From the sequence record NC_049948.1: a DNA stretch of 50,126 nt; one strand, given 5' to 3'. Shown in pieces: positions 1 to 50,126 of this stretch. The notes beneath the pieces are model-generated. The model worked only from the letters and a program-made list of their open reading frames with translations. It searched no databases and had not been told where the DNA came from. Source of the stretch: Escherichia phage ev017. A program made the position numbers and the translations under genes. Position 1 is the stretch's first letter; every line of letters begins with the position of its first letter.

Positions 1-90
1 TTTTTTTTTTTTTTTTTTTTTTTTCAAGCAGAAGACGGCATACGAGATTCGCCTTAGTCTCGTGGGCTCGGAGATGTGTATAAGAGACAG
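1..90. other. Non-biological Illumina Nextera/P7 adapter: poly-T, CAAGCAGAAGACGGCATACGAGAT, 8-nt index TCGCCTTA, GTCTCGTGGGCTCGG, mosaic end AGATGTGTATAAGAGACAG
   Basis: Adapter strings read directly in the sequence. Confidence 0.93.
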
Positions 91-269
91 CCTCGCGGTT
101 TTTCACTATTTATGAAAATTTTTCAGGGAAAATCGTGTCGGTACTTCTCGAATATAACTTTTTGTTTTTTTTAATATTGCATCCGTAAAGGTCCGACATG
201 AAAGTGTCCGAAAATGCCTTTTTCTGGCGTTTTCATGTCGGGCCTTGTATTTGATAATGGGTTGTTTTC
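91..269 (+). promoter_or_regulatory. cos: cos-proximal packaging region (cosB-like) upstream of terminase small subunit
   Basis: Insert begins CCTCGCGGTTTTTCACTATTTATGAAAATTT, resembling the lambda left end just inside the cohesive end; GTCCGACATGAAA-type direct and inverted repeats at about 191-245 resemble terminase R elements. Confidence 0.6.
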
Positions 270-818
270 ATGAAGGTTAATAAAAAGAGGCTTGCCGAAA
301 TTTTCAACGTGGACCCGCGGACGATTGAACGCTGGCAGTCTCAGGGACTCCCTTGCGCCTCCAAAGGTAGTAAGGGCATTGAATCTGTATTTGATACTGC
401 CATGGCAATTCAGTGGTATGCGCAGAGGGAAACTGATATCGAAAACGAAAAGCTCCGCAAAGAACTGGACGATTTGCGTGCGGCAGCGGAGTCAGATTTA
501 CAACCCGGCACCATTGACTATGAACGCTACCGGCTCACAAAAGCGCAGGCAGATGCGCAGGAACTGAAAAATGCCCGTGAAGACGGAGTAGTGCTGGAAA
601 CTGAACTGTTTACCTTCATTCTGCAACGTGTGGCACAGGAGATTTCGGGGATACTTGTGCGTGTGCCGTTGACATTACAGCGTAAATATCCGGACATTTC
701 ACCATCACACCTTGATGTGGTGAAAACTGAAATCGCGAAAGCCTCCAATGTTGCAGCTAAGGCCGGTGAAAACGTGGGCGGGTGGATCGATGATTTCAGA
801 CGCGCAGAAGGCAGCTAA
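270..818 (+). CDS. nu1: Terminase small subunit (Nu1-like)
   Basis: ORF of 182 aa; N-terminal MKVNKK...IFNV..RTI..WQ..G HTH and ...IENEKLR...[27 protein letters not shown] match lambda Nu1 pattern; first gene after cos. Confidence 0.9.
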
Positions 819-2718
819 TGCAGCCGGTGCGATAGCTACAGGGCTTTTATCTCTCATTATTCCTGTTCCACTGACGACAGTTCAGTGGGCCAATAAACAT
901 TATTACCTTCCTAAAGAGTCGTCTTATACCCCGGGGCGATGGGAAACACTGCCGTTTCAGGTTGGCATCATGAACTGTATGGGCAACGATCTGATTCGCA
1001 CGGTTAACCTGATTAAATCTGCCCGTGTTGGTTATACAAAGATGTTGCTGGGAGTGGAGGCTTATTTTATTGAGCATAAATCACGCAACAGCCTTCTTTT
1101 TCAGCCCACGGACTCAGCTGCTGAAGATTTTATGAAATCTCATGTTGAGCCAACGATAAGGGATGTTCCTGCATTGCTGGAGCTGGCTCCATGGTTCGGA
1201 AGAAAACACCGCGATAATACGCTCACCCTGAAGCGTTTTTCCTCCGGTGTGGGGTTCTGGTGTCTGGGTGGTGCGGCAGCAAAAAACTACCGTGAAAAAT
1301 CCGTGGATGTGGTCTGTTATGACGAGCTTTCCTCGTTCGAACCGGATGTTGAAAAAGAGGGTTCGCCAACCCTGCTGGGGGATAAACGTATTGAGGGCTC
1401 TGTATGGCCAAAATCCATTCGCGGCTCGACGCCTAAAATCAAAGGCTCCTGCCAGATCGAAAAAGCCGCTAACGAGTCGGCACACTTCATGCGTTTTTAT
1501 GTGCCCTGTCCGCACTGTGGGGAGGAGCAGTATCTGAAATTTGGCGATGATGCCTCGCCTTTCGGTCTTAAGTGGGAGAAGAATAAGCCAGAAAGTGTTT
1601 TCTACCTTTGTGAGCATCATGGCTGTGTGATCCATCAGTCTGAGCTTGACCAGAGTAACGGGCGGTGGATCTGTGAAAACACGGGCATGTGGACCCGTGA
1701 CGGCCTGATGTTTTTCAGCGCCCGGGGTGATGAAATTCCGCCGCCGCGCTCCATCACTTTCCATATCTGGACGGCGTACAGTCCGTTCACCACCTGGGTA
1801 CAGATTGTCTATGACTGGCTGGATGCACTGAAAGATCCCAACGGCCTGAAAACCTTTGTGAACACCACGCTGGGCGAGACCTGGGAAGAGGCTGTGGGCG
1901 AAAAACTCGATCACCAGGTGCTGATGGATAAGGTTGTGCGTTACACGGCGGCGGTGCCTGCCCGGGTGGTTTATCTGACGGCGGGCATTGACTCGCAGCG
2001 AAACCGTTTTGAGATGTATGTCTGGGGATGGGCTCCGGGAGAGGAAGCCTTTCTGGTGGATAAAATCATCATTATGGGGCGTCCCGATGAGGAAGAGACG
2101 CTGTTACGTGTGGATGCGGCGATCAACAAAAAATACCGCCATGCAGACGGAACCGAAATGACCATTTCCCGTGTCTGCTGGGACATCGGGGGGATCGATG
2201 GCGAAATCGTTTATCAGAGGTCAAAAAAACACGGTGTTTTCCGGGTGCTGCCGGTAAAAGGCGCGTCTGTCTATGGCAAGCCGGTGATCACCATGCCGAA
2301 AACCCGCAATCAGCGGGGCGTTTATCTGTGTGAAGTGGGGACGGACACCGCAAAAGAAATTCTCTATGCCCGTATGAAAGCCGAGCCCACGCCTGCGGAT
2401 GAAGCCACGTCGTATGCCATCCGTTTTCCTGATGATCCGGAGATTTTTTCGCAGACAGAGGCGCAGCAACTGGTCGCGGAAGAGCTTGTGGAGAAGTGGG
2501 AAAAAGGAAAGATGCGTCTGCTGTGGGATAACAAAAAGCGGCGTAACGAAGCGCTGGACTGCCTGGTGTATGCCTACGCGGCATTACGTGTGTCCGTGCA
2601 ACGCTGGCAGCTTGATCTGGCTGTACTGGCAAAATCCCGGGAAGAAGAGACGACCCGGCCAACCCTTAAAGAACTGGCAGCGAAGCTGTCCGGAGGAGTG
2701 AATGGTTACAGTCGCTGA
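790..2718 (+). CDS. A: Terminase large subunit (gpA-like)
   Basis: 656-aa ORF from 748; internal Met at 790 gives lambda-like length with [16 protein letters not shown] and long collinear similarity to lambda gpA; start overlaps Nu1 end as in lambda. Confidence 0.92.
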
Positions 2719-2908
2719 ACTGCAGGCGCTGCGTCAGGCGCGCCTTGATTTATTAACCGGTAAACGGGTGGTGTCTGTCCAGAAAGATGGTCGCAGAATT
2801 GAATATACGGCGGCTTCTCTGGATGAGCTTAACCGGGCGATCAATGATGCGGAGTCGGTACTGGGGACAACCCGGTGTCGCCGTCGTCCGCTGGGAGTGA
2901 GGTTATGA
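2702..2908 (+). CDS. W: Head-tail joining protein W
   Basis: 68-aa ORF; LTGKRVVSVQKDGRRIEYTAAS similar to lambda gpW; position between A and B. Confidence 0.85.
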   Translation: MVTVAELQALRQARLDLLTGKRVVSVQKDGRRIEYTAASLDELNRAINDAESVLGTTRCRRRPLGVRL

Positions 2909-4497
2909 AACGAACGCCTGTCCTGATTGATGTGAACGGCGTTCCGCTTCGTGAGAGTCTCAGCTACAACGGGGGCGGTGCAGGATTTGGCGGGCAAATG
3001 GCTGAGTGGTTGCCACCGGCGCAGAGTGCCGATGCGGCCCTGCTGCCCGCGTTGCGTCTGGGGAATGCCCGGGCAGATGATCTGGTGCGCAATAACGGAA
3101 TAGCGGCTAATGCGGTGGCTCTGCATAAGGATCACATTGTCGGGCATATGTTTCTGATCAGCTACCGTCCGAACTGGCGCTGGCTGGGGATGCGGGAGAC
3201 CGCAGCAAAAAGCTTTGTCGATGAGGTGGAGGCGGCCTGGTCGGAATACGCCGAAGGGATGTTTGGCGAGATCGACGTGGAAGGAAAACGCACGTTCACG
3301 GAATTTATCCGTGAAGGTGTGGGCGTTCATGCGTTTAACGGCGAAATCTTTGTGCAGCCGGTCTGGGATACGGAAACCACGCAGTTATTCCGTACGCGTT
3401 TTAAAGCCGTGAGTCCGAAACGGGTGGACACGCCTGGACACGGTATGGGGAACCGTTTTCTGCGGGCCGGTGTGGAGGTCGATCGATATGGCCGTGCCGT
3501 CGCGTACCATATCTGTGAGGATGATTTTCCGTTCTCTGGTAGTGGACGATGGGAACGGATCCCGCGTGAACTTCCCACCGGGCGTCCGGCCATGCTGCAT
3601 ATTTTCGAGCCGGTGGAGGACGGGCAGACCCGTGGGGCTAATCAGTTTTACAGCGTCATGGAACGGCTGAAGATGCTCGATTCCCTGCAGGCAACACAGC
3701 TTCAGTCGGCCATAGTGAAGGCGATGTATGCAGCGACGATTGAAAGTGAACTTGATACCGAAAAGGCCTTTGAATATATCGCCGGCGCGCCACAGGAGCA
3801 GAAGGATAATCCGCTTATTAATATTCTGGAGAAGTTTTCCAGCTGGTATGACACGAATAACGTGACACTGGGCGGTGTCAAAATTCCGCACCTTTTCCCT
3901 GGTGATGATCTGAAACTACAGACTGCGCAGGATTCAGACAATGGATTTTCTGCGCTTGAACAGGCGCTGCTGCGGTATATCGCCGCCGGTCTTGGCGTTT
4001 CCTACGAACAGTTGTCCCGTGATTACTCGAAGGTCAGTTACTCAAGTGCCCGCGCCTCCGCCAATGAGTCGTGGCGCTATTTTATGGGGCGGCGAAAATT
4101 TATTGCGGCCCGGCTGGCCACGCAGATGTTTTCCTGCTGGCTGGAAGAGGCACTTCTTCGGGGGATTATTCGTCCGCCACGGGCACGTTTTGATTTTTAT
4201 CAGGCGCGATCAGCCTGGTCACGGGCAGAGTGGATTGGTGCCGGAAGAATGGCCATTGACGGGCTCAAGGAAGTCCAGGAATCAGTGATGCGCATTGAGG
4301 CCGGACTGAGCACGTATGAGAAAGAGCTGGCGCTGATGGGCGAGGATTATCAGGACATTTTCCGCCAGCAGGTCAGGGAATCTGCTGAGCGGCAAAAAGC
4401 CGGACTCTCACGTCCGGTGTGGATAGAGCAGGCGTATCAGCAGCAGATAGCGGAGAGTCGCAGGCCGGAAGAGGAGACAACACCACGTGAGACGTAA
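2905..4497 (+). CDS. B: Portal protein (gpB-like)
   Basis: ORF 2875-4497; Met at 2905 (MKRTPVLIDVNG); strong collinear similarity to lambda gpB (e.g. HIFEPVEDGQTRGAN, LLRYIAAGLGVSYEQLSR). Confidence 0.92.
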   Translation: MKRTPVLIDVNGVPLRESLSYNGGGAGFGGQMAEWLPPAQSADAALLPALRLGNARADDLVRNNGIAANAVALHKDHIVGHMFLISYRPNWRWLGMRETAAKSFVDEVEAAWSEYAEGMFGEIDVEGKRTFTEFIREGVGVHAFNGEIFVQPVWDTETTQLFRTRFKAVSPKRVDTPGHGMGNRFLRAGVEVDRYGRAVAYHICEDDFPFSGSGRWERIPRELPTGRPAMLHIFEPVEDGQTRGANQFYSVMERLKMLDSLQATQLQSAIVKAMYAATIESELDTEKAFEYIAGAPQEQKDNPLINILEKFSSWYDTNNVTLGGVKIPHLFPGDDLKLQTAQDSDNGFSALEQALLRYIAAGLGVSYEQLSRDYSKVSYSSARASANESWRYFMGRRKFIAARLATQMFSCWLEEALLRGIIRPPRARFDFYQARSAWSRAEWIGAGRMAIDGLKEVQESVMRIEAGLSTYEKELALMGEDYQDIFRQQVRESAERQKAGLSRPVWIEQAYQQQIAESRRPEEETTPRET

Positions 4498-5992
4498 TCT
4501 TTCACACATTATTGCCGCAGCATTCAATGAACCGCTGCTTCTGGAGCCCGCCTATGCGCGGGTTTTCTTTTGCGCGCTCGGGCGCGAGATGGGGGCAGCA
4601 AGTCTTTCGGTACCACAACAGCAGGTACAGTTTGATGCTCCCGGAATGCTGGCTGAAACGGACGAGTACATGGCCGGAGGTAAACGACCGGCCCGTGTTT
4701 ACCGGGTGGTGAACGGTATTGCTGTACTGCCGGTGACCGGCACGCTGGTGCACCGGCTGGGTGGTATGCGGCCATTTTCCGGAATGACAGGCTATGACGG
4801 CATTGTCGCCTGTCTTCAGCAGGCAATGGCGGATAGCCAGGTGCGGGGCGTACTGCTGGACATTGACAGTCCGGGCGGGCAGGCCGCCGGCGCGTTTGAC
4901 TGCGCTGACATGATTTACCGCCTCCGTCAGCAGAAGCCGGTCTGGGCACTGTGCAATGACACGGCCTGTTCTGCAGCCATGCTGCTGGCGTCGGCCTGCT
5001 CCCGACGGCTGGTTACCCAGACATCCCGTATCGGCTCCATTGGCGTGATGATGAGCCATGTCAGCTATGCCGGTCATCTGGCGCAGGCCGGTGTGGATAT
5101 CACGCTGATTTACTCAGGGGCGCACAAGGTGGATGGCAATCAGTTTGAAGCGTTGCCGGCAGAGGTTCGCCAGGACATGCAGCAGCGGATTGATGCGGCG
5201 CGCCGGATGTTTGCCGAAAAAGTGGCGATGTATACCGGTCTGTCTGTTGATGCCGTCACGGGAACAGAGGCTGCCGTTTTTGAAGGTCAGTCCGGCATTG
5301 AGGCCGGGCTGGCGGATGAATTAATCAATGCGTCGGATGCCATCAGTGTGATGGCCACGGCGCTGAACAGTAATGTCAGAGGAGGCACTATGCCGCAATT
5401 AACTGCAACGGAAGCCGCCGCGCAGGAGAACCAGCGAGTGATGGGGATCCTGACATGCCAGGAAGCGAAAGGACGTGAACAGCTTGCCACGATGCTGGCA
5501 GGACAACAGGGCATGAGCGTTGAACAGGCCCGGGCGATTCTGGCCGCGGCGGCACCGCAGCAGCCGGTGGCATCCACGCAGAGTGAAGCCGATCGCATTA
5601 TGGCGTGTGAAGAAGCGAACGGTCGTGAACAACTGGCGGCAACGCTGGCGGCGATGCCGGAGATGACGGTGGAAAAAGCCCGCCCGATCCTGGCTGCTTC
5701 ACCGCAGGCGGATGCCGGACCATCACTCCGTGATCAGATCATGGCACTGGATGAGGCAAAAGGGGCTGAGGCGCAGGCTGAACAGCTGGCTGCCTGCCCG
5801 GGAATGACAGTGGAGAGCGCCCGGGCTGTGCTGGCTGCGGGATCAGGTAAGGCAGAACCGGTCTCTGCATCCACAACCGCCATGTTTGAACATTTCATGG
5901 CGAACCATTCACCGGCAGCGGTACAGGGTGGCGTGGCACAGACGTCAGCAGACGGTGATGCGGACGTGAAAATGCTCATGGCCATGCCATGA
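4487..5992 (+). CDS. C: Head maturation protease/scaffold (gpC-like, includes Nu3-like C-terminal region with tandem repeats)
   Basis: 501-aa ORF; AFNEPLLLEPAYARVFF and SGMTGYDGIVACLQQA match lambda gpC ClpP-like protease; C-terminal part carries three ~40-aa repeats. Confidence 0.9.
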   Translation: MRRNLSHIIAAAFNEPLLLEPAYARVFFCALGREMGAASLSVPQQQVQFDAPGMLAETDEYMAGGKRPARVYRVVNGIAVLPVTGTLVHRLGGMRPFSGMTGYDGIVACLQQAMADSQVRGVLLDIDSPGGQAAGAFDCADMIYRLRQQKPVWALCNDTACSAAMLLASACSRRLVTQTSRIGSIGVMMSHVSYAGHLAQAGVDITLIYSGAHKVDGNQFEALPAEVRQDMQQRIDAARRMFAEKVAMYTGLSVDAVTGTEAAVFEGQSGIEAGLADELINASDAISVMATALNSNVRGGTMPQLTATEAAAQENQRVMGILTCQEAKGREQLATMLAGQQGMSVEQARAILAAAAPQQPVASTQSEADRIMACEEANGREQLAATLAAMPEMTVEKARPILAASPQADAGPSLRDQIMALDEAKGAEAQAEQLAACPGMTVESARAVLAAGSGKAEPVSASTTAMFEHFMANHSPAAVQGGVAQTSADGDADVKMLMAMP

Positions 5993-6028
5993 AGTCAGTG
6001 CTGACCATCAATAGGAGGTTTTTACAAT

Positions 6029-6376
6029 ATGGTGACGAAAACCATCACTGAACAGCGTGCGGAAGTACGTATTTTTGCCGGTAATGATCCGGCTCATACC
6101 GCCACAGGCAGCAGCGGGATTTCCTCGCCAACACCGGCACTGACGCCCCTGATGCTGGATGAAGCCACCGGGAAACTGGTGGTCTGGGACGGACAGAAAG
6201 CCGGTAGTGCGGTTGGCATACTGGTACTGCCGCTTGAAGGCACAGAGACGGCGCTGACGTATTACAAGTCGGGAACCTTTGCGACGGAGGCAATCCACTG
6301 GCCTGAAAGTGTGGATGAACACAAAAAGGCCAACGCCTTTGCTGGCAGTGCCCTGAGTCACGCGGCGCTGCCGTAA
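6029..6376 (+). CDS. D: Head decoration protein (gpD-like)
   Basis: 115-aa ORF; DPAHTAT...PLMLD...KLVVWDG...YKSGTF matches lambda gpD. Confidence 0.88.
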   Translation: MVTKTITEQRAEVRIFAGNDPAHTATGSSGISSPTPALTPLMLDEATGKLVVWDGQKAGSAVGILVLPLEGTETALTYYKSGTFATEAIHWPESVDEHKKANAFAGSALSHAALP

Positions 6377-6433
6377 CACGTTATCAGGCCACCGCGGTGG
6401 CCTGACTGATTTCTGAATGAAAGGAACTGATTT

Positions 6434-7462
6434 ATGGGATTGTTTACGACCCGCCAGTTACTCGGTTATACCGAACAAAAAGTTAAATTTCGTGCGCTGT
6501 TTCTGGAGCTGTTTTTCCGCCGTACGGTGAATTTCCATACCGAAGAGGTGATGCTGGACAAAATTACCGGAAAAACGCCGGTGGCGGCCTATGTCTCCCC
6601 GGTTGTTGAAGGAAAAGTGCTGCGTCATCGTGGTGGTGAAACCCGCGTGTTGCGTCCGGGCTACGTCAAGCCGAAACACGAATTTAATTACCAGCAGGCG
6701 GTTGAGCGCCTTCCTGGTGAAGATCCATCTCAACTGAATGATCCGGCTTACCGCCGTCTGCGTATCATTACCGATAACCTCAAACAGGAAGAGCACGCGA
6801 TTGTCCAGGTGGAAGAAATGCAGGCGGTAAATGCTGTGTTGTATGGCAAATACACCATGGAAGGAGACCAGTTCGAGAAAATTGAGGTCGATTTTGGCAG
6901 GTCGACGAAGAATAACATCACTCAGGGTAGTGGTAAGGAGTGGTCAAAACAGGATCGTGACACGTTCGATCCTACACATGATATTGACCTCTACTGCGAC
7001 CTGGCCAGCGGTCTTGTGAATATTGCCATTATGGACGGTACCGTCTGGCGTCTTCTGAATGGTTTTAAGCTGTTCCGCGAAAAACTGGATACCCGTCGCG
7101 GTTCAAATTCTCAACTCGAAACGGCAGTGAAAGATCTGGGCGCAGTGGTGTCCTTCAAGGGGTATTACGGCGATCTGGCCATTGTGGTGGCGAAAACGTC
7201 TTATATAGCAGAAGACGGTATCGAAAAACGTTATCTTCCAGATGGCATGCTGGTTCTGGGGAATACTGCTGCAGATGGGATCCGTTGTTACGGTGCCATT
7301 CAGGATGCTCAGGCGTTGTCCGAAGGTGTGGTGGCCTCTTCCCGTTATCCGAAACACTGGCTGACGGTAGGGGATCCCGCCCGTGAATTTACCATGACGC
7401 AGTCCGCGCCGCTGATGGTGTTGCCGGACCCGGATGAGTTTGTGGTGGTACAGGTGAAATAA
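6434..7462 (+). CDS. E: Major capsid protein (gpE-like)
   Basis: 342-aa ORF collinear with lambda gpE (LDTRRGSNS.LETAVKDLG, GDPAREFTM.QSAPLM). Confidence 0.93.
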   Translation: MGLFTTRQLLGYTEQKVKFRALFLELFFRRTVNFHTEEVMLDKITGKTPVAAYVSPVVEGKVLRHRGGETRVLRPGYVKPKHEFNYQQAVERLPGEDPSQLNDPAYRRLRIITDNLKQEEHAIVQVEEMQAVNAVLYGKYTMEGDQFEKIEVDFGRSTKNNITQGSGKEWSKQDRDTFDPTHDIDLYCDLASGLVNIAIMDGTVWRLLNGFKLFREKLDTRRGSNSQLETAVKDLGAVVSFKGYYGDLAIVVAKTSYIAEDGIEKRYLPDGMLVLGNTAADGIRCYGAIQDAQALSEGVVASSRYPKHWLTVGDPAREFTMTQSAPLMVLPDPDEFVVVQVK

Positions 7463-7513
7463 TCCGTGAGCGGGGGCGAAATGCCCCCGTGTCTTTTTTC
7501 ACAGGGGGCTGAT

Positions 7514-7888
7514 ATGGCAACGAAAGAGCAAAATCTGAAACGGCTTGATGAACTGGCCCTGATTCTGGGGCGTGAGCCGGATATATCCGGGAGTGCCGCA
7601 GAGATAGCGCAGCGGGTGGCAGAATGGGAAGAGGAAATGCAGTCATCCGGCGATGATGTACAGGTTATGAATATGGATATCCGGGAGCGGGAAACCGCGG
7701 CTCATGATGTTCGTGAGGAAACATCCGGCGCGTTAACGCGCATCAGAGTTCTGACCTGCCTCCATCTCTGTGGCGTTGATGGTGAAACGGGGGAATCCGT
7801 TGAGCTTGCGGATGTTGGTCGGGTGATTCTGATTATGTCCTCAGATGCAAAAACACACGTTGATGGTGGAATGGCTGTTTATGCGTGA
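7514..7888 (+). CDS. FI: DNA packaging protein FI-like
   Basis: ORF 7466-7888; likely start MATKEQ at 7514 preceded by G-rich RBS; acidic small protein in the FI position between E and FII. Confidence 0.7.
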   Translation: MATKEQNLKRLDELALILGREPDISGSAAEIAQRVAEWEEEMQSSGDDVQVMNMDIRERETAAHDVREETSGALTRIRVLTCLHLCGVDGETGESVELADVGRVILIMSSDAKTHVDGGMAVYA

Positions 7889-8234
7889 TTTTCAGAATGC
7901 CTTTGATGCCGCCCTTGCCGGGGTGGACAGTACGATTGTTGAAGTGATGGGCATCAGTGCGCAGTTCACCTCCGGTGCACAGCGTGGCGGCGAGGTTCAT
8001 GGCGTTTTTGACGATCCGGAGTCGCTGGGTTTTGCCAGTAGTGGGATCCGTATTGAAGGAAGTAACCCGTCATTATTTGTGCTTACGGATACGGTTTGTG
8101 CTGTACGGCGTGGTGACACGCTGACCATTAACGGCGAGATGTTCTGGGTGGACCGTGTTTCTCCGGATGACGGAGGGAGTTGTTATCTCTGGCTCAACCG
8201 GGGGCAACCACCTGCCGCCAGCCGTCGCCGCTGA
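7881..8234 (+). CDS. FII: Head completion protein FII
   Basis: ORF 7845-8234; from Met at 7881 similar to lambda FII (GVFDDPE...FWVDRVSPDDGGSC.LWL.RG.PPA). Confidence 0.88.
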   Translation: MRDFQNAFDAALAGVDSTIVEVMGISAQFTSGAQRGGEVHGVFDDPESLGFASSGIRIEGSNPSLFVLTDTVCAVRRGDTLTINGEMFWVDRVSPDDGGSCYLWLNRGQPPAASRRR

Positions 8235-8245
8235 AAGGGGGATGT

Positions 8246-8824
8246 ATGGCCATAAAAGGTCTTGAGCAGGCCGTTGAAAACCTCAGCCGTATCAGCAAAA
8301 CGGCAGTGCCTGGTGCCGCCGCAATGGCCATTAACCGCGTTGCTTCATCCGCGATATCGCAGTCGGCGTCACTGGTTGCCCGTGAGACAAAGGTACGCCG
8401 GAAACTGGTAAAGGAAAGGGCCAGGCTGAAAAGGGCCACGGTCAAAAATCCGCAGGCCAGAATCAAAGTTAACCGGGGGGATTTGCCCGTAATCAGGCTG
8501 GGTAATGCGCGGGTTGTCCTTTCGCGCCGCAGGCGTCGTAAAAAGGGGCAGCGTTCATCCCTGAAAGGTGGCGGCAGCGTGCTTGTGGTGGGTAACCGTC
8601 GTATTCCCGGCGCGTTTATTCAGCAACTGAAAAATGGCCGCTGGCATGTCATGCAGCGTGTGGCCGGGAAAAACCGTTACCCCATTGATGTGGTGAAAAT
8701 TCCGATGGCGGTGCCGCTGACCACGGCGTTTAAACAGAATATTGAGCGGATACGGCGTGAGCGTCTTCCGAAAGAGCTGGGCTATGCGCTGCAGCATCAA
8801 CTGAGGATGGTAATAAAGCGATGA
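8246..8824 (+). CDS. Z: Tail completion protein Z
   Basis: From MAIKGLEQAVENLSRISKTAVPGAAAMAINRVAS; essentially lambda gpZ as recalled. Confidence 0.92.
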   Translation: MAIKGLEQAVENLSRISKTAVPGAAAMAINRVASSAISQSASLVARETKVRRKLVKERARLKRATVKNPQARIKVNRGDLPVIRLGNARVVLSRRRRRKKGQRSSLKGGGSVLVVGNRRIPGAFIQQLKNGRWHVMQRVAGKNRYPIDVVKIPMAVPLTTAFKQNIERIRRERLPKELGYALQHQLRMVIKR

Positions 8825-9216
8825 AACATACTGAATTCCGTGCAGCCGTACTGGATGCACTGGAAAAACATGACACCGGGGCGACGCTTTTTGATGGTCG
8901 CCCCGCTGTTTTTGATGAGGCGGATTTTCCGGCAATTGCCGTTTATCTCACCGGCGCTGAATACACGGGCGAAGAGCTGGACAGCGATACCTGGCAGGCG
9001 GAGCTGCATATTGAAGTTTTCCTGCCTGCTCAGGTGCCGGATTCAGAGCTGGATTCGTGGATGGAAAGCCGGATTTATCCGGCGATGAGCGATATCCCGG
9101 CACTGTCAGATTTGATCACCAGTATGGTGGCCAGTGGCTATGACTACCGGCGCGACGATGATGCGGGCCTGTGGAGTTCAGCCGATCTGACTTATGTCAT
9201 TACCTATGAAATGTGA
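8821..9216 (+). CDS. U: Tail terminator protein U
   Basis: 131-aa ORF near-identical to lambda gpU as recalled. Confidence 0.93.
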
Positions 9217-9223
9217 GGACGAT

Positions 9224-9964
9224 ATGCCAACACCAAATCCTCTGGCACCGGTGAAAGGGGCCGGAACCACACTGTGGGTTTATAACGGGAGCGGCGACCC
9301 TTATGCAAACCCGCTTTCAGACAATGACTGGTCGCGTCTGGCAAAAATTAAAGACCTGACGCCCGGCGAACTGACCGCTGAGTCCTATGACGACAGTTAT
9401 CTCGATGATGAAGATGCGGACTGGACCGCGACCGGGCAGGGGCAGAAATCCGCCGGAGATACCAGCTTCACGCTGGCGTGGATGCCCGGAGAGCAGGGGC
9501 AGCAGGCGCTGCTGGCGTGGTTTAATGAAGGTGATACCCGTGCCTATAAAATCCGCTTCCCGAACGGCACGGTCGATGTGTTCCGTGGCTGGGTCAGCAG
9601 TATCGGTAAGGCGGTGACGGCGAAGGAAGTGATCACCCGTACGGTGAAGGTCACCAATGTGGGCCGTCCGTCAATGGCAGAAGATCGCAGTACGGTGACG
9701 GCGGCAACCGGTATGACCGTGACGCCTGCCAGCTCCTCGGTGGTGAAAGGGCAGAGCACCACGCTGACCGTGGCCTTCCAGCCGGAGGGCGCAACTGACA
9801 AGAGCTTCCGTGCGGTGTCAGCGGATAAAACAAAAGCCACCGTGTCGGTCAGTGGTATGACCATCACCGTGAACGGCGTTGCTGCAGGCAAGGTCAACAT
9901 TCCGGTTGTATCCGGTAATGGTGAACTTGCTGCGGTTGCAGAAATCACTGTCACCGACAGTTAA
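9224..9964 (+). CDS. V: Major tail tube protein V
   Basis: ORF 9194-9964; from [20 protein letters not shown] near-identical to lambda gpV including C-terminal Ig-like domain. Confidence 0.93.
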
Positions 9965-9979
9965 TCCGGAGAGTCAGCG

Positions 9980-10402
9980 ATGTTCCTGAAAACCGAATCA
10001 TTTGAACATAACGGCGTGACCGTCACGCTTTCTGAACTGTCAGCCCTGCAGCGTATTGAGCATCTCGCCCTGATGAAACAGCAGGCAGAACAGGCGGAGT
10101 CAGACAGCAACCGGCAGGTTACTGTGGAAGACGCCATCAGAACCGGTGCTTTTGTGGTGGCGATGTCCCTGTGGCATAACCATCCGCAGAAGACAAAGCA
10201 GCCTTCCATGAATGAAGCCGTTAAACAGATTGAGCAGGAAGTGCTTACCACCTGGCCCGCGGAGGCAATTTCTCATGCTGAAAACGTGGTGTACCGGCTG
10301 TCCGGTATGTATGGGTTTGTGGTGAATGATGCCCCTGACCAGGCAGAGGACTCCGGGCCTGCAGAGCCTGTTTCTGCGGGAAAGTGTTCGACGGTGAGCT
10401 GA
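9980..10402 (+). CDS. G: Tail assembly chaperone G
   Basis: 140-aa ORF near-identical to lambda gpG as recalled. Confidence 0.92.
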   Translation: MFLKTESFEHNGVTVTLSELSALQRIEHLALMKQQAEQAESDSNRQVTVEDAIRTGAFVVAMSLWHNHPQKTKQPSMNEAVKQIEQEVLTTWPAEAISHAENVVYRLSGMYGFVVNDAPDQAEDSGPAEPVSAGKCSTVS

Positions 10403-10818
10403 GTTTTGCCCTGAAACTGGCGCGAGAGATGGGGCGACCTGACTGGCGCGCCATGCTTGCCGGGATGTCATCCACGGAGTATGCCGACTGGCACCGCTTT
10501 TACAGTACCCATTATTTTCATGATGTTCTGCTGGATATGCACTTTTCCGGGCTGACGTACACTGTGCTCAGCCTGTTTTTCAGCGATCCGGATATGCATC
10601 CGCTGGATTTCAGTTTGCTGAACCGGCGTGAGGATGACGAAGAGCCTGAAGATGATGTGCTGATGCAGAAAGCGGCAGGGCTTACCGGAGGCGTCCGCTT
10701 TGACCCGGACGGAAATGAAGTTATCCCCGCTTCCCCGGATATGGCGGGCATGACGGAGGATGACGTAATGCTGATGACAGTATCAGAAGGGATCGCAGGA
10801 GGAGTCCGGTATGGCTGA
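9980..10818 (+). CDS. G-T: Tail assembly chaperone G-T (programmed -1 frameshift fusion product)
   Basis: Slippery heptamer GGGAAAG at about 10378-10384 near the end of G; the -1 frame ORF 10384-10818 matches lambda gpT. Confidence 0.85.
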
Positions 10819-13372
10819 ACCGGTAGGCGATCTGGTCGTTGATTTAAGTCTGGATGCGGCCAGATTTGACGAGCAGATGGCCAGAGTCAGGCGTCATTTT
10901 TCCGGTACGGAAAGTGATGCGAAAAAAACAGCGGCAGTCGTTGAACAGTCGCTGAGCCGACAGGCGCTGGCTGCACAGAAAGCGGGGATTTCCGTCGGGC
11001 AGTATAAAGCCGCCATGCGTATGCTGCCTGCACAGTTCACCGACGTGGCCACGCAGCTTGCAGGCGGGCAAAGCCCGTGGCTGATCCTGCTGCAACAGGG
11101 TGGTCAGGTTAAGGACTCCTTCGGCGGGATGATCCCCATGTTCCGGGGGCTTGCCGGTGCGATCACCCTGCCGATGGTCGGGGCCACCTCGCTGGCGGTG
11201 GCGACCGGTGCGCTGGCGTATGCCTGGTATCAGGGTAACTCAACCCTGTCCGATTTCAACAAAACGCTGGTCCTTTCCGGCAATCAGTCGGGTCTGACGG
11301 CAGATCGTATGCTGGTCCTGTCCAGAGCCGGGCAGGCGGCAGGGCTGACGTTTAACCAGACCAGCGAGTCACTCAGCGCACTGGTTAAGGCGGGAGTAAG
11401 CGGTGAGGCTCAGATTGCATCCATCAGCCAGAGTGTGGCGCGTTTCTCCTCTGCATCCGGCGTGGAGGTGGACAAGGTCGCTGAAGCCTTCGGGAAGCTG
11501 ACCACTGACCCGACGTCGGGGCTGACGGCGATGGCGCGCCAGTTCCATAACGTAACGGCGGAGCAGATTGCGTATGTTGCTCAGTTGCAGCGTTCCGGCG
11601 ATGAATCCGGGGCATTGCAGGCGGCGAACGAGGCCGCAACGAAAGGGTTTGATGACCAGACCCGACGCCTGAAAGAGAACATGGGCACGCTGGAAACCTG
11701 GGCAGACAGGACAGCACGGGCATTCAAATCCATGTGGGATGCGGTGCTGGATATTGGTCGTCCTGATACCGCTCAGGAGATGCTGATTAAGGCAGAGGCT
11801 GCGTTTAAGAAAGCGGACGACATCTGGAATCTGCGCAAGGATGATTATTTTGTTAACGATGAAGCGCGGGCGCGTTACTGGGATGATCGTGAAAAGGCCC
11901 GTCTTGCGCTTGAAGCCGCCCGAAAGAAGGCTGAACAGCAGAGTCAACAGGACAAAAATGCGCAGCAGCAGAGCGATACCGAAGCATCACGGCTGAAATA
12001 TACCGAAGAGGCGCAGAAGGCTTACGAACGGCTGCAGACACCGCTGGAGAAATATACCGCCCGTCAGGAAGAACTGAACAAGGCACTGAAAGACGGGAAA
12101 ATCCTGCAGGCAGATTACAACACGCTGATGGCGGCGGCGAAAAAGGATTATGAAGCGACGCTGAAAAAGCCGAAACAGTCCGGCGTGAAGGTGTCTGCGG
12201 GCGATCGTCAGGAAGACAGTGCTCATGCTGCCCTGCTGACGCTTCAGGCTGAACTCCGGACGCTGGAGAAGCATGCCGGAGCAAATGAGAAAATCAGCCA
12301 GCAGCGCCGGGATTTGTGGAAGGCGGAGAGTCAGTTCGCGGTACTGGAGGAGGCGGCGCAACGTCGCCAGCTGTCTGCACAGGAGAAATCCCTGCTGGCG
12401 CATAAAGATGAGACGCTGGAGTACAAACGCCAGCTGGCTGCACTTGGCGACAAGGTTACGTATCAGGAGCGCCTGAACACGCTGGCGCAGCAGGCGGATA
12501 AATTCGCACAGCAGCAACGGGCAAAACGGGCCGCTATTGATGCGAAAAGCCGGGGGCTGACTGACCGGCAGGCAGAACGGGAAGCCACGGAACAGCGCCT
12601 GAAGGAACAGTATGGCGATAATCCTCTGGCGCTGAATAACGTCATGTCAGAGCAGAAAAAGACCTGGGCGGCTGAAGACCTGCTTCGCGGGAACTGGATG
12701 GCAGGCCTGAAGTCCGGCTGGAGTGAGTGGGAAGAGAGTGCCACGGACAGTATGTCGCAGGTTAAAAGTGCTGCCACGCAGACCTTTGATGGTATTGCGC
12801 AGAATATGGCGGCGATGCTGACCGGCAGTGAACAGAACTGGCGCAGCTTCACCCGTTCCGTGCTGTCCATGATGACAGAAATTCTGCTTAAGCAGGCAAT
12901 GGTGGGGATTGTCGGGAGTATCGGCAGCGCTATTGGCGGGGCTGTTGGTGGCGGCGCATCCGCGTCAGGCGGTACAGCCATTCAGGCCGCTGCGGCGAAA
13001 CTCCATTTTGCAACCGGAGGATTTACGGGAACCGGCGGCAAATATGAGCCAGCGGGGATTGTTCACCGTGGTGAATTTGTCTTCACGAAGGAGGCAACCA
13101 GCCGGATTGGCGTGGGAAATCTCTACCGGCTGATGCGCGGCTATGCCACCGGCGGTTATGTCGGTGGCACCGGAAGTCCGGCGCAAATGCGGCGTTCAGA
13201 GGGTATCAGGTTTGAGCAGAACAACAACGTGGTGATTCAGAACGACGGTACGAATGGTCTGCCAGGTCCACAGATGATGAAGGCGGTGTATGACATGGCC
13301 CGCAAGGGTGCCCGTGATGAAATCCAGGCACAGATGCGCGATGGTGGTCTGTTCTCCGGAGGTGGACGATGA
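10811..13372 (+). CDS. H: Tail tape measure protein H
   Basis: 853-aa ORF, same length as lambda gpH and collinear. Confidence 0.95.
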   Translation: MAEPVGDLVVDLSLDAARFDEQMARVRRHFSGTESDAKKTAAVVEQSLSRQALAAQKAGISVGQYKAAMRMLPAQFTDVATQLAGGQSPWLILLQQGGQVKDSFGGMIPMFRGLAGAITLPMVGATSLAVATGALAYAWYQGNSTLSDFNKTLVLSGNQSGLTADRMLVLSRAGQAAGLTFNQTSESLSALVKAGVSGEAQIASISQSVARFSSASGVEVDKVAEAFGKLTTDPTSGLTAMARQFHNVTAEQIAYVAQLQRSGDESGALQAANEAATKGFDDQTRRLKENMGTLETWADRTARAFKSMWDAVLDIGRPDTAQEMLIKAEAAFKKADDIWNLRKDDYFVNDEARARYWDDREKARLALEAARKKAEQQSQQDKNAQQQSDTEASRLKYTEEAQKAYERLQTPLEKYTARQEELNKALKDGKILQADYNTLMAAAKKDYEATLKKPKQSGVKVSAGDRQEDSAHAALLTLQAELRTLEKHAGANEKISQQRRDLWKAESQFAVLEEAAQRRQLSAQEKSLLAHKDETLEYKRQLAALGDKVTYQERLNTLAQQADKFAQQQRAKRAAIDAKSRGLTDRQAEREATEQRLKEQYGDNPLALNNVMSEQKKTWAAEDLLRGNWMAGLKSGWSEWEESATDSMSQVKSAATQTFDGIAQNMAAMLTGSEQNWRSFTRSVLSMMTEILLKQAMVGIVGSIGSAIGGAVGGGASASGGTAIQAAAAKLHFATGGFTGTGGKYEPAGIVHRGEFVFTKEATSRIGVGNLYRLMRGYATGGYVGGTGSPAQMRRSEGIRFEQNNNVVIQNDGTNGLPGPQMMKAVYDMARKGARDEIQAQMRDGGLFSGGGR

Positions 13373-13698
13373 AAACCTTCCGCTGGAAAGTGAAACCCGG
13401 GATGGATGTGACATCGGCTCCTTCCGTCAGGGAGGTGCGCTTTGGTGATGGCTATTCCCAGCGTGCGCCTGCCGGGCTGAACGCTGACCTGAAAACGTAC
13501 AGCGTGACGCTGTCTGTCTCCCGTGAGGAGGCCACGGCGCTGGAGTCGTTTCTGGCTGAGCACGGGGGCTGGAAGGCCTTTCTGTGGACGCCGCCTTATG
13601 GTTACAGGCAGATAAAGGTGACCTGCGCAAAATGGTCGTCGCGGGTCAGTATGCTGCGTGTTGAGTTCAGCGCAGAGTTTGAACAGGTGGTGAACTGA
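13369..13698 (+). CDS. M: Tail tip protein M
   Basis: 109-aa ORF matching lambda gpM. Confidence 0.93.
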   Translation: MKTFRWKVKPGMDVTSAPSVREVRFGDGYSQRAPAGLNADLKTYSVTLSVSREEATALESFLAEHGGWKAFLWTPPYGYRQIKVTCAKWSSRVSMLRVEFSAEFEQVVN

Positions 13699-14396
13699 TG
13701 CAGGATATCCGGCAGGAAACATTGAATGAATGCACCCGTGCGGAGCAGTCGGCCAGCGTGGTGCTCTGGGAAATCGATCTGACAGAGGTCGGTGGAGAAC
13801 GTTATTTTTTCTGTAATGAGCAGAACGAAAAAGGTGAGCCGGTCACCTGGCAGGGGCGACAGTATCAGCCGTATCCCATTCAGGGGAGTAGTTTTGAACT
13901 GAATGGCAAAGGCACCAGTACGCGCCCCACGCTGACGGTTTCTAACCTGTACGGTATGGTCACCGGGATGGTGGAAGATCTGCAGAGTCTGGTCGGCGGA
14001 ACGGTGGTCAGGCGTAAGGTTTACGCCCGTTTTCTGGATGCGGTGAACTTCGTCAACGGAAACAGCGACGCCGATCCGGAGCAGGAGGTGATCAGCCGCT
14101 GGCGCATCGAGCAGTGCAGCGAACTGAGTGCGGTCAGTGCCTCCTTTGTACTGTCCACACCGACGGAAACGGATGGTGCCGTTTTTCCGGGGCGCATCAT
14201 GCTGGCTAATACCTGCACCTGGACCTATCGCGGTGATGAGTGCGGTTATCACGGTCCGGCGGTCGCGGATGAATATGATCAGCCGACTTCCGATATCACG
14301 AAGGATAAATGCAGCAAATGCCTGAGCGGCTGTAAGTTTCGCAATAACGTCGGCAACTTTGGCGGCTTCCTTTCCATTAACAAACTTTCGCAGTAA
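13698..14396 (+). CDS. L: Tail tip protein L
   Basis: 232-aa ORF matching lambda gpL. Confidence 0.93.
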   Translation: MQDIRQETLNECTRAEQSASVVLWEIDLTEVGGERYFFCNEQNEKGEPVTWQGRQYQPYPIQGSSFELNGKGTSTRPTLTVSNLYGMVTGMVEDLQSLVGGTVVRRKVYARFLDAVNFVNGNSDADPEQEVISRWRIEQCSELSAVSASFVLSTPTETDGAVFPGRIMLANTCTWTYRGDECGYHGPAVADEYDQPTSDITKDKCSKCLSGCKFRNNVGNFGGFLSINKLSQ

Positions 14397-14401
14397 ATCC
14401 C

Positions 14402-15145
14402 ATGACAGAGACAGAATCAGCGATTCTGGCGCATGCCCGGCGATGTGCGCCAGCGGAGTCGTGCGGCTTCGTGGTGAGAGCGCCGGAGGGGGAAAGATAT
14501 TTTCCCTGCGTGAATATCTCCGGTGAGCCGGAGGCGTATTTCCGGATGGCTCCGGAGGACTGGCTGCAGGCAGAGATGCAGGGTGAGATTGTGGCGCTGG
14601 TCCACAGTCATCCCGGTGGTCTGCCCTGGCTGAGTGAGGCCGACCGGCGGCTGCAGGTGCAGAGTGATTTGCCGTGGTGGCTGGTCTGCCGGGGGGCGAT
14701 TCATAAGTTCCGCTGTGTGCCGCATCTCACCGGGCGGCGCTTTGAGCACGGGGTGACGGACTGTTACACGCTGTTCCGGGACGCTTACCATCTGGCGGGG
14801 ATTGAGATGCCGGACTTTCATCGTGAGGATGACTGGTGGCGTAACGGCCAGAATCTCTATCTTGATAATCTGGAGGCCACAGGGCTGTATCAGGTGCCGT
14901 TGTCAGCGGCGCAGCCGGGCGATGTGCTGCTGTGCTGCTTTGGTTCATCGGTGCCGAATCATGCCGCTATTTACTGTGGTGACGGCGAGCTGCTGCACCA
15001 TATTCCTGAACAACTGAGTAAACGAGAGAGGTATACCGACAAATGGCAGCGACGCACACACTCCCTCTGGCGTCACCGGGCATGGCGCGCATCTGCCTTT
15101 ACGGGGATTTACAACGATTTGGCCGCCGCATCGACCTTCGTGTGA
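14402..15145 (+). CDS. K: Tail tip assembly protein K (MPN/JAMM plus NlpC/P60-like); alternative internal start at 14546 gives the 199-aa form
   Basis: 247-aa ORF; HSHPGG...SEAD JAMM-like motif and C-terminal Cys/His hydrolase-like region; overlaps I by ~100 nt. Confidence 0.88.
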   Translation: MTETESAILAHARRCAPAESCGFVVRAPEGERYFPCVNISGEPEAYFRMAPEDWLQAEMQGEIVALVHSHPGGLPWLSEADRRLQVQSDLPWWLVCRGAIHKFRCVPHLTGRRFEHGVTDCYTLFRDAYHLAGIEMPDFHREDDWWRNGQNLYLDNLEATGLYQVPLSAAQPGDVLLCCFGSSVPNHAAIYCGDGELLHHIPEQLSKRERYTDKWQRRTHSLWRHRAWRASAFTGIYNDLAAASTFV

Positions 15146-15714
15146 AAACGGGGGCTGAAGCCATCCGCGCACTGGCCACACAGCTCCCGGTGTTTCGTCA
15201 GAAACTGAGCGACGGCTGGTATCAGGTACGGATTGCCGGGCGGGACGTCAGCACGTCCGGGTTAACGGCGCAGTTACATGAGACTCTGCCTGATGGCGCT
15301 GTGATTCATATTGTTCCCAGAGTCGCCGGGGCCAAGTCAGGTGGCGTATTCCAGATTGTCCTGGGGGCTGCCGCCATTGCCGGATCATTCTTTACCGCCG
15401 GAGCCACCCTTGCAGCATGGGGGGCAGCCATTGGGGCCGGTGGTATGACCGGCATCCTGTTTTCTCTCGGTGCCAGTATGGTGCTCGGTGGTGTGGCGCA
15501 GATGCTGGCACCGAAAGCCAGAACTCCCCGTACACAGACAACGGATAACGGCAAACAGAACACCTATTTCTCCTCACTGGATAACATGGTTGCCCAGGGC
15601 AATGTTCTGCCGGTTCTGTACGGTGAAATGCGCGTGGGGTCACGCGTGGTTTCTCAGGAGATCAGCACGGCAGACGAAGGGGATGGTGGTCAGGTTGTGG
15701 TGATTGGTCGCTGA
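15043..15714 (+). CDS. I: Tail tip assembly protein I
   Basis: 223-aa ORF matching lambda gpI. Confidence 0.92.
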   Translation: MAATHTLPLASPGMARICLYGDLQRFGRRIDLRVKTGAEAIRALATQLPVFRQKLSDGWYQVRIAGRDVSTSGLTAQLHETLPDGAVIHIVPRVAGAKSGGVFQIVLGAAAIAGSFFTAGATLAAWGAAIGAGGMTGILFSLGASMVLGGVAQMLAPKARTPRTQTTDNGKQNTYFSSLDNMVAQGNVLPVLYGEMRVGSRVVSQEISTADEGDGGQVVVIGR

Positions 15715-15774
15715 TGCAAAATGTTTTATGTGAAACCGCCTCCGGGCGGTTTTATCGTTTATGGAGCATGAGGA

Positions 15775-18700
15775 ATGGGTAAAGGCAGCAGTAAGGGGCA
15801 TACCCCGCGCGAAGCGAAGGACAACCTGAAATCATCCCAGATGCTGAGCGTGATAGACGCCATCAGCGAAGGGCCGGTTGAAGGTCCGGTGGATGGATTA
15901 AAAAGCGTGCTGCTGAACAGTACGCCGGTGCTGGACAGTGAGGGGAATACCAATATATTCGGCGTCACGGTGGTGTTCCGGGCCGGTGAGCAGGAGCAGA
16001 CACCGCCGGAGGGATTTGAATCCTCCGGCTCCGAGACGGTGCTCGGTACAGAAGTGAAATATGACACGCCGATCACCCGGACCATCACGTCGGCAAACAT
16101 TGACCGTCTGCGTTTTACTTTCGGCGTGCAGGCACTGGTGGAAACCACCTCAAAGGGGGACAGGAATCCATCGGAAGTCCGCCTGCTGGTTCAGATTCAA
16201 CGTAACGGTGGCTGGGTGACGGAAAAAGACATCACCATTAAGGGCAAAACCACGTCGCAGTATCTGGCCTCGGTGGTGGTGGATAACCTGCCGCCGCGCC
16301 CGTTTAATATCCGGATGCGCAGGATGACGCCGGACAGCACCACAGACCAGTTGCAGAACAAAACGCTCTGGTCGTCATACACCGAAATCATCGATGTGAA
16401 ACAGTGCTACCCGAACACGGCACTGGTCGGCGTACAGGTGGACTCGGAGCAGTTCGGCAGCCAGCAGGTGAGCCGTAATTATCATCTTCGCGGGCGCATT
16501 CTGCAGGTGCCGTCGAACTATAACCCGCAGACGCGGCAATACAGCGGTATCTGGGACGGAACGTTTAAGCCAGCATACAGCAACAACATGGCCTGGTGTC
16601 TGTGGGATATGCTGACCCATCCGCGCTACGGCATGGGGAAACGTCTTGGTGCGGCAGATGTGGATAAATGGGCGCTGTATGTCATCGGCCAGAATTGCGA
16701 CCAGTCAGTGCCGGACGGCTTTGGCGGCACGGAGCCGCGCATCACCTGTAATGCGTACCTGACCACACAGCGCAAGGCGTGGGATGTGCTCAGTGATTTT
16801 TGCTCGGCGATGCGCTGTATGCCGGTATGGAACGGGCAGACGCTGACATTCGTGCAGGACCGACCGTCGGATAAGGTGTGGACCTATAACCGCAGTAATG
16901 TGGTGATGCCGGATGATGGCGCGCCGTTCCGCTACAGCTTCAGCGCCCTGAAAGACCGCCATAATGCCGTTGAGGTGAACTGGATTGACCCGGATAACGG
17001 CTGGGAGACGGCGACAGAGCTTGTGGAGGACACGCAGGCCATTGCCCGTTACGGTCGTAACGTCACGAAGATGGATGCCTTTGGCTGTACCAGCCGGGGG
17101 CAGGCACACCGCGCCGGGCTGTGGCTGATTAAAACGGAGCTGCTGGAAACGCAGACCGTGGACTTCAGCGTGGGTGCAGAAGGGCTTCGCCATGTACCGG
17201 GCGATGTCATTGAAATCTGTGATGATGACTATGCGGGGATCAGCATCGGCGGGCGCGTGCTGGCGGTGAACAACCAGACGCGGACACTGACGCTCGACCG
17301 TGAAATCACGCTGCCATCCTCCGGCACCACGCTGATAAGCCTGGCTGACGGACAGGGGAATCCGGTCAGCGTGGAGGTCCAGTCCGTCACCGACGGCGTG
17401 AAGGTAAAAGTGAGCCGTGTTCCTGACGGCGTTGCAGAATACAGCGTGTGGGGGCTGAAGTTGCCAACGTTGCGCCAGCGCCTGTTCCGCTGTGTGAGTA
17501 TCCGTGAGAACGATGACGGCACGTATGCCATCACTGCCGTGCAGCATGTACCGGAAAAAGAGGCCATCGTGGATAACGGGGCGCACTTTGACGGCGACCA
17601 GAGCGGCACGGTGAATGGTGTCACGCCGCCAGCGGTGCAGCACCTGACTGCCGAAGTCACCGCAGACAGCGGGGAATATCAGGTGCTGGCGCGCTGGGAC
17701 ACGCCGAAGGTGGTGAAGGGGGTGAGCTTTATGCTTCGCCTGACCGTGGCAGCGGATGACGGCAGTGAGCGGCTGGTCAGCACGGCCCGGACGACGGAAA
17801 CCACATACCGCTTCAGGCAACTGGCGCTGGGGAACTACAGGCTGACAGTCCGGGCGGTAAATGCGTGGGGGCAGCAGGGCGATCCGGCATCGGTATCGTT
17901 CCGGATTGCCGCACCGGCAGCGCCGTCGCAGATTGAGCTGACACCGGGGTATTTTCAGATAACCGCCACGCCGCATCTTGCGGTTTATGATCCGACGGTA
18001 CAGTTTGAGTTCTGGTTCTCGGAAAAGCGGATTGCGGATATCAGGCAGGTTGAAACCACAGCACGCTATCTTGGCACGGCGCTGTACTGGATAGCCGCCA
18101 GTATCAATATCAAACCGGGCCATGATTATTATTTTTACATCCGCAGTGTGAACACCGTTGGCAAATCGGCATTTGTGGAGGCTGTTGGCCAGCCGAGTGA
18201 TGATGCATCCGGCTATCTGAATTTTTTCAAAGGAGAGATAGGGAAAACCCATCTGGCTCAGGAGTTGTGGACGCAGATTGATAACGGTCAGCTTGCGCCT
18301 GACCTGGCTGAAATCAGGACGTCCATTACGGGTGTCAGCAATGAAATCACGCAGACCGTCAATAAGAAACTGGAAGACCAGAGTGCAGCGATCCAGCAGA
18401 TACAGAAGGTTCAGGTTGATACAAATAATAACCTGAACAGCATGTGGGCTGTGAAGCTGCAGCAGATGCAGGACGGACGCCTTTATATCGCGGGTATTGG
18501 TGCCGGTGTTGAGAATACTCCTGACGGTATGCAGAGTCAGGTGCTGCTGGCGGCGGACAGGATTGCGATGATTAATCCTGCGAATGGCAACACAAAGCCG
18601 ATGTTTGTTGGGCAGGGCGATCAGATATTCATGAACGAAGTGTTCCTGAAATATCTGACGGCTCCCACCATTACCAGCGGTGGCAATCCCCCAACGTTTT

Positions 18701-19257
18701 CACTGACACCTGATGGTCGACTTTCTGCGAAAAATGCGGATATCAGCGGTAACGTGAACGCGAACTCCGGGACGCTCAACAACGTCACGATTAATCAGAA
18801 CTGTCGGATTCTGGGAAAACTGTCAGCTAACCAGATTGAAGGTGATATTGTCAAAACGGTGGGAAAAGCCTTTCCGAGAAATGGCAGTTATGCCAGCGGT
18901 ACAATAACGGTCACTGTGTACGATGACCAGGCTTTTGACCGTCAGATAGTAGTCCCCCCCGTTCTGTTTCGTGGGGGTAAGCATGAAAACTTCAACAGCA
19001 ACAACCAACAGTCATACTGGTATTCAACCTGTAAGCTGCAGGTACTGAAGAACGGACAGGAAATCTTTCAGCAACCCGCGACGGATGTCAGCAGGGTATT
19101 TTCATCAGTCATTGATATGCCTGCCGGACACGGCCATGTCACCCTGACTTTCAATGTTTCTTCATATGGTGCTAATAACTGGACGCCAACGACCAGTATC
19201 AGCGACCTTCTTGTTGTTGTGATGAAGAAATCTACAGCCGGTATCAGTATCAGTTGA
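15775..19257 (+). CDS. J: Tip attachment / central tail fibre protein J (host specificity)
   Basis: 1160-aa ORF; N-terminal ~800 aa collinear with lambda gpJ, C-terminal receptor-binding region appears divergent. Confidence 0.93.
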
Positions 19258-19275
19258 ATTTTATAACCCAGATAC

Positions 19276-19304
19276 GGGCGCCAGAAATGGCGCCTTTTTT
19301 ATTT
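19276..19304 (+). terminator. Rho-independent terminator-like hairpin downstream of J
   Basis: GGGCGCC-AGAAAT-GGCGCC stem-loop followed by a T-run. Confidence 0.6.
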
Positions 19305-19315
19305 GTGGAGTGAAT

Positions 19316-21376
19316 ATGGCAGTACAGATTTCAGGCGTGCTGAAAGACGGTGCAGGAAAACCGATACAGAACTGCACCATTCAGCTCAAAGCAAAACGTA
19401 ACAGCACCACGGTTGTGGTGAACACGGTGGCCTCAGAAAATCCGGATGAAGCCGGACGTTACAGCATGGATGTCGAGTATGGCCAGTACAGCGTTATCCT
19501 GCTGGTTGAAGGTTTTCCGCCTTCACATGCCGGGGCCATCACCGTGTATGAGGATTCTAAGCCGGGGACATTGAATGATTTTCTGGGCGCTGCAACAGAA
19601 GATGATGTTCGTCCGGAGGCACTGTATCGTTTTGAAAAGATGGTGGAAGAGGTGGCACGCAACGCTGAAGCCGCCTCTCAGAGCGCAGCGGCAGCAAAGA
19701 AATCAGAAACAGCAGCGGCATCGTCCAGGAATGCGGCGAAAACATCAGAGACGAATGCAGGTAACAGCGCGAAAGCGGCAGCTTCTTCAAAAACAGCCGC
19801 ACAAAACGCAGCAACAGCGGCAGAACGTTCAGAGACAAATGCCCGTGCGTCAGAAGAAGCCTCCGCAGACAGTGAAGAGGCTTCCCGCCGTAATGCAGAG
19901 TCAGCCGCTGAAAATGCCGGAGTCGCCACCACAAAAGCGCGGGAGGCCGCAGCAGACGCAACAAAGGCCGGGCAGAAAAAGGATGAGGCTCTGTCGGCAG
20001 CGACACGGGCTGAAAAGGCGGCAGACCGCGCAGAAGTCGCAGCGGAAGTGACTGCAGAGCCCTATGCGAATATAGTGCCGCCGCTGCCTGATGTGTGGAT
20101 ACCGTTTAACGATTCACTGGATATGATTGCGGGTTTTTCTCCGGGCTATAAAAAAATAGCTATTGGTGACGATGTGGTTCAGGTCGCCAGTGATAAACAG
20201 GTTAATTTCAGTCGCGCATCAACGGCAACATATATCAACAAATCTGGCGAACTGAAAACGGCGGAAATTAATGAGCCGCGATTTGAGTGTGATGGCCTGC
20301 TTATTGAGGGACAAAGAACGAACTACATGCTCAATTCGGAAAGTCCAGCCAGCTGGGGGAAGTCATCAAACATGGATGTGCCCGAAACCGGGACAGATAG
20401 TTTTGGTTTTACTTATGGAAAGTTTGTCTGCAACGATTCTCTGGTTGGGCAAACTTCGGCTATTAATATGGCATCAATTGCTGCAACAAAGTCAGTTGAT
20501 GTCTCAGGCGATAACAAGTACGTGACAACCTCATGCCGTTTTAAAACAGAACGACAGGTAAGGTTACGTATACGGTTTGATAAGTATGATGGTAGTGCAA
20601 CAACTTTTCTTGGCGATGCGTACATTGATACGCAAACGCTTGAAATTAATATGACAGGTGGGGCTGCCGGCAGAATTACGGCACGAGTCAGGAAGGATAA
20701 GACCACAGGCTGGATTTTTGCAGAGGCAACGATTCAGGCAATTGATGGTGAGTTAAAAATAGGCTCTCAGATACAGTATTCTCCTGAGCGGGGTGGGGCA
20801 ACAGTATCTGGTGACTATATTTATCTTGCCACCCCACAAGTAGAGAATGGGCCGTGTGTATCATCATTTATTATTTCAGGAGGCAGCGCAACGACAAGAG
20901 CCAGTGATTTGGTTAGTATCCCCACCAGAAATAATCTTTATAAGTTACCATTTACTTTTTTACTTGAGATTCATAAAAACTGGGATATTGCACCAAACGC
21001 CGCACCCCGCGTGTGGGATATAGCAGCAGCCAATACCGGGCAATCAGCAATTGCAGCAATCAACAGAGGTAGTGGTAAGTTATATATGAGTCTGTCAAAC
21101 CCTTCAGGCTTGTATGTTAATAGCGCAGCGACAGATGTATTTGCAGAGAAAACCACATTTGGATGTATTGCAAAAGCTGATGGTCACTTTCATGTGGTGA
21201 CAAATGGTAAAGCGGTTAATGAAGTTTATTGTGAATATAATGGTGTGACCGCTGATAAAAATATCCGATTTGGAGGGCAGACGAATACTGGAGAACGACA
21301 TCTGTTTGGCCATATTCGCAATTTCCGCATATGGCATAAAGAATTAAATGACAGGCAATTAAAAGAGGTCGTATGA
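19316..21376 (+). CDS. stf: Side tail fibre protein (Stf-like N-terminus, divergent C-terminal domain)
   Basis: N-terminus MAVQISGVLKDGAGKPIQNCTIQLKA...GRYSMDVEYGQYSVIL matches lambda Stf; Ala/Ser-rich repeat shaft; low-GC C-terminal half. Confidence 0.85.
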   Translation: MAVQISGVLKDGAGKPIQNCTIQLKAKRNSTTVVVNTVASENPDEAGRYSMDVEYGQYSVILLVEGFPPSHAGAITVYEDSKPGTLNDFLGAATEDDVRPEALYRFEKMVEEVARNAEAASQSAAAAKKSETAAASSRNAAKTSETNAGNSAKAAASSKTAAQNAATAAERSETNARASEEASADSEEASRRNAESAAENAGVATTKAREAAADATKAGQKKDEALSAATRAEKAADRAEVAAEVTAEPYANIVPPLPDVWIPFNDSLDMIAGFSPGYKKIAIGDDVVQVASDKQVNFSRASTATYINKSGELKTAEINEPRFECDGLLIEGQRTNYMLNSESPASWGKSSNMDVPETGTDSFGFTYGKFVCNDSLVGQTSAINMASIAATKSVDVSGDNKYVTTSCRFKTERQVRLRIRFDKYDGSATTFLGDAYIDTQTLEINMTGGAAGRITARVRKDKTTGWIFAEATIQAIDGELKIGSQIQYSPERGGATVSGDYIYLATPQVENGPCVSSFIISGGSATTRASDLVSIPTRNNLYKLPFTFLLEIHKNWDIAPNAAPRVWDIAAANTGQSAIAAINRGSGKLYMSLSNPSGLYVNSAATDVFAEKTTFGCIAKADGHFHVVTNGKAVNEVYCEYNGVTADKNIRFGGQTNTGERHLFGHIRNFRIWHKELNDRQLKEVV

Positions 21377-21651
21377 AAGATTTAACTTTGAAGTTTCATG
21401 ACAAACTGCAGTTTAAGGCCTTCCTGTCATCTCTTGACTGGGAGGAGGATGAAGACCTCCAGAATAAACTGTTAGTCGATGAAATTGGTTTCACCTACAC
21501 AGAAACAGGGGTAACAGAAGAGGGAGAACCTGTCTGTGTCCGGAATGACGGTTATTTTGTCAACATTCGCATTCTTGATGACTTGTTTGATGTTTCTGTA
21601 TTCTCTGATTATGTCGTGGAGCTGGAAACACCGCTTCGGGAATGGAGCTGA
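21373..21651 (+). CDS. Hypothetical small acidic protein downstream of tail fibre (possible fibre-associated factor)
   Basis: 92-aa ORF whose start overlaps the stf stop; low GC; no recognised motif. Confidence 0.45.
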   Translation: MKDLTLKFHDKLQFKAFLSSLDWEEDEDLQNKLLVDEIGFTYTETGVTEEGEPVCVRNDGYFVNIRILDDLFDVSVFSDYVVELETPLREWS

Positions 21652-21663
21652 AAGGAGGAAATA

Positions 21664-21957
21664 ATGGATATAAGCCCCTTACTTCATGCGCTTTGTGCTG
21701 TGGCTGCGCAGATACTGGTTGGTCTTTTTACCGGAAACTGGGCTTACGGAGCGATAGCCGGTTGTACGTTCTTCATTGCGCGTGAACATACCCAGGCAGA
21801 ATATCGCTGGATTGAAATGTTCGGGCATGGCAAGCGAATGAATATGCCGTGGTGGGGCGGTTTTGATCCGCGAGCTTGGGATGTGGCAAGCCTGATGGAT
21901 TTTGCTGTGCCGGTGGTGGCGTGTCTGCTGGTCTGGCTGTTGGTTAATCGTGGGTGA
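21664..21957 (+). CDS. Hypothetical membrane protein
   Basis: 97-aa ORF with RBS-like GGAGG upstream and two hydrophobic segments. Confidence 0.45.
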   Translation: MDISPLLHALCAVAAQILVGLFTGNWAYGAIAGCTFFIAREHTQAEYRWIEMFGHGKRMNMPWWGGFDPRAWDVASLMDFAVPVVACLLVWLLVNRG

Positions 21958-22048
21958 AAAAAGGTGAGCTGTATATGCAACGGAGGAAGAACCCCCGTTG
22001 CTGGAAGCCAGGAAAAAGTATCGGGTGTTGCTGTCCTCGGATGTTGTG

Positions 22049-22906
22049 CTAATTGGGTGATAACAGATCCTGTGTATGGGAGTTTCCCTTTTTGCGTGCG
22101 TTGATGCTGGTAACGGCAAACGTCATGATGAACAAAACCGCGAATAAGACGACAATCGTCGGAGCTGGTGCGCTGTCGATAAAAAAGGACAACCAGACAC
22201 CAGTCATTGACACTATTACCGATATGCCAGTCGCCAGTAGGAGCGCAATATGAAAGCGTTGTGTCAGGAGTACCGCAATGGCGCCAGGCGCAATGAGCAG
22301 AGAAATGGAGAGAATGATACCTACCGCTTTCAGCGTCGCCACAATGGTCAGAGAGACCATGCACAGCAGCCCATAATGCAGCCATCTCGTATGCAAACCG
22401 CTTACCTGCGCCTGTTGATAATCAAAGCTGAACAGCAAAAAATCCCGCCATTTTACGCTAATAACAAGTGTAACCAGCCCGGCAATAATCATCGTCTGGA
22501 TTATATCGCCGATGGTTATCCCGAGCATGTCGCCGAAAAGAATATGGTCAAGATGTACGTCTGGTTTGACTGCAATATACAAGATCAGACCTGCGGCAAA
22601 CATGCCAGAAAAAACAATCCCCATCACTGTATCTTGCTTGATTCGGCTGTTGTCTTTCAGGTATCCCGTCGCCACCGCGCAGAATACTCCGGCGACGAAT
22701 GCCCCTGTAGCCAAAGGTAACCCCAGAATCCAGGCAAGCACGATTCCAGGAAAAACCGCATGACTCATCGCGTCACCCATCAGTGCCCAACCTTTCAGGA
22801 CCAGAAAGACCGACAGCAGCGCACAGGGTATGGAAACTACCAGTGAAATCAGCAGTGCGTGACTCATAAAGGTGAACTGCAGTGGCTCCAGTAATAATGC
22901 CATCAT
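22049..22906 (-). CDS. sitD: Iron/manganese ABC transporter permease SitD
   Basis: 285-aa polytopic membrane protein typical of the ABC-3 permease family; last gene of a 4-gene operon. Confidence 0.88.
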   Translation of the reverse strand: MMALLLEPLQFTFMSHALLISLVVSIPCALLSVFLVLKGWALMGDAMSHAVFPGIVLAWILGLPLATGAFVAGVFCAVATGYLKDNSRIKQDTVMGIVFSGMFAAGLILYIAVKPDVHLDHILFGDMLGITIGDIIQTMIIAGLVTLVISVKWRDFLLFSFDYQQAQVSGLHTRWLHYGLLCMVSLTIVATLKAVGIILSISLLIAPGAIAVLLTQRFHIALLLATGISVIVSMTGVWLSFFIDSAPAPTIVVLFAVLFIMTFAVTSINARKKGNSHTQDLLSPN

Positions 22907-23760
22907 GAGCGATCCTCCAGCGCCTTATGCGCACGCCGACGATTTGCCAAAAGCCCATGGGTGGGCGCAAAGACAAATGCTAAAAGAAACAGCAGTGTCT
23001 GCGCCACCACGATGATTCCACCTGTCGCGCCGTCCAGAAAGTAACTGACCCACGCGCCGAGGAAACTAGTTACACTGCCAATAGTTACAGCAATCATGAG
23101 CAGGCGGGGAAAACGATCGGTTAACAACCATGCTGTTGCACCGGGAGTCACCACCAGACAGATCACCAGAAAGGCACCAACCGTTTGCAGCGCCGCAACG
23201 GTCGAAACCGACAGCAGGGTGAAGAAGATGAGTTTTAATCTGCCCGGATGCAATCCAATAGCACGGGCGTGATTCTCGTCGAAAAAGGTCACCATAAGAT
23301 CTTTCCATTTGAAAAAAAGCACGATGATCGAGAGAATGCCAATGATAGTGAGTTGCAGGATATCCGCCGGATCGATTGCCAGAATATTGCCCAGGACGAT
23401 GGTCTGAATGTTCACAGATGTCGGGTTCAATGACACCATAAACAGCCCCAGGCCAAAAAAGGACGAGAAGATCAGACCGATGATGGCATCTTCTTTTAAG
23501 CGGGTGCGTTGGTTAAGAAACAGCATGCTGCCCGCAGCCAGTCCGCCGGAAAAGAAGGCTCCCAGAGAAAACGGAAGCCCCAGCATATATGCCCCCGCAA
23601 CACCCGGGACAATAGAGTGCGACAACGCATCGCCAATCAGCGACCAGCCTTTTAGCATCAGATAGCATGACAGGAAAGCGCAGAGACCGCCGACCATCGC
23701 CGAGACCCACATCGCATTGAGCATATATTCATAGCTGAAGGGTTCCAGTAGCACGTTCAT
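22903..23760 (-). CDS. sitC: Iron/manganese ABC transporter permease SitC
   Basis: 285-aa ABC-3 family permease, translationally coupled to sitB and sitD. Confidence 0.88.
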
Positions 23761-24584
23761 CTTTCTTCCCTCTGCACCGCTGACGGTCGATGAGCCACAA
23801 AAGGGCGTTCATCGTCAGTAATAATGCTTTCTTCCGAGCCGTTAAGTGTGACATGGCGCAGTACGCCGCTAAAAGCCAGCTCTAGGTTCTCGGCTGTAAA
23901 AGTGGTGTCTGTCGGCCCGCTTGCCAGGACGGTGCCTTTGACCATGACCGTATAATCGCAAAATGTCGTGACGGATCCGAGATTGTGTGTTGAGACAAGC
24001 ATCGTTTTGCCTTCCGCGCGTAACTCCCTCAACAGGCTGATGATTTTGGCTTCGGTTTTCACATCAACGCCAGTAAAAGGTTCATCCAGCAGGATCACAT
24101 CACCCTGCTGTGCAATCGCTCTCGCCAGAAAGACGCGTTTCTTTTGTCCACCGGAAAGCTCGCCGATTTGTCGATGGCGAAAATTCACCATATCGACACG
24201 TTCCAGCGCATCGGTGACAATTTGACGATCCCTCTTTTTGGCGATACGCAACATACCCATATGCCCATAGCGGCCCATCATCACCACATCTTCCACCAGT
24301 ACAGGAAATGACCAGTCAACATCTTCTGACTGAGGGACGTAGGCAACCAGGTTTTTCTGTAACGCCTGTCGCGTGGGAATACCCAGAACAGATATCTTTC
24401 CGCTGGTCAGACGCACAAATCCCATAATCGCTTTAAACAACGTCGATTTTCCGGAACCGTTTACCCCAACCAGAGCGGCAATAGATCCACTTGGTACTGT
24501 GAAGGATGCATCGCGCAGTGCTGTGTGCCCGTTACGCCAGGTGACAGTAACATCATTAACGACAATGCCTGCAGATTGCATCAT
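23757..24584 (-). CDS. sitB: Iron/manganese ABC transporter ATP-binding protein SitB
   Basis: Walker [13 protein letters not shown] signature LSGGQKKR, Walker B ILLDEP. Confidence 0.92.
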
Positions 24585-25498
24585 TATTTCTCCCTTTTCC
24601 CAGCTTTAATTCCCTGTACCAGCGTACTGGTAGTAACCTTAAGAAGGTCGATATACGTCGGTACCGGGCCGTTTTCTGTGCTCAGGGAATCGACATAGAG
24701 CACACCGCCGTAGTGTGCGCCGGTTTCACGCGCAACCTGACGCGCTGGTTTATCGGAAATCGTACTCTCGCTAAAGACTGCCGGGATATGATTTTTCTTA
24801 ACTATATCAACAACCTTACGTACCTGCTGCGGTGTTCCTTGTTGATCGGCATTAATCGGCCACAGATAAAGCTCTTTTAGCCCCAAATCGCGTGCGAGAT
24901 AAGAAAAAGCCCCTTCACTGGTGACCATCCATCGCTGATTCTCAGGGAGTTCCGTAATCTGCTTACGCAGGGGGGCAAGGGTTTGGGTAATCTTGGCTTT
25001 ATAAGTATCGGCATTGCGTTGGTAGGTTTGTGCATTTGCCGGATCGTATTTTATCAACGCATCACGAATATTATCGACGTAAATCAGAGCATTATCTGGC
25101 GACATCCATGCATGGGGGTTAGGTTTGCCCTCATAGGGTCCTTCGGTGATCCCTACAGGCGTCACACCCGAAGAGACAATTACTTCTGGAACCCCATTGA
25201 GATGCTGGTAAAAGCGTTGGAACCACAATTCCAGATTCATACCATTGGCGAGAATCAGTTGTGCCCCCTGCGCACGTTTAATATCGCCAGGGGTAGGCTG
25301 ATACTCATGAATTTCTGCACCAGGCTTGGTTATGGATGAGACTTCTGCAGCATCTCCCGCCACGTTTTTGGCCATATCCGCGATGATGGTAAATGTTGTA
25401 ATGACCTTGAATTTTTCAGTTGCACTTGCCTGAAATGCGATCGAGCAGGTGAGTGCGAGGCCCCCCAAGAGCATGGTTACTTTTTTTATCGAGTGCAT
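24584..25498 (-). CDS. sitA: Periplasmic metal-binding protein SitA
   Basis: 304 aa with N-terminal signal peptide; cluster-9 metal-binding lipoprotein-like; first gene of operon. Confidence 0.88.
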
Positions 25499-25530
25499 AA
25501 TTTAGTACCTATAGTGAGCAAAATTAGAAC

Positions 25531-25552
25531 AAACATAGCAACGGCTATGTTT
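25531..25552 (-). promoter_or_regulatory. MntR box-like palindrome in sit promoter
   Basis: AAACATAGC-n4-GCTATGTTT inverted repeat upstream of sitA. Confidence 0.65.
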
Positions 25553-25570
25553 TATAGCACAACCTATACA

Positions 25571-25590
25571 AAATGAAAATGATTATCATT
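25571..25590 (-). promoter_or_regulatory. Fur box-like site in sit promoter
   Basis: AAATGAAAATGATTATCATT resembles the Fur consensus GATAATGATAATCATTATC. Confidence 0.6.
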
Positions 25591-25883
25591 AGCGGTTTTG
25601 AGGCCCAAAACAGGGATTAGGTTGTTTCCGGCTGGCGACGCGTTATTGAGGAAAAAAGTAAGGCAGCTAGTAGGCTTTGAAATAACGTTTTGCGGTTGGC
25701 TGATGCAATTTCGAGAGTGCATGTATTGAATGATTTCTAGCCGTTACTGATTTTCGTATTTTTTGTATGGGAGGATTTGCACCTCTCCCCACCGAGCCTC
25801 CATGACTTTACTCCACTGTCTCTAGGGCTGCTGTGTGCCAGGAGCGGAAGCAGGGGGGCCAGAGACTCCTTAAAAGTTGATAG

Positions 25884-25985
25884 CTCGTTTTGCAGGGAGA
25901 CTTACACGGTAAGCGTTATTCCGAAGAGCTTAAAATTGAAGCAGTCAAACGGGTTGTTGAGCGTGTTTATGCGCTGCCATCTGAT
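25884..25985 (+). mobile_element. Possible remnant of an IS3-family transposase OrfA (fragment only)
   Basis: Short frame encoding ...GKRYSEELKIEAVKRVVERVYALPSD resembles the N-terminal HTH region of IS3-family OrfA; no intact transposase or inverted repeats seen. Confidence 0.25.
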
Positions 25986-26184
25986 TAATCGACGGAAGCA
26001 GTTCCGTTTGGTCTATGATGCAGTTGTCCGGCAGGCGCTCTGTGACGCAAAAGAACGATAGGAGTAGCATTGAAGTGAACGAGGTTATGCTTGTCTTATA
26101 TTATCCTCTATTTTAAAAACATCAGCTGGTTGTGTAAGAGTTTTTATTGTTTTATCTTGTTGACTTTGCTTTTATGAAAACAGA

Positions 26185-26955
26185 GTGATTGATACAATGA
26201 AAACCTTAAGTGGGAAAGAGTTTAGGAAATTATTTAATCGTTATGAGACAGGATTCTATCTAAGTGAGTTTGAATACTTAAAGGACTTTGATCCTTTGTT
26301 TCCTGAATGCGTAGGGAAAGAATTAAAGTTGGGTTATAAACGAAAAGTTGATGTATGGTGCGAAGAGGATGCTGCGCTATATGCAGAATTTATAGCTACA
26401 AAAGAAAGGCTGAAAAGAGGCCGGTTAATCCTAAAAATAAACCAAGTGTGGTCGCGTGTATATCCTGCTTATATTTATGCAATTGAAGAAAGAATAAATG
26501 TCAGGGCAAAGGGGAGAGAGTCATTTAAGTATGAAACTGTGCAAGAAAAACAATGTAAACTTTCCATAATGTTAGATGGTCTGAAAGACCTTGAATGTGA
26601 AATAGCTATGATTTCAAGTGAGTTTGAAATTGAAAAACACTCTATGCACTATTTTTATATGATTTTTGATATTGAACGCTATATAAATGACTGCAGTTAC
26701 TTTGTTTTTTCTGCTGCTAAAGTTGTTAAAGGCGTGATTCAATGCATTGGTTACATTGACAAAAATAACAAAGCAAGTTGCGATGAATTTTATTCAGGCA
26801 GCTATGAATGCTTGGATGATGATCAGGAAACACTGAACTATTTAAATGAATCATGCGCAGAGGGTATAGACGCTGATAAAGATCTCATCAGGAAGAATGA
26901 GTTATTAGCCTTATCCCTGAAGGAATTGTATCAACTTCTCGTTTCAAAAAAATAA
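26185..26955 (+). CDS. Hypothetical protein (AT-rich orphan cargo gene)
   Basis: 256-aa ORF, markedly AT-rich relative to its flanks, own upstream AT-rich region; no recognised motif. Confidence 0.6.
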   Translation: MIDTMKTLSGKEFRKLFNRYETGFYLSEFEYLKDFDPLFPECVGKELKLGYKRKVDVWCEEDAALYAEFIATKERLKRGRLILKINQVWSRVYPAYIYAIEERINVRAKGRESFKYETVQEKQCKLSIMLDGLKDLECEIAMISSEFEIEKHSMHYFYMIFDIERYINDCSYFVFSAAKVVKGVIQCIGYIDKNNKASCDEFYSGSYECLDDDQETLNYLNESCAEGIDADKDLIRKNELLALSLKELYQLLVSKK

Positions 26956-27414
26956 CAAGTAATACGGCGAGCGATATGACGTGCCATGGGATATCCGCAC
27001 CCAGCAGCATGTTGTCTCCACGATGTCCGCAGTTCGCTCATAATAGACATTCACTACAGTTATAGTAGAAGGTATGCATGCTGCTGAGTGGGGAAAGTGT
27101 GAAAGAAAAGAAGACAGCTGCTTTGTTTGTCGTCACGTTTATCTTCATTGGCTATGCAAGTCGTAATACAAGGCGGGACAAAACTGAGACACATAAGGCC
27201 TCGCAATGGCTTGCAAGGCCACACATGTATTGAGATGTTAATAAAATGTAGACTTGTAATTTTGATATAAATGGTAGAGAAAATCTTTCCCCAAAATAAA
27301 AACGAACGTCAATGAAATCAAACGGTTGAATAAAGTTGATTTTGGCTAATACAAAGACAAGAAAATAATATTTATGATTAAATATCAGCGAGTTGAATAC
27401 ATAATTTTTATATA

Positions 27415-27579
27415 CTGCTGCGCCATATGGGCTGGACTGAAGCCGCAGACCTGATTGTTAAAGGTATGGAAGGCGCAATCAATGCGAAGACCGTAACCTA
27501 TGACTTCGAACGTCTGATGGAAGGCGCTAAGCTGCTGAAATGTTCAGAGTTTGGTGATGCGATCATCAAGAATATGTAA
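27415..27579 (+). other. icd': Phage-borne 3' fragment of icd (isocitrate dehydrogenase) within the attP region
   Basis: Encodes ...[52 protein letters not shown]-stop, matching the C-terminus of E. coli Icd with substitutions; no upstream icd body. Confidence 0.8.
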
Positions 27580-27602
27580 TCACTACATGTGTTAAATATT
27601 GT

Positions 27603-27630
27603 AACGGGCGTATAACACGCCCGTTGTTTT
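27603..27630 (+). terminator. Rho-independent terminator-like hairpin after the icd fragment
   Basis: AACGGGCG-TATAACA-CGCCCGTT stem-loop followed by GTTTT. Confidence 0.6.
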
Positions 27631-27644
27631 ATGATGATGTAAAA

Positions 27645-27685
27645 TCTTCCCCAAAACTTTCCCCAAAACCCTTCCCCAAAACTGG
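27645..27685. repeat. Three tandem (C/T)TTCCCCAAAAC repeats; candidate integrase arm-type binding sites (a further copy at about 27284-27297)
   Basis: Direct repeats read in the sequence, immediately adjacent to the int stop. Confidence 0.55.
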
Positions 27686-27692
27686 CTATTTT

Positions 27693-28835
27693 CTATGCTG
27701 TTTTGATATCTACGATAATCCAGTCTTTACCACGATCATCATTGTATCGGTCGGTCATTTTTCTGGATTTATGACCTAACAACTTTTGCGTATCCAGACC
27801 CTGTTCCCGATATAACCGTTCTGACAGAGATCGCTGCTCATGAAATGTGGGCGCAGTTCCTGGCTCCCATTTTATGCCACATTTTTCCCTGGCCTTTTTA
27901 AAAGCCGTTGTAAGAGTATTTGCAGACACCTGGTCTCCTCTGTTTGCTTGAGAGGTAGTGTGACGGTAATGGACCAGATATTTACTAACAACAGCATCCC
28001 TGCACTGAGATATAACTTCACGAAGGGTAATATTCAGAGCATCGCATTTCAGGTTAAGCGGAATAGCAAGTTTTGAACCGGTTTTTTCCTGAGTAATGTG
28101 CAACATGTCGTCCCAGATATCAGAGAATTTCAAATTGCAGATATCGCCTAAACGTTGTCCAGTGACAAGAGCAAGTAGCATCCCGCATTTTAAATAGGGC
28201 TGCCGTCTGCTTACGCTGTCAAATATTGCCTGCCATTCGGGCAGTGATAATCTTTGGCGGTTTACTCGATTTCGCGGTTGTTTTGTTGCCTGCGCTGGGT
28301 TAAATCCTGGCGGAACATGTCCTGCGTGTTGTGCTTCTTTGAAGACGTCGATCAACACCATTCTCACGACTTGCGCCATCCTGTTATGACCTTCAGCCTT
28401 TACAGCATCAATTATTTCGGCAATATCAAGTGCGGTAATATCCTTGAGGTGTTGCATTCCACAATGCTCACGGAAAAGACGAATGGGTTTGCCTTTTTGC
28501 CGATAGGAGTTGGGTCTTAGTTCATTATGTTGCAGCCTGTCCTCCTGGATAGAAATATATTTATCAAGCCATTCTGTCACCGTAATGTCTGAGCGCCTGC
28601 CTTTCATTCTTTCTAGACGCTCATTGACGCTTAATATTTGTCGGGTACGTTGTTCAGCAATAATGGTATTTGCTTCAGTAGCAACTTGTTTTGCTTCATT
28701 CTCATCAGTTCCTAAGCTATGAAAACGACCGGATAGTGGATGTTTGTATTGCCAATATACCTTTCCGGTTCGCTTATCTAATTTGCAATATAAATTGGGT
28801 ATAGAGATTTTGTGAGATCGGGGTCTAGCAGCCAT
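27693..28835 (-). CDS. int: Tyrosine integrase (icd-targeting, phage 21/e14-like)
   Basis: 380-aa ORF; catalytic-domain R...HxxR...Y pattern (LGHKSRKMTDRY); adjacent to icd fragment and xis. Confidence 0.9.
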   Translation of the reverse strand: MAARPRSHKISIPNLYCKLDKRTGKVYWQYKHPLSGRFHSLGTDENEAKQVATEANTIIAEQRTRQILSVNERLERMKGRRSDITVTEWLDKYISIQEDRLQHNELRPNSYRQKGKPIRLFREHCGMQHLKDITALDIAEIIDAVKAEGHNRMAQVVRMVLIDVFKEAQHAGHVPPGFNPAQATKQPRNRVNRQRLSLPEWQAIFDSVSRRQPYLKCGMLLALVTGQRLGDICNLKFSDIWDDMLHITQEKTGSKLAIPLNLKCDALNITLREVISQCRDAVVSKYLVHYRHTTSQANRGDQVSANTLTTAFKKAREKCGIKWEPGTAPTFHEQRSLSERLYREQGLDTQKLLGHKSRKMTDRYNDDRGKDWIIVDIKTA

Positions 28836-29061
28836 CAGCGATTATCCGTTGGAGTTTTGGGTTTGCGTTTATTGGGAGTTGCGGTTCTGCAAGCGTTCCT
28901 ACAAAACGGGAATTTCGGTCAATCATCCAGTAGCGACCAACTTTTATAGCGGGTGGGGCCATCATTTTCCCTTGCGCGTATTTTTTCAGAACTCGCTCAC
29001 TTGGTGCTAAGTCCCCAAATTCTTCTTTAGCCCAGTCCTGTAAAGTGATTAGTCGAGACAT
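28825..29061 (-). CDS. xis: Excisionase
   Basis: 78-aa ORF overlapping the int start; LITLQDWA...winged-helix-like N-terminus. Confidence 0.7.
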   Translation of the reverse strand: MSRLITLQDWAKEEFGDLAPSERVLKKYAQGKMMAPPAIKVGRYWMIDRNSRFVGTLAEPQLPINANPKLQRIIADGC

Positions 29062-29200
29062 TTGTCCTCCTCTTAGCTGCTGAGGGAGTTTGTGACCGAT
29101 ATATCTGACATGATATTAAGCTCATGGCAGGTACATCTCTTGACTGGTCATAGAGATAAATTTAATGCTGAGAAATGCAGTATTGAATTTATCAATTTTT

Positions 29201-29440
29201 CTATTTCCTGCGTATGGCACGTAACTTCTTAATGTGTTCTGCTGTTTCGATCTCTTCAGCTATCCGATCTGCGTCAGCTTTATTCACAGGTTCAAAGTCA
29301 TGATTAAAGCGGAACATGCTGGCGATACATGTTCTGCCTTTTCGGATGTAGTGAACTTTGTTGTGAGTGGAACGCAGGATTTTGCAGGGAGTGCCGTGGT
29401 GGTCGACGTACCAGGTGTTAGGGTAAATCACTCTGAACAT
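29201..29440 (-). CDS. Hypothetical protein
   Basis: 79-aa ORF in the int-proximal left operon. Confidence 0.45.
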   Translation of the reverse strand: MFRVIYPNTWYVDHHGTPCKILRSTHNKVHYIRKGRTCIASMFRFNHDFEPVNKADADRIAEEIETAEHIKKLRAIRRK

Positions 29441-29465
29441 TCTTGACCTTGTGTTGTGCGGATTG

Positions 29466-29750
29466 TTATTCAGTGCCGATATTTACCTTTATCGCGTATA
29501 CCTTTACCGGTTTATCACCGAAGTGCGGATGTGTGATTGTCTTCACTTCATATCCGTCATACGGAACATCAACTCTGCGGCTGGAATCGTCGCGCTTCGG
29601 ATATCCCTTTGTGATAATCAGGCGGTCATGCTTACGGTTAACGAGGCGCTTTTTCCAGTAGTCATTACACAGGCGATACTCTTCCGTTTTCTCTCCGCGA
29701 ATCATGGCATCGAAGTATTCACCTTTAACGGCAAGTTGCAGGTTAGCCAC
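29466..29750 (-). CDS. ASCH/DUF3850-like domain protein
   Basis: LQLAVKGEYFDAMIRGEKTEEYR resembles the ASCH-like fold motif; probable GTG start at 29750 preceded by AAGGAG. Confidence 0.5.
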   Translation of the reverse strand: MANLQLAVKGEYFDAMIRGEKTEEYRLCNDYWKKRLVNRKHDRLIITKGYPKRDDSSRRVDVPYDGYEVKTITHPHFGDKPVKVYAIKVNIGTE

Positions 29751-30483
29751 GGTTAACTCCTTGCTGTGTGGCGTCGAGTAATAAATCCCACAACCGCTGA
29801 GAGCAATTTCCGCATGTACAGCGTTGACCCACAACGTTTATCGCGTTGCTGATTTCCGGCGTTACCTGTTTAGGAACCATAACCCAACCATCCGGAGTTA
29901 CCGGAAGCGAGAACGGCAGCACATCTCTGTGAACAAGTTTTTGCTGTGACAGGTTATCCAGAACTTTCTGTACTGCTGCATCACCGAATACACCAAGCGC
30001 ATCTGCCATAACTCCTACAACCTGATAAGCCTCAGCGCATACCGTGGATAAACCATCCGGAATTACCGGAGAGTTGCCGGGTTCTTTAATGTGCAAGCGA
30101 GGCTCACCATCTTTTGGCTCAGGCCACTGGCGCTCCATGTTGATCTTCAATTTATCTTCCATAGCAACGGTAATTTCAGCATCGCTGATGCCAGCACGGC
30201 GCTGTGCATCCCACAACAGAAACTGCATATCAGCCCACTCGCTAAGATCGTCTGGTTCGGCTGCGGCTTCCAGTGCCTCTTTTGAGAGGTGTTTCAGTGG
30301 ACCAATGGGGCCAACGCAGCCAAATGTGGAGTCAGACCATTTGGCATGCTCGTGGCGAATCTGTTCGCGTTCCAGTGATGCCAGTGCAATTCGTGCTAGT
30401 TCCATTTGTTCGCCACGAGTAAGCCCGTTTTCAAGCGGATTTTTAATGAACAATTCAATACGTTCTTTGGTAATAGTGGTCAT
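29743..30483 (-). CDS. Hypothetical protein
   Basis: 246-aa ORF; shares an NSPVIPG segment and an ~20-bp DNA repeat with the 30691-31224 gene. Confidence 0.55.
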   Translation of the reverse strand: MTTITKERIELFIKNPLENGLTRGEQMELARIALASLEREQIRHEHAKWSDSTFGCVGPIGPLKHLSKEALEAAAEPDDLSEWADMQFLLWDAQRRAGISDAEITVAMEDKLKINMERQWPEPKDGEPRLHIKEPGNSPVIPDGLSTVCAEAYQVVGVMADALGVFGDAAVQKVLDNLSQQKLVHRDVLPFSLPVTPDGWVMVPKQVTPEISNAINVVGQRCTCGNCSQRLWDLLLDATQQGVNRG

Positions 30484-30689
30484 GTGTTAATCCTCAAAAC
30501 TTTATGCCCGGGCGCAAAAGTACGTGTTTTGTCTTTGCTTATTCGCCACCCGTCTTTACGGGCCTCTTTTGCACAACCAGACCATGACGTACCGATATAC
30601 TCACCGAAGTCTGGCACTGGATATACACCTTCCGTACACTGGCGACAATCACAATAGAGATGCATGGTGTAACTTGCGGCAATAGCCAT
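30480..30689 (-). CDS. Hypothetical Cys-rich small protein
   Basis: Met at 30689 (MAIAASYTMHLYCDCRQC); coupled to neighbours. Confidence 0.45.
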   Translation of the reverse strand: MAIAASYTMHLYCDCRQCTEGVYPVPDFGEYIGTSWSGCAKEARKDGWRISKDKTRTFAPGHKVLRINT

Positions 30690-30690
30690 A

Positions 30691-31224
30691 TCACTCTCTT
30701 TTTCCCTGAAGCATGGCAGCGTGGCAGGCATCCTCTACGCCCTTAACTGCATCTGCGCAGTAGTTATAGCGATTGCATTCCACTAACTTCTGCCTGAGAT
30801 TTTCAATTGCTTGCGCGACATCAGCCTGTATTACAGGAACTGGCGGAACGGCTGTCTGCTGCTCTCGAACGTCATTAGTCGCTATCGGTTCTGCTGCCAA
30901 CTGACTGGCATATTTGTTAATGGTAACGATAAGCTCTTGCTCAGCCTCATCCAGACAATCACCGATACCTCGCCTGTCGCCGTCAAAATCATCGAAATCA
31001 GCACGAACTCTGGCAAATTTCAGGATTGCGGACAACACCTCACCAGGAATTACCGGAGAGTTGGTTGACGTTTCCGAAATTTCCCGAAAATTATTGGTTG
31101 ACGAATTCGCGTTTTCCCGAAAGTTTCCGGCATGAAGCATAGCCGCGCGGCAGGCGTTCCAGCCTCTCACCTCTGCAATAGCGGCAACAGCATCGACCGC
31201 GTACATGCTAAGAGGGTTAGGCAT
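30691..31224 (-). CDS. Hypothetical protein
   Basis: ORF 30691-31299; probable start at internal Met 31224 after the upstream gene stop. Confidence 0.5.
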   Translation of the reverse strand: MPNPLSMYAVDAVAAIAEVRGWNACRAAMLHAGNFRENANSSTNNFREISETSTNSPVIPGEVLSAILKFARVRADFDDFDGDRRGIGDCLDEAEQELIVTINKYASQLAAEPIATNDVREQQTAVPPVPVIQADVAQAIENLRQKLVECNRYNYCADAVKGVEDACHAAMLQGKRE

Positions 31225-31241
31225 TGGTTTTTCTTCAGGTA

Positions 31242-31496
31242 CTACTGGCACTGGCTTGGCATATATAGCGGCTGAACATACCAACCCTTTGATAACCAAC
31301 TGTCAGCAATGTTTTTACTCCTCGTTATTGCCGGAATACCTAAGCCATTGTCTGAATGCAGCCATGCCACCGGATTCTCTTCCAGCGATGCCAGAGCAAT
31401 TTCATAAGCCCGGCGCTCAACATTGTCTCGCACATCCAAACTGCTGATACGCTCTTTGATTTCTTTAATCAGTTCTTTGTCGGTAAAAGTGCTCAT
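31242..31496 (-). CDS. Hypothetical protein
   Basis: ORF 31242-31517; start MSTFTDKEL adjacent to the Ea22-like stop. Confidence 0.45.
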   Translation of the reverse strand: MSTFTDKELIKEIKERISSLDVRDNVERRAYEIALASLEENPVAWLHSDNGLGIPAITRSKNIADSWLSKGWYVQPLYMPSQCQ

Positions 31497-31497
31497 A

Positions 31498-32262
31498 TCA
31501 ATCTCCATTGGTATCAATGTTTACAGCCTGACAAGACTCTTTGAGCACCCAGTCAATAGCGTCTTTCCATGCCTCTGTTTCGACTGGTGGATTTTCACGC
31601 TTAACCTGTTCATAGAAGCGCACTGCTTTAACCAGTCCTTCCGGTACTACTGGTGATGGCTGTTTAGCTTCTAAATCAGCAATTCTGTCAACCACGGCAT
31701 CGACAGCATCTGAAAAGCCGAACCAGTTGCTCCACTCCGGCTCATCCCCGGTTGCTGCAAAGTACATATCTGCTAAAGCAGATTCAGCATGGTCACGCTC
31801 GTTAATGAGTTGCTCTTCGCTTTTCTCCAGTTCAGCAATACGCTTACCCCCATCCGAGATAACACCTTCGTAATACTCACGCTGCTCGTTGAGTTTTGAT
31901 TTTGTCTCCTCAAGCTCAACTCTCAGCTTCCCAACAGTAAGAGCAATATCCTCGTTCTCCTGGTCGCGGCGTTTTATGTATTGCTGGTTTCTTTCCCGTT
32001 CATCCAGCAGTGCCAGCACAGTAGCCGGATTGGCTGCGGCGATGAATTCAGCATTGGCCTGCTGTTCCATTTGGAAATCTTCATCGAAACCGCTTTCTGG
32101 ATGCGCTCCTTCAATTCTGCAAATGGGAATATATCCAGCAACTTCACGATGAATTAGCGCATAATCACCATCAAATCGGCTCTCTCCATATTCGAGCGAC
32201 CACTCACCACACGTTGCTTTTTCTGCCGCTTCACGCAGTGCCTGATAGTTAATTTCGCTCAC
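31498..32262 (-). CDS. ea22: Ea22-like protein
   Basis: N-terminus MSEINYQALREAAEKA and central LLDERERNQQYIKRRDQENEDIALTVGKLRVELEETKSKLNEQREYYEGVISDG match lambda Ea22. Confidence 0.8.
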   Translation of the reverse strand: MSEINYQALREAAEKATCGEWSLEYGESRFDGDYALIHREVAGYIPICRIEGAHPESGFDEDFQMEQQANAEFIAAANPATVLALLDERERNQQYIKRRDQENEDIALTVGKLRVELEETKSKLNEQREYYEGVISDGGKRIAELEKSEEQLINERDHAESALADMYFAATGDEPEWSNWFGFSDAVDAVVDRIADLEAKQPSPVVPEGLVKAVRFYEQVKRENPPVETEAWKDAIDWVLKESCQAVNIDTNGD

Positions 32263-32480
32263 TTCGAACCTCTCTGTTTACTGATAAGCTCCAGATCCTC
32301 CTGGCAACTTGCACAAGTCCGACAACCCTGAACGACCAGGCGTCTTCGTTCATCTATGGGATCGCCACACTCACAACAATGAGTGGCGGATATAGTCTGG
32401 TAGTTCAGACGACGCATTTTTATTGCTGTATTGCGCTGTAATTCTTCAATTTCTGATGCTGAATCAATGATGTCCGCCAT
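32259..32480 (-). CDS. TraR/DksA-family C4 zinc-finger protein
   Basis: 73 aa with CCECG...CRTCASC four-Cys motif. Confidence 0.65.
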   Translation of the reverse strand: MADIIDSASEIEELQRNTAIKMRRLNYQTISATHCCECGDPIDERRRLVVQGCRTCASCQEDLELISKQRGSK

Positions 32481-32578
32481 CTTTCATTAATCCCTGAATT
32501 GTTGGTTAATACGCTTGAGGGTGAATGCGAATAATAAAAAAGGAGCCTGTAGCTCCCTGATGATTTTGCTTTTCATGT

Positions 32579-32860
32579 TCACCGTTCCTTAAAGACGCCG
32601 TTTAACATGCCGATCGCCAGGCTTAAATGAGTCGGTGTGAATCCCATCAGCGTTACCGTTTCGCGGTGCTTCTTTAGTACGCTACGGCAAATGTCATCGA
32701 CGTTTTTATCCGGAAACTGCTGTCTGGCTTTTTTGATTTCAGAATTAGCCTGACGGGCAATGCTGCGAAGGGCGTTTTCTTGCTGAGGTGTCACTGAACA
32801 AGCCCCATGTCGGCAAGCATAAGCACACAGAATATGAAGCCCGCTGCCAGAAAAATGCAT
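32579..32860 (-). CDS. Hypothetical protein
   Basis: 93-aa ORF in the lambda-like delta region. Confidence 0.45.
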   Translation of the reverse strand: MHFSGSGLHILCAYACRHGACSVTPQQENALRSIARQANSEIKKARQQFPDKNVDDICRSVLKKHRETVTLMGFTPTHLSLAIGMLNGVFKER

Positions 32861-32870
32861 TCAGTGGTTG

Positions 32871-33062
32871 TCATACCTGGTCTCTCTCATCTGCTTCTGC
32901 TTTCGCCACCATCATTTCCAGCTTTTGTGAAAGGGATGTGGCTAACGTATGAAATTCTTCGTCTGTTTCTACTGGTATTGGCACAAACCTGACTCCAATT
33001 TGAGCAAGGCTATGTGCCATCTCAATACTCGTTCTTAACTCAACAGGAGATGCTTTGTGCAT
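32871..33062 (-). CDS. Lambda orf63-like protein
   Basis: [36 protein letters not shown] matches lambda orf63 as recalled. Confidence 0.75.
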   Translation of the reverse strand: MHKASPVELRTSIEMAHSLAQIGVRFVPIPVETDEEFHTLATSLSQKLEMMVAKAEADERDQV

Positions 33063-33223
33063 ACCGCCTCCCGTTTATTATTTATCTTCTCAGCCAGCCG
33101 CTGTGCTTTCAGTGGATTTCTGATAACAGAAAGGCCGGGAAATACCCAGCCTCGCTTTGTAACGGAGTAGACGAAAGTGATCGCGCCTACCCGGATATTA
33201 TCGTGAGGATGCGTCATCGCCAT
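33035..33223 (-). CDS. Lambda orf61-like protein
   Basis: [33 protein letters not shown] matches lambda orf61 as recalled. Confidence 0.75.
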
Positions 33224-33894
33224 TGCTCCCCAAATACAAAACTAATTTCAGCCAGTGCCTCGTCCATTTTTTCGATGAACTCCGGCACCATCTCGTCAAA
33301 ACTCGCCATGTACTTTTCATCCCGCTCAACCACGACATAATGCAGTCCTTCACGCTTCATACGCGGGTCATAGTTGGCAAAGTACCAGGCATCTTTTCGC
33401 GTCACCCACATGCTGTACTGCACCTGGGCCATGTAAGCCGATTTTATGGCCTCGAAACCACCGAGCCGGAACTTCATGAAATCCCGGGAGGTAAACGGGC
33501 ATTTCAGCTCAAGGCCGTTGCCGTCACTGCATAAACCATCGGGAGAGCAGGCGGTGCGCATACTTTCGTCGCGATAGATGATCGGGGATTCAGTAACATT
33601 CACGCCGGAAGTAAACTCAAACAGGGCTCTGGCGTCGTTCTCGTACTGTTTTCCCCAAGCCAGCGCCTTAGCGTTAACTTCCGGAGCCACACCGGTGCAA
33701 ACCTCAGCAAGCAGGGTGTGGAAGTAGGACATTTTCATGTCAGGCCATTTCTTTCCGGAGCGGGGTTTTGCTATCACGTTGTGAACTTCTGAAGCGGTGA
33801 TGACGCCGAGCCGTAATTTGTGCCATGCATCATCCCCCTGTTCGACAGCTCTCACGTCGATCCCGGTACGCTGCAGGATAATGTCCGGTGTCAT
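33214..33894 (-). CDS. exo: Lambda exonuclease (Red alpha)
   Basis: 226-aa ORF near-identical to lambda Exo. Confidence 0.95.
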
Positions 33895-34676
33895 GCTGCC
33901 ACCTTCTGCTCAGTGGCTTTCTGTTTCAGGAATCCAAGAGCTTTCACTGCTTCGGCCTGTGTCAGTTCTGACGATGCGCGAATGTCGCGGCGAAATATCT
34001 GGGAACAGAGCGGCAATAAGTCGTCATCCCATGTTTTATCCAGGGCGATCAGCAGAGTGTTAATCTCCTGCATGGTTTCATCGTTAACCGGAGTGATGTC
34101 GCGTTCCGGCTGACGTTCTGCAGTGTATGCGGTATTTTCGACAATGCGCTCGGCTTCATCCTTGTCATAGATACCAGCAAATCCGAAGGCGAGACGGGCA
34201 CACTGAATCATGGCTTTATGCCGTAACATCCGTTTGGGATGCGACTGCCACGGCCCCGTGATTTCTCTGCCTTCGCGGGTTTTGAATGGTTCGCGGCGGC
34301 ATTCATCCATCCACTCGGTAACGCAGATCGGATGATTGCGGTCTTTGCGGTAAATCCGGCATGTACATGATTCATTGTCCTGCTCAAAGTCCATACCATC
34401 AAACTGCTGGTTTTCATTGATGATGCGGGACCAGCCATCAACGCCCACCACCGGAACAATGCCGTTCTGCTTATCAGGGAAGGCGTAAATTTCTTTCGTC
34501 CACGGATTAAGGCCGTACTGGTTGGCGACGATCAACAATGCGATGAACTGCGCATCGCTGGCATCACCTTTAAATGCCGTCTGGCGAAGAGTGGTGATCA
34601 GTTCCTGTGGGTCGACAGAATCCATGCCGACACGTTCAGCCAGCTTCCCTGCCAGCGTTGCGAGTGCTGTACTCAT
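33891..34676 (-). CDS. bet: Recombination protein Bet (Red beta)
   Basis: 261-aa ORF near-identical to lambda Bet. Confidence 0.95.
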
Positions 34677-34681
34677 CCGTT

Positions 34682-34978
34682 TTATACCTCTGAATCAATA
34701 TCAGCCTGATGGTGAGCAATGGTTTCAACTATGTACCGGATGTGTTCTGCCATGCGCTCCTGAAACTCAACATCGTCATCAAACGCACGGGTAATGGCTT
34801 TTTTGCTGGCCCCGTGGCGTTGTAAATGATCGATGCATAGCGATTCAAACAGGTGCTGGGGCAGGCCTTTTTCCATGTCGTCTGCCAGTTCTGCCTCTTT
34901 CTCTTCACGGGCGATCTGCTGGTAGTGACGCGCCCAGCTCTGAGCCTCAAGACGATCCTGAATGTAATAAGCGTTCAT
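34682..34978 (-). CDS. gam: Host-nuclease inhibitor Gam (RecBCD inhibitor)
   Basis: 98-aa ORF matching the short form of lambda Gam. Confidence 0.92.
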
Positions 34979-35053
34979 GGCTGAACTCCTGAAAATGGCT
35001 GTGAAAATATCGCCCGCGAAATGCCAGGCTGATTAGGAAAACAGGAAAGGGGG

Positions 35054-35197
35054 TTAGTGAATGCTTTTGCTTGATCTCAGTTTCAGTATTAATATCCATT
35101 TTTTATAAGCGTCGACGGCCTCACGAAACATCTTTTCATCGCCAATAAAAGTGGCGATAGTGAATTTAGTCTGGATAGCCATAATTGTTTGATCCAT
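35054..35197 (-). CDS. kil: Host-killing protein Kil
   Basis: From Met at 35197 ([47 protein letters not shown]), matching lambda Kil. Confidence 0.85.
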
Positions 35198-35330
35198 TTT
35201 TTGGGACTCCTGGCTGATTAAGTATGTCGATAAGGCGTTTCCATCCGTCACGTAATTTACGGGTGATTCGTTCAAGTAAAGATTCGGAAGGGCAGCCAGC
35301 AACAGGCCACCCTGCAATGGCATATTGCAT
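35166..35330 (-). CDS. cIII: Regulatory protein CIII (FtsH inhibitor)
   Basis: Minus-strand ATGCAATATGCCATTGCAGGGTGGCCT... encodes MQYAIAGWPVAGCPSESLLERITRKLRDGWKRLID... matching lambda CIII; below the ORF-track size cutoff; coordinates approximate. Confidence 0.75.
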   Translation of the reverse strand: MQYAIAGWPVAGCPSESLLERITRKLRDGWKRLIDILNQPGVPKNGSNNYGYPD

Positions 35331-35402
35331 GGTGTGCTCCTTATTTATACATAACGAAAAACGCCTCGAGTGAAGCGTAATTGGTATGCGGTAACGCCGC
35401 GC

Positions 35403-35771
35403 TCAGGCGGCCTTGATAGTCATATCATCTGAATCAAATATTCCTGATGTATCGATATCGGTAATTCTTATTCCTTCACTACCATCCATTGGAGGCCATC
35501 CTTCCTGACCATTTCCATCATTCCAGTCGAACTCACACACAACACCATATGCATTTAAGTCGCTTGAAATTGCTATAAGCAGAGCATGTTGCGCCAGCAT
35601 GATTAATACAGCATTTAATACAGAGCCGTGTTTATTGAGTCGGTATTCAGAGTCTGACCAGAAATTATTAATCTGGTGAAGTTTTTCCTCTGTCATTACG
35701 TCATGGTCAATTTCAATTTCTATTGATGCTTTCCAGTCGTAATCAATGATGTATTTTTTGATGTTTGACAT
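35403..35771 (-). CDS. ea10: Ea10-like protein
   Basis: 122-aa ORF matching lambda Ea10 as recalled. Confidence 0.8.
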   Translation of the reverse strand: MSNIKKYIIDYDWKASIEIEIDHDVMTEEKLHQINNFWSDSEYRLNKHGSVLNAVLIMLAQHALLIAISSDLNAYGVVCEFDWNDGNGQEGWPPMDGSEGIRITDIDTSGIFDSDDMTIKAA

Positions 35772-35953
35772 CTATTCATATCCTCATAGATAAAAAATCG
35801 CCCTCACACTGGAGGGCAAAGAAGATTTCCAATAATCAGAACAAGTCGGCTCCTGTTTAGTTACGAGCGACATTGCTCCGTGTATTCACTCGTTGGAATG
35901 AATACACAGTGCAGTGTTTATTCTGTTATTTATGCCAAAAATAAAGGCCACTA

Positions 35954-36154
35954 TCAGGCAGCTTTGTTGTTCTGTTTACCAAGTTCTCTGGCAATCATTG
36001 CCGTCGTTCGTATTGCCCATTTATCGACATATTTCCCATCTTCCATTACAGGAAACATTTCTTCAGGCTTAACCATGCATTCCGATTGCAGCTTGCATCC
36101 ATTGCATCGTTTGAATTGTCCACACCATTGATTTGTATCAATAGTCGTAGTCAT
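35954..36154 (-). CDS. ral: Restriction alleviation protein Ral
   Basis: 66-aa ORF MTTTIDTNQWCGQFKRCNGCKLQSECMV... matching lambda Ral. Confidence 0.9.
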   Translation of the reverse strand: MTTTIDTNQWCGQFKRCNGCKLQSECMVKPEEMFPVMEDGKYVDKWAIRTTAMIARELGKQNNKAA

Positions 36155-36367
36155 ACGGATAGTCCTGGTATTGTTCCATCACATCTTGAGGATGCTCTTC
36201 GAACTCTTCAAATTCTTCTTCCATATATCACCTTAAATAGTGGATTGCGGTAGTAAAGATTGTGCCTGTCTTTTAACCACATCAGGCTCGGTGGTTCTCG
36301 TGTACCCCTACAACGAGAAATCGGATAAACTCTATTCACCCCTACAGAGAGCAAAAGAGAAACGCCG

Positions 36368-36949
36368 ATGAACAACTCATGGTGGCAGGAACTAATGCAT
36401 TTTTTCCTGCAAGGAATGACACTTAAACAGTTGATTCATATGCTAATCATCCTGATCATATTGATTATTGTTATGCCGGTAAGCGTAAAAGAATGGATAA
36501 ACCTGCATAGTCCAGAAATCCTTCCTCATTACTGGATGTATTACATCCTGTTGTTTTGCGTTAGCTATGTGCTTAACGGCGTTGTTAATTCCGCTTATCA
36601 CGCTGTGACTGAAAGAATTGAGGTATTCGCTGCTCAGAAGCGCAAATCTAAAGAAGAAAAATATGTGCAAGATTTGTTTGATTCGTTAACTCTTGGAGAA
36701 AGAGCGTATTTGGCATTCGCTGTAGCCGCTAATAACCAGCTACAAACGGAAAAGGGCGCTCATGAATCAATTTCATTGCTCAAAAAAGGACTCCTCGTTC
36801 GAAGGCCTCCTGCTGTTGGATATCCTGATACCGACCGTTTCGTTATCCCTGAAAGCTATAGACATGAGTGCTACATTAGGTTTGCCGGGAAGGCAGACAG
36901 CCTTATGGATGAACTTATCGCTCAGGATAAGCATGGCAAAAACAAGTAA
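36368..36949 (+). CDS. sieB: Superinfection exclusion protein SieB
   Basis: 193-aa ORF MNNSWWQELMHFFLQGMTLKQLIHMLIILI... matching lambda SieB; opposite strand to the surrounding operon, as in lambda. Confidence 0.9.
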   Translation: MNNSWWQELMHFFLQGMTLKQLIHMLIILIILIIVMPVSVKEWINLHSPEILPHYWMYYILLFCVSYVLNGVVNSAYHAVTERIEVFAAQKRKSKEEKYVQDLFDSLTLGERAYLAFAVAANNQLQTEKGAHESISLLKKGLLVRRPPAVGYPDTDRFVIPESYRHECYIRFAGKADSLMDELIAQDKHGKNK

Positions 36950-36965
36950 TTAGCAAATGAATTTA

Positions 36966-37238
36966 TCATCTCGCCGTCAGTTGTTTTGATTTCCGGTAGC
37001 CTGCCGCGTAAAGAGCTACGTTCGGAAGACAAGTTGAACCTTCATATTTTCTGGTCAACGTTGTCAGAGTTATCACTTCTGCTCTCATTGCTGGTTTGAG
37101 CTTGCATTGCAAGACCACTCGTGAAGGGGTTGGCCTGTGTAGCTTGTCGGAGCTGATCGCCTCCTGACTTTGCAGATTTGCGCGACGAGCTCTACGGCGA
37201 GAAGCTGCGGTGCCTTTAAATTCTGTTTTTCTGGACAT
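36966..37238 (-). CDS. N: Antitermination protein N-like (early antiterminator; C-terminus resembles the P22 gp24 type)
   Basis: ORF 36966-37310; Met at 37238 preceded by GGGAGGA; N-terminal Arg-rich motif GTAASRRRARRANL; first gene of the leftward operon. Confidence 0.75.
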   Translation of the reverse strand: MSRKTEFKGTAASRRRARRANLQSQEAISSDKLHRPTPSRVVLQCKLKPAMRAEVITLTTLTRKYEGSTCLPNVALYAAGYRKSKQLTAR

Positions 37239-37349
37239 GGATTCCTCCCGAATAAACTTTGGCGATGCAATCTCGAAGCTCCTCCTGAGACGGTTGCTTC
37301 GGCATTGCATCCCACAGCTTATGTGGTTGGGTGATCTGGCTTTTCAGCC

Positions 37350-37385
37350 ACGTAGTCGAGAGTCGACGTTGTTTAAAGAGCCTGC
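37350..37385 (-). promoter_or_regulatory. nutL: Candidate nutL (boxA-like GCTCTTTAA plus short hairpin) upstream of N
   Basis: Minus-strand GGCTCTTTAAACAACGTCGACTCTCGAC: boxA-like element followed by a GTCGA-CTC-TCGAC stem-loop. Confidence 0.3.
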
Positions 37386-37424
37386 CAGTCTGTTCCATTT
37401 GGCTTCCAGCGTCCTGCTGACGGT

Positions 37425-37480
37425 TAAATAGTACGATATGTACTTTACAAGATCAATACAATTTGTTGTAAGTTGGCGTG
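37425..37480 (-). promoter_or_regulatory. OL: Candidate OL/PL operator-promoter region
   Basis: Palindrome AGTACGATATGTACT at about 37430-37444 plus a second TTACAA...TTGTAA inverted element; related AGTAC-n5-GTA element recurs between cI and cro. Confidence 0.45.
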
Positions 37481-37674
37481 GTTTTTTATAACGCTTTGTA
37501 TTTAATAGTGTTGTTTTTTAGCGTGGATGTATTGCCTCGGCGATGTAAGGAGAGATCAGAATTGCGTGGTTTAGTGGGTTGCATCTATTTATTTTTCAAT
37601 AAATATAATTGGTTATGTGTTTTTAGGTGGGCGAACGTGAGGCAAAGAAAACCCGGCGCTGAGGCCGGGTTGTA

Positions 37675-38427
37675 TTATGCTGCAAGTCTCTTAACCCAAG
37701 TCTCTCTTTTGGAGAATGGTAGAACTTGGCTTGATTCATGGAAGAGTAAGGAGAGTTGTTGCATTTGATCACCAATTGCTTCGCTGTCTATAACAACAAA
37801 TCTGTTGTTATACTCCTCACTTGAAGCTTTAAGATCAATTAGTTTCCCAAGCAATGAGTAAGCACTATTCCAGCTTCCTCCGTGTTTCACGCTTGATGTA
37901 AAAACGTATTTAGGTATGTCGGTTTTTATTGTTACAGGGACGGTAATTTGATGTCCACTCAAGCCATATACGTTTTCACGAAGAGAAAGTGCGTCTCTAA
38001 GCTCTGTGTGATATAGATAATCAATAACCATACTTTCAAACTTTTCAGCTTGAACTGGCTGATACCAGTCTAACGACAAAGTTGATGCGAGTATACCAGC
38101 TCTAATTATGTTCGATGTAATCGCACCGACATCCTTTTCTGTTGCCCAAGCAATGATTTCTCCTCGAGCATTGAGTTCTGCGCCTTCTTTAAGCAGTAAT
38201 TGTCGTATCTCATCAAGTCGTTTTTTGGTAAGCGAGATCCCTCTTGCCTCCATATTCATTAAGGCATCGCATCTGTCACTAACTAAATACCTACCATTGA
38301 CTTCACGGATAAAGGCACCGACATGCTCTCCATCATCACAGTAAGTGAATGGACTGATAATTCTCAAGGTCTTGCCTATTGGATGGCATTCGAAACCTAG
38401 TTGTGAGATCACTGTTGAGCACATCAT
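37675..38427 (-). CDS. Hypothetical protein, gene 2 of a two-gene cassette at the rexAB-equivalent locus (candidate phage exclusion/defence component)
   Basis: 250-aa ORF, AT-rich, overlapping the stop of the upstream 185-aa ORF; same strand as cI; no recognised catalytic motif. Confidence 0.65.
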   Translation of the reverse strand: MMCSTVISQLGFECHPIGKTLRIISPFTYCDDGEHVGAFIREVNGRYLVSDRCDALMNMEARGISLTKKRLDEIRQLLLKEGAELNARGEIIAWATEKDVGAITSNIIRAGILASTLSLDWYQPVQAEKFESMVIDYLYHTELRDALSLRENVYGLSGHQITVPVTIKTDIPKYVFTSSVKHGGSWNSAYSLLGKLIDLKASSEEYNNRFVVIDSEAIGDQMQQLSLLFHESSQVLPFSKRETWVKRLAA

Positions 38428-38981
38428 ATTCCAAACCCCATTTGCCCCGACTCATCTTCAAGCGGTAAAGGTATTCTCCCAGAGTAAGTTATGTTCAGAT
38501 GTTTACAGAAGTAATTCCAATACCCTACCAGGTCATCTGGGTTTATGTCATCTTCGATTGGAAACGCTATTCTATCACTATAGTATCCAGCTTCTTCATA
38601 GTATACATGGTAGTGAGCACCGTAAATGATATCTTGGTACTTCGGATGATCGACCTTGTAACTATTCGTGTGTTTGTCAAAGTGATAGGTATCTACCGCG
38701 AAAACCCTCTTGTTATGATAGAAAGCAATAATATTTATTTTAGGGTAAGAAATCGGGTCATCAGGTTCTGAATCCTGATCTGGTTTCCATTTCAGTTCAA
38801 ACTTTAGCCCTTGTATAGGTATACAATCCTCATCCAAGGGGATGATATGGGCTTGTAGCCACATATCAGAGCGACTTGGTTTCTGTTTCCATTTAACGCC
38901 AGAAAAGTTAACTATTTTTTTACAATAAAGTACTTTATCAACTTCTACTTGGCTTGGCTGATAATCATCTATTTTTGCCAA
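38424..38981 (-). CDS. Hypothetical protein, gene 1 of the two-gene cassette at the rexAB-equivalent locus
   Basis: 185-aa ORF starting ~40 nt downstream of the cI stop; AT-rich; Tyr/His/Asp-rich; no recognised motif. Confidence 0.65.
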   Translation of the reverse strand: MAKIDDYQPSQVEVDKVLYCKKIVNFSGVKWKQKPSRSDMWLQAHIIPLDEDCIPIQGLKFELKWKPDQDSEPDDPISYPKINIIAFYHNKRVFAVDTYHFDKHTNSYKVDHPKYQDIIYGAHYHVYYEEAGYYSDRIAFPIEDDINPDDLVGYWNYFCKHLNITYSGRIPLPLEDESGQMGFGI

Positions 38982-39020
38982 TGTTTACCGCCCTGTAAAT
39001 TGTAGATAAAAGTGGTTTCA

Positions 39021-39674
39021 TCACCCAAACGTCTCTTCAGGCCATTGGCTGGCGATAACTTTCCCCACAACGGAACAACTCTCATTGCATGGGATCATTG
39101 GGTATTGTGGGTTTAGTGGCTGTAGAAACACCTGACCGCTATCCCTGATCAGTTTCTTGAAGGTAAATTCATCACCACCAAGTCTGGCTATGCAGAAATC
39201 GCCGGGCTCAACAGCTTGCTCAGGGTCAACCAGAATTAACATCCCGTCAGGAAAGCTGGGTTTGGAACCTGTTGGTGCGGTCATTGAGTTACCTTCAACC
39301 TCAAGCCAGAATGCAGAGTCACTGGCTTTTTTGGTTGTGCTTACCAATCTCTCCGCATCGCCTTTGGTAAAGGTTCTGAGTTCTGGAGAGAACATCCCAG
39401 CCTGAACATGAGAAAAAACAGGGTACTCATATTGTTTTTTAACTGGGGCCGATGAGTATTCGCCAACAGGTGAAAATGTCCCGTCGTGGTTGAATGATAT
39501 GTTATCAATACCAAGGTATTTAAACACCACACCAATATCACTAAGAGATGGATGACGAGATCCGCGCAACCAGTGTCCAATCCCACCCTGCGTCATACCT
39601 AGCTCTTCGGCTAACTTCTCTTGAGTTATGCCGAGCTCTTTCATTCTGGATCTAGCCAGTTCATACCATTTCAT
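39021..39674 (-). CDS. cI: CI repressor (lambda-type C-terminal LexA-like cleavage/dimerisation domain, heteroimmune N-terminal HTH)
   Basis: ORF 39021-39722; C-terminal ~140 aa ([18 protein letters not shown]...[18 protein letters not shown]) match lambda CI; N-terminal DBD differs; start codon among Mets at 39674-39722 uncertain. Confidence 0.9.
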
Positions 39675-39722
39675 TTTCATGTCCTTATTATTACGCTCTG
39701 TACTGGAACCATCCATGCACAA

Positions 39723-39791
39723 TGTGTATTTTTACTTGTATTCGCAAAGTACATATTGTATTTTTTTATTCGTGTTTACTATGGAGGGCAT
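39723..39791. promoter_or_regulatory. OR: OR/PR/PRM divergent operator-promoter region
   Basis: Intergenic region between divergent cI and cro containing AGTAC/GTACT-type partial palindromes. Confidence 0.5.
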
Positions 39792-40007
39792 ATGAGCAAC
39801 CTACGAAAATATCGAGAGTCACTGAATATCTCTCAAACAACACTTGCTAAGGCAGTTGGATGCACACAGGGAGCTATCGGACATTGGGAATCTGGTCGTC
39901 GCTTCCCAGACCTTAAAACATGCCGTGCTCTTGTTGCGTGCCTAAACAAGTTAGGCGCAAAAGTCAGTCTTGATGACGTGTTCCCGCCGGAACACAAAGC
40001 CGCTTAA
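39792..40007 (+). CDS. cro: Cro-like repressor
   Basis: 71-aa HTH protein from Met at 39792 (GGAGGG RBS); shares the TQGxIGHW recognition-helix motif with the cI N-terminus. Confidence 0.8.
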   Translation: MSNLRKYRESLNISQTTLAKAVGCTQGAIGHWESGRRFPDLKTCRALVACLNKLGAKVSLDDVFPPEHKAA

Positions 40008-40148
40008 TAAGCGGATCCGCTCTTTGTAACAACGGACATTCGTCCTACGTCGCTGAAAAGCGAGTTCCAAGATATCTGACCAACTAAGGCCATATGCGTT
40101 TCCACGCATACCTTTCAACTAACTATTCACTATTGGAAATCTTAAGAA

Positions 40149-40445
40149 ATGGAAAGAACAAGTTACAGCAAACTATCACAGCGTGACGTTGATCGCGCAG
40201 AAACAGATTTACTTATCAATCTGTCAGCTATTACCCAGCGCGGTCTGGCAAAGATGATTGGCTGTCATGAATCGAAGATAAGCAGAACGGACTGGAGATT
40301 TATTGCTTCGGTCTTGTGTGCTTTCGGAATGGCATCAGACATCAGTCCGATTAGCAGGGCTTTTAAGTATGCGCTTGATGGACTCACCAATAAAAAACGC
40401 CCGGCGGCAACCGAGCGTTCTGAACAAATCCAGATGGAATTCTGA
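40149..40445 (+). CDS. cII: Transcriptional activator CII
   Basis: 98-aa ORF; C-terminal LTNKKRPAATERSEQIQMEF matches lambda CII, N-terminus divergent. Confidence 0.85.
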   Translation: MERTSYSKLSQRDVDRAETDLLINLSAITQRGLAKMIGCHESKISRTDWRFIASVLCAFGMASDISPISRAFKYALDGLTNKKRPAATERSEQIQMEF

Positions 40446-40477
40446 GGTCATTACTGGATCAATCCACAGGAGTCATT

Positions 40478-41377
40478 ATGACAAATACAGCAAAAATACT
40501 CAACTTCTGCAGAGGTAACTTTGCCAAACAGGAGCGTAATGTGGCAGATCTCGATGATGGTTACGCCAGACTATCAAATATGCTGCTTGAGGCTTATTCA
40601 GGCGCAGATCTGACCAAGCGACAGTTTAAAGTGCTGCTTGCCATTCTGCGTAAAACCTATGGATGGAATAAACCAATGGACAGAATCACCGATTCTCAAC
40701 TTAGCGAGATTACAAAGTTACCCGTCAAACGGTGCAATGAAGCCAAGTTAGAACTCGTCAGAATGAATATTATCAAGCAGCAAGGCGGCATGTTTGGACC
40801 AAATAAAAACATCTCAGAATGGTGTATCCCTCAAAACGAGGGAAAATCCCCTAAAACGAGGGATAAAACATCCCTCAAATTGGGGGATTGCTATCCCTCA
40901 AAACAGGGGGACACAAAAGACACTATTACAAAAGAAAAAAGAAAAGATTATTCGTCAGAGAATTCTGGCGAATCCTCTGACCAGCCAGAAAACGACCTTT
41001 CTGTGGTGAAACCGGATGCTGCAATTCAGAGCGGCAGCAAGTGGGGGACAGCAGAAGACCTGACCGCCGCAGAATGGATGTTTGACATGGTGAAGACCAT
41101 CGCGCCATCAGCCAGAAAACCGAATTTTGCAGGGTGGGCTAACGATATCCGCCTGATGCGTGAACGTGACGGACGTAACCATCGCGACATGTGTGTACTG
41201 TTCCGCTGGGCATGCCAGGACAACTTCTGGTCCGGTAACGTGCTGAGCCCGGCCAAACTCCGCGACAAGTGGACCCAGCTCGAAATCAACCGTAACAAGC
41301 AACAGGCAGGTGTGACAGCCTGCAAACCAAAACTCGACCTGACAAACACTGACTGGATTTACGGGGTGGATTTATGA
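40478..41377 (+). CDS. O: Replication initiator O
   Basis: 299-aa ORF near-identical to lambda O; contains ori iterons. Confidence 0.95.
   Translation: MTNTAKILNFCRGNFAKQERNVADLDDGYARLSNMLLEAYSGADLTKRQFKVLLAILRKTYGWNKPMDRITDSQLSEITKLPVKRCNEAKLELVRMNIIKQQGGMFGPNKNISEWCIPQNEGKSPKTRDKTSLKLGDCYPSKQGDTKDTITKEKRKDYSSENSGESSDQPENDLSVVKPDAAIQSGSKWGTAEDLTAAEWMFDMVKTIAPSARKPNFAGWANDIRLMRERDGRNHRDMCVLFRWACQDNFWSGNVLSPAKLRDKWTQLEINRNKQQAGVTACKPKLDLTNTDWIYGVDL
40825..40950 (+). promoter_or_regulatory. ori: ori-lambda-type replication origin (four iterons plus AT-rich region) inside O
   Basis: Four ~18-20-bp ATCCCTCAAAACGAGGGA-type repeats followed by an A-rich tract. Confidence 0.85.
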
Positions 41378-42075
41378 AAAACATCGCCGCACAGATGGTT
41401 AATTTTGACCGTGAGCAGATGCGTCGGATCGCCAACAACATGCCGGAACAGTACGACGAAAAGCCGCAGGTACAGCAGGTAGCGCAGATCATCAACGGTG
41501 TGTTCAGCCAGTTACTGGCAACTTTCCCGGCGAGTCTGGCTAACCGTGACCAGAACGAACTGAACGAAATCCGCCGCCAGTGGGTTCTGGCTTTCCGGGA
41601 AAACGGGATCACCACAATGGAACAGGTTAACGCAGGAATGCGCGTAGCCCGTCGGCAGAATCGACCATTTCTGCCATCACCCGGGCAGTTTGTTGCATGG
41701 TGCCGGGAAGAAGCATCCGTTATCGCCGGACTGCCAAACGTCAGCGAGCTGGTTGATATGGTTTACGAGTATTGCCGGAAGCGAGGCCTGTATCCGGATG
41801 CAGAGTCTTATCCGTGGAAATCGAACGCGCACTACTGGCTGGTTACCAACCTGTACCAGAACATGCGGGCCAATGCGCTGACTGACGCGGAATTACGACG
41901 CAAGGCTGCCGATGAACTGACCTGTATGACAGCGCGAATTAACCGTGGTGAGACGATACCTGAACCAGTAAAACAACTTCCTGTCATGGGCGGCAGACCT
42001 CTAAATCGTGTTCAGGCGCTGGCGAAGATCGCAGAAATTAAAGCTAAGTTAGGACTGAAAGGAGCAAGTGTATGA
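41374..42075 (+). CDS. P: Replication protein P (DnaB helicase loader)
   Basis: 233-aa ORF near-identical to lambda P. Confidence 0.95.
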   Translation: MKNIAAQMVNFDREQMRRIANNMPEQYDEKPQVQQVAQIINGVFSQLLATFPASLANRDQNELNEIRRQWVLAFRENGITTMEQVNAGMRVARRQNRPFLPSPGQFVAWCREEASVIAGLPNVSELVDMVYEYCRKRGLYPDAESYPWKSNAHYWLVTNLYQNMRANALTDAELRRKAADELTCMTARINRGETIPEPVKQLPVMGGRPLNRVQALAKIAEIKAKLGLKGASV

Positions 42076-42362
42076 CGGGCAAAGAGGCAATTATTCATTA
42101 CCTGGGGACGCATAATAGCTTCTGTGCGCCGGACGTTGCCGCGCTAACAGGCGCAACAGTAACCAGCATAAATCAGGCCGCGGCTAAAATGGCACGGGCA
42201 GGTCTTCTGGTTATCGAAGGTAAGGTCTGGCGAACGGTGTATTACCGGTTTGCTACCAAGGAAGAACGGGAAGGAAAGATGAGCACGAACCTGATTTTTA
42301 AGGAGTGTCGCCAGAGTGCCACGATGAAACGGATATTGGCGGTATATGGAGTTAAAAGATGA
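42072..42362 (+). CDS. ren: Ren protein
   Basis: 96-aa ORF matching lambda Ren. Confidence 0.9.
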   Translation: MTGKEAIIHYLGTHNSFCAPDVAALTGATVTSINQAAAKMARAGLLVIEGKVWRTVYYRFATKEEREGKMSTNLIFKECRQSATMKRILAVYGVKR

Positions 42363-42387
42363 CCATCTACATCACTGAGCTAATAAC

Positions 42388-42418
42388 AGGCCTGCAGGTA
42401 ATCGCAGGCCTTTTTATT
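42388..42418 (+). terminator. tR2-like rho-independent terminator
   Basis: AGGCCTGC-loop-GCAGGCCT stem followed by TTTTTATTT. Confidence 0.65.
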
Positions 42419-42435
42419 TGGGGGAGAGGGAAGTC

Positions 42436-42876
42436 ATGAAAAAACTAACCTTTGAAATTCGATCTCCGGCACATCAGCAAAACGCTATTCACGCAGTACA
42501 GCAAATCCTTCCAGACCCAACCAAACCAATCGTAGTAACCATTCAGGAACGCAACCGCAGCTTAGACCAAAACAGGAAGCTATGGGCCTGCTTAGGTGAC
42601 GTCTCTCGTCAGGTTGAATGGCATGGTCGCTGGCTGGATGCAGAAAGCTGGAAGTGTGTGTTTACCGCAGCATTAAAGCAGCAGGATGTTGTTCCTAACC
42701 TTGCCGGGAATGGCTTTGTGGTAATAGGCCAGTCAACCAGCAGGATGCGTGTAAGCGAATTTGCGGAGCTATTAGAGCTTATACAGGCATTCGGTACAGA
42801 GCGTGGCGTTAAGTGGTCAGACGAAGCGCGACTGGCTCTCGAATGGAAAGCGCGATGGGGAGATCGGGCTGCATGA
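42436..42876 (+). CDS. ninB: NinB (Orf family recombination protein)
   Basis: From MKKLTFEIRSPAHQQNAIHAVQQILPDPTKP matching lambda NinB. Confidence 0.9.
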   Translation: MKKLTFEIRSPAHQQNAIHAVQQILPDPTKPIVVTIQERNRSLDQNRKLWACLGDVSRQVEWHGRWLDAESWKCVFTAALKQQDVVPNLAGNGFVVIGQSTSRMRVSEFAELLELIQAFGTERGVKWSDEARLALEWKARWGDRAA

Positions 42877-43400
42877 CTATCAAATCAAATACGCCAGCAC
42901 ACGACAAGGACTGCTGGCAAACGCCGCTTTGGCTTTTTGATGCACTGGATATTGAGTTTGGATTCTGGCTGGATTCGGCAGCGAGCGACAAAAATGCTCT
43001 GTGCGCTCACTGGCTAACTGAGGACGACGACGCGCTCAATTCTGAGTGGGTAAGCCACGGTGCAATCTGGAATAACCCACCGTACAGCAATATCAGGCCG
43101 TGGGTGGAAAAAGCCGCTGAGCAGTGTATACAACAGCGACAGACGGTAGTGATGCTTGTGCCAGAGGATATGTCTGTCGGATGGTTCAGCAAGGCTCTGG
43201 AGAGTGTTGACGAAGTTCGTATTATCACTGATGGACGGATTAATTTTATCGAACCATCGACAGGGCTGGAGAAGAAGGGAAACAGCAAAGGCTCCATGCT
43301 GCTGATTTGGCGACCGTTCATCAGTCCTCGACGGATGTTTACTACCGTATCCAAAGCGGCATTGATGGCGATCGGGCAGGGCGTCAGGAGGGCTGCATGA
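42873..43400 (+). CDS. Phage DNA N6-adenine methyltransferase (orphan)
   Basis: ORF 42813-43400; from Met at 42873; NPPY motif (IWNNPPYSN); no adjacent restriction endonuclease. Confidence 0.75.
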
Positions 43401-43573
43401 GACGACAGCGACGAAGCATCACCGACATAATCTGCGAAAACTGCAAATACCTTCCAACGAAACGCTCCAGAAATAAACGCAAGCTAATCCCAAAAGAATC
43501 TGACGTAAAAACCTTCAATTACACAGCCCACCTGTGGGATATCCGGTGGCTAAGATATCGTGCGAGGAAATGA
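43397..43573 (+). CDS. ninE: NinE
   Basis: [29 protein letters not shown]...[14 protein letters not shown] matches lambda NinE. Confidence 0.8.
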
Positions 43574-43917
43574 CAATGGATTATTCACAGTTAAGTGATT
43601 TTGAAATTAACAGAATGGTAGGAGACATAATTTTTAAAGGCCTTTGGGCAAGTAAACCGGAAACATCAGGGAATAACACCAACAAATGGTATTACGGAAA
43701 TGCTGATACAACTTTTGAGCCATTAAATCATTTGCCTGACTACTGCAATGATCCGAGCGCTTCATGGCCGATTATTGAGAAATACAGGATTTCTATCTTA
43801 GACCAGTTAACTGAATGGTGTGTGGATGCAAAAGGCGTAAGCCCAATATTTGATACCAGACCTCTCCGCGCCGCCATGATTGTCTTTCTCCTGATGCAGG
43901 AGGCCAATAATGCTTAG
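43570..43917 (+). CDS. Hypothetical nin-region protein
   Basis: ORF 43534-43917; probable start MTMDYS/MDYS at 43570-43576. Confidence 0.5.
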
Positions 43918-44104
43918 CCCATCTCAATCCCTTCAATACCTGAAAGAAAGCATAGAGCGGGCTTCAATGTGCACAGAGTGGATTCTATCTAGGTTTAGCG
44001 CATACAGAAGATTGCCGGTAAAGGGCATGCCAAGCAAGTCGATGCTGCATATGCAAAAGAATGCGCGCTGGAAGGTATGGCGAGAACACAGGTTATGTGG
44101 CTGA
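43910..44104 (+). CDS. ninF: NinF-like protein (N-terminus lambda-like, remainder divergent)
   Basis: [16 protein letters not shown] matches the lambda NinF N-terminus; the rest lacks the Cys-rich motif. Confidence 0.5.
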
Positions 44105-44123
44105 AAGAGGGGGTTATTAAGGC

Positions 44124-44486
44124 GTGAATACCTACAGCATCACATTACCCTGGCCTCCGAGCAATAATCGCTATTACCGCCATAATCGCGGGCGCACGCA
44201 CGTCAGCGCAGAGGGGCAGGCATACCGCGATAACGTCGCCCGAATCATTAAAAACGCAATGCTGGATATCGGCCTGGCTATGCCTGTGAAAATCCGCATT
44301 GAGTGCCACATGCCGGATCGCCGTCGCCGTGACCTGGATAATCTGCAAAAAGCCGCTTTTGACGCACTCACTAAAGCAGGTTTCTGGCTGGATGATGCTC
44401 AGGTCGTTGATTACCGCGTTGTGAAGATGCCTGTTACCAAAGGTGGGAGGCTGGAACTGACCATCACCGAAATGGGGAATGAATGA
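44124..44486 (+). CDS. rusA: Holliday junction resolvase RusA
   Basis: 120-aa [21 protein letters not shown]... matching E. coli prophage RusA. Confidence 0.92.
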
Positions 44487-44623
44487 TGTTTGAGTTTAAT
44501 ATGGCAGAACTTCTTCGCCACCGCTGGGGGCGTCTGCGCTTATATCGTTTCCTCGGTTCTGTTTTGACCGATTACCGAATACTGAAGAATTACGCCAAAA
44601 CCCTGACAGGAACAGGAGTATGA
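44483..44623 (+). CDS. ylcG: YlcG-like small protein
   Basis: 46-codon [26 protein letters not shown]... overlapping the rusA stop; same position as ylcG in DLP12; below ORF-track cutoff. Confidence 0.55.
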
Positions 44624-44708
44624 AGTCAGAGATAACAATCAACTAATACTGTTTTGTTGATTTTTGCTTGTAATTGGCGTTCTGGTCTGATTTTTGTGGA
44701 GTAAGTTG

Positions 44709-45092
44709 ATGCGTGATATTCAGATGGTTCTTGAGCGTTGGGGTGCGTGGGCGGCTAATAATCATGAAGATGTGACCTGGTCGTCCATTGCCGCCGGTTT
44801 TAAGGGATTAATTCCTTCAAAAGTAAAATCTCGCCCGCAATGTTGTGACGATGACGCGATGATCATTTGCGGGTGCATGGCCCGTCTGAAAAAGAACAAC
44901 AGCGATTTACACGATTTATTAGTAGATTATTATGTATGTGGTATGACATTCATGTCACTGGCAAGTAAGCATTGCTGCTCGGATGGTTATATCGGGAAAA
45001 GGTTACAGAAGGCTGAGGGCATAATTGAAGGGATGTTAATGGCATTAGATATCCGGTTAGATATGGATATCGTTGCTAATAATTCTAATTGA
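44709..45092 (+). CDS. Q: Late-gene antiterminator Q (QuuD/phage-82-type)
   Basis: ORF 44694-45092; Met at 44709; 127 aa, Cys-rich; immediately upstream of late promoter region and lysis genes. Confidence 0.75.
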
Positions 45093-45233
45093 TATGCAAT
45101 TGTTTACTAAAAGTTATTAAAAATGGGGCGTGGAAACGCCCCCAAAATAAAGGGTAATATATAACAGAAGGTTTATATAGTAAGAAGCAAGGTAGTGCTT
45201 CTAAAGGAAGTGGCTTGAGGGCTCCACTTATAT

Positions 45234-45270
45234 GTTGCGGAGGCAAAGCCTCCCGCAACATATCTTTTTC
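45234..45270 (+). terminator. tR'-like rho-independent terminator downstream of Q (PR'/qut region 45093-45233)
   Basis: GTTGCGGAGGC-AAAG-CCTCCCGCAAC hairpin followed by a T-run; a second hairpin GGGGCGTGGAAACGCCCC at about 45124. Confidence 0.6.
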
Positions 45271-45280
45271 GTAAGTCAGA

Positions 45281-46363
45281 TTAGAACTGATAAACCAGAC
45301 CTACAGCGACGATGTCGTCGGTATCAATACCAGCTGTTTTGGTAAACTTACTATCGTCAATTAAGTTGATTTTGTAATCAACAAAAGTGGACATGTTTTT
45401 ATTAAAGTAGTAAGTAGCACCGACATCGACATACTTGACTAAGTCTCGGTCACCATGAACACCAAGGTCTTTACCTTTTGACTGAAGGTAAGCAACAGAT
45501 GGACGCAGACCGAAGTCAAACTGATATTGTGCTACTGCTTCAAAGTTTTGTGCTTTGTTTGCAATATGGTTATTACCAAAAACGGTCATATTCTGAGTTT
45601 CAGAATATGTGGTAGCCAGATAGATATTGTTCGCATCATATTTCAGGCCTGCAGCCCATACTTCCGCATTTTTGCCGGAGGCATTGAATTTGCTCTTACC
45701 ATAGGCGACCTGACCGTCAGTGCGATCTGATTTAGCATAGGTTGCACCCACGCCGAATCCTTCATACTCATAAGTAGTGGAGAAACCGAAACCATCACCA
45801 TTGGCTTCAGTTACGTCAGTGCGGTCATTTTTACCCTGATACTGAGCAGCAAAGTTCAGGCCATCGACCAGACCAAAGAAGTCGTTGTTACGATAAGTTG
45901 CAACACCAGTAGTGCGACCAGTCATGAACACATCTGTTTGGGTCCAGGTATCACCACCGAATTCTGGCAGAACGTCAGTCCACGCACCGATGTCGTATGC
46001 TACACCGTAGTTACGGCCGTAATCGATTGAGCCGTAATCACCAAATTTCAGGCCTGCAAATGCAAGACGGGTTTTGTCTTTGGAAGAACCTTGAGATTCA
46101 GCACGGTTGCCTTTGAATTCATATTCCCACTGACCGAAACCAGTCAGTTGATCGTTGATTTGGGTTTCACCTTTGAAGCCAAGACGGGCATAAGTAGTAT
46201 CACCATCATCTGCATCATTAGAGGAGAAGTAGTGCTTGGCATTAACTTTCCCGTATAGATCCAGCTTGTTACTGTCTTTATTATAAATTTCAGCTGCCTG
46301 AGCAGACATCGCCATCAGTACTGATGCAGCTACAGCAGAAATTGCCACTGTTAATTTTTTCAT
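45281..46363 (-). CDS. Outer-membrane porin (OmpC/NmpC/Lc family), phage-borne
   Basis: ORF 45281-46423; from [23 protein letters not shown] signal peptide; general porin repeats; C-terminal VGLVYQF with terminal Phe. Confidence 0.9.
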
Positions 46364-46951
46364 TGTACGCCCTTTTTTTGAACTTTTATTAAAAAATGAT
46401 GTCACTGCGCGATAAATATTCATCTAATCAATGTGATTATTTCAAGATGTAAGTTTTAGTTTCTCATTTAATTTGTGAAGTAGATCTCTATTTTTATCTG
46501 AACCTTTTCTATCTAATCCTATTCATGGCTCTTGTCTGAACAAAAATAAATCTATTAGCTAATTTATATTAATGGCACTTATTTATAAGTGCTCTATAAT
46601 TCTTTAGCTTAATTTAAACAAACTAAAAATAACATCGGAAATTATTAACTGGTTATTTGTTGAAGTTTTCTTATGCATTTGTGGTGGTGTTTTGAACACT
46701 CGGTGGCATTCTCACAAATATCATTTAGTAGTTTACGTACGTAAAAAATTGGTTATGCTGTTAAGAGTGGTTACTTCGTCACACAGCTTAAACCCGCCGT
46801 CGAGCGGGTTTTTCCATTTTTTGAGTCTCGATATTAGCTGATAACCCAATACCTGAGTTATTCACTGACTCCGAATCTGTTACGTTTCTGCCTTTATTGC
46901 GATACGTAGTATCCCCTTAATTTACACCCGCTTTGTCTGCGAGGTGGGGTT

Positions 46952-47167
46952 ATGAAATCCATGGATAAGTTAACAACGGGTGTCGCCTATGGTACCTCAG
47001 CAGGTAGTGCCGGGTACTGGTTTTTACAGTTGCTCGATAAAGTCACGCCCTCACAGTGGGCGGCAATAGGTGTGCTGGGTAGCCTGGTATTTGGCCTGCT
47101 GACGTACCTGACAAACCTTTATTTCAAGATTAAAGAAGATAAGCGCAAGGCTGCGAGAGGTGAATAA
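46952..47167 (+). CDS. S: Pinholin (S21-type holin)
   Basis: 71-aa two-TMD protein [26 protein letters not shown]... matching phage 21 S. Confidence 0.88.
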
Positions 47168-47664
47168 TGCCTCCATCATTACGAAAAGCCGTTGCTGCTG
47201 CTATTGGTGGCGGAGCAATTGCTATAGCATCAGTGTTAATCACTGGCCCAAGTGGTAACGATGGTCTGGAAGGTGTCAGCTACATACCATACAAAGATAT
47301 TGTTGGTGTATGGACTGTATGTCACGGGCATACAGGAAAAGACATCATGCTCGGTAAAACGTATACCAAAGCAGAATGCAAAGCCCTCCTGAATAAAGAC
47401 CTTGCCACGGTCGCCAGACAAATTAACCCGTACATCAAAGTCGATATACCGGAAACAATGCGCGGCGCTCTTTACTCATTCGTTTACAACGTGGGTGCTG
47501 GCAATTTCAGAACATCGACGCTTCTTCGCAAAATAAACCAGGGCGATATCAAAGGCGCATGTGATCAGCTACGTCGCTGGACATATGCTGGCGGTAAGCA
47601 ATGGAAAGGTCTCATGACTCGTCGTGAGATTGAGCGTGAAATCTGTTTGTGGGGTCAGCAATGA
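47167..47664 (+). CDS. R: SAR endolysin (R21-type lysozyme)
   Basis: 165 aa; N-terminal Gly/Ala-rich signal-anchor-release domain followed by lysozyme-like domain. Confidence 0.88.
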
Positions 47665-48122
47665 ACAGAGTAACCGCGATTATCTCCGCTCTGGTTATCT
47701 GCATCATCGTCTGCCTGTCATGGGCTGTTAATCATTACCGTGATAACGCCATTACCTACAAAGCCCAGCGCGACAAAAATGCCAGAGAACTGACGCTGGC
47801 GAACGCGGCAATTACTGACATACAGATGCGTCAGCGTGATGTTGCTGCGCTCGATGCAAAATACACGAAGGAGTTAGCTGATGCGAAAGCTGAAAATGAT
47901 GCTCTGCGTGATGATGTTGCCGCTGGTCGTCGTCGGTTGCACATCAAAGCAGTCTGTCAGTCAGTGCGTGAAGCCACCACCGCCTCCAGCGTGGATAATG
48001 CAGCCTCCCCCCGACTGGCAGACACCGCTGAACGGGATTATTTCACCCTCAGAGAGAGGCTGATCACTATGCAAAAACAACTGGAAGGAACCCAGAAGTA
48101 TATTAATGAGCAGTGCAGATAG
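47649..48122 (+). CDS. Rz: Spanin inner-membrane subunit Rz
   Basis: 157 aa; N-terminal TMD and coiled-coil; overlaps endolysin stop. Confidence 0.85.
47881..48063 (+). CDS. Rz1: Spanin outer-membrane lipoprotein subunit Rz1 (embedded in Rz, +1 frame)
   Basis: 60 aa; lipobox LPLVVVGC; Pro-rich; entirely within Rz. Confidence 0.85.
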
Positions 48123-48153
48123 AGCTGCCCATATCGATGGGCAACTCATGCAA

Positions 48154-48447
48154 TTATTGTGAGCAATACACACGCTCTTCCAGCGGAGTATAAATGCCTA
48201 AAGTAATAAAACCGAGCAATCCATTTACGAATGTTTGCTGGGTTTCTGTTTTAACAACATTTTCTGCACCACCACAAATTTTTGCTGCATCGACAGTTTT
48301 CTTCTGCCCAATTCCCGAAACGAAGAAATGATGGGTGATGGTTTCCTTTGGTGTTACTGCTGTAGGTTTGTTTCCAACAGTAAACGTCTGTTGAGCACAT
48401 CCTGTAATAAGCATTGCCAGAGCGGCAGAAAACAACATTTTTTTCAT
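48154..48447 (-). CDS. bor: Bor-like lipoprotein (serum resistance)
   Basis: ORF 48154-48495; from MKKMLFSAALAMLITGCAQQTFTV... matching lambda Bor. Confidence 0.88.
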   Translation of the reverse strand: MKKMLFSAALAMLITGCAQQTFTVGNKPTAVTPKETITHHFFVSGIGQKKTVDAAKICGGAENVVKTETQQTFVNGLLGFITLGIYTPLEERVYCSQ

Positions 48448-48927
48448 CTTATTATCCTGCATTGTTAAAAACGGCAGAATCCTATGTGACAACAATTAAA
48501 CGATAGTTAAATGGATTGATGAAAATTAAAACTACACAGGTGGGCTCAGACTATTGGAGGAAGTTGGGGACACTCAGAATCCTGTGGAATGAAATAAACC
48601 GGTCTATCCGTCCATTACCCTTTTAGCTGCGCTGTATCGTCGCCGTATTCCCGCATTAACCATGACCGTAGCCCGACGGGGAATTCCTTCTGCGTGAGTG
48701 TGCGGGAATAATTAAAAACGATGCACACCGGGTTTTTACCGCGTTAATGATTCGCGGGTTTATCCCGGTGCGATGGTGGAAGAAACAGGAAGCTGTATTA
48801 CAGAAAGTGCTACTACTGTATCCCGATGCGATGTATGTAATGTGAGTCAGATAATGGCACAGGATGTGGTGATGTGGCAGTCTGGAACACAGGATATATT
48901 GTCAGAATAAGACCCGTAGGAATAAAA

Positions 48928-49254
48928 ATGAAAAGACGCCTTTTACTACTTTTTCTGTTATCTGTCCTGGCAGTGGGATGCTCGCAGCAAAAAGCTGATG
49001 AGCCCCGGCAATTAGTGACGGTGTATCCACGATATCCGGAATATGCTGCAGCAAATTATATCAAGGGGCTGGTTGAGGTTAAGTTCGATATTGGTGCTGA
49101 TGGGACTGTGACACGGATCGTTTTTCTCCGCTCAGAGCCTCATAATTTGTTTCGTGATGAAGTGGTGAAGGCCATGGCGAAATGGCGATTTGAAAAGAAT
49201 CGCCCCTGTCAGGGAGTGAAGAGACAATTTATCTTTACGCCGTCACGTCCTTGA
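48928..49254 (+). CDS. Putative lipoprotein with TonB C-terminal-like domain
   Basis: ORF 48874-49254; from MKRRLLLLFLLSVLAVGCS lipobox; YPRYPEYAAANYIKGLVEVKFDIGADGTV resembles a TonB-C fold motif. Confidence 0.55.
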   Translation: MKRRLLLLFLLSVLAVGCSQQKADEPRQLVTVYPRYPEYAAANYIKGLVEVKFDIGADGTVTRIVFLRSEPHNLFRDEVVKAMAKWRFEKNRPCQGVKRQFIFTPSRP

Positions 49255-49376
49255 TGCTTCCAGGTAGAGAGGGGCTGGAAGCAGGAGAAAAATGAAAGAG
49301 CCAGCGGTTATATTTTTGTCATGGCTGACGAGGAATGATGGAAGAAGGCGTTGTATGCCACACAACGCCTCACTGT

Positions 49377-49730
49377 TCATTTCTTCTTTTTCTCTGGTGG
49401 AACCCGATGAATAAGAGTTGCACTGGTTTCCGATGAGATGGCGATATACTCGGGCAAAGTATGCTGGCAGTTTTCCAACTGGTCAAAAATACCTGCTCTC
49501 GTCTGTTGCAATGCCTGCAGCATGCGGCGGCAATGCGCCTTGCTTTTACTAACCATCTTTCCTTCCTCTATCAGTCGCTGCGTGAACTCATCATGGAATA
49601 CCAGGTAAATGCGGATGTTATCGGTTTTGGCTACGCAGCATAGTACAAAACGGACAGGTGCATCCCGGGACGGGGGAGGCGTCACATGTCCCTGTGATGG
49701 TTGTTCCGGGTAATGTACTGTGTGGGGCAT
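49377..49730 (-). CDS. Hypothetical protein (possibly the C-terminal part of a frameshifted gene)
   Basis: 117-aa ORF overlapping the upstream minus-strand ORF by ~113 nt in a different frame. Confidence 0.3.
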   Translation of the reverse strand: MPHTVHYPEQPSQGHVTPPPSRDAPVRFVLCCVAKTDNIRIYLVFHDEFTQRLIEEGKMVSKSKAHCRRMLQALQQTRAGIFDQLENCQHTLPEYIAISSETSATLIHRVPPEKKKK

Positions 49731-49869
49731 AAAAATGTCCGATAATTTTACTTTCTACCGCAGTTAGTTGATTCGTTGGTCCTGGTAGCACATTGGGCGA
49801 GGATTTAAATGCCAGGCAACTGAAGGATGATGTCGCAAGGGAGATAGCGAGAATATTTCTGATTTTCAT
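49618..49869 (-). CDS. Hypothetical secreted small protein
   Basis: ORF 49618-49938; Met at 49869 starts a signal-peptide-like MKIRNILAISLATSSFSCLA; overlaps ORF 49377-49730 in another frame. Confidence 0.35.
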   Translation of the reverse strand: MKIRNILAISLATSSFSCLAFKSSPNVLPGPTNQLTAVESKIIGHFYAPHSTLPGTTITGTCDASPVPGCTCPFCTMLRSQNR

Positions 49870-50019
49870 TTGATGATGCCTCTGTGTGAAATGACGGTAA
49901 ACGACGCACTTGTGCCGGCACATAATAGCAAGCACCATAATAGATCAGATTCGATTCTTGCTGTAAGTGATAATTATTCTCGTTTTCGGGTCCTTTCCGT
50001 CGATCCAACAGGTTACGGG

Positions 50020-50126
50020 TGTCTCTTATACACATCTGACGCTGCCGACGAATAGAGAGGTGTAGATCTTCGTGGTACCCGTCTCGTTAAAAAAAAAAAC
50101 TAAGACGTGGTACCATATTAGAGTTA
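50020..50126. other. Non-biological Illumina Nextera adapter (mosaic end TGTCTCTTATACACATCTGACGCTGCCGACGA, index ATAGAGAG, degenerate P5, poly-A)
   Basis: Adapter strings read directly; preceded by ...GATCCAACAGGTTACGGG resembling the lambda right end. Confidence 0.92.

Follow-up and report, generated by a model that had tools for sequence, protein, structure and literature searches.

An intact NmpC/Lc-type porin gene with an IpeX-like 3' untranslated region between Q and the lysis genes of Escherichia phage ev017

The window analysed was the whole 50,126-nucleotide stretch of Escherichia phage ev017 (NC_049948.1). A porin gene was located on the minus strand between the antiterminator gene Q and the holin gene, as the first-pass annotation had recognised. 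The left neighbours of the porin were RusA, YlcG and Q, and the right neighbours were a P21-type holin, a lysozyme, Rz/Rz1 and Bor/Iss. The coding features on which the analysis relied were the following:

44709–45092, plus strand: Q antiterminator of the QuuD type, 127 amino acids (PF06530, E = 7.7e-54)
45281–46363, minus strand: porin CDS of the NmpC/Lc/"OmpD" type, 360 amino acids, with the start codon ATG at 46361–46363 and the stop codon TAA at 45281–45283
46295–46363, minus strand: signal peptide of 23 amino acids, cleaved before AEIYNKD, equal to the 69-nt sig_peptide of the PA-2 lc record
46952–48122, plus strand: lysis cassette with holin (46952–47167), lysozyme (47167–47664), Rz (47649–48122) and embedded Rz1 (47881–48063)

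The lysis genes matched the Pfam families Phage_holin_2_1, Phage_lysozyme and Phage_lysis, and carry the RefSeq names essD, rrrD and rzpD on the identical sequence of E. coli Nissle 1917. A 2.6-kb block (44600–47200) showed 100% identity to the Nissle 1917 chromosome and to phage PhiR57_1. Of 5426 complete E. coli genomes, 2393 contained the Q-porin-holin block (coverage of at least 80%), so that nearly half of sequenced E. coli, the probiotic Nissle 1917 included, possess the module. In the phage collection, the porin block was carried by 34 records. The tRNA scan of the window detected no tRNA genes, in contrast to the Q–S interval of the Stx phages. The porin gene of ev017 is unbroken, belongs to the NmpC/Lc type that has long been known from prophages and is followed by its IpeX tail, and in this respect it is already known; the biology of phage porins was established between the 1970s and 2006.

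The porin gene and its product

The longest open reading frame on the minus strand at the porin locus extended from 45281 to 46423 (380 amino acids), and a second ATG at 46363 gave a protein of 360 amino acids. The RefSeq protein WP_000737271.1 (360 amino acids), annotated on the identical Nissle 1917 sequence, has the coordinates of this shorter form. By this comparison the true start is at 46363, and the ATG at 46423 is merely the start of the longest open reading frame. The candidate promoter described below (46445–46416) also places the ATG at 46423 upstream of the likely transcription start of the porin. The porin gene first noticed within 45093–46423 was real, with its CDS at 45281–46363.

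The protein aligned with the Pfam family Porin_1 (PF00267) over the full profile (positions 1–337 of 337, E = 1.9e-151) and reached 521 bits against the NCBIfam OmpC subfamily (cut-off 484), in agreement with its initial description as a full porin of the OmpC/NmpC/Lc family that has a signal peptide and ends in phenylalanine (the last residues are VGLVYQF). The alignment to NmpC and Lc suggested at that stage was performed, the K-12 NmpC sequence being taken with IS5 removed, and the amino acid identity was 91.9% to PA-2 Lc and equally to K-12 NmpC. Identity was approximately 79% to proteins named OmpD, 66% to OmpC and 62% to OmpF. The closest solved structures were OmpC chains (PDB), with alignments that began at residue 24 and reached the C-terminus. 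When the sequence was compared with K-12 OmpC and OmpF, it was seen that K16, R37, the arginine of TR(L)AF, the PEFGGD motif of L3 and the C-terminal YQF were all retained. An AlphaFold model of moderate confidence (pLDDT 62) displayed 16 strands and TM scores of 0.80–0.87 against OmpC and OmpK36. By alignment and model alike, the barrel is undisrupted and the eyelet residues are present. The protein is predicted to be a 16-stranded, general-diffusion porin of the outer-membrane type.

Between the ev017 porin and Lc or NmpC, 27–29 of the 34 amino acid differences were located in the predicted surface loops L4–L8, which represent 30% of the residues; in the case of NmpC, almost all of the differences fell there, two short deletions among them. 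Such a concentration in loops fits a surface-exposed porin under selection. In DNA comparisons with DLP12 and PA-2, no segment of the block had diverged more than the porin CDS (87–88% identity, versus 95–99% for the flanks).

Control region, 3' untranslated region and terminators

The non-coding features on both sides of the porin were the following:

45115–45280, minus strand: 3' untranslated region (UTR) of the porin, homologue of the IpeX sRNA region (DNA homology to the DLP12 and PA-2 spacers)
45125–45142, minus strand: hairpin of the intrinsic terminator that ends the porin/IpeX transcript (terminator scan), with the U-tract encoded by 45115–45124
45230–45263, no strand assigned: long hairpin of 15 bp and one bulge (sequence and folds of both strands)
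46416–46445, minus strand: candidate porin promoter (permissive consensus scan), TTGAAA at 46445–46440, an 18-nt spacer and GAATAT at 46421–46416
46471–46491, no strand assigned: predicted CRP site ATTTGTGAAGTAGATCTCTAT upstream of the porin, identical at 21 of 21 positions to the site annotated in J02580
46492–46728, no strand assigned: AT-rich spacer (27–33% G+C) that separates the control region of the porin from the late promoter (composition)

The candidate porin promoter was conserved in DLP12 and PA-2. The AT-rich spacer beyond the CRP site was the least conserved non-coding segment (88–89% identity to DLP12 and PA-2), and the promoter scan placed a plus-strand promoter-like site at 46572–46600 inside it.

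On the other side of the gene, the 188-nt spacer between Q and the porin showed 95.2% identity over 187 of its 188 nt to the quuD-nmpC spacer of DLP12 and to the DNA downstream of lc in PA-2. The distance from the stop codon (45281–45283) to the U-tract of the minus-strand terminator (around 45115) was about 164–166 nt, and a length of 167 nt is published for the IpeX sRNA (PMC12197685). According to reviews, IpeX maps downstream of nmpC/lc and represses OmpC and OmpF (PMC12197685, PMC5069750, PMC3617542, PMC7177473). By homology, the spacer is the porin 3' UTR and a homologue of IpeX. Since Rfam has no IpeX family, the scan of 44000–48000 at E ≤ 1 gave no IpeX match, and the assignment was made by DNA homology. 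The IpeX-like RNA was predicted to be strongly structured (z = −6.0). Of 5426 E. coli genomes, 2501 contained the segment. Thirty-four records of the phage collection had the IpeX-like spacer, and every one of them also carried the porin module. No annotated feature lay under the segment among the 12 E. coli matches listed, nor did the feature tables of DLP12, Nissle and PhiR57_1 contain an RNA gene at this place. The correspondence of the Q-porin spacer to the known IpeX region had been overlooked in the first-pass annotation.

Reviews are divided on base pairing as the mode of action of IpeX, and a lack of simple complementarity has been reported (PMC3617542). Our duplex search between the IpeX-like RNA and the leaders of ompC and ompF was not significant (z of −1.8 and −0.8, respectively), and the whole-length duplexes returned by this prediction were not meaningful. 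Three other candidates were set aside. A Staphylococcus sRNA proposed by Rfam at the 45230 hairpin was a chance match far under the gathering score. A phage 434 record matching the IpeX region, which might have been an OmpC-using natural carrier, corresponded to "434B", a recombinant that received nmpC::IS5 from DLP12. The prophage sRNA svsR, which lowers LamB (PMC12803456), maps to the cI gene, outside the porin region.

Two hairpins, near 45124 and 45234, had been noticed initially and read as a possible tR' and a possible convergent terminator. Both exist. The one at 45125–45142 has a stem of 7 pairs, of which 6 are G-C, and the tail ATTTTTAATA on the minus strand (terminator scan). The position of its T-tract on that strand makes it the terminator of the porin/IpeX transcript and not tR'. 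The one at 45230–45263, which escaped the ungapped terminator scan, forms the first stem of the IpeX-like RNA, counted from its 5' end, and this location inside the UTR does not suit tR' either. It is directly followed on the plus strand by CTTTTT (45264–45269), so this hairpin and its T-run may halt rightward transcription that comes out of Q.

Position of the late promoter

Three features were placed between the AT-rich spacer and the holin gene:

46732–46759, plus strand: pR'-like late promoter with −35 TTTACG, a 16-nt spacer and −10 TATGCT, aligned with the annotated pR' of 933W and SC370
46766–46786: predicted second CRP site, identical at 21 of 21 positions to the other CRP site annotated in the PA-2 record
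46790–46825, plus strand: G+C-rich hairpin and T-run, candidate tR' (terminator scan)

The Q protein of ev017 was 81% identical to Q of the Stx phage 933W over residues 1–120 and diverged beyond. The full 127-amino-acid form was observed in 33 of 418 phage records with the ev017-type Q family, and its tail was restricted to porin-carrying phages. The 296 records at 80–90% Q identity (Stx phages and Lambda_ev203) aligned over residues 1–120 only, among the matches listed. By alignment with the Stx phages, the module has replaced the C-terminal codons of Q past residue 120.

The segment 46729–46825, which ends 127 nt before the holin start, was the only DNA in the window homologous to a mapped Q-dependent pR' (933W, SC370 and Sakai). 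The putative transcription start of its promoter is near 46766. The annotations of 933W and SC370 have pR' overlapping the last part of Q, with a G+C hairpin after it. In Sakai Sp5, a homologous TTTACG-16-TATCAT promoter was located exactly 258 nt upstream of the distal tR'. The transcription start of the Sakai pR' has been mapped, and the published distance from start to 3' end agrees with these 258 nt (PMC7547250). The hairpin at 46790–46825 corresponded by homology to the one that comes first after pR' in 933W, SC370 and Sakai, and it is taken as the candidate tR' because it is the only terminator-like site between the pR'-like promoter and the holin; no copy of the distal tR' of the Stx phages was found in the window. 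The consensus match of the pR'-like promoter was weak (7.5 of 12), no better than that of chance sites adjoining Q. As both candidate regions scored approximately 7.5 of 12 in the consensus scan, homology was used to place the late promoter. The predicted second CRP site overlaps the initial transcribed region of this promoter, and that region is also conserved in 933W. The conservation of the site may consequently reflect late-promoter function, not CRP.

A perfect 14-bp palindrome, TTTACGTACGTAAA, covered the −35 region at 46732–46745. It was present in a single copy in the window and was found in DLP12, Nissle, PhiR57_1, PA-2, 933W and SC370, the 933W counterpart being TTTACGATCGTAAA.

Relative to the Stx phages, the porin module (approximately 45069–46728) probably sits between Q and pR'. 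The promoter and hairpin (46732–46825) stand directly before the holin gene, so late transcription need not cross the porin gene, and it probably starts near 46766. This reverses the order first proposed, in which the porin lay between the late promoter/terminator region and the holin: the pR' homologue is downstream of the porin.

A different arrangement would have pR', qut and tR' directly after Q, with the 45125 and 45230 hairpins acting as tR' and the porin antisense inside the late unit, so that Q-modified polymerase would travel across 1.7 kb of antisense porin DNA to the holin. The late promoter does directly follow Q in lambda, 933W and SC370, weak plus-strand promoter-like sites exist at 45131–45181, and the CTTTTT after the 45230–45263 hairpin is on the appropriate strand. 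The related phage Lambda_ev203, also seen as prophage L004, has a Q with 87.5% identity to that of ev017 over residues 1–120, and in L004 a promoter-like and terminator segment immediately follows this gene. Against this, the standard promoter scan found no plus-strand promoter at threshold in the Q-porin spacer, the T-tract of the 45125–45142 hairpin is on the minus strand, and a comparison of 45060–45290 with the pR' homologue of 933W gave no similarity; nothing in 45093–45280 resembled the pR' DNA of phages that share this Q family, whereas 46729–46825 did. Moreover, the spacer was confined to the porin-module phages (34 of 34 records), while the pR'-like segment occurred in 358 phage records, against only 34 records with the porin. 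We consider a Q-adjacent late promoter unlikely. L004/Lambda_ev203 could not serve as an empty-site comparator; its cargo differs (blc, ybgA) and does not define the boundaries of the insertion. A more speculative idea, to which we give little credence, is that the module is wired into the lysis-lysogeny decision and is not passive cargo, with the palindrome at the −35 region of pR' possibly being a binding element of the Q family. The only plus-strand terminator-like element after Q lies inside IpeX, so the Q and porin/IpeX transcripts would be convergent with an overlap of about 150 nt. If this were true, porin/IpeX transcription in the lysogen could dampen leaky Q through antisense pairing or polymerase collision, and after induction antiterminated rightward transcription, antisense to IpeX and to the porin, would shut both off. 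The palindrome was absent from L004 despite its related Q, so it may not be the Q-binding element.

Proposed working of the module and known systems

The region very probably represents a classical porin module of lambdoid prophages, a "moron" that brings its own promoter and terminator and serves lysogenic conversion. The sequence analysis shows what the gene is and that it is intact, the homology of the 3' UTR, the CRP site and the late promoter, and the strand of the terminators. On the basis of homology or of published work we infer promoter activity, expression in the lysogen, repression of OmpC and OmpF and a biological pay-off, and we propose the following working. The order on the minus strand would be a CRP-dependent control region, the intact porin, the structured IpeX-like 3' UTR of about 165 nt and the terminator. 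In the lysogen, the module would be transcribed independently of the lytic programme, and the porin would enter the outer membrane as an additional general porin. The IpeX tail of the transcript would lower the synthesis of OmpC and OmpF post-transcriptionally. As a net result, the main host porins would be partly replaced by the phage porin and permeability would be altered; the replacement would also strip the receptors of OmpC- and OmpF-dependent phages and colicins. A phage-borne porin with such an anti-OmpC/OmpF RNA tail would alter both passage through the outer membrane and the docking of phages, colicins and antibodies.

It is conceivable, though unlikely, that the porin is an intact but silent passenger with no expression in the lysogen and no effect on the envelope, as for nmpC in K-12 and E. 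coli B. The K-12 gene is disrupted by IS5, intact nmpC-type genes are described as quiescent or unexpressed in many strains, E. coli B for example (PMC3333887), and the upstream region, with 27% G+C, is typical of DNA silenced by H-NS and might be silenced here. The reading frame, the signal peptide, the eyelet residues, the CRP site and the terminator are nevertheless intact and conserved, and the loop-centred differences fit an exposed protein under selection. NmpC peptides were detected in extracellular vesicles of Nissle 1917, which has the exact porin sequence of ev017 (PMC6598517). In CFT073 at 37 °C, both nmpC copies were strongly induced and ompC went down, at the RNA and protein levels (PMC12890032); this shift fits the IpeX model without proving it. 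The module might, on the other hand, mainly serve superinfection exclusion of ev017 itself, a role that has been put forward for PA-2, a phage reported to adsorb to OmpC, which is lost from its lysogens. The ev017 module is 92–95% identical to that of PA-2, and IpeX lowers OmpC (PMC5069750, PMC12197685). However, the last 250 residues of the ev017 tail-tip protein J were 100% identical to those of phage 21 J, and phage 21 natively uses LamB as its receptor, although a single J mutation confers the use of OmpC (PMC11336670). With a LamB-type tip, loss of OmpC would bar other phages, those dependent on OmpC or OmpF, rather than ev017, and self-exclusion as the main role appears improbable. The analysis brings three corrections to the annotation: the start codon of the porin, the IpeX region, unannotated in the records inspected, and the late promoter, which probably lies downstream of the porin and not next to Q.

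Among the closest known systems is the DLP12 (qsr') prophage of K-12, which shares with ev017 the order rusA, ylcG, quuD, a porin on the opposite strand (nmpC::IS5), essD, rrrD, rzpD and bor (borD). To the identities of 91.9% for the protein and 95.2% for the 3' UTR is added 99% for the pR'-like segment. In DLP12, nmpC is split by IS5 after codon 346, whereas the ev017 copy is unbroken and belongs to a complete phage genome of the inducible type, DLP12 being a remnant, cryptic prophage. The Lc porin (protein 2) of PA-2, the textbook case of porin lysogenic conversion, resembles that of ev017 in porin family, signal peptide, 3' UTR, CRP sites and adjacency to the lysis genes, and the PA-2 lc record of 1986 (GenBank J02580) has the same layout. 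Lc differs by 8% of its amino acids, in surface loops, and PA-2 is reported to use OmpC whereas ev017 has the phage-21-type, LamB-type J. The chromosomal porins OmpC, OmpF and PhoE of E. coli and OmpD of Salmonella have the fold and the pore-lining residues in common with the ev017 porin. They are under OmpR/EnvZ control with micF, whereas the ev017 porin is phage-borne, has its own CRP-linked region and, unlike them, possesses a 3' UTR predicted to act against host porins. Finally, the Stx phages (933W, Sakai Sp5/Sp15) share the Q family and have a pR' and first hairpin homologous to those of ev017, with stx as the cargo of the Q-to-holin interval. There, stx follows pR'/tR' in the same orientation and depends on Q, whereas the ev017 porin precedes pR', is encoded on the opposite strand and has a promoter and a terminator of its own.

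Adaptor sequence at the ends of the window

Illumina/Nextera adaptor was present at both termini of the window, so that the true phage insert extends approximately from position 91 to 50020. Two open reading frames reach into the right-hand adaptor and are artefacts at the adaptor end.

1-90, left-end adaptor: poly-T, P7 sequence, index TCGCCTTA and Nextera mosaic end, in this order
about 50021-50126, right-end adaptor: mosaic end, i5-side adaptor, index ATAGAGAG, a stretch of degraded adaptor and finally poly-A, in this order
49805-50035 (-), ORF reaching into the adaptor
49870-50055 (+), ORF reaching into the adaptor

Tail tip, second cargo block and other genes of ev017

Over its final 250 residues, the ev017 J protein shares 100% identity with the J protein of phage 21. 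The native receptor of phage 21 is LamB, and a single mutation in J allows phage 21 to use OmpC (PMC11336670). A second cargo block, flanked by the tail-fibre genes and the integrase, was visible on the minus strand, and its four genes constitute a SitABCD-type ABC metal-uptake system. Further to the right, a Bor/Iss lipoprotein gene is named iss by RefSeq on the identical sequence of E. coli Nissle 1917.

15775-19257 (+), J tail-tip protein gene
22049-25498 (-), SitABCD-type genes: ZnuA-like binding protein, ATPase and two ABC-3 permeases
48154-48450 (-), Bor/Iss serum-resistance lipoprotein gene, after Rz
48928-49254 (+), small ORF beyond the Bor/Iss gene, with a TonB C-terminal domain only

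Hairpin in the porin gene and palindrome at the pR'-like promoter

Within the porin coding sequence, the coding strand contained a terminator-like hairpin (45587-45609, minus strand) with a 10-bp stem and the tail ACCGTTTTTG, which is probably a chance match. A perfect 14-bp palindrome, TTTACGTACGTAAA, was observed at 46732-46745, overlapping the -35 element of the pR'-like promoter upstream of the holin gene. Its counterpart in the Stx phage 933W is TTTACGATCGTAAA, in which the two central bases are changed and the palindrome is kept. The palindrome, which may represent a protein-binding site, was not found in prophage L004, whose Q is closely related.

Cargo between Q and holin in other phages and prophages

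The phage 434 isolate "434B" (OL657227.1) carries a ylcG-Q-nmpC::IS5 segment derived from DLP12, the cryptic prophage of K-12, and the annotation of this record places the 434B/DLP12 crossover in ylcG. The porin module has therefore moved by recombination from a cryptic prophage to a live phage. The cargo is not the same everywhere. In prophage L004, for which the DNA itself was read, a closely related Q is followed by blc, on the opposite strand, and then by ybgA, and the related phage Lambda_ev203 shares this alternative arrangement. The Q-to-holin interval is a general hot spot for cargo. The terminator located directly after Q in L004 is similar to the StxS terminator, which is the distal tR' in the Sakai Stx phages (L004 3988-4140, L011 975-1005).
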